DNA of 56,124 nt from Flavobacteriales bacterium (lineage in GTDB: Bacteria; Bacteroidota; Bacteroidia; B-17B0; Aurantibacillaceae): the NCBI GenBank assembly GCA_040382975.1, contig JBEIEI010000001.1, positions 1 through 56,124 of the forward strand, written 5' to 3'. Shown piece after piece: positions 1-56,124 of this stretch. The notes beneath the pieces were generated by a model, which saw only the letters and a list, made by a program, of their open reading frames with translations, made no database searches and had not been told where the DNA came from. Position 1 is the stretch's first letter; each line of letters starts with the position of its first letter. The position numbers and the translations under genes are program-made.

Positions 1-148
1 AATAGAGTCCCAATGTAGTAAGTCGGGAACCGTTAGTTTTTACACGACTGATCTTCCGGAAACGTTTGACAAAGCCGCCACTCTTTTTTATGGAGAATCC
101 GTAAAGTCAAAGTATTTGGCACTTTAAAACATTTGTATTTAAAGTAGT

Positions 149-251
149 GTCACTTAGAGTAGATTTTTGAAAAAAATCGTATCGAGAAGCAAATTACTCA
201 AGCGTCTCGAGATGAAAATTCTAAGAGACAGAATTTTTTATTCGACGCGAC
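149..251. repeat. Pair of inverted REP-like hairpin units (BIME-like) downstream of the OmpA gene
   Basis: Unit 1 (+, 149-190) GTCACTTAGAGTAG-ATTTTTGAAAAAAATC-GTATCGAGAAGC. Unit 2 (-, 251-202) GTCGCGTCGAATAA-AAAATTCT-gtctctt-AGAATTTT-CATCTCGAGACGC. Both start GTC, end TCGAGA(A/C)GC and have an internal A/T hairpin. Confidence 0.6.
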
Positions 252-263
252 AATTGCTAAAGG

Positions 264-2402
264 TTATTGCTCTAAGACTTTAAATTCTGTTCTACGGTTG
301 TTTTGTCTTCCGTCGTCAGTATCATTTGTATCAATTGGTTTGGTTTCACCATAACCCTTTGCAACTAAGCGCGCAGTAGAAATCCCTTTACCAATTAAAT
401 AATCAACTACTGATTTTGATCTGCTTTCACTTAACTTCCAGTTATAATCATCAGAACCTTTGCTGTCTGTATGACTGCCTAATTCTATTTTTAGTGTAGG
501 ATTATCATTTAATAATTTAATTAGTCGCTCTAATTCATTTGCAGATTCTGGACGAATAGTTGCTTTGTCAAAATCAAAGAAAATATTACGTAAAACAATT
601 GTGCTGCCAATCTCGATCTTTTTTAAAGCCACATCTTTTGTAAACTCCTGAAAAGCTGCGTTATTAGGTATGTTAAAGTTTTCTGAGTGGAACAAATATC
701 CATCGCGTTTTACTGCGATACCATAATTTTTACCACTAGGCAAGTTTACTAAATACTTTCCTGTTGAGCTGTTTGATTTAAAGGTTGCTAACACAACGTT
801 CTTGTCATTATCGATCAAATCTATAGACGACTCCAAGGGCTGATGTGTTTTTGCATCACTAACAACACCTTTTAAAATTGTAAGTTTTGCCGACGCAACT
901 TCTACCGCATTTTCTACTTTTAAATTACTTACCGGGTTTGCTGCCATTGCTATCAACTGATCTTGTGTGTTTAATAACGGCGCTTTTTCAGGACCTAAAA
1001 AAGTAATTTTATAAAGGTCTTTTTCGCCAAAGCCTCCCGTTTTTGATGAAGCAAAATAAGCGCGGCTACCACTACCACTCACTACAAAAAACACGTCATC
1101 ATCTGGTCCGTTAATTGGGTAACCTAAGTTTTCTGGAGCCGACCATACACCGTTTAACAATGTTGATTTAAAAATATCATAACCGCCCATTGAGTTATGT
1201 CCTTTGCTACTAAAATACAAAGTTACACCATCGGGGTGCATAAACACAGCCTCCTCAGCATATTTTGTGTTTATTACAGGGCCAATATTTTTTGAAGCGC
1301 CCCATTCTCCTTTTACATCCATGTCGCTGTAATAGATATCTCTGTCTCCTAAACCAGATTCCTTATTACTTACAAAATACATACGCCTCCCATCAAAACT
1401 TAAACTTACGCTAGATTCGTGGTACTTCGTATTAATATATTTATTCATGTGTATCGGAGCTTCCCAGTCTACACCAAACAAAACGCTTTCGTATAGATCG
1501 CCACCATCTTTGCCCGAGTGTCTGTAAACATATAACTTACTTCCATCTGATGATAATCCTGCCGCAGCATCGTGGTTATCGGTATTAACTGTTTTGCTCA
1601 GTTGTTTTGAAGCTTGCCATTTTCCATTTGATTTAACAGATATATATATATCTTCGTAATAACCGTTGTCATTTTCATCACGCTTGCCACCGGTTGAATT
1701 ATCTCTTCTTGCTGTAAAAATTATGGTTTCTTCATCGGCAGAAATAGATGGGCCGTATTCAGGAAAAGCGCTGTTTATGGCCGATCCTAGATTGTCTACA
1801 AAAACACGTTCCGGCGTGGCGCTGTATTTTTTTCCGCTATTACATTCTGCAATTTTTTTGTTTACGTCATCTGTTTCTCCTGCATTCTTTTTTCCTTGGC
1901 TGAGGTAGAGTTGGTAGTGTTTTATCGCTTCATCCCAGCGACTATTTAATTGGTAACTCCAAGCTAACCAAAAAGCCATGTCGGTCTCTGCTATTGGGTC
2001 TAATTTGTAAGCTGTTTCAAAGTATTTTAATGTTTGAGGTGTAGTTGGATCAGTAATAAACGAAATAAAACCTAACATATAATTTAAACGCGCATTGTTT
2101 GGATTAAAACGTTGACCTTCGCCTAATGGAGAAATGGCATCTCTAAAATTATTATAACCTGATTTTTGATAGTCGTAATGACTTACAGGATAATATCTGT
2201 GTTCAGAAAAATAAGACTTTTTAAAATCTTCAAATTCTTTTCTGCCCTGCATGTAAAACTCTGTACCTATGTCTACCTGTTTGCGAGCGGCTTTCATTTC
2301 ATCTTTTTTCCCCGGAAAATTATCTTTATCAAACTCAATTGATTGTGAAAAAGAGAAAAACGAAAAGAAAATTAGGGTAATTGTAAAACGTAAATTTTTC
2401 AT
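264..2402 (-). CDS. OmpA-family peptidoglycan-binding protein with TPR, PD40 repeats and a carboxypeptidase-regulatory-like domain (PorE-like architecture)
   Basis: 712 aa; signal peptide; TPR region; PD40 repeats (PSISADEETIIFTARR, SVSLSFDGRRMYFVS, FMHPDGVTLYFSSKGH); C-terminal OmpA motifs IFFDFDKA...GSHTDSKG...N..LSESR...NRRTEF. Confidence 0.9.
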   Translation of the reverse strand: MKNLRFTITLIFFSFFSFSQSIEFDKDNFPGKKDEMKAARKQVDIGTEFYMQGRKEFEDFKKSYFSEHRYYPVSHYDYQKSGYNNFRDAISPLGEGQRFNPNNARLNYMLGFISFITDPTTPQTLKYFETAYKLDPIAETDMAFWLAWSYQLNSRWDEAIKHYQLYLSQGKKNAGETDDVNKKIAECNSGKKYSATPERVFVDNLGSAINSAFPEYGPSISADEETIIFTARRDNSTGGKRDENDNGYYEDIYISVKSNGKWQASKQLSKTVNTDNHDAAAGLSSDGSKLYVYRHSGKDGGDLYESVLFGVDWEAPIHMNKYINTKYHESSVSLSFDGRRMYFVSNKESGLGDRDIYYSDMDVKGEWGASKNIGPVINTKYAEEAVFMHPDGVTLYFSSKGHNSMGGYDIFKSTLLNGVWSAPENLGYPINGPDDDVFFVVSGSGSRAYFASSKTGGFGEKDLYKITFLGPEKAPLLNTQDQLIAMAANPVSNLKVENAVEVASAKLTILKGVVSDAKTHQPLESSIDLIDNDKNVVLATFKSNSSTGKYLVNLPSGKNYGIAVKRDGYLFHSENFNIPNNAAFQEFTKDVALKKIEIGSTIVLRNIFFDFDKATIRPESANELERLIKLLNDNPTLKIELGSHTDSKGSDDYNWKLSESRSKSVVDYLIGKGISTARLVAKGYGETKPIDTNDTDDGRQNNRRTEFKVLEQ

Positions 2403-2439
2403 GTTCTTAAATAAATATTTCTTAAATAATAAAAATAAA

Positions 2440-3495
2440 TTAGTCTAGGCAAGACGAGTTAATAAATTGTTTTGCCCCTGCAACACCAAGCTCTAAAGCT
2501 TTTTTCCAATCTGCACAGCAATCTGCCTCCTCTCGTAACATTTGCCTTGCAATACCTCTATTATAATAAGCGGGCCCATTTTTCGGGTCGCTTTCAATTG
2601 AGCGGCTTGCCATGTCTTTTGCTTTTTTGTAATCTTTGTTTTTAATAGCTATTGATGATAAGTTATTGTAAGCAAAAGAATTTTTTGGATCTTTTTTTAA
2701 TACATCTTCAAAATCCGTTTGGGCTGCTTTTAAATTATTGTTCTCAAAATTTGCGGACCCCCTATTGTTTAAAGCCATTAAATAATTTGGGTTTGTTTGA
2801 ATTGCTTTTGAATAAGCTTCTACAGCCTTTGGATAATTTTTGTTTAAACGATAAGCTGAACCTAAGTTGTTATGTATAAACGCAAGTGAATTATCTAAAC
2901 TTAAAGCCTTTTCGTAATCAGTAATTGCTCCAGGGTAATCTCCTTTTGCTCTTTTTACACTTGCGCGATCGTTATAAGCATAAACATAGTTTGGGTTTAC
3001 TGCAATTGCTTTAGAAAGAAATTCTATAGACTTATCATAGTCCTTTGTGTCATATAAATAAATTCCTTTATAATAACAAGCTTCAGCATGCGAAGGATTT
3101 ATTCTTAAACAATTATCTAAAGCCACCATTTCACTATCTTTTTGGATGAGGTCATAAAAGATCAAACTTTTGTTGAAGTAAAACTCAGGGTTTTGTGCAT
3201 TAATTTTAATAGCGCTATTAATATCTGAAATTGCTGCCGAGTGCTGTTTTAGACGGGTATTAGCGATGGCTCTGTTTGCAAGGGCTTTATCAAAGTTAGG
3301 CTTTAAAGTCAAGGCTTTTGTAAACAGATCAACAGCCCCAGTAAACTCATTTTTTTTAAGTGCGGCAAGACCATTGTTGTAGTCTTGTTCTGCAATTTGG
3401 TCTGGTGTTAAATTAGTAGCCACTTTAACTGTGTCCTGCGATCTAGCGCTAACCATAAAAAAAATCAGAATTGTCAAAAAGTAGTTGTGTTTCAT
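2440..3495 (-). CDS. Tetratricopeptide repeat protein (exported)
   Basis: Tandem TPRs (AYNDRASVKRAKGDYPGAITDYEKAL, AYYNRGIAR...ADWKKALELG). ATG at 3495 (MKHNYF) preferred over 3513 because a signal peptide follows. Confidence 0.85.
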   Translation of the reverse strand: MKHNYFLTILIFFMVSARSQDTVKVATNLTPDQIAEQDYNNGLAALKKNEFTGAVDLFTKALTLKPNFDKALANRAIANTRLKQHSAAISDINSAIKINAQNPEFYFNKSLIFYDLIQKDSEMVALDNCLRINPSHAEACYYKGIYLYDTKDYDKSIEFLSKAIAVNPNYVYAYNDRASVKRAKGDYPGAITDYEKALSLDNSLAFIHNNLGSAYRLNKNYPKAVEAYSKAIQTNPNYLMALNNRGSANFENNNLKAAQTDFEDVLKKDPKNSFAYNNLSSIAIKNKDYKKAKDMASRSIESDPKNGPAYYNRGIARQMLREEADCCADWKKALELGVAGAKQFINSSCLD

Positions 3496-3615
3496 TTTTA
3501 TTAGATTAAACACTAAATATAAAATATAATTTGAAATATTAAAAAAGAAGTTCTTAAACGCAAATCGCCCTTATTACTTATAAAAGCTTTAATTTAGGTT
3601 CAAAAATTCAACTAA

Positions 3616-4710
3616 ATGCAAAAGAGAATTTTATGTGGGTTTGTAAGTTTTTTATTTTTATTAAATGGCGTTTCGCAAATAGACGTAGGCGGTTTTATTA
3701 AAGACAAGCCTGTGAAGGCAAAAGCCAAAGTAAAAGAAAAAACCACCGATAGTTGGGAGAAGAATCAAAAAGAGTATGATGCCAGTAATTTTAATTACGC
3801 CATTTCTTTTATAGACAACAGTGGTCTTTTTGAGGCTGAAGAAAAGAGAGGGACTTTTATAAGTAATTTATTAAGCGTAGCAAATTTTGCCAATAACAAA
3901 GAAATTAGTAAAGAAGATAGGGCTTATACCAATTTAAGAAAACGGAGAGCTTTTGATGGCCGGAAATAAATTTAATTTAGCCGAGCAAAGTTTCAAACAA
4001 GCTAAAGACCTTAATGAAAAGGCAGGGAAGGACACCTCGGAAAATTATGCGCAAACTATTTCAAACTTAGCATTAGTATATCAATCCGGCGGCCGGTATA
4101 ATAAATCCAAATCCTTTTCTGAGGATGCTGTTTTGAAAAAAGAAACGGGTTATTATACTGAGGCAGAAAGTTAAAGACATTAATTCGCCCTGCATTTTGC
4201 ACATTGCTACCCATGGGTATTTTTTAGCGGATCTAAGTCAACTTGAAACAACAAAAATTTTAGGGGTTGATGTTGCTGCAGCTAAAGAAAATCCCTTGTT
4301 GCGAAGCGGGGTTTTTCTAGCAAACTGCGAAAATGTATTCGACGAAAACTTTCATCCATCGTCCAATAGCGAGAATGGAATCCTAACAGCATACGAAGCA
4401 ATGAGTTTAAATTTAGATAAAACAGACTTAGTGGTTTTAAGCGTTTGCGAAACAGGCCATGGTAGTGTTAAGCAGGGCGAAGGGGTTTAAGGTTTGCAGT
4501 GTGCCTTTTTAATTGCCGGGGCAAAAAAGTATTATTATGAGTTTATTGAGTGTGAGTGATGCGGCTACTATGGAGTTAATGACCTTGTTTTATACCAACT
4601 ACGCAAAAAGCGGAAACAAACAGCAGGCTTTTTCGGATGCCATAAAACAATTAAAAATTAAATACAAAGAACCATTTTTTTGGAGCGCTTTTGTAATGTT
4701 GAGCAAGTAG
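3616..4710 (+). pseudogene. Decayed CHAT-domain/TPR protein (4 ORF fragments)
   Basis: Signal peptide and TPR start; +1 A frameshift at about 3939-3942; jump at about 4165 from TPR straight to ILHIATHGYF; CHAT motifs NPLLRSG, GILTAYE, LVVLS.CETG; stop at 4488-4490 in GEGV*GLQ; second frameshift in the A-run at about 4523-4528; ends PFFWSAFVM. Confidence 0.9.
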
Positions 4711-4787
4711 TTTTGTTTTTTTGCTGATGTTTAATTTGCTTTGGGAAACGGGATAATTTGAAAGCAAATAAATGATCAATCTGATCT

Positions 4788-5585
4788 CTATTTTTTGATA
4801 AAAATATCATATGCATATCTTAGGATCATTAACGTTACAATTAATAAAAATAGTGTTCTAATAAACGTATTACCTTTTTTTAATGCAATTTTTGTTCCGA
4901 TAAGGCTGCCTGTTATGTTGCAAATCGCCATCAGTATGGCTAATTCAAACAAATAATTTCCTTGCCTAATAAAAACAATTAAGGCTGAAACATTTGTCAT
5001 GCAATTTAAAACTTTTGCGTAGGCAGATGCATGTAAAAAATCAAAACCTAAAACCACAACAAAACCCAATACAAAAAAACTTCCTGTCCCAGGCCCAAAA
5101 AAACCATCATAAAAACCAATTATTAGACCAATTAGAGAACCATAAATCAATTGTTTGTTTTGGGTTAAACGCTTTGTTTGTATAGAACCTAAATCTTTTT
5201 TTAGGAAAGTATAGGCGGCTATTATAATCAGCACAATTAGAATTGCGGGTTTCAAAACAGCTACATTCAAATAACTAATAACCTTTGCTCCTAAAAATGA
5301 TGTAAGAGCGGTACAAATTGAAATAACAAAAAGCAGCTTATAATTAAATTTAATTTGTTTGGAATATTGAATAGCAGATATACTAGTTCCGGCTAGTGCC
5401 GCAATTTTATTTGTTCCAAAAATTGTTGGTAAAGGAATGTTTGGTAAAGTTATAAGTAATGCAGGAAGTTGTATTAATCCACCCCCTCCAACAACGGCGT
5501 CAATAAAACCTGCTAGAAACGAAAACAATATAATTGAAGCTAATGCTATCCAACCGTAATCAGAAATAACGTCGGCAAAATCCAT
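4788..5585 (-). CDS. TSUP (TauE/SafE, YfcA-like) membrane transporter
   Basis: LAGFIDAVVGGGGLIQLPAL, GTNK and GFYDGFFGPGTGSF motifs; multiple hydrophobic segments. Confidence 0.9.
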   Translation of the reverse strand: MDFADVISDYGWIALASIILFSFLAGFIDAVVGGGGLIQLPALLITLPNIPLPTIFGTNKIAALAGTSISAIQYSKQIKFNYKLLFVISICTALTSFLGAKVISYLNVAVLKPAILIVLIIIAAYTFLKKDLGSIQTKRLTQNKQLIYGSLIGLIIGFYDGFFGPGTGSFFVLGFVVVLGFDFLHASAYAKVLNCMTNVSALIVFIRQGNYLFELAILMAICNITGSLIGTKIALKKGNTFIRTLFLLIVTLMILRYAYDIFIKK

Positions 5586-5851
5586 ACTTGATATTTTATA
5601 TTTATTTGTTAGATTTTTACCATTGTTTCGGCAATCGAATAAAAAACATGGCTGTAATTTACAATTTACACTATAAAAAAACTAAATATTCTACGCATAT
5701 TCACAAAGGAAATTATAATGGTATTTACTTTTTAATTGTATTTAAACTTTTCTATTGCCTAACAAGCCTGTTAATTTATTAAAGATTCATACGACTATTG
5801 TTTTAATAAATGCAACTTAGTTGGATCTGACAAACATTAATAAATTATCGA

Positions 5852-6367
5852 TTAGTAAGCAAGATACATTTGATGGTTAGGGTTTGAATGATTTTCGGAT
5901 ATCTTAAAATCATGACTACCAATAATTTTAAAACCTGTTTTTTCATAAAAACGTATAGCTCTTTTGTTTTCAGTCCATACAAAAAGCCACATTCCGTTTT
6001 GGCCATATTCTTTTGATAAGGTGAGGTTAAACTCGAAAAGCTCTTGACCTAATTTTAATCCGTAAAACTCTTTTAAAAGATAAATCCTTTCTAACTTAGT
6101 TACGTTTTGATGAAGAATATTTCGATGCGGGGAGTCAAAAATAATTTTTGAATAACCTGCAGGAGTATTGTTATAATAAATTATATGAAACTCGTTATTC
6201 TCATTTGATAACTCTTCTAAAAAAACGTCATCCGTAAATTTATGTTCAACGTATTTATTAATATCATCAGGCGCAGCACTAGTACCATGGGATTCTATAA
6301 ATGACACTTTGCCAATTTCTGCCAATAAAGGCGCGTGCTCTTTTTTTGCCTTTATAATTGATGTCAT
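5852..6367 (-). CDS. GNAT N-acetyltransferase (PaiA-like)
   Basis: KLERIYLLKEFYGLKLG and WLFVWTENKRAIRFYEKTGF motifs. Confidence 0.88.
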   Translation of the reverse strand: MTSIIKAKKEHAPLLAEIGKVSFIESHGTSAAPDDINKYVEHKFTDDVFLEELSNENNEFHIIYYNNTPAGYSKIIFDSPHRNILHQNVTKLERIYLLKEFYGLKLGQELFEFNLTLSKEYGQNGMWLFVWTENKRAIRFYEKTGFKIIGSHDFKISENHSNPNHQMYLAY

Positions 6368-6384
6368 TTTTTAGCAGCAGATTA

Positions 6385-8754
6385 TTAAAACTTTAGTGCT
6401 AATTGACCAACATATTGTGTAGGTGCACGCAAATCTCCCGGTCTTGCTTGATAAGATTGGTTAGTAACATTATTAACGATAAACGAGATCTTTAGTGTTT
6501 TACTTAAGTTAACCGACAATCGAAGATCGTGCACCCAAACACTTTTTTGAAACTCGCCAAAGTTTTTATTTAAGCCCGGTAAAATATAGTAGCCATCTAT
6601 TTCGTCAAAGTTAACGCCGTTTGCTGGCTCATTATACTCGTGTAAAATGCTTTGTACAAAACGCCTGTCAATGTTTTCTGTTTTACTTTGAAAGCGGGTA
6701 CTATAACCAATAGAAATAAATTTATAATCTAATTGCAAATCGCTTTTTAATAAATGTTTGCTTCTATATTTTAATGTTTTTACTCCGGGCAAACCAAGGG
6801 AGTCTCTTACAGAATTGTAATTAGGATTAATTGGGTTCATGTAGGTGTAACCGGAAAATACGGTTACGTTGATGGGACCAATTTTACCTGTACCGCTAAC
6901 AGAAACTTCATAACCTGTAATTTGTGCCTCGCCAATATTTTTTGATTTAAAACCAGCATACGCAATGTCTTGATAAAAAACGCCTGTTGGCCCGCCGGGT
7001 TTATAAATATCAAAAACAAATTCTATCATGTCTTGATACTTAGTATAAAAACCTGCAGCGTCTAAAAAGCCTTTAAATCCAGCGATTTTAAACCCTTGCT
7101 TTACGCCAATTTCTGCGCTATAACCACGCTCGGGTTGTAAATTAGGATTTGGATAAATTTGTAAAACACTTACCGACGTGCTCACAAATTTTTCGGCAAC
7201 AGTTGGAAACCTGTATCCCTGACCTAACGAGGCTCTAAAAAAAGTATATTCAAACGCATGGTAATTTAAACCAATTCTTGCTACAGGTTGAAAAGGCAAG
7301 GGTACTCTAAGGTTTTGTGGTAACAAATAACCTTTTGTTTTTGCGGTATCTAATTTGTAAAACTCACCTCTTAAGCCAAACGAAACGGTAAGCTTATTAA
7401 AAAGTTTTTTATCAGCTTGAATGTAGCCTGCAATATTTTGTCCGCTGTGTTTGCCGTACAAGGAGTCGCCTAAAACTTGTTGCTCCATGTACACAGCGCC
7501 GGTAGTTATGTTTAAATTATTCGCAAAACGTTTTTGATATTGAAGTTCGCTATAATACAATTCTGCATCACTTGCTTGATTTTTATCGTTGCGATTGATG
7601 GTTTTAAAATAACGGTTGCGCAAACTTAATTTATTGTTTTTCCAAAAGTAAGTAACAAATGGGTCTACATTAAAACGATCATTATTATATTTTTGTATCG
7701 ATCTGTCTTTAGGGATATAAGCAGAATCATAATTTTGCCACAAGAAAAATAAACCTCCGCGTACATTCATCATGTTTGTGTTTACACCAACAGCAAGCCC
7801 CGGCACTTTTTCAAAATTATATTTTAGGTTACAGTTTAATCGCTGTCTTTCTTCAGTTTCAAGCATTCTAAAACCATCATCATTAAACATATGAGCTCCA
7901 ATTACAAAATCTAAATTGCCGATTTTTTGTGCGTGCGATAAATTTATTCCTTTTTGAAACTGTGTTGTTCCCTTCCACCATTTGTATGTTTTTCGGGGTG
8001 CATCATAACTACCAAAAAATGAAGTAACATTTGTAATAGGCTTATCTTTTGCATAAATGGTGCGTAAGTTAATAACGCCATTCAATGCACTTGATCCAAA
8101 TAGGGCAGAGGATGCGCCTTTAATAACTTCAACCTGCTCTATGTTTTCTAGGGGTAAATAATTCCATTTAATATCTCCCGCATCAGCGCTTATCATTGGC
8201 ATTTCATCAACCAACATTAACACGCGGCTACCTGCTCCATAACTAAAACCGCTTCCGCCGCGAATACTTGCTTGCCCATCTGCCACAGTAACACCCGGCA
8301 CCTGATTAATAATTACATCGAGATTGGTTGCGTTTTTATTTTCAATAAGCGATGGTTTAATAATATCCATACTTACTGTAACCTCACTTAATTTTTGTTC
8401 AAATTTTCCGGCACTTATCACCACTTCATCTAGCGCAGTGTTGCCGTCTTCCAACAAAATGTTTAGTGTGGATTGTTCGTTCTCTTTTATTTCTATTGGT
8501 GTATTAAATAGTTTATAACCCACCATGTTGCATTGTAAGTTGTATTTGCCGGGCAATAATTTTAATTCAAAAAAGCCTTGTAGGTTAGTTGCTATTGCAT
8601 TTTTAGTATTTACACTTACAACAGCACCAATTAAAGTGTCACTTGTTTTTGCATCAACAACATAGCCTTTTACAAAACCAAAATTTGTTTGCGATCTTAA
8701 AATACTACAAAATAAAGCAAGAACTACTATGAGTTTAGTTGTAGATTTGTTCAT
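6385..8754 (-). CDS. TonB-dependent receptor
   Basis: Signal peptide, N-terminal carboxypeptidase-regulatory-like domain, LDEVVISA, plug motif IEQVEVIKGASSALFGSSALNGVIN, C-terminal F. Confidence 0.93.
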   Translation of the reverse strand: MNKSTTKLIVVLALFCSILRSQTNFGFVKGYVVDAKTSDTLIGAVVSVNTKNAIATNLQGFFELKLLPGKYNLQCNMVGYKLFNTPIEIKENEQSTLNILLEDGNTALDEVVISAGKFEQKLSEVTVSMDIIKPSLIENKNATNLDVIINQVPGVTVADGQASIRGGSGFSYGAGSRVLMLVDEMPMISADAGDIKWNYLPLENIEQVEVIKGASSALFGSSALNGVINLRTIYAKDKPITNVTSFFGSYDAPRKTYKWWKGTTQFQKGINLSHAQKIGNLDFVIGAHMFNDDGFRMLETEERQRLNCNLKYNFEKVPGLAVGVNTNMMNVRGGLFFLWQNYDSAYIPKDRSIQKYNNDRFNVDPFVTYFWKNNKLSLRNRYFKTINRNDKNQASDAELYYSELQYQKRFANNLNITTGAVYMEQQVLGDSLYGKHSGQNIAGYIQADKKLFNKLTVSFGLRGEFYKLDTAKTKGYLLPQNLRVPLPFQPVARIGLNYHAFEYTFFRASLGQGYRFPTVAEKFVSTSVSVLQIYPNPNLQPERGYSAEIGVKQGFKIAGFKGFLDAAGFYTKYQDMIEFVFDIYKPGGPTGVFYQDIAYAGFKSKNIGEAQITGYEVSVSGTGKIGPINVTVFSGYTYMNPINPNYNSVRDSLGLPGVKTLKYRSKHLLKSDLQLDYKFISIGYSTRFQSKTENIDRRFVQSILHEYNEPANGVNFDEIDGYYILPGLNKNFGEFQKSVWVHDLRLSVNLSKTLKISFIVNNVTNQSYQARPGDLRAPTQYVGQLALKF

Positions 8755-8823
8755 ATTTAACTATTAATAAGTTTACAAGATAGTAAATGCTTTTTTTATT
8801 TAGAAACAAAATTGAGCCTAAAT

Positions 8824-9933
8824 ATGAATTTTAATGAATTGCCTTATCAGATCGGTTTAACCTTAATTGAAGGGATAGGCGATGTTAATGCAAAATCGTT
8901 ATTAGCATATTGTGGCAGTGCAGCGGAAGTATTCAAACAAAAGGAGGCGCAGCTTTTAAAAATCCCGGGGATTGGTTCAATTTGGGCAAAGTCGATCGTA
9001 AACAGTAAAGATGTTTTAAAAAGAGCCGAAGAAGAAATTAAATTCATAGAAAAATATAACATTGAGCCGATTTTTTTCACCGACGAAAATTACCCCACTA
9101 GGTTAAAATATTGTAGTGATAGTCCCGTTTTAATGTATTATAAAGGCACGGCAGATCTTAATAGAGAAAAAATTATTGCTGTGGTTGGAACGCGTAAACC
9201 TAGTGAATACGGAAAAGAAAAAACTCAAGAATTTGTTGCAGAGTTAAAAGGTACAGGCGCGATCATTATTAGTGGCTTGGCCTATGGTGTTGATGTATTG
9301 GCTCACAAAACCGCATTAGAGAATGGTTTAGATACCGTTGGCGTGGTTGCTCACGGATTGGACAGAATATATCCGCAACTCCATGATAAAGTCGCAAAGC
9401 GTATGGTAGGGCAGGGTGGAGTATTAACGGACTTTATGAGCGGAACAAATCCGGACGCGGTTAATTTTCCAAAACGAAACAGAATTGTTGCCGGCCTATG
9501 TGATGCCTTGGTTGTAATTGAAAGTAAACGCGGAGGCGGAAGTTTAATTACGGCAACTATTGCAAACAGTTACAATAAAGATGTGTTTGCTTTTCCGGGA
9601 AGGGCAGGTGATGTTTTAGCAGAAGGCTGTAACGGATTGATAAAACAAAACCGTGCCGTATTAATTGAAAACGCTGCAGATTTATTATATGCCATGCAGT
9701 GGCAAGAAATTGAAAAAAAGCCGAAAGCATCAAAACAAATTCCTTTGCTTATAAATTTAAGTGATGACGAAAAAAGAATTATGGATGTGTTTTCAGTAAA
9801 ATCAAGTTTACATATTGACGAAATTTGTAAAACAACTGAATTTACCATCAGTAAAATTTCTGCATTGCTTTTACAATTAGAGTTCTCTAATATTATTAAT
9901 TCTCGTCCGGGAAAAATGTATGAGTTGGCTTAA
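8824..9933 (+). CDS. dprA: DNA-processing protein DprA
   Basis: IAVVGTR, IISGLAYGVD, FPKRNRIVAGL, GGSLITA and VFAFPG motifs plus C-terminal winged helix. ATG at 8824 preferred to TTG at 8812. Confidence 0.95.
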   Translation: MNFNELPYQIGLTLIEGIGDVNAKSLLAYCGSAAEVFKQKEAQLLKIPGIGSIWAKSIVNSKDVLKRAEEEIKFIEKYNIEPIFFTDENYPTRLKYCSDSPVLMYYKGTADLNREKIIAVVGTRKPSEYGKEKTQEFVAELKGTGAIIISGLAYGVDVLAHKTALENGLDTVGVVAHGLDRIYPQLHDKVAKRMVGQGGVLTDFMSGTNPDAVNFPKRNRIVAGLCDALVVIESKRGGGSLITATIANSYNKDVFAFPGRAGDVLAEGCNGLIKQNRAVLIENAADLLYAMQWQEIEKKPKASKQIPLLINLSDDEKRIMDVFSVKSSLHIDEICKTTEFTISKISALLLQLEFSNIINSRPGKMYELA

Positions 9934-9942
9934 GTTTATGCT

Positions 9943-10533
9943 TTAGCACAAATGTTTTTCAATGAGCACCAAAAGTTCTTTTTGCAGACTTAATGTTTTA
10001 TCTGCATTGTACCATTTATGAATTACTTCTCCTTTTTCTGCAAGCGTTGCGTTTTTTGATTTAAGTTCTAGTATTAACTCTTGCACCGCAGCAGGTCTCG
10101 GACCCCAAACAAAAAATTCTTTAAGTGATCTTTTATCTAAGCAGATCAATTTTGGAATTGAGCGCCCACCATCCGTTAAATACCGATCCATTAATTCTAA
10201 ATTTTCGTCTCGTTGTAACAATTTCAATTCGATTTTTTCACATTCTTTTTCAACGAGATGAATAACAGGGATGTTTTGCGCAGCATCTCCGCACCAACCT
10301 TCTGTTAAAATCAAAAAAACAAAATCTGATTTAACTTTTAAAAGAGCCTCTTTTACTTCCGGAATTAATGCAGCAGTTTTGTTTAAGCGGTGCATCCTAG
10401 CCAAATTCAGTTTGGCATAATTTAGAAAATCTTCTGTTTGATTTTCACCGGTGGTTTTTCCTTCAGCTATTAAGCCATCTAACAGGTTTTGGTAATTTTC
10501 GTAGGAAATACCTTTAGAAATATATGTTGTCAT
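9943..10533 (-). CDS. Thioredoxin-family protein (WCGD type)
   Basis: LTEGWCGDAAQ, RDENLELMD.YLT.G.RSIPKLI and WGPRP motifs. ATG at 10533 (MTTYIS) preferred. Confidence 0.85.
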   Translation of the reverse strand: MTTYISKGISYENYQNLLDGLIAEGKTTGENQTEDFLNYAKLNLARMHRLNKTAALIPEVKEALLKVKSDFVFLILTEGWCGDAAQNIPVIHLVEKECEKIELKLLQRDENLELMDRYLTDGGRSIPKLICLDKRSLKEFFVWGPRPAAVQELILELKSKNATLAEKGEVIHKWYNADKTLSLQKELLVLIEKHLC

Positions 10534-10770
10534 AAAAAGATGTTTACTTGTTTTTTGTGAGGCTAATTTTTTTGGCCCAAATTTAAGGAGCTTATCTTTC
10601 TTCAAAAGGAGATTAACGTTAATATTTCCCAAACAAATTTTTGAATTTATCTTTAAGTTTTTTCATTGTTTTTTAGTCTCAAGAAAGTTTAATTATACTA
10701 CCAAAATGCCCTTCGATGATAATTTAAACTCTCCTATTGGCGAGTAATAGTAAATAAGAAACCAAAAACC

Positions 10771-12672
10771 CTACAATCTACCGGCAATTATTTCATCAAC
10801 TACCGTTGGATCTAAAAGGGTTGAAGTGTCTCCTAAGCTCGTTAATTCACCTTCGGCAACTTTGCGTAAAATGCGACGCATAATTTTACCACTTCGCGTT
10901 TTTGGTAAACCACTTACAATTTGAATTTTATCTGGTTTTGCTATTGGACCAATAATTTTGGTTACCTCTGCAAGAATTTCTTTTCGTAAATTATCATGGT
11001 CTTTTGTGGTTGAGGGCGCAATAATATAGGCATAGATCCCTTGTCCTTTAATGTCGTGTGGGTAAGCAACCACAGCGCTTTCAACCACATCGGCATGCAT
11101 ATTGATAGCGCTTTCAACCTCAGCTGTTCCAATTCGATGGCCGGAAACATTCATCACATCATCAACACGACCTGTAATTCTATAAAAACCATTTTCATCT
11201 CTCCGGCATCCATCGCCTGTAAAATAGAGTCCTTTGTAAGTAGAAAAGTAGGCTTCTTTACAACGTTTATGGTCTCCATAGGTTGTGCGAATAATAGATG
11301 GCCAAGGGAACTTAATACACAAATTACCTTCTACATTATTTCCTAGAATTTCATTTCCTTTGTCATCAACCAATAAGGGTTGTATGCCCGGTAGCGGTAA
11401 TGTGGCAAAACTTGGTTTTGTTGGCGTTACGCCTGCTAGGGCAGAAATTAAAATACCCCCTGTTTCTGTCTGCCACCAAGTGTCTACTAACGGGCAATTA
11501 CCTTTTCCAATATGGTTATTATACCAGTGCCAAGCCTCTTCGTTTATTGGTTCGCCAACGCTGCCAATTACTTTTAATGAGTCTAATTTGTATGGAGTAA
11601 CAAAGTCTAAGCCTGCAGCTTCCAGAGCTCTTATCGCTGTTGGCGCAGTATAAAAATGTGTTACCTGATGTTTATCGATCACTTTCCAAAAACGTCCCGC
11701 ATCGGGGAAGGTTGGCACACCTTCAAAAATAACCGAACTTGCACCGGCTAATAATGGTCCGTATGCAATATAAGAGTGACCTGTTATCCAGCCCACATCG
11801 GCAGTGCACCAAAACAGATCTTTTGATTCGTTAGTGGTGTTTATTTGAAAAACATTATTAAAAGTGTAACACGTGTATACCATGTAACCGCCGCAAGTAT
11901 GAACAACGCCTTTGGGCTTGCCGGTTGAGCCGGATGTGTATAAAATAAACAATACATCTTCGCTATCCATTAACTCCGGCACACAGGTATTTGAGGCACT
12001 GGGTACAATATCTTGCCAGATAATATCTATGTTTTTATTAATGTTAATTGGAGTGTTGGTGTGTTTGTAAACCAATACTTTTTCTACAGACGAACATGTT
12101 TCTATTGCTTCGTCTACAACAGCTTTAATTGGAATGTCTTTTACTCCGCGGTAAGCACCATCTGTAGTTAATACAACTTTACAATCGCTGTCTTGTATAC
12201 GACCGGCTAGTGCGGAAGATGAAAACCCGGCAAAAACAACCGAATGAATAGCGCCTATTCTTGCACAGGCAAGCATGGAAAAAACAGTTTCAGGTATCAT
12301 TGGCATATAAATACAAACGCGATCGCCTTTTTTAACCCCTAAAGATTTTAAAACATTAGCTACTTTACAAACTTCATCGTGTAAGTTTTGGTATGTAATT
12401 ACTCTGTGTTTTGCATCTACCGAGTTTGGCTCCCAAATAAAAGCTGTTTTGTTAGCTTTATTCGGTAGATGTCTGTCTATGGCATTTTCGGTAATATTAA
12501 ATTTTGCATTTAGAAACCATTTAATGTTTGGCTCTTCAAAATTCCAATCTAACACTTTATCCCATTTTTTTTGCCATGTAAAATTTTCGGCTATTTCTGC
12601 CCAAAACAGTTTCGGATCATCAACGCTTTTTTTGTAGTTGGTTTTATATTCTTCAAATGTGCTTATTTTCAT
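10771..12672 (-). CDS. acs: Acetate--CoA ligase (acetyl-CoA synthetase)
   Basis: YTSGSTGKPKG, DTWWQTETGG, GRVDDVMNVSGHRIG and PKTRSGKIMRR motifs. Start uncertain (12672-12681). Confidence 0.96.
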   Translation of the reverse strand: MKISTFEEYKTNYKKSVDDPKLFWAEIAENFTWQKKWDKVLDWNFEEPNIKWFLNAKFNITENAIDRHLPNKANKTAFIWEPNSVDAKHRVITYQNLHDEVCKVANVLKSLGVKKGDRVCIYMPMIPETVFSMLACARIGAIHSVVFAGFSSSALAGRIQDSDCKVVLTTDGAYRGVKDIPIKAVVDEAIETCSSVEKVLVYKHTNTPININKNIDIIWQDIVPSASNTCVPELMDSEDVLFILYTSGSTGKPKGVVHTCGGYMVYTCYTFNNVFQINTTNESKDLFWCTADVGWITGHSYIAYGPLLAGASSVIFEGVPTFPDAGRFWKVIDKHQVTHFYTAPTAIRALEAAGLDFVTPYKLDSLKVIGSVGEPINEEAWHWYNNHIGKGNCPLVDTWWQTETGGILISALAGVTPTKPSFATLPLPGIQPLLVDDKGNEILGNNVEGNLCIKFPWPSIIRTTYGDHKRCKEAYFSTYKGLYFTGDGCRRDENGFYRITGRVDDVMNVSGHRIGTAEVESAINMHADVVESAVVAYPHDIKGQGIYAYIIAPSTTKDHDNLRKEILAEVTKIIGPIAKPDKIQIVSGLPKTRSGKIMRRILRKVAEGELTSLGDTSTLLDPTVVDEIIAGRL

Positions 12673-12836
12673 GACCATCAAATTATAAGTAGAATTCCTT
12701 CCATACTAAGTTAGGGATAAAAATTTTTTTCTATAGCACTATCTTGTTCTTTTTTAGCACCATCATGGTTAATTTAATTGTTAATAAACTAACGGAATAA
12801 TAATTATTTGCGAGGTTCATTTTTCTAAATTTGGAT

Positions 12837-13841
12837 ATGATTAAAAAAACACACCTTTTATACGCTGTAATAATTGCAGCATTTGCTTCTTGTGTGCCTG
12901 CAAGATTAGTAGATGAATCTAAAGCCAAGCAAAAAGAATGCCAAACAGAATTAGCCTCCGTAAAAAAATCAGCTCAAGAGTGTGATTCGAAGTTGGCTGA
13001 ACTAAAAGAACAAATGGTTAAGAACGAGAAAGAGAATGTGGGCTTAAAGCGCGACACGTCTATCATTGGAAGCAACTACAGGAATCTAACCTCTAAATAC
13101 GACAAGTTAAATCAGCTTAACGAGCAGTTAATGGACCGTTTAAATAAATTGTTAAGCGGTAGCGAAAAAGATAACAGTAAGTTAAGTGGCGATTTGCAAA
13201 TGACACAAGAACAATTATTAAAAAAGCAAGACGAGTTAAAAGCGTTAGAGGCCAAATTGTTGTTGCAAAAATTAGATTTGGAGGCGCTTAGCGCTGAATT
13301 AAAAAAGCGTGAAGCGCGTGTTAATGAGTTAGAGGAGATCCTTAAAAAGAAAGATCAGGCTGCAAATGACCTAAAGAAAAAATTAAGCGATGCCTTATTA
13401 GGTTTTGAAAACAAAGGACTAACAATTACTCAAAAGAACGGAAAGGTTTATGTGAGTATGGATGAAAGTTTATTGTTTGCCAGCGGCAAAACAAATGTAG
13501 AGGCACGAGGCGTTGAAGCATTAAAAAATGTAGCAAAAGTATTAGAGAATAATGTTGATATAAATGTTTTGGTGGAAGGTCATACAGATGATGTGCCAAT
13601 GAAGGGAGCGGGAGAGATCAAGGACAATTGGGATCTAAGCGTTATTAGAGCAACATCAGTAACTAAAATAATGCTATCAAGCGCAAAAATTGATTCACAA
13701 AGAATTACCGCAGCCGGTCGCGGAGAGTTTTTTCCGTTAGATAATGCTAAAACACCAGAGGCAAGAAAGAAAAACAGAAGAACGGAAATTATTTTAACGC
13801 CAAAATTAGACGAGTTGTTAAAAGTATTAGGGAATAATTAA
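12837..13841 (+). CDS. OmpA/MotB-family lipoprotein with long coiled coil
   Basis: Lipobox FASC, coiled coil, LLFASG, VEGHTDDVP, NWDLSVIRA and NRRTEIIL. Confidence 0.88.
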   Translation: MIKKTHLLYAVIIAAFASCVPARLVDESKAKQKECQTELASVKKSAQECDSKLAELKEQMVKNEKENVGLKRDTSIIGSNYRNLTSKYDKLNQLNEQLMDRLNKLLSGSEKDNSKLSGDLQMTQEQLLKKQDELKALEAKLLLQKLDLEALSAELKKREARVNELEEILKKKDQAANDLKKKLSDALLGFENKGLTITQKNGKVYVSMDESLLFASGKTNVEARGVEALKNVAKVLENNVDINVLVEGHTDDVPMKGAGEIKDNWDLSVIRATSVTKIMLSSAKIDSQRITAAGRGEFFPLDNAKTPEARKKNRRTEIILTPKLDELLKVLGNN

Positions 13842-13862
13842 TACATAAAAAAAGAGAATAAA

Positions 13863-14246
13863 ATGGGAATGATCAAAGAGTTTAAAGCCTTTGCTATAAA
13901 AGGTAATGTTGTTGATCTGGCAATTGGTGTTGTGATCGGCGGCGCGTTTAATAAAATAATTAACTCACTGGTTGAAGACATAATTACGCCGGCAGTATTA
14001 ACCCCGGCATTAAAGGCAGCCAACTTAACTAATCTAGCCGACCTTACTATACCCGGTACGGCTATTAAATACGGAAATTTTATTTCTACTTTAATATCGT
14101 TTATTATTGTTGCTTTTGCCCTTTTTATGGTAATTAAAGCTATTAACGCCTCTAAGAAAAAAGAAGAAGCTGCTCCGGCTAAGCCTAAAGAGCCAAGCAC
14201 ACAAGAAAAGTTGTTAATGGAAATACGCGATTCTTTAAAGAAGTAA
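13863..14246 (+). CDS. mscL: Large-conductance mechanosensitive channel
   Basis: EFKAFAIKGNVVDLAIGVVIGGAF and C-terminal LLMEIRDSL. Confidence 0.96.
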   Translation: MGMIKEFKAFAIKGNVVDLAIGVVIGGAFNKIINSLVEDIITPAVLTPALKAANLTNLADLTIPGTAIKYGNFISTLISFIIVAFALFMVIKAINASKKKEEAAPAKPKEPSTQEKLLMEIRDSLKK

Positions 14247-14269
14247 TAGTTTTAATTATAATTCTTTTT

Positions 14270-14305
14270 AACCCCCGTTTTTCAACAAACGGGGGTTTTG
14301 TTTTT
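14270..14305 (+). terminator. Rho-independent terminator after mscL
   Basis: AACCCCCGTTT-loop-AAACGGGGGTT stem followed by a T-rich tail. Confidence 0.85.
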
Positions 14306-14309
14306 CGGC

Positions 14310-14348
14310 TTAACGTTTTCTTAACATTAAATTATGTTTAGATTAACC
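14310..14348 (+). promoter_or_regulatory. Pho-box-like 11-bp-periodic direct repeats upstream of the phosphate porin
   Basis: TTAACG (14310), TTAACA (14321), TTATGT (14332) and TTAACC (14343), exactly 11 bp apart. Confidence 0.6.
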
Positions 14349-14391
14349 AAGTAACCTTTATTTTGCGGTGAATTAATAATTAGTTTACGTT

Positions 14392-15618
14392 ATGAATAAA
14401 ATTACTTCACTATTGGTGGCCATTTTTTTAGTTTTTAATTTAAGTGCCCAAGACAGTACCAAACAAAATAGAACAATTGAAGCGCCGGTAGTTGAAACAA
14501 AAAAGGCAAATTGGTATGATAAAATATCAATTAGAGGCTACACTCAAGTTAGATATAACAGGCTTTTTGAAACAAACCCAAATTTAAAAAGTGAACAAGG
14601 AGACAGGTCGATTGGGAATCTTGGAGGCTTTTTTATTAGACGTATGCGAATTATCATTTACGGGCAGGTTAGCGAGCATGTTTATTTTTACATTCAGCCA
14701 GATCTTGCCTCCTCAGCCTCAAGTACAGGGTTGCATTTTGGACAATTAAGAGACGCATATTTTGATGTTTCAATAGACAAAAACCGCGAATTCAGATTTA
14801 GAATTGGCCAAAGTAAAGTTCCTTTTGGCTTTGAAAACATGCAATCTAGCCAAAACCGGTTGCCTTTAGATCGAAATGACGCATTAAACAGCGCCGTTTC
14901 TAATGAACGAGATTTGGGAGCCTTTTTTATGTATGCTCCGAAAAAGGTTAGAGAATTATATAGTTCTCTTGTAAACGATGGATATAAAGGCTCTGGTGAT
15001 TATGGGGTTTTTGCTTTTGGACTATACAATGGGCAAACGGCTAATAAGCCTGAGCTAAACAATAACTCTCATTTTGTTGCCAGATTAAGCTATCCTTTTA
15101 AAATTAAAGAACAAGTAATTGAACCGGGAATACAAGGATATACTGGAGTTTGGAGCATGGCCACGGATCAATTAACATCAACCACAAAGGTTGCAAAAAC
15201 GAAGGAATACCTTGACGAACGTTATGCTGCGTCGTTAATACTTTATCCAAAACCGTTTGGAATTCAGGCAGAATATAACATTGGAAAAGGACCAGAATAC
15301 GATGTAGCTAAGGATTCAATTATGACAAAAGACTTAAAAGGAGGATATGTTACTCTAAGCTATTTGGTTAAAATAAAAAAGCAAACGATCATTCCTTTTG
15401 TTAGAGGAACAATATACGAGGGAGGCAAAAAACATGAGTTGGACGCGAGAGCATATAATGTTAAAGAGGTAGAAGGAGGTATTGAGTACCAACCCCTTAA
15501 AAACTTCGAGTTTACCGCCTCTTTTGTGTATTCTGATAGAACAACTTCAGATAAAACAAAAGAAAGCAATCACCAAGTAGGTTCTTTTTTGCGCCTGCAA
15601 GCCCAACTTAACTTTTAA
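14392..15618 (+). CDS. Phosphate-selective porin (OprO/OprP family)
   Basis: Signal peptide, FFIRRMR, LRDAY.D, RIGQSKVPFGFENMQSS and RDLG motifs, C-terminal F; adjacent to a PiT transporter. Confidence 0.85.
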   Translation: MNKITSLLVAIFLVFNLSAQDSTKQNRTIEAPVVETKKANWYDKISIRGYTQVRYNRLFETNPNLKSEQGDRSIGNLGGFFIRRMRIIIYGQVSEHVYFYIQPDLASSASSTGLHFGQLRDAYFDVSIDKNREFRFRIGQSKVPFGFENMQSSQNRLPLDRNDALNSAVSNERDLGAFFMYAPKKVRELYSSLVNDGYKGSGDYGVFAFGLYNGQTANKPELNNNSHFVARLSYPFKIKEQVIEPGIQGYTGVWSMATDQLTSTTKVAKTKEYLDERYAASLILYPKPFGIQAEYNIGKGPEYDVAKDSIMTKDLKGGYVTLSYLVKIKKQTIIPFVRGTIYEGGKKHELDARAYNVKEVEGGIEYQPLKNFEFTASFVYSDRTTSDKTKESNHQVGSFLRLQAQLNF

Positions 15619-15621
15619 ACG

Positions 15622-15638
15622 GTAACAATAAGTTAACA
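15622..15638 (+). promoter_or_regulatory. Pho-box-like direct repeat upstream of the PiT gene
   Basis: GTAACA-N5-TTAACA (11-bp period). Confidence 0.5.
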
Positions 15639-15678
15639 TTACGCTTATAATTATTAAATACATTAGCCAAAAAATTTT

Positions 15679-17082
15679 ATGTTTGGATTAGACACAACAC
15701 TTACCGTTTTATTAATACTATGTTTAGTATTAGCTTGTTTTTTTGAATTTATAAATGGTTTTCACGATACAGCAAACGCCGTAGCCACAGTTATTTATAC
15801 AAACTCCATGAAGCCGACCGTGGCAGTGGTTTATAGTGGCATTTTAAACTTTACCGGTGTAATGTTTGGTGGTATTGCCGTGGCAATGGGCATAGTAAAT
15901 TTATTACCAATGGATGTTTTGGTTGACACTAATCCTTATCACGGCATTGCAATGATTTTAGCATTGTTATTAAGCGCCATTATTTGGAATTTTGGAACCT
16001 GGTATTTTGGTATTCCATCATCAAGCTCTCATACTATTATTGGGTCTATTTTGGGTATTGGTTTAGCTTTTGCTTTTTTGCCGGGAGATTATGGTGTTTC
16101 GGCAGTAAATTGGGATAAAGCAAAAGACACGGGCTTAGCTTTATTAATTTCGCCTCTTTTAGGATTTTCTGTTGCCATTATTATGATGTTTGTTTTTAAA
16201 CGATTCATAAAAAACGAAATAATTTACAAAGAGCCTATTCCGGGAAAAAAGCCACCTATTTGGATTCGTATGCTATTATGGTTAACCTGTGGTTTAGTAA
16301 GTTTTTTCCATGGACAAAACGATGGGCAAAAAGGTGTTGGTTTAATTATGATGATCTTAATTGCTGTTTTACCAGGACAGTTTGCAGTAGACTCTAGCAT
16401 TAATTTACAAAGTGTTAGTGCAAACGTAAACAAAATTGAGATGTTGATGCTAAAGGCCGACACTGCCGTGCTTGGAGGAAAAGAAAAAAAGATGTATGCC
16501 GAAATCATGACGCACTCTGAGCATTTTAAAACTGTGGTTGGTAGTAATTTTGATGCACACGAAGTAGCATTATCTAATAGATTTTCATTAAGAAAAGATA
16601 TAATTAAAATTACCAAAGGCGCCGACAAAATAATTAAGAGTGGGAATTTATCCTTAAGTGCAAACGAAATTAAAGAAATGACCAAGGAAATTAAATCAAG
16701 TAAAAAATTAATAGAGTATGCGCCATCATGGGTTATTATTGTAATATCATTATGTTTAGGTCTAGGTACAATGGTTGGTTGGAAAAGAATTGTAAAAACT
16801 GTTGGTGAAAAGATCGGAAAACAGCACATGAGTTATGCGCAAGGAGCAAGTGCAGAGTTAGTAGCGTCAATGGGTATTGGTGTTGCCTCCGCTTACGGCG
16901 TACCGGTTTCAACCACGCACATGCTTTCTTCGGGTATTGCAGGATCTATGGTAGCTAAAAAAGGATTAAAAAATTTACAAAAAGGAACAATTAAAACTAT
17001 TGCTTTAACATGGATACTTACCTTACCGGTTACTATTGTTTTATCAGGAAGTCTGTTCTTATTATTTAGGGCAATTCTGTAA
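15679..17082 (+). CDS. pitA: Inorganic phosphate transporter (PiT family)
   Basis: NGFHDTANAVAT, PSSSSH, HGQNDGQKG and PVSTTH signatures. Confidence 0.93.
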   Translation: MFGLDTTLTVLLILCLVLACFFEFINGFHDTANAVATVIYTNSMKPTVAVVYSGILNFTGVMFGGIAVAMGIVNLLPMDVLVDTNPYHGIAMILALLLSAIIWNFGTWYFGIPSSSSHTIIGSILGIGLAFAFLPGDYGVSAVNWDKAKDTGLALLISPLLGFSVAIIMMFVFKRFIKNEIIYKEPIPGKKPPIWIRMLLWLTCGLVSFFHGQNDGQKGVGLIMMILIAVLPGQFAVDSSINLQSVSANVNKIEMLMLKADTAVLGGKEKKMYAEIMTHSEHFKTVVGSNFDAHEVALSNRFSLRKDIIKITKGADKIIKSGNLSLSANEIKEMTKEIKSSKKLIEYAPSWVIIVISLCLGLGTMVGWKRIVKTVGEKIGKQHMSYAQGASAELVASMGIGVASAYGVPVSTTHMLSSGIAGSMVAKKGLKNLQKGTIKTIALTWILTLPVTIVLSGSLFLLFRAIL

Positions 17083-17104
17083 ATTATTTTTTATAAAAGT
17101 ATAT

Positions 17105-17140
17105 AAACCTCCGAGATTTTTCTCGGAGGTTTTTTGTTTT
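17105..17140 (+). terminator. Rho-independent terminator after the PiT gene
   Basis: AAACCTCCGAG-loop-CTCGGAGGTTT plus poly-T. Confidence 0.88.
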
Positions 17141-17240
17141 ATAATTTGTTATGAAAATTGAGTTGAATTTTTTTACAAAAAGATAACGGTTACTTTATTT
17201 TCATTTCCTATAACAAAAGTATCTTGCAGTTTTATTAGAC

Positions 17241-17708
17241 ATGATCTTTAGTAAACCCAAAAATAAATTAAAAGCAACGCAAGCAGTTATTTTAAAACCA
17301 AAACCTTTTTTAGTTTGGTTAGAAATTGGTGTAACAGATATGAATAGAGCTATTAGGTTTTATCAAAATGTTTTTAGAGTTGAAGTCGAAATAAGATATT
17401 TATTTGATAAAAAAATCGGCATCTTTCATAAAGACAATGAGCGTTTAAACATCTGCTTAATTGAAAGAGAAAATGAAAATAATATAAACGCAGTTAAACC
17501 CACTTTTTTTGTTGATGTGATTTTTGAAACAACTAACCGCATCGAAAAAAACGGAGGCAAAGTAATTTTACCAGCTACATTGCTTAGACAAAAGAACGAA
17601 AAAGGCGAAACAATTATTGGCAGCAATTTAATCGACGATCAATTGGGATATATGGCAGAAGGAATGGATACAGAGGGAAACTCAATTTTACTTTACAGCT
17701 ATTCATAA
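17241..17708 (+). CDS. VOC/glyoxalase-family protein
   Basis: VWLEIGVTDMNRAIRFYQNVF...IEKNGGKVI...DTEGN.I.L pattern. Confidence 0.75.
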   Translation: MIFSKPKNKLKATQAVILKPKPFLVWLEIGVTDMNRAIRFYQNVFRVEVEIRYLFDKKIGIFHKDNERLNICLIERENENNINAVKPTFFVDVIFETTNRIEKNGGKVILPATLLRQKNEKGETIIGSNLIDDQLGYMAEGMDTEGNSILLYSYS

Positions 17709-17973
17709 AAAAGTATTTACACCTGCTCGCAAACATTACTGAGTAAACTTTAAGTTTTTAACTAAAAATTGATTAAAGATTGTTTTTGGTTTATTGAAAG
17801 TCATATTTAAATGAGTTAATATAGATCCAAACAATTTAACAGTCAATTAGGTTAAGTTTTTTCGGTATTTTCATAACGTAAGAATAAATGTTTGGTAACA
17901 AGTAAGAGAAGACAATCCTATAAATTTGCCTGACAAAAGTGAAAATCCTACAAGAAAATCAAACATTCGTTTG

Positions 17974-18327
17974 TTGTTCTGAAACCACTTCAAAATAAAA
18001 TTTTATTATGATGAGGTTAAAAAAACATATCTTTGTTTTATTTTTTTTAAGTAAAACCCAGTTTGCACAAAAATTAGTTATTAACGAAGTTTCTCAGGGT
18101 CCAACAGGAGCAAAAGAATATGTAGAATTTTTAGTGGTTGGAACACCAATATTGTTCTGAAACCACTTCAAAATAAAATTTTATTATGATGAGGTTAAAA
18201 ACATATATTTTTGTTTTATTTTTTCTAAGTAAAACCCAGTTTGCACAACAATTAGTTATTAACGAAGTTTCTCAGGGTCCAACAGGCGCAAAAGAATATG
18301 TAGAACTTTTAGTGGTTGGAACACCAA
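17974..18327 (+). repeat. Diverged tandem duplication (2 x about 176 bp, period 178) of the 5' UTR and first about 47 codons of the T9SS adhesin gene
   Basis: 17974-18149 vs 18152-18327 match except for about 7 substitutions. Confidence 0.95.
18008..18160 (+). pseudogene. Truncated duplicate of the adhesin N-terminus (50-aa ORF)
   Basis: Reads MMRLKKHIFVLFFLSKTQFAQKLVINEVSQGPTGAKEYVEFLVVGTPILF*; the stop falls inside the second repeat copy. Confidence 0.75.
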
Positions 18328-21300
18328 CATGTAACGCAATACCTTGCATGGACTTGCGTAATTATATTATTGACGATAACAATGGAAACCACGCAACCGG
18401 CGCAGGCGTTGGCATTGCCGCAGGATGCGTAAGGCTTCAAAACATCCCTTTTTGGCAATGCATCCCATACGGAACAATTATTGTCTTTTATAATGATGCT
18501 GATTTAAACGCATCAATTCCCGCACAAGATCTTTCCATGGCTGACGGGAACTGTAGACTTGTAATTCCAATTAGTAACTGTACTTTGCTTGAACGCCACG
18601 CAACACTTCCTAGTACAACACTTCCCGCTTATCCAACAACAGGTTTTGTAGGTTGTGGCAATTGGACACAAATTTCAATGGCCAACGGAGATGATTCGTT
18701 TCAAACCATAAATGCTACTGGCGCACCTGTTCATTCTGTAAGTTGGAATAATAATACCCTTGCTACAATTATTTATTTTCCCGGCCCAGCAGGCGGAAAT
18801 GTTGCAATAATGACCAATGCATTAAATAATAATCCGGCAACTCAAGCAAACTGGGTTATGTTACCTGTTGCAGGTAACGAAACACCGGGAAGCCCTAATA
18901 ACGCAGCTAATAGCGCATGGATAAGTAGTATGAATAATGGTTGTTTACCTTTACTTCCGCTTACTACAACAGTTAGTTCTACAAATGCAGGTTGCAGTTG
19001 TAACGGATCGGCAACCGTGGTCGCCTCGGGTGCGATCGGGCCATATACCTATACTTGGTTTCCAATAGGAGGAAATTCAAGTACAGCGAGTGGTTTGTGC
19101 GCAGGAATATACTCTGTTTCTGCAACGTCATCAAATGGTTGTGTTGAAACAAAGACGGTTAGCATTGTTAGTGCAGGTTCTGTATCTGTTACAACAGCTA
19201 CTACAAGTGTTACTTGCAACGGGTTGGCTAACGGAAGCGCAACAGCAACCCCTTCGGGCGGTACAGGGCCATATACTTTTACTTGGAGTCCAAGTGGTGG
19301 AAACAGTTTTGTTGCAACGGGCCTAGCCCCAGGAACCTATACAGCACTTGTAAAAGACGTTAACAATTGCACAGTAACCGCAACAGCTATTATTACACAG
19401 CCTGCAAGCGCATTAACAGCAGTAACATCAGCAACTACTATTTTATGTTTTGGTGCTGCAAATGGATCAGCCTCGGTAACAGCTTCGGGCGGTACAGCAG
19501 GATATACTTATACATGGAGCCCATCGGGCGGAAATACTACCTTAGCTTCTCCGTTAACAGCTGGTACATATACAGTACTTGTAAAAGACGCCAAAAATTG
19601 TACGGTAACCGCAACAGCGCTTATCACCCAACCGGCATCAGCTTTAGCGGCTACAATTAATTTTACGAACGCAACGTGTGGTATGTCTAACGGGAGCGCT
19701 ATGGTTAATCCGGTTGGTGGCACGGCGGCTTATTCTTTTAGCTGGAGTCCTGCAGGCGGAACAGCATCTCTTGCTAATAATTTATCCGCAGGTAATTATA
19801 GTGTAGTAATAACCGATGCAAACAATTGTCAGCTAACAAAGACTGTTTCTATTATTCAACCTAACTCTATGGCGCTTACAGTTACAACAACAAGTGTTTC
19901 TTGTAATTCCGGATCTAACGGAACCGCAACTCTCAATGTGGCAGGAGGGACAGCCCCCTATTCTTATACATGGTCACCGGTTCCTATCGGAGGCCAAGGG
20001 ACTTCGATAGGAACAGGATTAAGCTCACAGACCTATACAGTTTTAATTTCTGATAATTTAGGTTGTACAACATTTACCACGGCAAACATAATACAACCAG
20101 CAACGGCACTAAATGCAATTACAACAGCAACAAACATATTATGTTTTGGTGCGGTTAATGGATCAGCCTCGGTCACGGCTTCGGGCGGAACAGCAGGCTA
20201 TACTTATACTTGGAGTCCCTCTGGTGGCAATACAACCATAGCATCTCCGTTAACAGCAGGTGCTTATACTGTTTTGGTTATGGACGCGAATAATTGTATA
20301 GTTTCTTTAACCACAACTATTAGTCAACCTGCTCCTATCACCTTAAATGTAAATCCAATTAAATTGTGTAGCGGACAGAATGGTGTTTTGTTAGGTAATG
20401 TAAATGGTGGTACGGCACCATATTCTTATACTTGGAATAATTCTCCGGGAAGCTATAGTGTTGCGGTTAGTACTACAGCAAATGTCATTTATACTTTATC
20501 GGTTACCGATGCAAACGGGTGTAATTCTCCAATTGATACCGCAATGATCAACGTTTCTCCTCCATTAACACTTTCTATTTCACCAACGAAAACGATCTGT
20601 GCCGGAACGTCTTCGGGATTAAGCGCAAATGCTTCTGGCGGAAACGGAATTTATCAATACAATTGGCAGCCAAATAATATTGCAGGGCAATTAATTTCTG
20701 TTAACTTAAACAACACAACGGTTTACACAGTTACGGTAAATGATGGTTGCAGCCAACCTGTCATAGCAACCACCACCATTTTTGTTGAAACAGTTCCAAC
20801 ACCAACTCTTTTGGCAAATAAATATAGTGGATGCTCACCGGTCTGTGTCAGTTTTACCAATACAGCCTTTAATCCTACACTAAGTATACAAAATAGTTTA
20901 TGGACATTTAGTGATGGTTCTTTTGCTACAGGGCAACAGCCAAATCATTGTTTCACTAATAAAGGTACTTTTACGGCAACAAATTCGTTTACAACAACAT
21001 CAGGCTGTAAAAACACCGCTCAATTAACTAATTACATTAATGTTTTCCAAAAACCCGATGCGGATTTTTCAGCTAGCAACTATTTATTTGAAAATTCAAA
21101 CCCAGAAGTAAATTTTTATAATAATTCAGCTAACGCTATTAATTATTTTTGGGATTTTGGTGGTTTAGGCTCATCCACGCTTGTTAATCCGGGTCACAGT
21201 TTTAATGAACCAGGAAAGTATCTGGTTACATTAATTGCCAAGAATGGTTTTTGTTCAGATACAGCCTATAAAATAATAGAGTCTTTACCGGCTTATACTT

Positions 21301-21572
21301 TTTACGCACCAAATACGTTTACGCCAAATAACGATAAACGCAACGATTTCTTTTTTCCATTAGGAGAAGGTTGGGATGTTAAAACCTACAGTTTAATGGT
21401 TTTTGACAGATGGGGAGAGAAAATTTATGAAACAGATCAGGTTGACGGATGGTGGGCCGGTACATTTAAAGGTGCAGAAGTAAAAGAAGACACTTATATA
21501 TGGAAGGTGAATTTAAAAGATATTTTTGGAATGCAGCACAATTACATAGGACATATAATCTTAGTAAGATAA
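18186..21572 (+). CDS. T9SS type-B CTD (gliding-motility-associated C-terminal) surface protein with lamin-tail-like domain, SprB-like repeats and PKD domains
   Basis: LVINEV...EYVEL...NETPGSPN N-domain; repeated C.G...GSA.V...GGT..YTY.WSP units; PKD YFWDFG...PGKYLVTL; C-terminal PNTFTPNND..ND.F...VFDRWGE...W.G. Confidence 0.9.
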   Translation: MMRLKTYIFVLFFLSKTQFAQQLVINEVSQGPTGAKEYVELLVVGTPTCNAIPCMDLRNYIIDDNNGNHATGAGVGIAAGCVRLQNIPFWQCIPYGTIIVFYNDADLNASIPAQDLSMADGNCRLVIPISNCTLLERHATLPSTTLPAYPTTGFVGCGNWTQISMANGDDSFQTINATGAPVHSVSWNNNTLATIIYFPGPAGGNVAIMTNALNNNPATQANWVMLPVAGNETPGSPNNAANSAWISSMNNGCLPLLPLTTTVSSTNAGCSCNGSATVVASGAIGPYTYTWFPIGGNSSTASGLCAGIYSVSATSSNGCVETKTVSIVSAGSVSVTTATTSVTCNGLANGSATATPSGGTGPYTFTWSPSGGNSFVATGLAPGTYTALVKDVNNCTVTATAIITQPASALTAVTSATTILCFGAANGSASVTASGGTAGYTYTWSPSGGNTTLASPLTAGTYTVLVKDAKNCTVTATALITQPASALAATINFTNATCGMSNGSAMVNPVGGTAAYSFSWSPAGGTASLANNLSAGNYSVVITDANNCQLTKTVSIIQPNSMALTVTTTSVSCNSGSNGTATLNVAGGTAPYSYTWSPVPIGGQGTSIGTGLSSQTYTVLISDNLGCTTFTTANIIQPATALNAITTATNILCFGAVNGSASVTASGGTAGYTYTWSPSGGNTTIASPLTAGAYTVLVMDANNCIVSLTTTISQPAPITLNVNPIKLCSGQNGVLLGNVNGGTAPYSYTWNNSPGSYSVAVSTTANVIYTLSVTDANGCNSPIDTAMINVSPPLTLSISPTKTICAGTSSGLSANASGGNGIYQYNWQPNNIAGQLISVNLNNTTVYTVTVNDGCSQPVIATTTIFVETVPTPTLLANKYSGCSPVCVSFTNTAFNPTLSIQNSLWTFSDGSFATGQQPNHCFTNKGTFTATNSFTTTSGCKNTAQLTNYINVFQKPDADFSASNYLFENSNPEVNFYNNSANAINYFWDFGGLGSSTLVNPGHSFNEPGKYLVTLIAKNGFCSDTAYKIIESLPAYTFYAPNTFTPNNDKRNDFFFPLGEGWDVKTYSLMVFDRWGEKIYETDQVDGWWAGTFKGAEVKEDTYIWKVNLKDIFGMQHNYIGHIILVR

Positions 21573-21588
21573 TTAATGAAACATGGAA

Positions 21589-21867
21589 TTAAATTTGGTT
21601 TAGATCCTTTCTTAATTTTATTGTAATTAGTGTCATTATGGCCAAAACGCCAAATATAACACCTATGTCATAGCTAGTTGCTTTGATATTGTTAATACTA
21701 GTATTCATATTTTCAACTAAAACATAATTTTGGTTAGTGTTAAAAGGATATGAATTTTTCATTTGCGTTAATAAAACATAAGTTAGTCCCACTAAAATAA
21801 TCACAGTTAATATTAATACTATCCTCTCTTTTTGTTTTAATTTTTTTGTATGTATACTATTTTTCAT
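21589..21867 (-). CDS. Small hypothetical membrane protein (2 TM)
   Basis: 92 aa with two hydrophobic segments; starts 1 bp after the CSP gene stop. Confidence 0.55.
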   Translation of the reverse strand: MKNSIHTKKLKQKERIVLILTVIILVGLTYVLLTQMKNSYPFNTNQNYVLVENMNTSINNIKATSYDIGVIFGVLAIMTLITIKLRKDLNQI

Positions 21868-21868
21868 G

Positions 21869-22072
21869 CTAATTAATTATTTTTTTTATATTAAATGCCT
21901 CTAGTCCTCTTTTTGATTCTTTTAGTTCAAATGATACCAAGTCTTCAGGGTTTAATTCTTCGGAGGGGGTTTTTAAATAAAAGTAAAAATCTTGTTCTTT
22001 GTTATTTTGACGTATAAAACCGAAACAATTTTTTAAATTATAGAACTTTATTTTTCCAAAATAAACCGACAT
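21869..22072 (-). CDS. Cold-shock domain protein (divergent)
   Basis: GKIKFYN...FGFI (RNP1), DFYFY (RNP2 position) and VSFEL....RGLEA.NI. Confidence 0.8.
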   Translation of the reverse strand: MSVYFGKIKFYNLKNCFGFIRQNNKEQDFYFYLKTPSEELNPEDLVSFELKESKRGLEAFNIKKIIN

Positions 22073-22235
22073 GGTTTTTTAAAAATACAAAGGTTAATCC
22101 TTTACTGTTATTCTAATTTTTGGATACGGATATACGGAAACGATAATCCTAAATGATTGAAACAATAGGATAAATACTCGTCTTTTATTTCGGTTACTTA
22201 TTACAACCGAATTTAGTCTTTGCTCTGATTTTAAA

Positions 22236-22808
22236 CTATAAGCTAACATATTTTGTTTTTTTTATTTTTAAATAATAAAGAATGTCAATTTCATATGCAT
22301 TATCGCCCAGCCAAAGCCAACCATCAATGTGATTATTGCCAATATAATTTAAAAATCCATTTTTTGCATTTGTTTGATTTGCAGTTCCTGTTCCCGCATC
22401 TCCAATTACCCAAAATTTATATTTTCCTTTTGAGCCGCTATTAGGGCTAGTTTTAAAAAATTGATTCGTGTTTGCTGGCGATAGGGTTCCTGCGGTTGAA
22501 CCGATCATATAATAATAAACAGACGAAGGCGATAATCCTGTTATTTTTACCTCATGATTTGTAACAGACGAGGGGATAGTAACTTGATTAGTTATTGTGT
22601 TAACACTTGTTCCGTACCATACTTTTGAGTCGCTTGACGCATCTGTTCGCCATTTGATGATCATGCTGTTAGGAGTTCCTGTTTGAAGATAAGGGCCGCG
22701 AACCACATTGATGGGAAGCGAGGTCAAATTCTGATTTATTGAAGCGGTTTGTGAAACGGAACTTAAAACAACGCCAAGAAATATATAAGTAAATGAGTTT
22801 AGTTTCAT
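22236..22808 (-). pseudogene. Truncated purple acid phosphatase/metallophosphoesterase
   Basis: Signal peptide, RGPYLQ, FN3-like N-domain (HEVKITGLSP...YYY.IG), GDAG and LGDNAY motifs; ends before the GNH(D/E) and GHxH motifs. Confidence 0.85.
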
Positions 22809-22997
22809 AATTTACCGGCGAAACTATAAAAACACTTTATACTCTTTACTACGGCAAGGTTATGGTTCTGTTATGTGAGTTTTGGGTTTTAATGTAACAA
22901 AATTTACATTAAGGATTAGGGGCTGGTCGTTAGCCAAGATCTAAAAGTATAGTTTATTGTAATAAAAATAAAAGGTTTTTATTATCTTCGAATTACT

Positions 22998-23855
22998 ATG
23001 TTAGCAAGAGTCCTACTCATACTATTTTTATTGCCTTATTTTATTGTGGCAGAAAATTTCCCCGTTAAACCAACAAATTACATTACCGACGAGGCGAATG
23101 TTTTAACCGCCGATCAGCAGCAAAGTTTAAATTCAAAACTCAATAATTTCGAAAAAAACACATCGAATCAGATCTTTGTTTATATAGCTTCTTCTCTAAA
23201 TGGAAGTGATATGAGCGCTCTTTGTCAGGACATCTTTCATGCTTGGAAAATTGGAGGGGAGGAAAAAAACAACGGCTTGCTAATTGCCGTTTTTGTTAAT
23301 GACCACAAATTTCGGATACATACCGGTTACGGATTAGAAGGTCCTTTACCGGACATTCTTACAAAACGCATTCAAGATAATGACATGCGTCCGTTTTTCA
23401 AAGAAAACGATTATCATGCCGGAATAGATAAAGGGGTTGACCAACTTATTTATTATAGTCAGAATGAATTTAAGCCTGATGAGATTGAATCTTTTGGAAG
23501 TAATTGGATAAGCTGGCTGCTAGGTTATTCTGCCAACCTCATTCTCTTAAGCGTGTATTTATATTTGTTGTTGCGAAAAAAATCAAAAAAGCGAAGCTCT
23601 TTAGTAAAGAGTAGTCTTTTGATTTTGGCGGTAATAATGGCTTTATTTCCTTGTATCGGCGCAGTAATTTTGTTCTTTATGCTTATTCTTTTAAGGGAGA
23701 TTAAATCTAGTGGAGGAGGCTCTTCTAGTTCAAGCGGTAGTTCCTTTTGGAATAGTTCCGATTCCTCTTCATCGTCCTCTTCTGATTCCGGTTCCAGTTT
23801 TGATGGTGGAGGCGGCGGAGATTCCGGTGGCGGAGGCAGTAGCAGCGACTGGTAA
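22998..23855 (+). CDS. TPM-domain (YgcG-like) membrane protein
   Basis: YITDEANVL, WKIG...NNGLLI, TGYGLEG.LPD, TM helices and Gly/Ser tail GGGGGDSGGGGSSSDW. Confidence 0.9.
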   Translation: MLARVLLILFLLPYFIVAENFPVKPTNYITDEANVLTADQQQSLNSKLNNFEKNTSNQIFVYIASSLNGSDMSALCQDIFHAWKIGGEEKNNGLLIAVFVNDHKFRIHTGYGLEGPLPDILTKRIQDNDMRPFFKENDYHAGIDKGVDQLIYYSQNEFKPDEIESFGSNWISWLLGYSANLILLSVYLYLLLRKKSKKRSSLVKSSLLILAVIMALFPCIGAVILFFMLILLREIKSSGGGSSSSSGSSFWNSSDSSSSSSSDSGSSFDGGGGGDSGGGGSSSDW

Positions 23856-23946
23856 TTCGTTGGTTTTACTGGGATAAAAATTAAACCAATCCCTCAAACT
23901 TAAAATTTATTTTAGCGAACAAACTCTATTTTAAAAACTGAACGTA

Positions 23947-25968
23947 TTAAAACAATCCTTCCAATAAATTATCATTAACTAAATTAGGTAAGGTAACTTT
24001 TAAGTTAGGCGTGCGATCCATTTCGCGTTTAATGGCAAAAAGGGCTTCATCGTTACGCGCCCAAGCACGACGCGATACCCCATTGTTTACATCCCAAAAT
24101 AACATTTGTTCTAAACGTCTTTCGGCATCAGCTGTTCCATCTAATACTAAACCAAAGCCCCCATTAATAACTTCGCCCCAACCAACACCACCACCATTGT
24201 GCAAACTTATCCAAGTGGCACCTCTAAACGAATCGCCAACAAAATTTTGCACTGCCATATCAGCCGTAAATTTACTGCCGTCGTAAATGTTAGAAGTTTC
24301 ACGGTACGGACTGTCTGTTCCGCTCACATCATGATGATCTCTGCCCAAAACAACTGGAGCTGTAATTTTTCCTTCTTTAATAGCTGTGTTTATGGCTTTG
24401 GCAATTTTAATCCTTCCTTCGCTATCTGCATATAAAATGCGGGCTTGCGAACCAACTACTAAATTATTTTGCATGGCATTTTTTATCCACAAAATATTAT
24501 CCATTAGCTGCTGCTGAATTTCTTTTGGAGCGGTTTTATAAATTTCTTCTAAAACAATTAACGCTAACTCATCTGTTTTTCTAAGGTCGTTTTCGTTTGC
24601 GCTTGTACATACCCATCTAAAAGGACCAAAACCATAGTCAAAACACATTGGCCCCAAAATATCTTGCACGTAGCTTTTGTATTTAAAATCGCCATTCTTC
24701 TCTAATATATCTGCACCGGCTCTGCTTGCTTCTAATAAAAAGGCGTTGCCATAATCAAAAAAGTACATGCCTTTTGCGGCAAATTTATTTACACAATCAG
24801 CATGAGTGCGTAAAGTTTTTTGAACTTCATCTTTAAATTTTGAAGGATTTTCTGCCATTAACACATTCGATTCTTCAAGTGTTAAGCCTTGAGGATAGTA
24901 ACCACCGGCCCAAGGATTGTGTAAAGATGTTTGGTCGGTGCCAATATCCACCATTACATTTTCTTTTAATAATTTTTCCCAAAGATCTACTACATTGCCT
25001 TGGTAAGCAATACTCACAGCCTCTTTGTTTTTTTGAGCTACACGAACGCGTGTTATTAGTTCATCAAGGTTTGCAAACACTTCATCAACCCATCCTTGTG
25101 AATGACGGGTTGCAACGGCCTTGGGATTAATTTCTGCAGTAATAGAAACCAAACCTGCAATTTTTGCGGACTTTGGTTGTGCGCCGCTCATGCCGCCAAG
25201 TCCACAGGTAACAAATAACTTACCCTTACGCTCTTCTTCTGTATGAAATTTTTTGCGAGCTGCATTCATAACGGTTATGGTAGTGCCGTGTACAATGCCT
25301 TGCGGACCAATGTACATAAAGCTGCCCGCAGTCATTTGTCCGTATTGAGTTACGCCAAGCGCATTAAATTTTTCTAAGTCATCCGGTTTGCTGTAATTTG
25401 GTATCATCATACCATTGGTAACAACAACTCTTGGGGCATCTTTATGTGAAGGAAACAAACCTGCAGGGTGACCGCTGTATAAAACAAGTGTTTGTTCATC
25501 GGTCATGTTAGCCAAATATTGCATGGTAATTAAATACTGTGCCCAGTTTTGAAACACAGAACCGTTGCCACCGTAAGTGATCAATTCGTGTGGGTGCTGC
25601 GCAACAGCATGATCTAAATTATTACTTAACATGTGCATGATCGCAGCTGCTTGTATACTTTTGCAAGGGTATTCGTTTATAGGGCGAGCGTAAATTTTAT
25701 AATCAGGTCTAAAACGGTGCATGTAAATGCGGCCGTGGGCTTTTAACTCTTCAGCAAATTCTTTAGCTAAAATAGTGTGGTGTTTTGCATCAAAATAACG
25801 TAACGCATTGCGTATGGCTAATTTTTTTTCGTCAGCGTTTAAACTGTCTTTTCTTTTTGGAGCATGGTTTATTTTAGGATCGTAATTTTTTTGTTGAGGT
25901 AATTCATTTGGAATACCTTGTAATACGAGGTCTTTAAAAGATAACGCTGTTGTAGTTTGGGTTGACAT
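23947..25968 (-). CDS. hutU: Urocanate hydratase (long form)
   Basis: ELITYGGNG, YGQMTAGS.MYIGPQGIVHGT, GLGGMSGAQP, DQTSLH, GRDHHD.SGTDSPYRET and HNGGGVGWG. Confidence 0.96.
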   Translation of the reverse strand: MSTQTTTALSFKDLVLQGIPNELPQQKNYDPKINHAPKRKDSLNADEKKLAIRNALRYFDAKHHTILAKEFAEELKAHGRIYMHRFRPDYKIYARPINEYPCKSIQAAAIMHMLSNNLDHAVAQHPHELITYGGNGSVFQNWAQYLITMQYLANMTDEQTLVLYSGHPAGLFPSHKDAPRVVVTNGMMIPNYSKPDDLEKFNALGVTQYGQMTAGSFMYIGPQGIVHGTTITVMNAARKKFHTEEERKGKLFVTCGLGGMSGAQPKSAKIAGLVSITAEINPKAVATRHSQGWVDEVFANLDELITRVRVAQKNKEAVSIAYQGNVVDLWEKLLKENVMVDIGTDQTSLHNPWAGGYYPQGLTLEESNVLMAENPSKFKDEVQKTLRTHADCVNKFAAKGMYFFDYGNAFLLEASRAGADILEKNGDFKYKSYVQDILGPMCFDYGFGPFRWVCTSANENDLRKTDELALIVLEEIYKTAPKEIQQQLMDNILWIKNAMQNNLVVGSQARILYADSEGRIKIAKAINTAIKEGKITAPVVLGRDHHDVSGTDSPYRETSNIYDGSKFTADMAVQNFVGDSFRGATWISLHNGGGVGWGEVINGGFGLVLDGTADAERRLEQMLFWDVNNGVSRRAWARNDEALFAIKREMDRTPNLKVTLPNLVNDNLLEGLF

Positions 25969-25979
25969 ACGAATTAAAA

Positions 25980-26162
25980 TTATGTAGTTTTTTTTGTTTC
26001 GGGTTTATCAAAAAGTCCCGTTTTTTTATTGTAACCATAAGGGCAGTGTTTACAGCCACTCTTACAGCAATAACCACGTTTTAAGTGGTACTTTTCGGTA
26101 AAAATAATATATCCTTCGGGGCTATAATAAAAATCTTCAGGGTCGAGTTGTTTATTAAACAT
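25980..26162 (-). CDS. Small Cys-rich protein (DUF5522-like)
   Basis: DFYY...G.IIFTEKYHLKRGYCCKSGCKHCPY. Confidence 0.8.
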   Translation of the reverse strand: MFNKQLDPEDFYYSPEGYIIFTEKYHLKRGYCCKSGCKHCPYGYNKKTGLFDKPETKKTT

Positions 26163-26202
26163 ATCAACCGTAAAGATAAGGAACTAATAGTAAAAAATTA
26201 AA

Positions 26203-26814
26203 TTATTCTAAACGCTTAATAGTGCAGCCAATAGATTTGGTTTCTTGCATTTTAGGAATTTCGTTTTTAGTTAAAGAAGTTAAGGCATCCTTTAAATACG
26301 CCGCCTTTACTGCCGCTGCATCTTTAACATTATCATCAATAGCGCCTTTGTAAACTAAACCTTTGGCGTTAAATAAAAAACACTGTGGTGTGCGAGTGGC
26401 GCCAAAAGCGTTGGCTAATTGACTTTTTTCATCTACCGCATAGGTACATTTTAGTTTTTGTGTACCAAAATACTTTACCATTTCATCAAAACTATCTTCT
26501 TCTGCTCTTTGTCCTTCGTTACTATTGATTAATGCGCAGCCAATACCGTTGGCCAAACAATAATCAGAATATTCTTTTATTCGCGCCTCGCTTAATTTCA
26601 CATATGGACAAGTGTTACAACTAAAAATAACCAATAGGCCTTTTGCAGTTTTGATGTCGTTTAGCGACACACTTTTGCCACTAACATCTTTCATTTTAAG
26701 GTCTGCTTGAGGAATAGCAGCGTTTAAAGCTAATTCTTCAGGAGGAGAATTAACAAATGAATATATTGCGAAAGAGGCAATTAATAAGGATAAAAATAAG
26801 GTGAACTTTTTCAT
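26203..26814 (-). CDS. Exported redoxin/thioredoxin-like protein
   Basis: Signal peptide, FSCNTCPYV, FGATRTP, YKGAIDD and GCTIK. Confidence 0.88.
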   Translation of the reverse strand: MKKFTLFLSLLIASFAIYSFVNSPPEELALNAAIPQADLKMKDVSGKSVSLNDIKTAKGLLVIFSCNTCPYVKLSEARIKEYSDYCLANGIGCALINSNEGQRAEEDSFDEMVKYFGTQKLKCTYAVDEKSQLANAFGATRTPQCFLFNAKGLVYKGAIDDNVKDAAAVKAAYLKDALTSLTKNEIPKMQETKSIGCTIKRLE

Positions 26815-26967
26815 AACTATGAATTTACGAATTTGTATACAAAGTAATTAAATAGAGTGTGAATTTTAACAAATTTAAATAGTTTGGTTAAGTTTAACTA
26901 TAAAAGTAGACCTAAAATGCCAATAATTCCTTAATACTAATAATACTTAGGTTTACAGTTATCGGCT

Positions 26968-26975
26968 TATATTTG
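26968..26975 (+). promoter_or_regulatory. Bacteroidota housekeeping -7 promoter element (TAnnTTTG)
   Basis: TATATTTG about 100 bp upstream of the ATG at 27079. Confidence 0.45.
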
Positions 26976-27078
26976 CCCCGTACTTTGAACAAAAGTGAAC
27001 ACCCTAAAGGACTTTTATCTTTTTCATGTTTTTAAAAGACTCCTTAACCGCTTTTTAATTTACTGTTAAAATCAGAAA

Positions 27079-28206
27079 ATGAAAAAGATTTACGTAATAT
27101 TTTTATTAATAATAATACGTGTTAGTAATGCACAAACGTCAGTATCTGGTTGCACTTTAAACGGCGGAATGGGTATTTATGACGCTTGTAATAATGGCCA
27201 AGGTTGCACCAGTGGCTGCAATCTAGCCGCAACTTATACAGGTTTTGGTAACATGTGTAATGGCACAGCGAATAATAATAATTGTTTTGGATCAAGCTCC
27301 GGGGGTCACCAAAGCATGTCAACTTCTTTTTCTCTTCCCGCCGGTTGCAGCGCTATTGTTACTGCTGAATTTAAAAAGAGGGGAGGCGCTTGTACTAATT
27401 CAGGGATGGATGGAAGCGATATACTTGGGATAAACAACACAAATACTTTTGGAACCAACGTTGGTAATTGCGGAAACGGTACAAGTACCCCCGGGAATAC
27501 CGCAACAGGATGTTTGGGCGCTTCGAACGCAGATGTAAATTGCACACGGACTCAAGCAGGAGGCACTGTCCTTATTTGGGGAAGGTCTAATAGAAGTGAT
27601 GAAATTATAACCTACACTATTACTTTAAGCGGAACTTGTGGACCTAGTTGTAACGGAGTTTTACCCATTACATTAAAAGATTTTTATGCCGAACCTTTAG
27701 ATAACGAAATGTTATTAAAGTGGAGTGTGGCCACCGAAAAAAATGTTGCTTACTATATAATAGAAAAAAGTAATGATGGAATTAGTTTTTTACCATTAAA
27801 CACGGTTTACTCTCTTGCTGGCATTAGCGGCGAGAATAATTTATCCTATTTTAATTATGATTATTCGCCAAGTAAGGGAATAAATTATTATAGACTAAAA
27901 CACGTTGAAAAAGATGGTTCTATTGAAACACATAAAACTATTGCGGTGAACTATAAAAACAATAGCGCGTCTCCAATATGGATAAACCAAAACAACGAAA
28001 TAATTAAAATTGGTTACGAAAAAATGCCGCTAAGTAAAAGTGTTTTAATCCACGATGTTACGGGAAGAATGATCAAAGAAATTTTATTGAAAACAGAAGC
28101 TCCCGCCGAACAAGAGGTTTATAAATCTGAACTGCTAAACGGAATTTACATTATTTCAGGGTCCGACCCTCGCGATGGCTTTTCTCAAAAACTCATCATT
28201 CAATAA
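27079..28206 (+). CDS. Cys/Gly/Asn-rich secreted protein with Ig-like domain and T9SS type-A-like CTD
   Basis: Signal peptide; 13 Cys in the first about 195 aa; LPITLKDF...LKW..ATEKN...IEKS.DG...YYRLK; C-terminal IHDVTGR...GIYII...KLIIQ. Confidence 0.8.
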   Translation: MKKIYVIFLLIIIRVSNAQTSVSGCTLNGGMGIYDACNNGQGCTSGCNLAATYTGFGNMCNGTANNNNCFGSSSGGHQSMSTSFSLPAGCSAIVTAEFKKRGGACTNSGMDGSDILGINNTNTFGTNVGNCGNGTSTPGNTATGCLGASNADVNCTRTQAGGTVLIWGRSNRSDEIITYTITLSGTCGPSCNGVLPITLKDFYAEPLDNEMLLKWSVATEKNVAYYIIEKSNDGISFLPLNTVYSLAGISGENNLSYFNYDYSPSKGINYYRLKHVEKDGSIETHKTIAVNYKNNSASPIWINQNNEIIKIGYEKMPLSKSVLIHDVTGRMIKEILLKTEAPAEQEVYKSELLNGIYIISGSDPRDGFSQKLIIQ

Positions 28207-28328
28207 GCAATATTACAAGTTATTGTGATTTTTTAGCCATTTCCACAAAAAATTTATAAAACACCAATTGTTTATTTCTAGTAACTTAAAACTTAATAGT
28301 AGTTATAGTTTTACGGACATTTACTTGA

Positions 28329-30926
28329 TTGGAAAACACACCCGAAATAACGCCAGAAAAGAGATCAATTTTTAAAAGAATTTTAAAGATCTTTTTTTAT
28401 CTGATTCTTACGGGAATTATTATTTGTATTTCTTTAGTAAGTTTATTATTCATTTATCAAGACGATGTAAAAAAAGTATTGTTGGGCGAAATAAATAAAC
28501 ACCTTAAAGCAGAAGTAAAGATCGACCCTAAAAATATTGACCTGACAATCCTAAAAACCTTTCCGGATTGCTCGATGGAATTTAAAAATATATTAATGCT
28601 GGAGGCCTTACAAGTAAAAAAACGTGATACGCTTTTGTTTGCCGAACAGCTGAATTTACATTTCAACATCAGCGACCTGTGGAGTAAAAAATATAACATA
28701 AAAAAGATCAAACTTAAAAATGGTCTCGTAAAGCCGGGCATAACAAAAAGCGGCACGCCTAATTATATTTTCTGGGAAGAAGGACCGGATAATAGTAAAG
28801 GTAAAAACGACTCTATAAATTTTAATTTAAATTTAATTGAGTTGGAAGATTTTAGAGTAATTTACCGCGACAGACAAACAACTTTTAAAACAGACCTTCT
28901 AATTAAAACATTGAGTTTTTCTGGCAACTTTAGCGATGAGGAGTATGATCTTAAGACTGAAGGAAAACTATATGTAAATCAGATTACTTCAAACAAAAAA
29001 TCATTATTAAAGAATAAGAATTGTAATTTGAACGTTGATCTAAAAGTTAAAGGCAGTAATTATGTGTTTGAAAAAACACAAGCTACCATTAACAAGATGC
29101 GCTTTAATGTGGATGGAAATTTTGCTTATAAAGATAGTTTGCAAACCATGGATATAAACTACAGCGCTGCTGATCTCGATATTGCAACTGTTTTGTCCTT
29201 GTTACCGGAAGATCAGCAACAAAAGGCAAATGATTACAAAAGTTCAGGAGATTTTTATACAAACGGAAATTTTAATTATTCAGGACGATCAAAATTTAAG
29301 TTAGAAAGTAAATTTGGAATTAAGAATGCAGAAATAACCTATAAACCAACATCTACAACTGCAAAGAACGTAAATATAAACGGCGATTTAATTTACTCTA
29401 ACACTAATTCTAAACTTGACCTCACCAATGTTTATCTTAAATTAAATACTGACGAAATAAAAGGTAGTTTTTCTGTCCAAAATTTTTCCGATCCGTTTTT
29501 ACATTTTATTGTTGACGCAAGCGCAAACCTAGAAAACCTTCAAAGTTTCTGGCCTATAGATACATTAAGTAAACTTAAGGGTAATGTAAAAATTAATTCG
29601 GAAGTTGAAGGATTACTCCGCGATCTTAAAAACGAAACATTTTCAACTAAAGTAAAATTAGATCTTGAGGCTTCGGTTTCTAATATAGAAGCACAATTTA
29701 AAGGAGACGAAAATATTTTTGCGATAGAGAACTGCTCTGTTACAGCAAAAGATAGAGAGGTGGAGGTTAAAGACCTGAAATTAAAAAGAGGGAGTTCTGA
29801 CATTTTATTGAACGGAAAAATACCGGGAATATTCAATTATTTATCAGATAAAACAGCCCCACTAATAATTACAGGAAATTTATTTTCTAATTATTTTAAG
29901 CTAGAAGATTTTATGATGAAGTATAAGGCTTCAGAGGATAGGTCTACACCCTTGATACCAAACAATATTCAGTTTAAATTAAATGCCGCTATATTAAAAT
30001 TCAGTTACGCGAAATTTGAAGCGCAATCCATAACCGGTGAAATTGAAATTAAAAATCAAAAAGCAATTATCAGCGACATGAGACTTCAAACGATGCAAGG
30101 CGAAGCAGAGATAGATGCCTTTGCAGATAATTCTAACAACAAACTTGATGTTGTTTTACAAAGCAAATTAAAAAACATAAACATTAGCAATATGTTTTTA
30201 CAGTTAAACAATTTTGGCCAAACTACTTTGCAGGAAAATAATATAAAAGGTTATGCAACAGCCGACCTTGATTTTTCTGGAAGCTGGAGCAATGCTTTAG
30301 ATCCAAACCTTAAATCTATCAAATCAAACATAAACTTAACTATTGATAGGGGCGAACTAATAGATTTTAAACCTTTATTAAGCTTATCAAAATTTGTGGA
30401 TATCCAAGATCTTCAAAAAATTAAGTTTTCCAGTTTAAAAAGTAATATTGAAATAAAGGATAAAACTATCTTTTTGCCAAGCACATCCATAAAAAACTCG
30501 GCCTTAAACATTATTTTTTGGGGAACACATTCGTTCGAGAATGATATTAATTATCATATAGAATTATTGATAAGCGAATTACTTGCTAAAAAACGCAAGG
30601 ACAACGACGAGGAGTTTGGCCCTGTTGAAAACGATCCGGATAATAAACGCAGCGCTTTTATTTTAATGACCGGAACGGTTGATAAGCCGATCATAAAATA
30701 CGATCGAAAAGGCTTAAAAGAAAACATTAAAAAAGATATAAAAGAAGAGAAGCAGAATTTAAAACAATTGTTGAAGGAGGAATTTGGCTTGTTTAAAAAA
30801 GACACAAGCTCTTTAAAACCCAAGGAGAAAGCTGATCAGGCTTTTGAATTAGAAAAGCCCAACAATAAAAAGCCTAAAATAACGTTAGAGCCAAAGAAGA
30901 AAAAAGATGATGACGATGATTTTTAA
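28329..30926 (+). CDS. AsmA-like intermembrane bridge protein
   Basis: N-terminal TM anchor and long beta-rich body with an AsmA-like C-terminal region (GTHSFENDINY); TTG start. Confidence 0.75.
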   Translation: MENTPEITPEKRSIFKRILKIFFYLILTGIIICISLVSLLFIYQDDVKKVLLGEINKHLKAEVKIDPKNIDLTILKTFPDCSMEFKNILMLEALQVKKRDTLLFAEQLNLHFNISDLWSKKYNIKKIKLKNGLVKPGITKSGTPNYIFWEEGPDNSKGKNDSINFNLNLIELEDFRVIYRDRQTTFKTDLLIKTLSFSGNFSDEEYDLKTEGKLYVNQITSNKKSLLKNKNCNLNVDLKVKGSNYVFEKTQATINKMRFNVDGNFAYKDSLQTMDINYSAADLDIATVLSLLPEDQQQKANDYKSSGDFYTNGNFNYSGRSKFKLESKFGIKNAEITYKPTSTTAKNVNINGDLIYSNTNSKLDLTNVYLKLNTDEIKGSFSVQNFSDPFLHFIVDASANLENLQSFWPIDTLSKLKGNVKINSEVEGLLRDLKNETFSTKVKLDLEASVSNIEAQFKGDENIFAIENCSVTAKDREVEVKDLKLKRGSSDILLNGKIPGIFNYLSDKTAPLIITGNLFSNYFKLEDFMMKYKASEDRSTPLIPNNIQFKLNAAILKFSYAKFEAQSITGEIEIKNQKAIISDMRLQTMQGEAEIDAFADNSNNKLDVVLQSKLKNINISNMFLQLNNFGQTTLQENNIKGYATADLDFSGSWSNALDPNLKSIKSNINLTIDRGELIDFKPLLSLSKFVDIQDLQKIKFSSLKSNIEIKDKTIFLPSTSIKNSALNIIFWGTHSFENDINYHIELLISELLAKKRKDNDEEFGPVENDPDNKRSAFILMTGTVDKPIIKYDRKGLKENIKKDIKEEKQNLKQLLKEEFGLFKKDTSSLKPKEKADQAFELEKPNNKKPKITLEPKKKKDDDDDF

Positions 30927-30951
30927 AAATCGTATCTTTAATTAAATTTTA

Positions 30952-32457
30952 GTGGTGAATATTTACAATAAAAAACAGCGATGGAAATTGGGGCTTGCAG
31001 CAGCAGCGTTGTTAATTATTATTGTTTCCTTATGGTACACCAAAAATCTCGTAAAAAAGATCTCTTCCAGCGAAAAAGAAAAAGTTGAATTGTGGGCCAA
31101 GGCCGTGCAAAAAAAGGCCAACCTTGTAAAATTTACAAACGAGTTATTCGAAAAAATTAAAACCGGCGAGCGCAAAAAAGCTGAGCTTTATGCTGAAGCA
31201 ACAAAGCAACTAAGCGCCGATGCTCAAGACGTATCGTTCGTGTTAAAAGTATTACAGGAAAACACTTCTGTTCCTGTAATTTTAACTAATGAGAACGATG
31301 AAATTCAGATTTCAAGAAACTTAGATTCTACTCGAGAAAAAGACAAAGTTTATTTGCAAGAACAATTGGAAATAATGAAAGAACTTTATCCTCCGGTAGA
31401 AATAAATGTATACAGAGGAATTAAGCAAAAATTATATCATAAAGACAGTAGAGTGTTTAGTGATATAAAGCTAGTGTTTGATAGTTTAATTAAATCATTT
31501 ATAACCGAAGTTGCAGTAAACTCGGCCGCAGTACCTGTTATATATACGAATAGCGCAAAAGATAAGATCATTGCTTTAGGAAAAATTGATTCTTCTGAAG
31601 TGGATACACCAGAAAAATTAAAACACAAATTAAAAGAACTTTCGGCTGAGAATGCGCCAATAAAAGTTGACTTAGGCGAAGGAACAAGCGATTTTATTTT
31701 TTATGCCCCATCGGAATTACTCACTCAACTTAAATACTACCCTTATGTACAATTCGGCGCCATTGGATTGTTTTTATTGATAGCCTATATTCTTTTTAGT
31801 ACCGCTCGCAAAGCCGAGCAAGATCAGGTTTGGGTTGGCATGAGCAAAGAAACCGCGCATCAGCTGGGAACACCTCTTTCATCCTTAATGGCTTGGAATG
31901 AGCACTTAAGGGGTGTAGGCGTTGATGATTCTATCGTTAGCGAAATGCAACAAGATGTTAAACGGTTAAACACAATTACAGATAGGTTTAGTAAAATTGG
32001 TTCGCAACCTACACTGGTGCCATCTAACATTAATCAGGTTTTAATTTATTCGGTTGAGTATTTAAAAAACCGCACATCAAAAAACACTAAATACTCCTTA
32101 AAGCTACCCGAAGAGAATCTGCAAGTGCATTTATGCGTTCCTTTATTTGAATGGGTGATCGAAAATATTTGTAAAAACGCTGTTGATGCAATGGAAGGGA
32201 AAGGAGAAATTGAAGTTGCGCTAATTGATGTACCGGAAGGATTGTTCGTAGATATTTCAGACACAGGGAAAGGAATTCCAAAATCAAAATTCAAAACCGT
32301 TTTTGAGCCCGGCTACACGTCAAAACAAAGAGGGTGGGGATTAGGCTTAAGTTTATGTAAACGAATCATTGAAAACTACCACAACGGAAAAATTTATGTT
32401 CTAAAAAGCGAAATTAATAAAGGAACAACGTTTAGAATAGAATTAAAACGAGAGTAA
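30952..32457 (+). CDS. Membrane sensor histidine kinase
   Basis: Two TMs; H-box KETAHQLGTPLSSL; N-box ENICKNAVDA; G-boxes DTGKG and GWGLGLS. Confidence 0.93.
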   Translation: MVNIYNKKQRWKLGLAAAALLIIIVSLWYTKNLVKKISSSEKEKVELWAKAVQKKANLVKFTNELFEKIKTGERKKAELYAEATKQLSADAQDVSFVLKVLQENTSVPVILTNENDEIQISRNLDSTREKDKVYLQEQLEIMKELYPPVEINVYRGIKQKLYHKDSRVFSDIKLVFDSLIKSFITEVAVNSAAVPVIYTNSAKDKIIALGKIDSSEVDTPEKLKHKLKELSAENAPIKVDLGEGTSDFIFYAPSELLTQLKYYPYVQFGAIGLFLLIAYILFSTARKAEQDQVWVGMSKETAHQLGTPLSSLMAWNEHLRGVGVDDSIVSEMQQDVKRLNTITDRFSKIGSQPTLVPSNINQVLIYSVEYLKNRTSKNTKYSLKLPEENLQVHLCVPLFEWVIENICKNAVDAMEGKGEIEVALIDVPEGLFVDISDTGKGIPKSKFKTVFEPGYTSKQRGWGLGLSLCKRIIENYHNGKIYVLKSEINKGTTFRIELKRE

Positions 32458-32459
32458 CA

Positions 32460-33101
32460 CTAGTGTTTCACTCTATAGACGATCGCCTCCAGGTATCTTT
32501 TTGTTCTTAATTCGCAAACCACCTCAATTTTGTCATCTACAAAACATTGTTTAAACATTGGATTCATGTATACAAACCATGTTTCAAAATTGGATGAAGA
32601 AATGATTTTACTAATTACTTTTTTTAAAACAGACTCGCTAAAAGGATTAAACAAAAAGTAAACCGTTGGTTGATTTAAATAGGTAAATTCCAAGGCATTT
32701 TCCATTATAAATTTTATGTTTGACGATTCTCTTTTAAGTAAATAGGTTTTTAAATTTTCGTTGGCAACACCTATTAATTCGCCGTCTAGATCAATACCTA
32801 TTAAATTGTCATAGCCAAAAGATTCTGCAACAAAAACAGGTCGGCCTTTTCCGCAACCAATATCAACAAAAGCAAAGTTTTTTGTTTTTGCCTCTATCGC
32901 CTTAAAGATCCTGAATAAAACAAGGTATCCTGCAGCCTGGTAATGAAAAAACTCTGTTGAGTTGCTTTTTTTGATAGACGAGGTTGTTATACCATACTTT
33001 TTTTCGTTAATTGTTTCAGCCTTAATAAGCTTGATAGTATTGATAAACCCGCGCAAGAACACGGATCTAATAAAATAAAATATATAAATAAAAACTTTCA
33101 A
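32460..33101 (-). CDS. Class I SAM-dependent methyltransferase
   Basis: FVDIGCGKGR, GIDLD, FLFNPF and VYMNP. Confidence 0.85.
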   Translation of the reverse strand: MKVFIYIFYFIRSVFLRGFINTIKLIKAETINEKKYGITTSSIKKSNSTEFFHYQAAGYLVLFRIFKAIEAKTKNFAFVDIGCGKGRPVFVAESFGYDNLIGIDLDGELIGVANENLKTYLLKRESSNIKFIMENALEFTYLNQPTVYFLFNPFSESVLKKVISKIISSSNFETWFVYMNPMFKQCFVDDKIEVVCELRTKRYLEAIVYRVKH

Positions 33102-33124
33102 CGCAATTGCTTTTTAATGTTACG

Positions 33125-33132
33125 CAAAATTA
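33125..33132 (-). promoter_or_regulatory. -7 promoter element (TAATTTTG) for the methyltransferase gene
   Basis: Exact TAnnTTTG match about 25 bp upstream of the start. Confidence 0.5.
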
Positions 33133-33234
33133 ATATCTTCATAGGCATATTTATAATTAAATTATAAAAAGACGGTGTTAGCCCGGAAAAGTTATTTCTA
33201 ATGCAACTCCGGAGCACTATAAAAATTCTCTAAT

Positions 33235-35436
33235 ATGAAAATCGATCTTGAAGCAGAGCGCAAAGAAATTCTACACAGATACAAATTATTAATAAACGCC
33301 TGTAAGCATAGATTAGAAAAAGGCGACAAAGAAATAATTAGAAAAGCCTTTGAAGTTGCTGTTGAGTCGCATAAAGAAATGAGACGCAAAAGCGGCGAAC
33401 CTTATATTTATCATCCTATTGCTGTTGCTCAAATTTGTGCCGAAGAAATTGGTTTAGGCACCACTGGAATTGTATGCGCTTTATTACATGATACTGTTGA
33501 GGATACAGATCTTACGTTGGAGGACGTGAAAGGTTTGTTCGGGGAAAAAGTATCTCAGATCATAAACGGTCTAACAAAAATTTCGGGTGTAATTGATAAT
33601 ACCTCTTCTATTCAGGCAGAGAATTTTAGAAAGGTGCTCTTAACCATGAGCGAAGATATCCGGGTTATTCTAATAAAGCTAGCTGATAGATTGCATAACA
33701 TGCGCACACTTGAGCACATGAAGCGCGAAAAACAAATGAAGATCGCAAGTGAAACATTGTTTTTGTATGCGCCATTAGCACATCGTTTGGGATTAAATAA
33801 TATTAAAACAGAACTTGAAGATCTTGGATTAAAATATACAAACTCAGAGGGTTATTATGATATTGCGGTTAAGCTACAGGAGACTGAGCCTGAGCGGAAA
33901 CGTTTTGTTCAAAAGTTCATCGAACCTCTTAAAGAGATTTTAGGTGAGCAAGGATTTAAATTTAAAATATTTGGTCGACCAAAATCTATTTTTAGCATTT
34001 ACAATAAAACTAAAACTAAAGGAGTGGCCTTTGAGGAGATTTATGATCTTTTTGCTATTCGTATCGTAATTGATACGCCGTTAGACCAAGAAAAATCAGA
34101 CTGCTGGAAAGTTTATTCCATTATTACAGATTTTTATCACCCAAGTCCTGAACGCTTAAGAGATTGGATCAGTACGCCAAAGAGCAATGGCTACGAGAGC
34201 TTACACACAACGGTTATGGGTCCGGATGGTAAGTGGGTTGAGGTCCAGATACGAACCGTTAGGATGGATGAGCTTGCCGAGAAAGGATATGCTGCACATT
34301 GGAAATATAAAGATGCCGCAGCTGATAAAGAAAGTAAGTTAGAGAATTGGTTGCAACGTATACGTGAAATGCTTGAAAACCCCGATCCAAATGCTTTGGA
34401 GTTTATGGATGATTTTAAGCTGAATTTATTTAGTGATGAATTATTTGCCTTTACGCCAAAAGGTGATATGAAAACATTACCTGTTGGCGCAACAGCATTG
34501 GATTTTGCTTTTGAGATACACACAAAAGTTGGCGAGCAATGTATAGGCGCAAAAGTAAATTTTAAATTGGTGCCATTAAGTTATGACTTAAAAAGTGGCG
34601 ACCAGGTTGAAATTCTTACAAGCAATAAACAAACACCAAAAGAAGATTGGCTTGGTTACGTTATTACTGCTAAGGCAAAATCAAAAATAAAAAGCAGTTT
34701 AAAAGAACAAAGAAAAAAAGTAGCAGAACAAGGTCGAGAGATCATGGAACGCAAATTTTATAAGCACAAACTTGATTTCACGCTTCAAAATGTAAATGAT
34801 TTTTGTCAATTCTTAAAATTACCTTCATCGCAAGAATTATTTTACCGTGCAGCGCTGGGAAATGTTGATCAAAAAGAGATCAAAGAATATTTACGTTATA
34901 AAAATAATCCGGTAAAACCAAGCCGCAAGTCTACGTCACCAAAAATAGAGCAATTGGTTACAAATGCGCGTGGCAGCAGTGATATGCTTGTTATTGGCGA
35001 CGACATGCAAAAGCTTGATTATAAACTTTCGCCGTGTTGCAATCCTATCCCCGGCGATGATGTTTTTGGTTTTATTACTATTGGCGAAGGAATAAAAATT
35101 CACAGGGTAAATTGCCCGAACGCAATAAAACTGCTTTCAAATTATGCCTACCGCGTTGTAAAAGCAAAATGGATGAACGACCAACTAATTTCGTTCTTAG
35201 CGGGAATTAAAATTATTGGAACAGATGAATTGGGTTTGGTAAATAATATTACAAAAATAATTTCAAGTGAAAATAATGTTAACATGCGCTCAATAAAATT
35301 TGATACAGATGATGGGCTTTTTGAAGGAACAATAATGGTTTATGTGCACGACACAAAGCACCTAAATCATTTAATGGACACTCTTAAAAAAGTAAAAGGT
35401 GTAACTAAGGTAGAGCGGATAGACGAAAAGGGTTAA
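33235..35436 (+). CDS. relA: Bifunctional (p)ppGpp synthetase/hydrolase (long RSH, Rel/SpoT)
   Basis: RKSGEPYIYHP, intact HD motif LLHDTVED, KLADRLHNMRTL, PKSNGYESLH, EVQIRT; TGS, ZFD (CCNP.PGD) and ACT domains. Confidence 0.95.
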   Translation: MKIDLEAERKEILHRYKLLINACKHRLEKGDKEIIRKAFEVAVESHKEMRRKSGEPYIYHPIAVAQICAEEIGLGTTGIVCALLHDTVEDTDLTLEDVKGLFGEKVSQIINGLTKISGVIDNTSSIQAENFRKVLLTMSEDIRVILIKLADRLHNMRTLEHMKREKQMKIASETLFLYAPLAHRLGLNNIKTELEDLGLKYTNSEGYYDIAVKLQETEPERKRFVQKFIEPLKEILGEQGFKFKIFGRPKSIFSIYNKTKTKGVAFEEIYDLFAIRIVIDTPLDQEKSDCWKVYSIITDFYHPSPERLRDWISTPKSNGYESLHTTVMGPDGKWVEVQIRTVRMDELAEKGYAAHWKYKDAAADKESKLENWLQRIREMLENPDPNALEFMDDFKLNLFSDELFAFTPKGDMKTLPVGATALDFAFEIHTKVGEQCIGAKVNFKLVPLSYDLKSGDQVEILTSNKQTPKEDWLGYVITAKAKSKIKSSLKEQRKKVAEQGREIMERKFYKHKLDFTLQNVNDFCQFLKLPSSQELFYRAALGNVDQKEIKEYLRYKNNPVKPSRKSTSPKIEQLVTNARGSSDMLVIGDDMQKLDYKLSPCCNPIPGDDVFGFITIGEGIKIHRVNCPNAIKLLSNYAYRVVKAKWMNDQLISFLAGIKIIGTDELGLVNNITKIISSENNVNMRSIKFDTDDGLFEGTIMVYVHDTKHLNHLMDTLKKVKGVTKVERIDEKG

Positions 35437-35996
35437 CGCTTTGGCTTAAACTCTCTGAGTTTTAATTTTTTTGCCGGATTTCCTTGATATATCCAATTAG
35501 CTTCTAAAGAACTTGTTGCAATGCTGCCAACCGTTAGTAAGCTATGACTCCCTAGTCTAACTCCCGGGCAAATAACTGTTTTTGCTCCAGCCCAAGAACC
35601 CTCATCTAAAGTTATTTCGCCAACTAAAAGATCAAAAGTTGTTCTTTTGTAATTGTGGTTGCCGCATAATAATAAAGCGCCTTGCGAAACGCAAGAGTGG
35701 CTTTTTAAAGTTACCTTTGCAAGGTTATCTATCCAAACCTCTTCACCTATCCAAACATGGTCGCCAATAACTAATAACCAAGGGTACTTGATGGAAACAT
35801 GAGGCTTAATAATCAAATCTACCCCAACTTTTGCGCCAAATAAGCGTAACAAAAACCGTTTTGGTCCATAAAACGGAAAAGGGGATTTAAAAAAGAAATA
35901 ATTAGTAAAATACCAAATAACTCTTACTAATAGCGGTCTACCTGGTTTGTACCAGTCATTGTCAAAGGTCGAAAGGTCAGTTTTTAAGGATTCCAT
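35433..35996 (-). CDS. wcaF: WcaF-family hexapeptide-repeat acetyltransferase
   Basis: LLRLFGAKVG, IKYPW.L.IGDHVWIGE, SQGALLLCGNH and GNPA. Confidence 0.85.
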   Translation of the reverse strand: MESLKTDLSTFDNDWYKPGRPLLVRVIWYFTNYFFFKSPFPFYGPKRFLLRLFGAKVGVDLIIKPHVSIKYPWLLVIGDHVWIGEEVWIDNLAKVTLKSHSCVSQGALLLCGNHNYKRTTFDLLVGEITLDEGSWAGAKTVICPGVRLGSHSLLTVGSIATSSLEANWIYQGNPAKKLKLREFKPKR

Positions 35997-37131
35997 TAAA
36001 TAGATTTTTATATAAATTAATATTCTGTTCTAGCGCAATCTTGCCGCTAATATAACTATTTGCATCCTCGCTTTTTTGCGAAAAGGCTTCTTGGTCCAAT
36101 TTGGCCATTTGTATAATTGCATTCAAGAACCCTTGTTTGTTGTTTAATGCAATTGCGTAGCCGGCATTGTGCATTTCTAAATCGTTCCATGGTGTTTGAT
36201 CGCTTATAATTGCGGGGCAGCCCGATAATAAGCTCTCAACAATTGAATGGCCGAAATTTTCGTTTAGTGTTGGAAGAAATAAGCAATTATAATTACAGAT
36301 TATTTGCTGAACCTCATTAAAAGTTAATTCGCGTTTATAGTTTACTGTAACATTTTTAGGTAGCACCTTAATTAATTCAGTGCAGCTTGTCCAATAGTCT
36401 TTATCTTCAAGATTACCATAAATGTCGTAATTAATATAAATATCAGATGGAATGTCTTTTAAAATCTCCAAGGCAAAATGCAAATTTTTTACTTCAGAAA
36501 TTCTTGACAAGAAAAAAACATCTAGCGTGTTTGGTTTTTTTATGGAGGTATTTTTAATTAGTGTTCCTGAATTTAAATTAGAGGCAATTTTAATTTTTGC
36601 CGATGAAAAATGCGATTTAATATCAAATTCCTCTTGTTTATTTGTTGCATGAAATGAAACGTATTTATACCAACCAAAAATTTTGGCCATGGTAATGTAA
36701 ATTGTTTTTTTGAATGACTTCAAACTTAAAGCACCTTTACCTAGCATGCCTCTCGGAGCAAGTAATAAGGGCGAGTCAATTAAATCTTTAATTTTTAAAC
36801 GGATAATGTTTATTGAAAACCGGAAAGACCAAAAGCTATTTAAATAAATAAGGTCGGGCTTTATCTCATTAATAAGTAAGAGAAGTGTTTCTCTATTAAA
36901 ATGGTTATCTGTAAAATAATAGTAATTAATATTTTCTTTAGTAAATAGATTGTTTGGTTTAATTGCAGAGTATTCGGTATTGCTTCCTAAATCTTTATTG
37001 GAGGTAATAATGTAAAAATCAAAATGATCTTTTAGCAATGTAACTAAAGAAAACACCGAACGCACCGGCCCGCCTGCCTTTGTGCCAGGTAAGTACCAGT
37101 CTATTAAAACAACTATTTTTGGTTTCTTCAA
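35977..37131 (-). CDS. Glycosyltransferase family 4
   Basis: GGPVRS, APRGML, FLSRIS.VKNL and ENFGHSIVE (EX7E). Confidence 0.88.
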   Translation of the reverse strand: MKKPKIVVLIDWYLPGTKAGGPVRSVFSLVTLLKDHFDFYIITSNKDLGSNTEYSAIKPNNLFTKENINYYYFTDNHFNRETLLLLINEIKPDLIYLNSFWSFRFSINIIRLKIKDLIDSPLLLAPRGMLGKGALSLKSFKKTIYITMAKIFGWYKYVSFHATNKQEEFDIKSHFSSAKIKIASNLNSGTLIKNTSIKKPNTLDVFFLSRISEVKNLHFALEILKDIPSDIYINYDIYGNLEDKDYWTSCTELIKVLPKNVTVNYKRELTFNEVQQIICNYNCLFLPTLNENFGHSIVESLLSGCPAIISDQTPWNDLEMHNAGYAIALNNKQGFLNAIIQMAKLDQEAFSQKSEDANSYISGKIALEQNINLYKNLFNGILKN

Positions 37132-37132
37132 A

Positions 37133-39022
37133 TTATACTGAAAGCTTATTTTCTTTTATCCAATTATTTAATACTACAAGGTGCCATATTCTGCTCCAGG
37201 TTATAGTGTTGTCGTTTTTTAAAAAGCGGTTCCATAAATCCACAACACCTTCTCTATTATAAAAATCATAATTTGAAAGTTCGCTTATGTTTTTTTCGCA
37301 GAATGATCTAAGATCGTTTTTTAACCACAATTGCCATGGCAGGGTAAAGCCCATTTTTGTCCGGTTAACAATTTCATTTGGTAGCAGATCGCCTAAACTG
37401 TCTATTAATAATTTTTTAGGTGTGTGTGGGATTTTTTTATCATCACTAACACCTAATACAAAATCAATTAATTTATAATCTAAAAAAGGTTCTCTAATCT
37501 CTAAAGCCACGGCCATGCTCATTTGATCAGCATCTCGCAACAAAATGTTTTGCAGGTATGTGTTTATTTCGCTTATAGATACCGAACTTAACAAATGATC
37601 TTTTATTTGTGGAACCTTTGAAACAATCGAATTTATGTTTTTATACGGATCACTGTTTTTTAAAAAAGCAGATAATTCTTTGTTAGTAAACGTGCTTCTG
37701 TTTAAAGGGTAGGCCGAATTAAAATTAATTGTTTTCTGCCCTAAGAGTTCCTCTATTTTTTTTCCTGCAATTGTTTTTTTTCTTTTTTGGATCGCATAGC
37801 CTGTAATTTTTCGGCTAAACAATGGAAGTGCATTGATCCACGTTTTTTTTTGAAGCGCCATCATACGGGTAAAAACATCGTAGCCCGCAAAAAGCTCATC
37901 ACCTCCAATACCACTTAAAGCCATTGTAACGCCAGCGCGTTTGGTTGCTTTAGAAACAATATAGGTATTTGGGCCATCACCACTTGGATGATCCATTGCA
38001 GCAAGAGCTTCAGGTAATTGATTTAAAAAATCCTGTGGCGTTAATTTAATTTCGTGATGTTGCGTATTAAATTTTTGTGCAATTAGTTTTGCATATTTCG
38101 ATTCAGAAAACTCACTTTCATCAAAACTAATATTAAAGGTTTGAATTTTTTCTGTGCTAACCTTGCTCATTAAACCAACAATTGCGCTGGAATCTATTCC
38201 TCCTGATAGAAAGGCGCCAAAAGGCACATCGGCAACTAAGCGCTGATGGACAGACTGCGTGAGCAATTCATTTACTTTATTGCAAGTTTCGGCATACGAA
38301 ATGTCTGTTATTGATTTAGAAAAATTATTCAGTGAGTAATACTCGGCTACAGTTGCGGTGTTATTTTGGTATTCGATGTAGTTACCGGGTAATAACATTT
38401 TCACACTTTTTACAATTGTGTTCGGCGCAAAAACAGTTTGATACATGGCGTATTCCCCTAGCACCTCTTTATTCAATGAAAATGTTCTTATATTTGAGTG
38501 AATGATAGGTCGAATTTCGCTTGAAAATAAAAAGCCATCATCTCCATAATAGTAATATAATGGCTTAACACCGAGGCGGTCTCTTGCAATAGTTAGTTTT
38601 TTTTCGAGCGTGTCGTAAATAGCAAATGCATACATACCATTAAATAGTTGTAAGCATTTTGTTCCGTATCTAATAAAAGCAGCAAGAACTACTTCGGTAT
38701 CTGTATTGGTTTTAAAAAAATACGGTAAATTGTTTGAACCTTGCGAAGAGCGCTGAAGTTCTAATTTTAATTCTTTATAATTATACAATTCACCATTGTA
38801 AACTATTACATATCGTTTGTTTGTAGAAAAAAAGGGTTGGTTGCCGTCTGCGCTTAAGTCAATAATCGATAACCTCCTGTGGCCGAGTGCAATTATATCA
38901 TCAGTCCAAATCCCATCATTATCAGGACCCCTATGGCTGAGCGTTAAATTCATTTTTTGAACAATTTCTTTTTTTTGTTCTGCCGTAAATGAGTTAGAGA
39001 TAAAACCGTTTATGCCACACAT
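37133..39022 (-). CDS. asnB: Asparagine synthase (glutamine-hydrolysing)-family amidotransferase, polysaccharide-associated
   Basis: MCGI, HRGPD, LGHRRLSIIDLS, YNGELYN, RDRLGVKPLY, LSGGIDSS and SG.GGDELFAGY. Confidence 0.93.
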   Translation of the reverse strand: MCGINGFISNSFTAEQKKEIVQKMNLTLSHRGPDNDGIWTDDIIALGHRRLSIIDLSADGNQPFFSTNKRYVIVYNGELYNYKELKLELQRSSQGSNNLPYFFKTNTDTEVVLAAFIRYGTKCLQLFNGMYAFAIYDTLEKKLTIARDRLGVKPLYYYYGDDGFLFSSEIRPIIHSNIRTFSLNKEVLGEYAMYQTVFAPNTIVKSVKMLLPGNYIEYQNNTATVAEYYSLNNFSKSITDISYAETCNKVNELLTQSVHQRLVADVPFGAFLSGGIDSSAIVGLMSKVSTEKIQTFNISFDESEFSESKYAKLIAQKFNTQHHEIKLTPQDFLNQLPEALAAMDHPSGDGPNTYIVSKATKRAGVTMALSGIGGDELFAGYDVFTRMMALQKKTWINALPLFSRKITGYAIQKRKKTIAGKKIEELLGQKTINFNSAYPLNRSTFTNKELSAFLKNSDPYKNINSIVSKVPQIKDHLLSSVSISEINTYLQNILLRDADQMSMAVALEIREPFLDYKLIDFVLGVSDDKKIPHTPKKLLIDSLGDLLPNEIVNRTKMGFTLPWQLWLKNDLRSFCEKNISELSNYDFYNREGVVDLWNRFLKNDNTITWSRIWHLVVLNNWIKENKLSV

Positions 39023-39026
39023 ATTT

Positions 39027-39989
39027 TTATAATGATCCTGTTGATTTTAAAAAGCGTTCATCTTTCATCATCAGTTTTATGCCCTCTTCAATACTAATTA
39101 ATTTTTTATTGAGTATGTCGCGCATTTTTTTGTTATCAGGTTGCCTACGCGTCATATCTCCATCCTTTAATGGCGGTAGATAAATTATTTTAGATTTTGA
39201 ATCAGTTAGTTTTATGGTTAATTCAGCCAATTCCTTTATTGTCATTAACTCATCGTTGCCAATATTTATGACATCGTTAATGAATAATTTTTGTTCAAAT
39301 ATTTTTGTAATAACGCTAATTGTATCTTCCACATAGGTAAATGTTCGCGTTTGAAGACCATCTCCATAAATTGTGATGTCTTTATTCTTTAAAGCCAGAG
39401 ATAAAAAACGCGCTACAACAAAATCTACGCTTTGGTTAGGACCGTATGTATTAAAAAAACGAAATATGGTGTAGGGTAAGTGAAAAGTTTGCCAATAACT
39501 TTTAAAAAAGCACTCACCAACATTTTTTACCACCGCGTAGGGTACGCGAGAATTTAGTGGAGTTCGGTGTTCGTTTTGCGGCAGTTCAACAGGTTCGCCA
39601 TAAACTTCGGAGCTTGAGGAAAAGTAGACATGTTTTACAGAAGTGTTTTTTGAGAGGTTTAAAATATTTTTGATCCCATCAATATCATTTAACACATCAA
39701 TTGGATTTTCTTGCGTTCTAATAACACCCACAACTGCTGCAAAGTGAAAAACGTAATCAAAATGAAACGAAAGCATAACAGATGTAACATCGTTTAGCAG
39801 ATTAACATCGCCCTTTATAAACTTCCAGTTAGTGAATTGTGATGATGGTAATTTTGACAATAAGCCGGTAGATAAATTATCCATTATAACAACGAAGTTG
39901 TGCGGATCGGAAATTAATTTTTCAACTAATGCGCTGCCAACATTACCGGCCCCACCGGTTACCAAAATTTTATTTTTTATTGAATTCAT
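39027..39989 (-). CDS. NAD-dependent nucleotide-sugar epimerase/dehydratase
   Basis: TGGAGNVG, SSSEVYG, YAVVK (YxxxK), RFFNTYGP and GDGLQTRTF. Confidence 0.92.
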   Translation of the reverse strand: MNSIKNKILVTGGAGNVGSALVEKLISDPHNFVVIMDNLSTGLLSKLPSSQFTNWKFIKGDVNLLNDVTSVMLSFHFDYVFHFAAVVGVIRTQENPIDVLNDIDGIKNILNLSKNTSVKHVYFSSSSEVYGEPVELPQNEHRTPLNSRVPYAVVKNVGECFFKSYWQTFHLPYTIFRFFNTYGPNQSVDFVVARFLSLALKNKDITIYGDGLQTRTFTYVEDTISVITKIFEQKLFINDVINIGNDELMTIKELAELTIKLTDSKSKIIYLPPLKDGDMTRRQPDNKKMRDILNKKLISIEEGIKLMMKDERFLKSTGSL

Positions 39990-41022
39990 CGTAAAATTCG
40001 TTAATTGTTCTACACCAATTTTCAGGATTAATTTTTTGAGCCATAAGATGGCTGCTTTCAGACATTCTCAGTAACTCCTCGTTGTTTAAAGTTATAATTT
40101 TTTTTAGAATTTGTTTTAATTGATCAATATTTTTTGGTTCAAAGGAATAACCGTTTTTGTTATCGGTTAAAAAAGCTTCTTTGGCTCCAACTGCAGAGCT
40201 TGTTATAATCGGAAATCCTGAGGCGGCATATTCTTGTACTACTACACCCCAAGGCTCAAAATGACTTGGCAAAACAAAAACACCACACTCTTTTGTTATG
40301 GCGGCAAGATCTTTTGGTTGTACGAAACCAAAATGTTTTATTTTATCATGTACTCTTGGTTGAATGTCTCCCGAACCAAGACAATATAACTCCCATTCAT
40401 TTGGGATTTCGTTTTGTAACTGTATAAACGCTTCCCATATGTCTGTTATTCCTTTAAAGTCATAATACCTTCCTACATATAAAAATCTTTTTGGGAAAGC
40501 TTTTTTCTTTGTTTCTATTTGATCTAAATAAATGGCATTAAATTTTTCTAGATCACAACAGTAAAATTCTTTTTTTATTTTGGTTTTGGTAAAACCTAGT
40601 TTGTTTACATATAGCTCTTGACTGTTACCGGGCACCCATGCAAATGTAAAAGTATTTAATAAAAAGAACCTGCTTAAAACAGTTGCCAGGTGTTGTTTTA
40701 AAGATCCGGTCCAGTGCGTATCGCAAGCAAGAACTGTTGGAATTTTGTTGTAATACGGTTTGGTAAGTTTTAAATAATCTTTATCTATCCAGCCGCTGCA
40801 AATTATGATTTGAGGATCTATTTTTTTTATTAATTGTTCCAGCTCTATAAAGTTGAATTTATTTTTATCATATACTTTTAACTTTTCAGAGAATGAAAAA
40901 ACAAACGGAGCCTCTTTGTTCACAGGCCAGCGGATGATATGCACCTCGTTATTTTTTGACAAGGTTTCGCAGCATTTAATAAAGTAGTCTGCAATTTCAG
41001 TATATAAAAATAAAACGGTCAT
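39970..41022 (-). CDS. Glycosyltransferase family 4
   Basis: FLYVGR...KG and PSHFEPWGVVVQE (EX7E). Confidence 0.88.
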   Translation of the reverse strand: MTVLFLYTEIADYFIKCCETLSKNNEVHIIRWPVNKEAPFVFSFSEKLKVYDKNKFNFIELEQLIKKIDPQIIICSGWIDKDYLKLTKPYYNKIPTVLACDTHWTGSLKQHLATVLSRFFLLNTFTFAWVPGNSQELYVNKLGFTKTKIKKEFYCCDLEKFNAIYLDQIETKKKAFPKRFLYVGRYYDFKGITDIWEAFIQLQNEIPNEWELYCLGSGDIQPRVHDKIKHFGFVQPKDLAAITKECGVFVLPSHFEPWGVVVQEYAASGFPIITSSAVGAKEAFLTDNKNGYSFEPKNIDQLKQILKKIITLNNEELLRMSESSHLMAQKINPENWCRTINEFYDEFNKK

Positions 41023-42329
41023 TTAGTTGTCAAACTTTCAGAATACTCATTATAATTTTTTGAGTTATAAAAATACATCCAGCAGTACATAAAAAAACCA
41101 TTGTACGTATAATTACCTTGCCTGATGTAAGTTAACAGAATAAGGACCAGAAGAGCGTTTCCAATTAACCAATAATCATCTATTTCTCTTTGGTTTAAAT
41201 CATTAGAAACGAAGTATTTGAATGCAAAAAGTATAATAAAAATTATTCCCATCAATCCTACTTCCGAAACAGTTCTTAAGAATAATGAATTTGCATCACC
41301 CGTATTAAATTCATAAATACCACCAATTATTTTATTTAAGGAGTATTTATCGTACGCAAACTCATGCGAGCCCAAACCCGTTCCAAATATTGGATTTTTA
41401 ATAAAGTTTTGTTTTGTAACTGTGTAGTTATTGAAAAACACGAACGACGAACCGTGCACCTTACTTAAAAAACTTCTTATCCGTTTTATTTTTCCTCTAG
41501 TACTTTCTCCTTTCGTGTTTTCGTCTAATATATTATTTACAAAAAGTTCATTCATTCCGTCCACCCTTGCCTTAAACTCTTCAGCATTATTATACGCCAC
41601 AAAAAAGAGAAATGCAGAAAGAGGCAATGCAATTAAGAAATACCTTATAGCACCAAAATTAAGTGCAAGCAAAATTATGGATGTAAATATTCCAAGAAAC
41701 GCTAGACTTGAAAAGGAAAGACAATAACAAGCAACAATTACCAAACATTTTTTTAGAGAAATAAATTCGTTGGTTCTCGTAAACAATTGATAAATACTAA
41801 TAAAAAAGGCTGGGGCTATTGCTATTCCTAATGCCGAAGGCTCACTGAATAAACTATTTATTCGAATACCTAGACCGCCCAGATTTAAACCCCATTTTGT
41901 TAGCGGAAAAATCAAGCTAAGTTTATAGCCTTGCAAAAAGCCAACCCAATAGCTTGCAAGCTGAAAAAGCCCGAGGGCACACATTAAAAATGAAATGTAT
42001 AGGTACTTTCTAAATATAAGTTTTATATCATAGTTATAGTATTGCATCACATATTGGTAAAAAACAAGATTTACGCTAATGTTGAGAAAGATCTTTAAAA
42101 ACCTTGGCGTAGTGTTGTTGCCAATAAAAATATTAAATAAACCAAAAACTAAAAGAGGAATAATTATGTATAGTGAGGGGGCGTAAAATTTATACTTAAT
42201 AATAAAAACCGGTAATAAAAGTATAATAGGTAGGTATGAAATGTAAAATTCGAATGGACTATCAAAGAGTACATAGCCAGTGTAAAATAAATTGGAAAAT
42301 ATCCCTACATCAATTAAAAAACCTATCAT
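41019..42329 (-). CDS. Wzy-like polymerase / O-antigen ligase family membrane protein
   Basis: About 10 TMs; RINSLFSEPS, NPIFGTGLGS and E.GL.G motifs. Confidence 0.75.
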   Translation of the reverse strand: MIGFLIDVGIFSNLFYTGYVLFDSPFEFYISYLPIILLLPVFIIKYKFYAPSLYIIIPLLVFGLFNIFIGNNTTPRFLKIFLNISVNLVFYQYVMQYYNYDIKLIFRKYLYISFLMCALGLFQLASYWVGFLQGYKLSLIFPLTKWGLNLGGLGIRINSLFSEPSALGIAIAPAFFISIYQLFTRTNEFISLKKCLVIVACYCLSFSSLAFLGIFTSIILLALNFGAIRYFLIALPLSAFLFFVAYNNAEEFKARVDGMNELFVNNILDENTKGESTRGKIKRIRSFLSKVHGSSFVFFNNYTVTKQNFIKNPIFGTGLGSHEFAYDKYSLNKIIGGIYEFNTGDANSLFLRTVSEVGLMGIIFIILFAFKYFVSNDLNQREIDDYWLIGNALLVLILLTYIRQGNYTYNGFFMYCWMYFYNSKNYNEYSESLTTK

Positions 42330-43348
42330 TAGATTATGTTTACTTCGCGCTCAAGCTTTACTCCAAATCTATCAATTACTTTTTGTATAACATAGTTCGA
42401 TAGTTCAAAAATAGCCTTGCCTGTACAGTTATTTTTATTTATCAATACAAGTGCTTGTTTTGAATGAACCGCAGCCCCGTCTTTTTCGAAACCTTTTAAC
42501 CCGCAATGCTCAATTAACCAACCTGCGGCCAGCTTAAAATCACCGTTTGGAAGTGGATAGGAAACCAAACCCTCAAAGGAGGATTTTAGTGTAGCATGTT
42601 TTTCTTTAGATATTTCGGGGTTTTTAAAAAAACTTCCGGCATTTCCTGTTTCCTTTGGGTTTGGTAATTTGCTTTGGCGAATTGCAATTACCGCATTTGA
42701 AACATCTTTTACAGAGGGCGTTGATATTTTCATTGCCTCTAACTCTGAATTAATGGCACCGTAAGAGGTGTTTAGTATTGTTTTTTTAGATAAGTGGAAT
42801 GAAACCGAGGTGATTAAATAGTGATTTTTGTATTTAGTTTTAAAAACACTTTCGCGGTACCCAAATTCACAATCCTCTTTTTTAAACGTTCTTTTTTCTC
42901 CTGTTGTGATATTTAAGGCCTCCAATTCATAAAACACATCTTTTATTTCAACACCATACGCACCTATGTTTTGCATCGGACTTGCCCCTACGCATCCAGG
43001 AATTAGTGATAGGTTTTCGAGGCCACAATAATTTCTTTCAATACACCAAAGTACAAATTCATGCCAACTCTCTCCTGCTGCCGCTTTTAAAATTATTTTA
43101 TCATTATCTTCTGTAACAACTGTAACGCCTTTCAAATTATTTTTAATTACTAAGCCACTAAAATTTTGTGTAAATAAAATATTACTTCCGCCGCCAATAA
43201 TTAACTTTTGATTTTTTTTATAAACATCGGTTTTTAGGAGTTCTAAAAAATCATCAATTGAATTAATTTCTACAAAATAATCGCAGAAAGCATCCAAACC
43301 AAAGGTATTGTGCGGCTTGAGGTTTATGTTTTCTAATATTTTCACCAT
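42329..43348 (-). CDS. murB: UDP-N-acetylmuramate dehydrogenase
   Basis: NTFG, GGGSNILF, GLENLSLIPG.VGA.PMQNIGAYG, FGYRESVFK, GNAGSFFKNP and LEREVN. Confidence 0.97.
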   Translation of the reverse strand: MVKILENINLKPHNTFGLDAFCDYFVEINSIDDFLELLKTDVYKKNQKLIIGGGSNILFTQNFSGLVIKNNLKGVTVVTEDNDKIILKAAAGESWHEFVLWCIERNYCGLENLSLIPGCVGASPMQNIGAYGVEIKDVFYELEALNITTGEKRTFKKEDCEFGYRESVFKTKYKNHYLITSVSFHLSKKTILNTSYGAINSELEAMKISTPSVKDVSNAVIAIRQSKLPNPKETGNAGSFFKNPEISKEKHATLKSSFEGLVSYPLPNGDFKLAAGWLIEHCGLKGFEKDGAAVHSKQALVLINKNNCTGKAIFELSNYVIQKVIDRFGVKLEREVNII

Positions 43349-43355
43349 ACTTAAA

Positions 43356-43363
43356 CAAAAATA
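43356..43363 (-). promoter_or_regulatory. -7 promoter element (TATTTTTG) upstream of murB
   Basis: TAnnTTTG match 7 bp upstream of the ATG, which would imply a nearly leaderless mRNA. Confidence 0.4.
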
Positions 43364-43416
43364 ACTAATAAATTAGGTGTAATATTTCTATCTTTAACCC
43401 AATATCAACAAAGTAT

Positions 43417-44541
43417 TTGTTTACAACAAAAAAAATAGCAATAGTTAGTGTAATTAACGATCTGGTTACTGACAACAGGGTGAAAAAAACCTGCTTAACT
43501 CTTGCTGAATGTGGATTTGATGTAGTATTGATAGGGAGAGAACTTCCAACCTCATTGCCGTTTCAAAACGCCAAATTTAAGGCCGTTCGTATGAAATTGT
43601 TTTTTTTGCAGGGACCACTTTTTTATTTCTTTTTTAATCTTAGGCTGTTCTTTAAACTCTTGTTTACTAAAGCGGATATTCTTTATGCTAATGATCTAGA
43701 CACGCTATTACCTAATTACTTAGTTTCAAGAATAAAATCTTTGCCTTTAATTTATGACAGTCACGAATTATTTTGCGAAGTACCAGAATTATTAAATTCG
43801 CCAATTAAGCAAAAAATATGGTTAGGAATTGAAAAACGAATTGTTCCGCAACTAAAAAATTGTATTACCGTTAATGACAGTATTGCTAAAATTTTTGAAG
43901 AAAAATATTCAGTAAAGTTTAACGTAGTAAGGAACATTTCTGATTACGATAGCAACTTTTGCGCTAAGGACAAAGAAGCTTTAAAACTGCCTTTAAATAA
44001 AAAAATTATTTTGCTCCAAGGCGCAGGAATTAATATAGACAGAGGTGCAGAAGAATTAATTGATGCAATGAAGTTTGTTGATAATGCCTTGTTATTAATA
44101 ATTGGCAGCGGCGACGTGTGGAAAATATTGCAGCAAAAAGTAAAAGACCAACACTTGACGGATAAAGTAACGCTTATAAATAAACTTCCTAAGGATGAGT
44201 TAATGCATTTTACCTACAACGCCGATCTAGGATTGAGTATAGATAAAAACACAAACCTTAATTACTATTATAGTTTGCCAAATAAAGTATTTGATTATAT
44301 GCATGCCGGTGTTCCTATATTAGCAACACGTTTGCCCGAGATCGAGAAATTAATAACACATTATAATGTTGGCGATTTTACAGAAAACCACGACCCAGAA
44401 GCTCTTGCTCAAAAGATAAACGAAATGCTTTCGTCACATAAATTACAAGAATACAAGCGAAATACAATTGCAGCTTCACATGAGCTAAATTGGTTAGCAG
44501 AAAAAGTTAAACTAAAGGCTATAATAGATCAAGTTGGATAA
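43417..44541 (+). CDS. Glycosyltransferase family 4
   Basis: SVINDLVTDNRV, ANDLDTL, YDSHE, DRGAEE and SLPNKVFDYMHAGVP. Confidence 0.88.
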   Translation: MFTTKKIAIVSVINDLVTDNRVKKTCLTLAECGFDVVLIGRELPTSLPFQNAKFKAVRMKLFFLQGPLFYFFFNLRLFFKLLFTKADILYANDLDTLLPNYLVSRIKSLPLIYDSHELFCEVPELLNSPIKQKIWLGIEKRIVPQLKNCITVNDSIAKIFEEKYSVKFNVVRNISDYDSNFCAKDKEALKLPLNKKIILLQGAGINIDRGAEELIDAMKFVDNALLLIIGSGDVWKILQQKVKDQHLTDKVTLINKLPKDELMHFTYNADLGLSIDKNTNLNYYYSLPNKVFDYMHAGVPILATRLPEIEKLITHYNVGDFTENHDPEALAQKINEMLSSHKLQEYKRNTIAASHELNWLAEKVKLKAIIDQVG

Positions 44542-44977
44542 AGGAGGGCAAATACCTATTATTAATATCTTGTTTGGTATTGCAGCTTTATTTATATGTT
44601 TATTTCATTTTATTTACTTAACTATTAATTATACTACAGATCAACTGGTTTTAGACATAGCTTATCACGGTCAATTTGGAGTCGCACTTTTTTTTGTACT
44701 ATCATGCGTTGTAAATCCCCATTCTTTAATTCGATTGGATAACATTTGGAATAATTGGCCTAGATTTTTTATAAACCGGGCAGCACGTATTGAACCCCCG
44801 TATTTGGTTGCACTTGCTATAACAATAAATGTTTTAAGTCATACATTTTTTCTATCATGGCAAAAACCATTTGTTATACTAATTGGCTTGTTGGCCGCCT
44901 TAGTTTCGTCTTATATCACATATATTTCTATCGAAAAACGCCCACAACTTTTATCTAAACGACTTACATATAAATAA
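44534..44977 (+). pseudogene. Internally deleted acyltransferase-3 (OafA/YrhL-like) remnant
   Basis: N-terminal motifs decayed (LFGIAAL for LRGIAAL; FFVLSC for FFV.SG); RIEPPY is followed almost directly by the C-terminal motif SY..Y..IEK; only 147 aa. Confidence 0.7.
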
Positions 44978-45003
44978 AATACTTAATTTTATATTTATAA
45001 TTT

Positions 45004-46040
45004 ATGGAATTTTCGGCACAACAAATAGCGCAATTATTAAACGGAACGGTTGAAGGGGATGAAAACACCACGGTTAACAACCTTTCTAAAATTGAAGAAG
45101 GGACAAATAAAACATTGTCTTTTTTAGCAAACCCGATTTATACTAATTTTATTTACACAACAGATGCAAGCATTGTAATTGTAAATAAAACGTTGCTGTT
45201 AGACAAGCCTGTTAAACCAACCTGTACGCTTATTCGTGTTGAAAATGCCTATGAGTCTTTTGCCAAATTATTGGAGCTCTACACGCAAATAAAAGGCAAT
45301 AAAGTTGGCATAGAACAACCTTCTTTCATTTGTGAAAATACAAAAATGGGAACAGATTGTTATGTTGGCGCCTTTGCATACATTGGACAGAATGTTACCA
45401 TAGGAAATAATGTAAAATTATATCCGCATATTTTTATTGGCGATAATTGTGTGATCGGTGATAATACAGTGTTATTTTCCGGAGTAAAATTATACCATGA
45501 ATGTAAAATTGGAGCTAATTGTACCATTCATGCAAATACCGTAATTGGAAGTGATGGCTTTGGTTTTGCACCAAATGCCGATGGTAATGCTTTTGCAAAA
45601 GTACCGCAAATTGGAAATGTAGTTATTGAAGACAATGTTGAGATCGGTTCTAATACCTCAATCGATAGAGCCACATTAGGCTCAACGTATATTCGAAAAG
45701 GTGTAAAATTAGATAACCTTGTGCAAATTGCCCATAATGCAGAGATCGGCGAGAATACAGTTATTGCTGGTTTATCTGGTGTTGCAGGCTCTACAAAGTT
45801 GGTAAGAATTGTATGATCGGCGCTCAGGTTGGTATTGCCGGGCATTTAAGAATTGCAAACGGGGTTAAGATCGCAGGTCAATCGGGCATTGGCTCAAACA
45901 TCGAAAAAGAAGGAGAAATTGTTCAAGGATCGCCGGCCTTTAACATTGGCGAATACAAACGTAGTTATGTTTTATTCAGAAGCCTACCAAAATTAAACGA
46001 TAAAATAAACGACTTAACAAAAAAGGTAAATCCCAAATAA
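45004..46040 (+). CDS. lpxD: UDP-3-O-(3-hydroxyacyl)glucosamine N-acyltransferase, frameshifted in this sequence
   Basis: LSFLANP.Y, hexapeptide repeats, [19 protein letters not shown] and [11 protein letters not shown]. One extra A at 45795-45797 joins ORFs 45004-45816 and 45813-46040 into 345 aa ([15 protein letters not shown]). Confidence 0.92.
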
Positions 46041-46042
46041 AA

Positions 46043-46759
46043 ATGAAAATAGATATTTTAGCAATAGGGGTTCATCCTGATGATGTGGAGTTAAGTTGTA
46101 GCGGAACTATTGCAAAACATATTTCATTGGGCAAAAGCGTTGGTGTTTTAGATCTTACCCTTGGAGAACTTGGTACGCGCGGCAACGCTGAAATCAGAAC
46201 ACAAGAGGCAACTGAATCTGCAAAAATATTAGGCGTTACTTTTAGAACCCAATTAAAATTTAAAGACGGTTTTTTTGAAAACAACGAAGCGCATCTAAAA
46301 CAAATAATAGAAGTTATTCGTAAACATCAACCCGAAATCATTTTGTGCAATGCTGTAAGCGACAGACATCCAGACCATGGCAGAGCGGCTAAACTTACTT
46401 CTGACGCTTGTTTTTATAGTGGTTTGTTGAAAATTGAAACAAGCATGGACGGAAAAAAGCAAGATTGTTGGCGTCCAAAAGCTGTGTATCACTATATACA
46501 AGATCAATATATTCATCCTGATTTTGTTGTTGACATTACTGATTTTATTGACATTAAGCAAAAAGCAATCATGGCTTTTTCATCGCAGTTCTATAATCCT
46601 AATTCAGACGAACCCGAAACGCCTATTTCTAGCAAAGCATTTTTAGAGGCAATAAATAGTAGAATGGCATTATGGGGCAGAGCAATTGGTGTGCCTTACG
46701 CAGAGGGATTTACAGTGGACCGTTATCCCGGCGTGAATAGTTTGTTCGATCTAAAGTAA
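46043..46759 (+). CDS. bshB1: Bacillithiol biosynthesis deacetylase BshB1 (PIG-L family)
   Basis: HPDDVEL, DLTLGELGTRG, DRHPDH, AFSSQF and YAEGF. Confidence 0.9.
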   Translation: MKIDILAIGVHPDDVELSCSGTIAKHISLGKSVGVLDLTLGELGTRGNAEIRTQEATESAKILGVTFRTQLKFKDGFFENNEAHLKQIIEVIRKHQPEIILCNAVSDRHPDHGRAAKLTSDACFYSGLLKIETSMDGKKQDCWRPKAVYHYIQDQYIHPDFVVDITDFIDIKQKAIMAFSSQFYNPNSDEPETPISSKAFLEAINSRMALWGRAIGVPYAEGFTVDRYPGVNSLFDLK

Positions 46760-47548
46760 AAACTCTTTTATATACCCGCATACATCAGGTACATGCTCTA
46801 AGTTTAAAGTATGACCTGCATTGGAAATAACTTTCAATTTAGAATCCTTAATGTGTTTGTTAACCTCCTGCGCTAAATGTACCGGAAGCAGCAGATCTTT
46901 TTCGCCTTGTATTATTAATGTTGGCGCTGTTATTTTTTCAAGATTTGGTCTGTAATCTTTTCTTTCTTTGGTGGCCTGCATCAAATTAAAAATAGCTTGT
47001 TTATTTTGTTGAGCATCCAAACGCGCTTCTTTCATTAATTGAATTGGAATGATCGGGTGTGAAAAATATTCTTCACTTAACACACTTGGCAACATAATAT
47101 CCAGCATTAAATTATAACCGCCCAAATCTAAGGCACGCCACCAGCTTAATTCAATGGCTTCGTAATATGGTGTTTTGTGTGCAAAAGTAGATATTAGAAT
47201 TAATTTATTTACAAAATTTGGATGATTAACTGCAAAATTTTGTGCCACCATACTTCCATAAGATAAACCTATGATGGTTGCTTTGTGTATTTTTTCTTGT
47301 TGTAAAACATGTTTTACATCATTAGCATGTTGATCAAAATCACGCCAATGTTCTGCTTTATCACTCTGTCCCTGAAATATAAAATCGATTAAAATTATTT
47401 TATACTTTTCTTTAAAATAAGGCAAAACAAATAACCACGAAACGGTTGATTGTGTTAAACCATTTAAAAACACAAGTGTTTCCTCCAATGAAGTATTACC
47501 TTGAACTTCGTAGTAAACGTTCAGATCGTCTATGGTTTTACATTTCAT
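46751..47548 (-). CDS. Alpha/beta hydrolase
   Basis: GLSYG nucleophile elbow, GEKD acid and AGH histidine. Confidence 0.88.
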   Translation of the reverse strand: MKCKTIDDLNVYYEVQGNTSLEETLVFLNGLTQSTVSWLFVLPYFKEKYKIILIDFIFQGQSDKAEHWRDFDQHANDVKHVLQQEKIHKATIIGLSYGSMVAQNFAVNHPNFVNKLILISTFAHKTPYYEAIELSWWRALDLGGYNLMLDIMLPSVLSEEYFSHPIIPIQLMKEARLDAQQNKQAIFNLMQATKERKDYRPNLEKITAPTLIIQGEKDLLLPVHLAQEVNKHIKDSKLKVISNAGHTLNLEHVPDVCGYIKEFLL

Positions 47549-48444
47549 TTTATATATTCTAAACTTACTTTGTTTTTTGTTATTCGTAATCTTGCTTTTT
47601 TGCCTAAATAAAGCGCCATGTTTTTTTCAATATGTCCAGCCGGAAAATTAAAACAAACAGGATAATTATATTCTTTAACAGCGTCTAATACTATTTCTTC
47701 TGCTGTTTTTCCAAAAGGGACGGCATTGTCTTTCATGTCCGACATACCGCCAACAATAAGGCCTTTAAGGTGTTTTAATTTCCCTGAACGCTTTAATTGA
47801 AGAATCATTCTATCAACATGATACAATTGTTCATCTAGATCTTCTAAAAACAAAATTTTATTTTTTGCCGAAATATCATCCACACTTCCGCTTAACGCGT
47901 ATAACAAAGATAAATTACCGCCAACAATTTCTGCTTCTGCAACTCCCATTCTGTTTAGGGTATTGTAGTCGATCTTGTAATTAACTTTTTGTCCAAATAA
48001 TAATTGTTTAACCGATTGAGTTGCCTCTTCATTTTTTAAAAATTGAAAAGCCATGGTGCCATGTATAGCAGCAATTTTTAAATGAACTAAGCGGCTGTGC
48101 AACACAGTAGTATCGCTGTAGCCAATTACCCATTTTGGATTCTTGGAAAGAGGCTTAAAATTTACTTTATCAATAACTCTCAAGGTACCATAACCGCCAC
48201 CGCTAATTAAAATTGCTTTTGCGGTTTTATGGTCAACAGCCCATTGCAAGTCAGCAGCACGCTCATCGTCTGTTCCGGCAAATTGATGATGCGTTTTAAA
48301 AGCGTTAGGGCCATGCTCTACTTTTAGGCCCCAACTTTTCAAAATATCTATAGCCGGTTGAATTGTTTCTTTAGACCTAGCTCTTGCTGTAGCTATAATT
48401 ACAATGGTATCGCCTTTTTTTAAATAAGAAGGAGTAACAGACAT
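47545..48444 (-). CDS. LD-carboxypeptidase (peptidase S66)
   Basis: FAGTDDERA, GGYG, GYSD.T, GGNLS, LFLED and FPAGH. Confidence 0.92.
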   Translation of the reverse strand: MSVTPSYLKKGDTIVIIATARARSKETIQPAIDILKSWGLKVEHGPNAFKTHHQFAGTDDERAADLQWAVDHKTAKAILISGGGYGTLRVIDKVNFKPLSKNPKWVIGYSDTTVLHSRLVHLKIAAIHGTMAFQFLKNEEATQSVKQLLFGQKVNYKIDYNTLNRMGVAEAEIVGGNLSLLYALSGSVDDISAKNKILFLEDLDEQLYHVDRMILQLKRSGKLKHLKGLIVGGMSDMKDNAVPFGKTAEEIVLDAVKEYNYPVCFNFPAGHIEKNMALYLGKKARLRITKNKVSLEYIK

Positions 48445-48448
48445 TATA

Positions 48449-49240
48449 TTATTTCTTTTTTTTCTTACCGTCTTTATTTTTTTTGCCTTTTCCTTTTTTT
48501 ATTTTTTTTTCAGACGTTTCTTTTTTCTTTTTTGGCGCAGTAGCTTTCTTACGCTTTTCTGCAACTTTTTTTAATAAGGCTTCGCGTTTTTCTTTTTTAG
48601 CAGCTTCTGCATTGGCTTTCTTTTCTTGATACTCAATGTTGCTTAAGTTTTGCTTGTATTTTGGATGAACTGGCTCATTCTCAACTCTAACGTGATACCA
48701 AAATTGTCCGGTTTTAATGCGGTAGATCTGCATTTCCGAAACCCCGAATTTTTCTGCTATTTGTTTATATGAAAGTTTTCTTTTAGGGTCCCAGATCATT
48801 TTCTTTAAGGTAACAATACTTTTTTCGTTAAAGATCTGCGAGTGTGCACTTTTTACTATTGCTTTTTTCTTTCTCGATAAAATGGCATTTGGGCTAAATG
48901 TTGTATGTGCTCTGTGTTCTGCCTGAGTTGCCCATTTTAAATTATCAACGTTATCGTTTAAATAATTATGGTCTTTATGAATTACAAATTTATGTTTGGG
49001 AGATGGTTTTTTTATAAAAGCTTTTGCAACTTCTTTGTAAAGGAAGATAGCTGCTGCTTTTCCGTCTTGCCTTACATTAAAGCGGTAACTACCGGCTGTG
49101 GGTTTAAAGTTTCTTCTTTCTACCTTGCCACTACTGTCTAATAACACACCAAAATGGCCATGGTTTGAAATTACATAGGGTACCGAAGGCTTTTTGCCGT
49201 TTACGGTAATTGTTTTCCAAATTTCTTTTTTATTGCTCAT
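48449..49240 (-). CDS. NUMOD4/HNH-like protein with C-terminal HTH and Lys-rich tail
   Basis: EIWKTI...YVISNHG (NUMOD4-like), VIHKDHNYLNDNVDNLKWAT (HNH-like), IAEKFGVSEMQIYRIKTG (HTH), then about 60 aa of K/A/E-rich tail. Confidence 0.75.
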   Translation of the reverse strand: MSNKKEIWKTITVNGKKPSVPYVISNHGHFGVLLDSSGKVERRNFKPTAGSYRFNVRQDGKAAAIFLYKEVAKAFIKKPSPKHKFVIHKDHNYLNDNVDNLKWATQAEHRAHTTFSPNAILSRKKKAIVKSAHSQIFNEKSIVTLKKMIWDPKRKLSYKQIAEKFGVSEMQIYRIKTGQFWYHVRVENEPVHPKYKQNLSNIEYQEKKANAEAAKKEKREALLKKVAEKRKKATAPKKKKETSEKKIKKGKGKKNKDGKKKKK

Positions 49241-49362
49241 TCGTAATTTATTTTAATAGTTATAGTTACTTTTGTATAAATATAATAATAAAATTGTTGA
49301 TTTGCATCTTCAACTAAAAAAATTGGAAATGCATAACGGGTTGCACTTTAGGAGAATAAAAA

Positions 49363-51405
49363 ATGGATTCAAAATTTAAACGGACATTAGTTACTGCGGC
49401 ATTGCCCTATGCAAATGGCCCGGTACATATAGGACATTTAGCCGGTTGTTATTTGCCGGCAGATATTTATGTTAGGTACCTAAGAAGTATTGGCAGTGAT
49501 GTAAAATTTATTTGCGGTAGCGATGAACACGGCGTGCCTATTACTATTAAAGCAAAAAAGGAACATACAACTCCGCAAGCAATAGTTGATAAATATCATA
49601 AGATTATGGGAGATTCTTTCCGCGATTTTGGTATTTCTTTTGATGTATATTCACGCACTTCTTCAAAAACACATCATCAAACTGCTTCCGATTTTTTTAA
49701 AGTTCTATATGATAAAGGGGTTTTTACCGAAGAAGTAACAGAGCAGTATTATGACGAATCCGCTAAACAGTTTTTAGCGGATAGATACATTGTTGGAACT
49801 TGTCCTAAATGCGCTAATCCAAGTGCATATGGCGACCAATGCGAGAAGTGTGGATCAACACTTAACGCAACTGATCTGATAGATCCTAAGTCAACTTTAT
49901 CCGGAAGCAAGCCTGTTTTAAAAGAAACTAAGAACTGGTTTTTGCCTTTAGATAAATTACAACCAAAAATAAAAGCATACATCGAACAACATAGCGATTG
50001 GAAAACCAATGTTTACGGGCAATGTAAAAGTTGGATGGATAGTGGCGATGGTTTACAACCTAGAGCTATGACGCGCGATCTGGATTGGGGTGTTCCGGTT
50101 CCGGTAAAAGGTGCCGACGGAAAAGTATTGTATGTATGGTTTGATGCACCAATTGGCTATATTTCTGCAACAAAAGAATTATTGCCGGACACTTGGGAAA
50201 ACTATTGGAAAAAAGAAGACACGCGTTTGATACATTTTATTGGAAAAGATAATATTGTGTTTCATTGCATTATTTTTCCCGCCATGTTAATGGAGCATGG
50301 CGAATTTATTTTACCGGATAACGTTCCTGCCAACGAATTTTTAAATTTAGAAGGCGATAAAATTTCCACCTCTCGTAATTGGGCCGTTTGGTTACATGAG
50401 TACTTGCAAGACTTTAAAGGCATGCAAGATGTATTACGTTATACCTTATGCTCAAATGCACCCGAAACAAAAGATAACGATTTTACCTGGAAAGATTTTC
50501 AAACAAAAAACAATAGTGAGTTAGTTGCCATCTTCGGTAATTTTATAAATAGAACTTTAGTTTTAACTCATAAGTTTTATGAGGGAAAAGTGCCGGAGGC
50601 AAAAACATATAATAAAGAAGATCTTATAGTATTAGAAGAGTTAGCAAAGGCTCCTGCAAAAATAGCAAAGTCTATTGAGCAATTTAAATTTAGAGAAGCA
50701 ATTAGCGAATGGATGAATGTTGCACGACTCGGCAATAAATATTTAGCAGAAACGGAGCCTTGGAAATTAATTAAGACCGATGAGCAACGTGTTACTACGA
50801 TCATGAATGTTGCCCTGCAAATTTCTTGCAATTTGGCCATTTTAGCAGAACCTTTTTTGCCCTTCACCTCAAAAAAATTATTTGATCTTTTGAACATAAA
50901 ACCTCTGCGATGGGCGGCTGCCGGCCAAACGTCAAACATGGCATATGGTCATACAATTAATAAAGACGAATTGTTGTTTTCAAAAGTTGAAGATGCTGAT
51001 GTACAGATACAGTTAGATAGATTACAAAAAAGTAAAGAAGATAATCTGGCAAGTGCTGGTCCGGTTGCATTTAAACCCGAAACTACATTTGATGATTTTT
51101 CTAAAATGGACATTAGAACCGCTACAATTGTTGCAGCCGAGTTAGTTCCTAAAACAGATAAATTATTAAAGTTAACGTTAGACACCGGATTGGATACACG
51201 CACGGTAGTTAGTGGCATAGCAGCCTATTTTAAGCCGGAAGATATTATTGGACAAAAAGTTTCGTTACTGGTAAACTTAGCACCACGCAAAATAAAAGGA
51301 ATAGAAAGTCAGGGAATGATCTTAATGGCAGAAAATGCTAAAGGCGAATTAAGTTTTGTAACATCAACTAATACAGAAATTGAAAATGGGTCGGTTATTA
51401 AATAA
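49363..51405 (+). CDS. metG: Methionine--tRNA ligase
   Basis: [19 protein letters not shown], zinc knuckle CPKC...CEKC, YVWFDAP, KISTS and C-terminal tRNA-binding domain. Confidence 0.97.
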
Positions 51406-52312
51406 CAAAATAATTTTACTTTTTATTTTTATAATAGGTTTTGTTGGTGTTAAGGCGCAACAAGACGAAGAAATATTTCGACCTAAAGATTATAAGAGTC
51501 GTGAGCAATTTGAAAAATTCAGAAAAAGAAGGATGATCATTTCTGCATGGCAAATAAATGAGTTAAAAGAAGGTGCTTTAGTTGTAAAGCTAAAAACTAA
51601 TATTAATCAAATAAACGCTTTTAATAAGCATGGCGAGCCGGATAAGGCAATAGAAAAAACAATAGAAACTTACATTATAAATAAAAATATAATGATGGCC
51701 TATTTGGATAATTATAAATTCTCTAAAATTTATTTCATTTATAGTAATAACAACGATAGTTTACTCAAAGGGTTAAGAAGCGGAATTTTTTTGGACACCA
51801 ACCTTAAAGTAGATCCAACTATTGTAATGAATGAAAAATTCTATCTAGTTGCAGAAAAAGATTTTAATTACAATTCATCTATTGGTTTTGTAAAAGCGGA
51901 TTCGGCAAAATTTGTTTCTGAAAAAGGAAACCCAAGTGGAGGAGAGTTTGATATAGTTGTTAAGAATAAATACGGACATCAACTAAAGCGCCCCTTCCCA
52001 TACCTAGGCCTTTTTGGAAAAAAAGTTGTTAGTTATTTAGGGGCTATTCCTATGTATTATAAATATGAGGAAAACGCAATAACCTACACAATTGATAAAA
52101 AGCAAATGTATGATAGAGACCAAACCCCAAATAAAAATTTCAAAAAGCCATTACCCGGATATAAAACAATGATGTTGAATAAAGGAGAGATTTATGAGAC
52201 TATAAGTTACGGGGTACAACGTTTTGAAGAAAACTTAAACGAATTTTATAAAGAATCTCCAAAGCCTGACCTTAGTAAAGTTGACCCAACAATCTTGCCT
52301 TTTTTCTATTAA
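51380..52312 (+). CDS. Hypothetical exported protein
   Basis: 310-aa ORF with signal peptide (VKA-QQ) overlapping the metG end; start may be ATG 51386. Confidence 0.65.
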
Positions 52313-52510
52313 GTTTTTTACCTATAATTCTCCCAATTTATTTCTCGGCCTTAACTGTAAAGATTTAACTATATAACATTTACGGTTGACGTATTTTTTC
52401 ATATCTTTAATAAGTTGGATAAAGTTTAATAAACAATAAAAAAAGTTGTTTATCGTTATAAAAGAGAAATTAAATTCGGCCCTCCTAATCTAAAATTAAA
52501 ACATATAGCT

Positions 52511-53485
52511 ATGAAAAAGCAATTATTAACGTTAGGTTTCTTGTTTGTTTCTTTTATTATTTTGTCGCAAACAGACACTTTGTTTTTGCAGAAAGGAAAA
52601 AAAACACCTTGCAAAATAATAGAAATTAATGAGTTTGAAATAAAGTATCGTGCCGCTGAAAATATTAACGGGCCAATATATATTATTGATAAATCAACTG
52701 TGAAGAGTTATAAATTATCTAGTGGATTTACCGAGCGTTTTTTGCCGGATGAGCTTTCTCTCGAACACGAACACAAAGAAATTTTAGGTAACCGACAAGT
52801 AATAAAACTAAGCCCTTTCTCTTTTGCGTTTAATCATATTTCTTTTGCGTATGAAAGCGTTATAAAGGTTGGTATGAATTTAGATATTGAAGCCGGATAT
52901 ATTAACTCTGAAATTAATCCTGATGCTTCTAATTTATTCAGAAGCGGTTTAAATAACAGTTTACATAATTCGGGCGCTTATTTTAAACCCGGGATAAAAT
53001 TCTTTTTAGGAGAAGATTTTTCTATCAAAGGATTAAAGTATGCCCACCCATTAAAAGGGCGCTATATAAAATTAGATCTGGCAGTTTCTTATATAAATTT
53101 TCAAGACCTTAGCACTGTTTATTATGGCGCCTACACGAATGGAATTGCCATTACTCAAACTATTTATACAAACATGAGCACTGTTGCTTATGGCGGTTTT
53201 GTGAATTATGGTCGTCAGTTTATTTTAGGGAACATCCTAACTTTAGATTATTACGTTGGAGCAGGATTTACAGGCCAATCTACAAGTTATTCAAATCCGA
53301 ATTTTTTCAAAAACCCTTTTCCTAATTCGTCTTATAACTATTATTATAATGAAAGAAACTACACGGCTAATTATCACGGATTTTTAAGGGTTCCAAGCTT
53401 TGGTTTATCCTTTACCGCTGGGTTTAGAATTGGTTATATTATTCCTCAAAAGGATAATAGGAAGAAGACTGTTCCAACAAACTAG
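52511..53485 (+). CDS. Hypothetical outer-membrane beta-barrel-like protein
   Basis: Signal peptide; N-terminal DTLFL..G...CKI.EI...EIKY module; alternating aromatic beta strands ending GFRIGY. Confidence 0.65.
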   Translation: MKKQLLTLGFLFVSFIILSQTDTLFLQKGKKTPCKIIEINEFEIKYRAAENINGPIYIIDKSTVKSYKLSSGFTERFLPDELSLEHEHKEILGNRQVIKLSPFSFAFNHISFAYESVIKVGMNLDIEAGYINSEINPDASNLFRSGLNNSLHNSGAYFKPGIKFFLGEDFSIKGLKYAHPLKGRYIKLDLAVSYINFQDLSTVYYGAYTNGIAITQTIYTNMSTVAYGGFVNYGRQFILGNILTLDYYVGAGFTGQSTSYSNPNFFKNPFPNSSYNYYYNERNYTANYHGFLRVPSFGLSFTAGFRIGYIIPQKDNRKKTVPTN

Positions 53486-53502
53486 TTAATATTAAAAAAC
53501 AG

Positions 53503-53536
53503 AAAAGCCAATTGTAATTTTACAATTGGCTTTTTT
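53503..53536. terminator. Bidirectional rho-independent terminator
   Basis: AAAAGCCAATTGTAA-tt-TTACAATTGGCTTTT perfect inverted repeat between convergent genes. Confidence 0.88.
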
Positions 53537-53554
53537 AGTTTAGGTATCAGTAAA

Positions 53555-55711
53555 TTATTTCATAATTACCAGCTCATCGATGATATTTTTAGCACCACCT
53601 AACTTGTCTATCACAAATAATACAAATCTAACGTCAACACAAATAGTGCGGTTTAAGTTCTTATCAAAAGCAATTTTGTGACTTAATGCTTCATAGTTAC
53701 CGTCAAACGCTAAACCAATTAGTTCGCCTTTGGCATTCATAACCGGTGATCCTGAGTTGCCACCGGTAATATCGTCTGTAGTAATAAATGAAACAACAAT
53801 ATCGTTAGTAGCCTTATCAATGTATTGGCCGTAATCTTTGTTCTTTATTAATTCAATTAATTTTTCAGGAGCATCAAATTCATAATCTCCCGGTTTGTAT
53901 TTTTCCATAACACCTTTTAAAGTACAAACGTAATTATAGTTAACGCCGTCTTTTGGTGAGTATGATTTTACATTGCCATAAGAAACGCGCATTGTTTGAT
54001 TAGCATCAGGGTAAAACTCCTGACCTTTTTTCATTTCTAAGATACCTTTTAAATATTTTTTATTTAAACTGTAAGTAGTACCGATAAATTCTGTATAATA
54101 TTTTCCGTAATTATTATTAAAATTATCTAAAAACTGAATTGCTGTTTTATATGCAAGATCTTTGTGAAGGGTTGCTGTATCAGGTTTTGCAATAAAGGCA
54201 TCCCATTTATCTTTATTAAGCATCATGGTGTTTTCAAACACTTGTTTAGCGAATTTATCGTAGGTTTCATCTTTTTCTAATGATCCATATCCGTTTTTAA
54301 GCATGGTGTAAAAATTTTCAGGTCTTTGGCTTGCATCAATATCTGTGTAAAATAGTTTAGTTACAATAGCTAAAATGTTTTTATCAGAAGCTATGTTTTC
54401 GCCTTTTATAAATCTGTCTTGCGAAGCTTTTAAATTGGCAACAATTTTTGTTACATTTTCGGGTCTAACCGGCGACTCGCTTAATGCTGCATCAAGCGCC
54501 TTTAAGCTGCCTGCAAAGGCCAATAAGGGCGAACCCATAATACCTTCAGTAATATAAACTCTGTGTTTTGCATATGGTCTCCAGTTATCATAGGCACTTT
54601 TAATGTTTACAAATAAATTATCATACTCGGGTTTACCTTTAGCCCAAGCTTCAAAAGCAGCTTCGTCTTTTTGTTTTTGACCAATTACATTATACTTAAC
54701 CAATTGTTTTGTTTCACCGTCAAAAAATTTCCAATAATTAGCAACCTGTGCATAGTAGCTCGCTAATTGAATTTTGTTGGCAGGATCCTTTAACATTTCT
54801 GTCATCATTAATTTTAAACGAGCATCGCGTAAACTAACAGTAAAAGGATTTTCGATATCGATCTTTAATTTAACACCATAAGACGTCTCGTACCTGTTTG
54901 TTCCACCAGGGTAACCATAGATCATTGAAAAATCGCCGTCTTTTAAACCTTTAATCGAAACGGGTAAAAAGTGTTTTGGAACGTAAGGAACATTGTCTGC
55001 GCTGTAATCTGCAGGTTTACCGTCTTTACTCATATAAACGCGAAAGATAGAGAAATCACCCGTGTGACGTGGCCACTCCCAATTATCAGTATCGCCACCA
55101 AATTTTCCGATACTCTCAGGCGGTGTTCCCACTAAACGCACATCAGTATATCTTTGGTAGGTAAATTGTAAAAACTGATTGCCTTTAAAAAAGCTGGCCA
55201 CTCTCATTTCATAACCAGTTCCTTCTGCTGCCTTGGCCGACATGCCAGCCAAAATACCCGGTAGTTTTGCTGCTAATTCGTTTGAAGGAATATCCTTAAT
55301 TTTTTCTACAACTTTATCTGTAACATCTTCAATTTTTATTAAGAACTGAACGCTTAGTCCTGGACTAGCAATTTCTTCTTGTTTTGATTTAGCCCAAAAA
55401 CCATCTTTTAAATAATTGTGTGCTACAGAGCTTGCAGCGGCAATACTGCCATAACCGCAGTGGTGGTTTGTAAAAACTAAACCTTCTTTGCTTACGATTT
55501 CTGCGGTGCAACCACCACCAAACAATACAATTGCATCTTTAATACTATTTTTATTAGCACTATATAATTGTTCCTTGGTTAGTTTAAGCCCTTTTTTAAC
55601 CATATCGGCATATGTTTTTTCGCCAATAAGTTGTACCAACCACATGCCTTCATCTGCTTTAACTGAAATAAAGCTGAGTGCAATAAATAAAATAAAGAAT
55701 AGTTTTTTCAT
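53555..55711 (-). CDS. S46 dipeptidyl peptidase (DPP7-like)
   Basis: ADEGMWL, TNHHCG, DNWEWPRHTGDF, YPDAN.T.R and ITGGNSGSPV. FDGN rather than FDRN at the S1 position suggests DPP7-type rather than DPP11-type specificity. Confidence 0.93.
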   Translation of the reverse strand: MKKLFFILFIALSFISVKADEGMWLVQLIGEKTYADMVKKGLKLTKEQLYSANKNSIKDAIVLFGGGCTAEIVSKEGLVFTNHHCGYGSIAAASSVAHNYLKDGFWAKSKQEEIASPGLSVQFLIKIEDVTDKVVEKIKDIPSNELAAKLPGILAGMSAKAAEGTGYEMRVASFFKGNQFLQFTYQRYTDVRLVGTPPESIGKFGGDTDNWEWPRHTGDFSIFRVYMSKDGKPADYSADNVPYVPKHFLPVSIKGLKDGDFSMIYGYPGGTNRYETSYGVKLKIDIENPFTVSLRDARLKLMMTEMLKDPANKIQLASYYAQVANYWKFFDGETKQLVKYNVIGQKQKDEAAFEAWAKGKPEYDNLFVNIKSAYDNWRPYAKHRVYITEGIMGSPLLAFAGSLKALDAALSESPVRPENVTKIVANLKASQDRFIKGENIASDKNILAIVTKLFYTDIDASQRPENFYTMLKNGYGSLEKDETYDKFAKQVFENTMMLNKDKWDAFIAKPDTATLHKDLAYKTAIQFLDNFNNNYGKYYTEFIGTTYSLNKKYLKGILEMKKGQEFYPDANQTMRVSYGNVKSYSPKDGVNYNYVCTLKGVMEKYKPGDYEFDAPEKLIELIKNKDYGQYIDKATNDIVVSFITTDDITGGNSGSPVMNAKGELIGLAFDGNYEALSHKIAFDKNLNRTICVDVRFVLFVIDKLGGAKNIIDELVIMK

Positions 55712-55730
55712 AGGATTTTTAAATAGGACA

Positions 55731-55738
55731 CAAAATTA
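55731..55738 (-). promoter_or_regulatory. -7 promoter element (TAATTTTG) for the S46 gene
   Basis: Exact TAnnTTTG match about 20 bp upstream of the ATG. Confidence 0.55.
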
Positions 55739-55890
55739 ACAATGATACTGATATGAAGTTAATTTTTAGATGAATAGCTTAATTTTTAGATGGTTTAGGC
55801 GAAATATTCTATAAACGAATTGCAGATGACAATTCAAACTAAGTTTTATTTAAAAACCAGTAATAAAATGTAACCTCGAAGGGAGTCGAA

Positions 55891-55933
55891 TGAGCGGGGC
55901 TTGGCCCGCCATCGCGAGAGAAAAACCTAGCGA
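55891..55933. repeat. 43-nt GC-rich double-hairpin insert at the tRNA T-stem/T-loop junction
   Basis: Minus strand TCGCTAGG-ttttt-CTCTCGCGA + TGGCGGG-ccaagc-CCCGCTCA; inverted copy of 55973-56011. Confidence 0.85.
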
Positions 55934-55972
55934 CCCATAACCTTCGGCTCCGGAAACCGAAACTCTATCCAG

Positions 55973-56011
55973 TCGCGAGGCTCTGCTCGCGATGGCGAGT
56001 TTACCTCGCCA
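55973..56011. repeat. 39-nt GC-rich double-hairpin insert in the tRNA D-loop
   Basis: Minus strand TGGCGAG-gtaaa-CTCGCCA + TCGCGAG-cagagc-CTCGCGA, two perfect 7-bp stems. Shares a 12-bp inverted core with 55891-55933. Confidence 0.85.
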
Positions 56012-56124
56012 TTGAGCTCAGGAAATGTTTCAAAATGATTTATCGAAATATTTCAGGATAAATTTTTTGAGATCCTCGGAATTCTAATTTTTTACTTTTC
56101 TTTCTAGAATAGTAGCATCGGACC

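What the first reader, a model, noticed from the sequence alone, without database searches (positions are those of the whole stretch)
55871..56018. tRNA-Arg(CCG) gene split twice by mutually complementary hairpin inserts at the tRNA elbow
Seen: three segments (55871-55890, 55934-55972, 56012-56018) join into an orthodox tRNA-Arg(CCG) body with a paired anticodon arm. The segments are separated by a 43-nt insert at tRNA position 53/54 (or 54/55) and a 39-nt insert at 15/16 (or 14/15). The inserts are inverted copies: CGCCATCGCGAG (55907-55918) pairs perfectly with CTCGCGATGGCG (55986-55997), and pairing extends imperfectly over most of their length. Established: the D- and T-loops contact each other at the elbow (G18-Psi55, G19-C56). 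Known bacterial tRNA introns are ribozyme-sized self-splicing introns, far longer than about 40 nt. Inference, three options: (a) an undescribed two-part intron-like system whose halves zip into one helix at the elbow and are excised; (b) a tRNA-derived ncRNA with an elbow extension; (c) a tRNA gene hit twice by a tiny REP-like element and now dead. tRNA scanners would probably miss it.
Basis: partly seen in the sequence, partly recalled or inferred. Interest (0 to 1): 0.85.

Follow-up and report, generated by a model that had tools for sequence, protein, structure and literature searches.

The report
Hairpin-hit dead tRNA in nuclease cassette
The "split" tRNA-Arg gene is a front-truncated spare copy of an intact tRNA gene next door, interrupted twice by one family of 40-base double hairpins and joined to a tiny DNA-cutting (GIY-YIG) gene in a tandemly repeated unit, so it is not an intron but likely the footprint of a small selfish element that lodges beside many tRNA genes in Bacteroidota.

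Summary
The inserts (39 and 43 nt) and the 12-bp inverted match are real and present in public DNA contigs, but the body is not a full tRNA: positions 1-8 are missing and the acceptor stem cannot form. An intact tRNA-Arg(CCG) lies on contig C43; a public contig joins C43 to the window through an ~85-codon GIY-YIG gene. The unit [GIY-YIG + hairpin-broken copy], about 420 bp, is tandemly repeated in four other runs. Both inserts are one double-hairpin family, usually landing after AA, which lies on the sense strand in the D-loop and on the antisense strand in the T-loop; their complementarity follows automatically, and 9 of 11 foreign T-loop inserts pair with insert 1 better than its neighbour does. 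A relative has the same cassette with the D-loop insert only; five have an empty site. Of 79 related nuclease genes, 64 lie within 300 bp of a tRNA, and hairpin family tracks nuclease clade. Not an intron. Likely a selfish nuclease-plus-hairpin cassette working like Ssn/NTS but not meeting the SRM motif; I found no description in print. The scan noted this module before on other genomes.

The parts
56030..56122 (-). 3' end (last 30 codons + stop) of a small GIY-YIG nuclease gene; its first 26 codons lie on contig C43:78-1 directly behind the intact tRNA-Arg(CCG). In-frame TAG at 56086-56084 in this assembly
   Evidence: 83% identity to the full G062 protein; PF01541; X1 contig joins C43 and C1; all 6 runs covering 56085 read a Leu codon instead of the stop
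56019..56029 (-). 11-nt spacer between nuclease stop and tRNA remnant; replaces tRNA positions 1-8 (no acceptor 5' strand, no promoter-like TAnnTTTG upstream)
   Evidence: nearly the same spacer in G062
56012..56018 (-). tRNA-Arg(CCG) positions 9-15
   Evidence: 7/7 identical to C43 gene
55973..56011 (-). Insert 1: double hairpin, unit A (19 nt) then unit B (20 nt), two perfect 7-bp stems, between A15 and C16 of the D-loop; no target duplication beyond a 1-nt ambiguity
   Evidence: (fold), same insert at same site in G062
55934..55972 (-). tRNA positions 16-53 incl. anticodon arm (CCG); G26T at 55961
55891..55933 (+). Insert 2: second member of the same double-hairpin family, reading A then B on the + strand (opposite to the tRNA), between G53 and T54; unit B stem decayed in this copy, perfect in variant contigs
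   Evidence: variants A55919T and A55929C in X2, X3, X8, X12; absent from the G062 copy
55870..55890 (-). tRNA positions 54-74 (T-loop, 3' acceptor strand); C72T at 55872; right end of the repeat unit
53555..55711 (-). Flanking host gene, peptidase S46 (not part of the element; marks the conserved locus PorZ - tRNA-Arg(CCG) - S46)
   Evidence: (PF10459, E 1e-224)

Best explanation
The feature is a 5'-truncated second copy of tRNA-Arg(CCG), interrupted by two insertions of one double-hairpin family, at the end of a ~420-bp unit [GIY-YIG gene + broken tRNA copy] that follows the intact tRNA gene, and this unit is likely a selfish cassette whose nuclease is predicted to nick single-stranded DNA beside its own hairpin. 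Shown: the layout, the intact gene, the tandem repetition in other populations, the single-insert state in a relative, empty sites in other relatives, the polarity of insertion (AA before unit A in 18 of 27 cases) and the tracking of hairpin family with nuclease clade. Inferred: (1) the cassette entered by strand exchange within the tRNA, bringing a tRNA piece that leaves one whole gene and one remnant, as tRNA-integrating elements do; (2) the D-loop hairpin came with the cassette and the T-loop hairpin was added later to the already dead copy (G062 unit 377 bp + 43 = 420 bp); (3) the nuclease, whose start codon lies 3 nt behind the tRNA, is expressed from the tRNA promoter by read-through; (4) nicking at the hairpins mobilises them and, with the 60-nt direct repeat, drives tandem gain and loss. 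The inserts are complementary because one polar element landed on opposite strands, not because they cooperate; they are not excised.
For: Intact gene C43:155-81. Join C43-GIY-window in one X1 contig; hairpin-bearing copy followed by a new GIY start in X2, X3, X8, X12; unit/flank contig depth 26.2/16.3, 10.4/6.1, 4.66/3.5-3.8, 46.1/20.8. G062: same locus, same junctions, D-loop insert only. Same tRNA directly upstream of S46 with no nuclease in G009, G012, G016, G020, G021, and with an unrelated 1.2-kb stretch in G023. 64 of 79 related nuclease loci have a same-strand tRNA within 300 bp, 17 isoacceptors, against roughly 1% expected per kb; 27 of the 30 best genus loci within 600 bp. Family inserts mapped in 16 of 80 loci: 12 T-loop, 4 D-arm. 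Removing a full double hairpin gives an ARAGORN tRNA in 0 of 27 cases. Insert 1 pairs better with 9 of 11 T-loop inserts from other genomes than with insert 2. All 28 loci with this hairpin family lie in one 37-row branch of the nuclease tree, 27 of 28 loci of a second family outside it; 9 changes vs 23 shuffled. 0 of 13 Y1-transposase loci carry the hairpin. Y3, Y14, R24, H28, E60 invariant in 6 of 6 proteins; model pLDDT 94.9 with nearest solved folds UPF0213 and Slx1. Precedent: SsnA cuts ssDNA a few nt upstream of its cognate hairpin (PMC11893778, section read).
Against: No biochemical test: cutting, substrate and mobilisation are inferred. Third-position identity of the nuclease pieces between G000 and G062 (0.65, 0.58) is like that of S46 (0.64), so there is no sign of recent horizontal transfer; old residence with repeated loss fits equally. 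The 37-row branch has support 86/87, not starred, on 78 columns, and kin share labels; 23 of 79 loci had neither hairpin family by my patterns. Target is not strict (9 of 27 flanks are not AA) and some hairpins lie outside tRNAs (L025, L026, L164, L171). Y1 transposases exist in G000 (2) and in 4 of 5 carriers and could act in trans. The window's own nuclease copy has a stop, X1's single unit is one base short (163 vs 164 letters), and about 87 nt of the gene's middle were not seen as sequence. No fold hit reached E 0.001.
Confidence: 0.8

Rival explanations
1. Two-part intron: the inserts zip into one helix at the tRNA elbow and are both excised to give a working tRNA-Arg(CCG).
For: MFE fold pairs the inserts (duplex -50.8 vs -38.2 kcal/mol for the local hairpins); sites lie in D- and T-loop; no target duplication.
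Against: Product would lack positions 1-8; intact gene adjacent; single inserts are the rule; double-hit copies in L068 and L075 use site 10/11 + T-loop in the same orientation; foreign inserts pair better; 0 of 27 excisions give a tRNA; the only 'skip 43' joints are in DNA runs and are the intact gene; the one RNA-library contig over the feature keeps insert 1.
Confidence: 0.02
2. The hairpins are REP/REPIN-like elements moved by a Y1 (HUH) transposase in trans; the GIY-YIG gene is a passenger or a host-kept nuclease that merely shares tRNA-flanking sites, and the partial duplication arises by ordinary recombination.
For: Polar insertion 3' of a short motif without duplication and a two-palindrome unit resemble IS200/IS605-type and REPIN elements (recalled; REPIN abstracts); Y1 genes are present in G000 and 4 of 5 carriers; solitary hairpins exist away from nuclease genes.
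Against: 0 of 13 Y1 loci carry the hairpin; carrier G084 (92% complete) has no Y1 match; hairpin family tracks the nuclease clade across tRNA types and host groups; copy number per genome is 1-4, not hundreds.
Confidence: 0.1
3. The cassette is domesticated: the read-through transcript (tRNA - nuclease - structured pseudo-tRNA) or the amplifiable array serves the host, for example as a structured ncRNA, a restriction device against incoming ssDNA, or a source of tRNA fragments.
For: Nuclease protein is more conserved than its third codon positions between G000 and G062; a 319-nt RNA-library contig (X15, depth 3.4) spans nuclease end and insert 1; SsnA modulates transformation (PMC11893778); SegB-driven amplification of tRNA genes has a function in phages (PMC13096335, abstract).
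Against: Closest relatives lack it; the copy accumulates changes (G26T, C72T, decayed hairpin B); layouts differ from locus to locus (upstream and downstream types, collapsed remnants); the amplified unit holds no whole tRNA; X16 and X17 show no cover, and DNA may be in the X15 library.
Confidence: 0.07
4. Assembly artefact at the contig end.
For: Feature lies within 260 nt of the contig end; the stop at 56085 is seen in no run laid.
Against: Inserts present in 5 of 5 DNA runs laid, whole stretch in one piece in X1; same structure in other genomes. The contig break is explained by the tandem repeat.
Confidence: 0.01

Closest known systems
Ssn nucleases (cd10448) with NTS/SRM hairpin repeats, SsnA of Neisseria meningitidis (PMC11893778; abstract, sections 8, 10, 12 and term passages read; 12 of 14 supplementary files searched)
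   Same: Single-domain ~85-95 aa GIY-YIG gene next to its own short hairpin repeats, with hairpin sequence differing by nuclease lineage; catalytic Tyr-Tyr-Glu spacing 11/46 here vs 11/47 (Y6, Y17, E64) in SsnA; the authors raise a mobile-element origin.
   Different: The published SRM pattern is not met (0 in the feature, 0 of 30 loci); hairpins come as A-B doublets, 1-4 per genome, inserted in tRNA copies; 'tRNA' does not occur in that paper's main text; cd10448 membership not tested.
Phage T4/T6 SegB homing endonuclease (PMC2330249 and PMC13096335, abstracts and outlines only)
   Same: Free-standing GIY-YIG gene among tRNA genes; recognises the conserved T-stem-loop motif; drives inheritance and tandem amplification of its region.
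   Different: SegB cuts dsDNA in phage genomes and has no cognate hairpin; here a minimal bacterial protein (TIGR01453 hit far below cut-off, 35 residues) nearest to UPF0213/Slx1 folds, with hairpin inserts and a truncated tRNA duplicate.
tRNA-integrating phages and islands (attL/attR; described in PMC1635311, passages read)
   Same: One whole tRNA gene at one end, a duplicated 3' part at the other, foreign DNA between.
   Different: Only ~380-420 bp, no integrase, a GIY-YIG gene instead, hairpins inside the duplicate, tandem copies.
REP/REPIN with RAYT; Rickettsia palindromic elements in tmRNA and M1 RNA (PMC3116915, PMC3337134 search listings; PMC2229807 passages)
   Same: Short palindromic doublets that insert as non-autonomous elements, sometimes in RNA genes.
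   Different: No link to Y1 transposase loci, low copy number, tRNA-loop targets, the hit tRNA copy is dead whereas RPE-bearing RNA genes are the resident genes.
tRNA introns (bacterial group I/II; archaeal bulge-helix-bulge) - recalled, no paper read
   Same: Sequence interrupting a tRNA body.
   Different: Host is a truncated duplicate; no Rfam intron or ribozyme match above chance; inserts are DNA-type palindromes shared across many tRNAs.

Membership tests
tRNA intron | Removal restores a complete tRNA gene | tested here: not met
tRNA intron | Ribozyme core or known intron family | tested here: not met
   4 chance-level Rfam matches, all far below gathering scores
tRNA intron | Spliced RNA product | tested here: inconclusive
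   3 RNA runs laid as contigs; 1 covers part of the feature and keeps insert 1; contigs cannot show absence
Ssn / SRM | Single-domain GIY-YIG of about 90 aa with catalytic Tyr, Tyr, Glu | tested here: met
   (on relatives' full proteins; G000 copy seen only in two pieces)
Ssn / SRM | Gene flanked by SRM consensus pattern | tested here: not met
   0 in feature, 0 of 30 loci, 1 in whole genome elsewhere
Ssn / SRM | Member of clade cd10448 / blast hit to SsnA | not testable with these tools
   no CDD library and no tool-supplied SsnA sequence; nearest solved relatives are UPF0213 and Slx1
Ssn / SRM | Sequence-specific ssDNA cleavage beside the hairpin | not testable with these tools
   needs biochemistry
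Seg-type homing endonuclease | GIY-YIG plus C-terminal DNA-binding region (TIGR01453-like, >200 positions) | tested here: not met
   35-residue match, 18.7 bits vs cut-off 56; protein is 85 aa
Seg-type homing endonuclease | Filled and empty alleles at one site | tested here: met
   G062/G000 filled; G009, G012, G016, G020, G021 empty
REP/RAYT | Repeats flank a Y1 transposase gene | tested here: not met
   0 of 13
REP/RAYT | High copy number in the genome | tested here: not met
   2 doublets here plus one on C76; at most 4 pattern hits per genome among 76
tRNA-integrating island | Whole tRNA plus duplicated 3' part bracketing the insert | tested here: met
tRNA-integrating island | Integrase gene inside | tested here: not met
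   unit of 377-420 bp holds only the GIY-YIG ORF

The most novel reading that the evidence does not exclude
A widespread, undescribed class of minimal mobile elements in which an ~85-aa Slx1/UPF0213-like GIY-YIG nuclease, not a HUH transposase or integrase, recognises its own double hairpin and catalyses its polar, duplication-free insertion into conserved tRNA loop motifs, integrating and amplifying the cassette while always leaving one working tRNA; each nuclease clade would have its own hairpin specificity.
Probability: 0.4. Interest if true: 0.8.

Novelty: new variant of a known kind. Interest (0 to 1): 0.5.

Why it matters
As a tRNA-biology finding it is ordinary: a dead copy, no new intron. 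As a mobile-DNA finding it is a clear case for a tRNA-lodged nuclease-plus-hairpin cassette, with filled and empty alleles, a one-insert and a two-insert state, copy-number variation in natural populations and a definable target. It offers a direct test of the open question whether small GIY-YIG nucleases spread their cognate hairpins (raised for Ssn/NTS), and a set of candidate sequence-specific ssDNA nucleases outside the published SRM motif. Practically, such units break assemblies at tRNA genes and produce false 'split tRNA' calls.

Tried and rejected
ARAGORN on the window: 0 genes; its intron mode at a low threshold gave only noise genome-wide. Rfam: nothing above chance. Sigma-70 promoter/terminator scan: 1 promoter-like site vs 1.5 expected, 0 terminators (not the right consensus for this group). 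Recent horizontal transfer between G000 and G062: not supported. Y1 transposase as linked mover: 0 of 13. Pattern CYCGCCAYCRSGAG gave many chance hits: of 26 listed matches about half were not hairpins on inspection, so I did not use its tally as prevalence. One of 9 genomes (G030, L029) was a chance hit in a coding gene. My automatic insert mapping missed the G062 insert and the second inserts in L068 and L075, found by eye. RNA runs X16 and X17 do not cover the feature; this is no evidence of silence. The protein atlas gave no answer, so no language-model look-alikes were obtained. Literature: nine searches (combinations of GIY-YIG, tRNA, hairpin, palindromic, tandem, Bacteroidota, Patescibacteria, Ssn) returned no description of tRNA-lodged GIY-YIG/hairpin cassettes; only listings were seen for most hits, subscription papers are not covered, and 2 of 14 Ssn supplementary files were not searched. 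PMC1564403: term passages only, nothing on tRNA-linked arrays.

Full report
Observation. On the minus strand the three segments match the tRNA-Arg(CCG) gene found elsewhere in the same genome (G000:C43:155-81, ARAGORN) at positions 9-15, 16-53 and 54-74, with two differences, G26T and C72T. The inserts are 39 nt (56011-55973) and 43 nt (55933-55891), and the 12-nt inverted match is exact. The region folds far better than shuffles (z -5.18) with the inserts paired. But positions 1-8 are absent: the 8 nt before the first segment match 1 of 8, the acceptor stem would have 3 mismatches of 7, and the insert-free sequence is not called by ARAGORN at default stringency. So the body is a truncated duplicate, not a gene.

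Context. In relatives the intact tRNA-Arg(CCG) lies between PorZ and the S46 peptidase gene. In G000 the tRNA is 80 nt from the end of C43 and the copy is about 105 nt from the end of C1. The C43 end reads as the first 26 codons and the C1 end as the last 30 codons of a small GIY-YIG protein. A single 2093-nt contig from run X1 runs intact tRNA - 163 nt - window 56124..55500 with both inserts, which shows the join. Contigs of X2, X3, X8 and X12 show an insert-bearing copy followed by another nuclease start, and the unit has higher contig depth than the flank in all four (26.2/16.3, 10.4/6.1, 4.66/3.5-3.8, 46.1/20.8; depth is a rough guide only). The unit is 420 bp in X2 and X12 (164 letters between), exactly the G062 unit (377 bp) plus the 43-nt insert, and 419 bp in X1. 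The tandem repeat likely explains the contig break. The in-frame stop at 56085 is read as Leu in all 6 runs that cover it. The organism is a member of the Bacteroidota by the PorZ neighbour and by the titles of nearly all related loci; the runs holding it are mostly lake and river metagenomes.

The inserts are one element family in opposite orientations. Each is two short palindromes, unit A (TGGCGAG-type) and unit B (TCGCGAG-type). Read A to B, insert 1 follows TCAA on the tRNA strand and insert 2 follows TCGAA on the opposite strand; both are followed by C. Among 27 full doublets in all loci held, AA precedes unit A in 18 (one locus counted in both directions). Among 80 loci examined, family inserts were mapped in 16: 12 at the T-loop of tRNA-Arg, His, Leu, Lys and Ser, always in the reverse sense, and 4 in the D-arm. 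G062 has the same locus and junctions as G000 but only the D-loop insert. Two other double-hit copies (L068, L075) have inserts at 10/11 and at the T-loop in the same orientation, are truncated and lie beside an intact gene. Insert 1 pairs with 9 of 11 T-loop inserts from other genomes more strongly than with its own neighbour. Removing a doublet produced an ARAGORN-callable tRNA in 0 of 27 cases. In the 11 other tRNA-Arg(CCG) loci where I saw such hairpins (G008, G014, G025, G028, G062, G069, G099, L068, L069, L070, L075) an intact gene is in the same locus. The zipping is therefore a by-product, and the intron reading fails.

The cassette is a family. 32 of 76 genomes of the genus have a match to the G062 nuclease at E 1e-8; of the 30 best loci 27 have a tRNA within 600 bp (the three misses include the window itself, whose tRNA is on the other contig). 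In the species-wide scan 240 stretches encoded a relative, the best 79 loci were kept, and 64 have a tRNA within 300 bp, all on the same strand, 52 upstream and 12 downstream of the nuclease, 17 isoacceptors; 21 of 79 hold 2-4 nuclease hits. These sets overlap and are not additive. A rough background is about 1% per kb. Two layouts recur: whole tRNA - nuclease - 3' remnant with hairpin (as here), and promoter + 5' piece with hairpin - nuclease - whole tRNA. On a tree of the 79 proteins, all 28 loci with this hairpin family fall in one 37-row branch (support 86/87, not starred) and 27 of 28 with a second family fall outside; 23 had neither; 9 changes against a shuffled mean of 23. Kin share labels, the alignment has only 78 columns and the second pattern is loose, so this shows tracking, not proven co-evolution. 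Five relatives have a clean empty site and the nearest one (G023) has an unrelated stretch. Third-position identity of the nuclease pieces between G000 and G062 equals that of S46, so recent transfer between them is not indicated. None of 13 Y1-transposase loci from G000 and four carriers has the hairpin.

Mechanism. Shown: layout, target polarity, independence of the inserts, tandem repetition, patchy presence. Inferred: the protein keeps the GIY-YIG catalytic set, folds confidently and is nearest to UPF0213 and Slx1 structures (all weaker than E 0.001). By analogy with SsnA, which binds its hairpin as ssDNA and cuts a few bases upstream (PMC11893778), it likely nicks beside the doublet; strand exchange at tRNA loop motifs would insert the hairpin or the whole cassette, whose tRNA piece leaves one whole gene, as for att-bearing elements (PMC1635311, passages). 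The T-loop hairpin was likely added later to the dead copy. The start codon 3 nt behind the tRNA, with a TAnnTTTG box (Bacteroidota promoter consensus, recalled) before the intact gene and none before the copy, suggests read-through expression; one RNA-library contig spans nuclease end and insert 1 at depth 3.4, which may be DNA. Amplification of tRNA regions by a GIY-YIG enzyme has a precedent in SegB (PMC13096335, abstract). I put 0.95 on 'dead duplicate, independent insertions', about 0.8 on 'selfish GIY-YIG-linked cassette' and about 0.5 on the nuclease being the direct mover.

Comparison and novelty. It works like Ssn/NTS (small GIY-YIG with cognate hairpin) but fails the SRM motif test, and clade membership could not be tested; it shares the tRNA target with SegB but lacks its size and has hairpins; it has the att-like layout without an integrase; it is not REP/RAYT-linked. 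Nine literature searches found no description of the tRNA-lodged form. I had reached the GIY-YIG reading (note) before opening the scan's earlier findings; these report the same module in at least eight other genomes and gave me the Ssn and SegB paper leads. They are unchecked notes and are not counted as support.

Noticed in passing
G000:C8:22400-23250 (L063): Another small GIY-YIG gene (PF01541) flanked on both sides by about seven copies of a different palindromic repeat, no tRNA nearby; the repeat happens to contain TTCGAC and AGCTCAA, which resemble tRNA T- and D-loop words.
   Followed up: no
G000:C76:6505-7150 (L066): GIY-YIG gene upstream of tRNA-Leu(GAG) with partial tRNA-Leu pieces carrying a CCCGATAGCTATCGGGA-type hairpin, plus one doublet of the family described here.
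   Followed up: partly
G000:C4:17290-17730 (L064): GIY-YIG gene about 105 nt behind tRNA-Ser(GCT), with a GC-rich palindromic stretch between.
   Followed up: no
L169 (G062:C18:73387-76400): Array of at least 12 tRNA genes in 1.5 kb, with one doublet of this hairpin family in a duplicated tRNA 5' piece and no nuclease nearby.
   Followed up: partly
L003 (G023:C4): G023 is 98% identical to G000 over 40 PorZ codons and the tRNA leader but 88% over S46, suggesting a recombination break at the tRNA; it carries a 1.2-kb unrelated stretch there.
   Followed up: no
L009 (G026:C112), behind tRNA-Arg(CCG): Collapsed remnant: first ~9 codons of the nuclease, a short inverted tRNA piece, then the tRNA 3' end.
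   Followed up: no
L025, L026, L164, L171: Solitary doublets of the same family outside tRNA genes; two relatives (G083, G087) have it at what looks like the same intergenic site.
   Followed up: no
L098, L103, L105, L115, L123, L128, L134, L143 and others: A sister doublet family (CGAGAC..GTCTCG + GCCGAC..GTCGGC) uses the same T-loop site and neighbouring positions, with a different nuclease clade.
   Followed up: partly
G000:C19:1-54: A tRNA-Arg(ACG)-like gene is cut off by the contig start within its T-loop, possibly another repeat-caused break.
   Followed up: no
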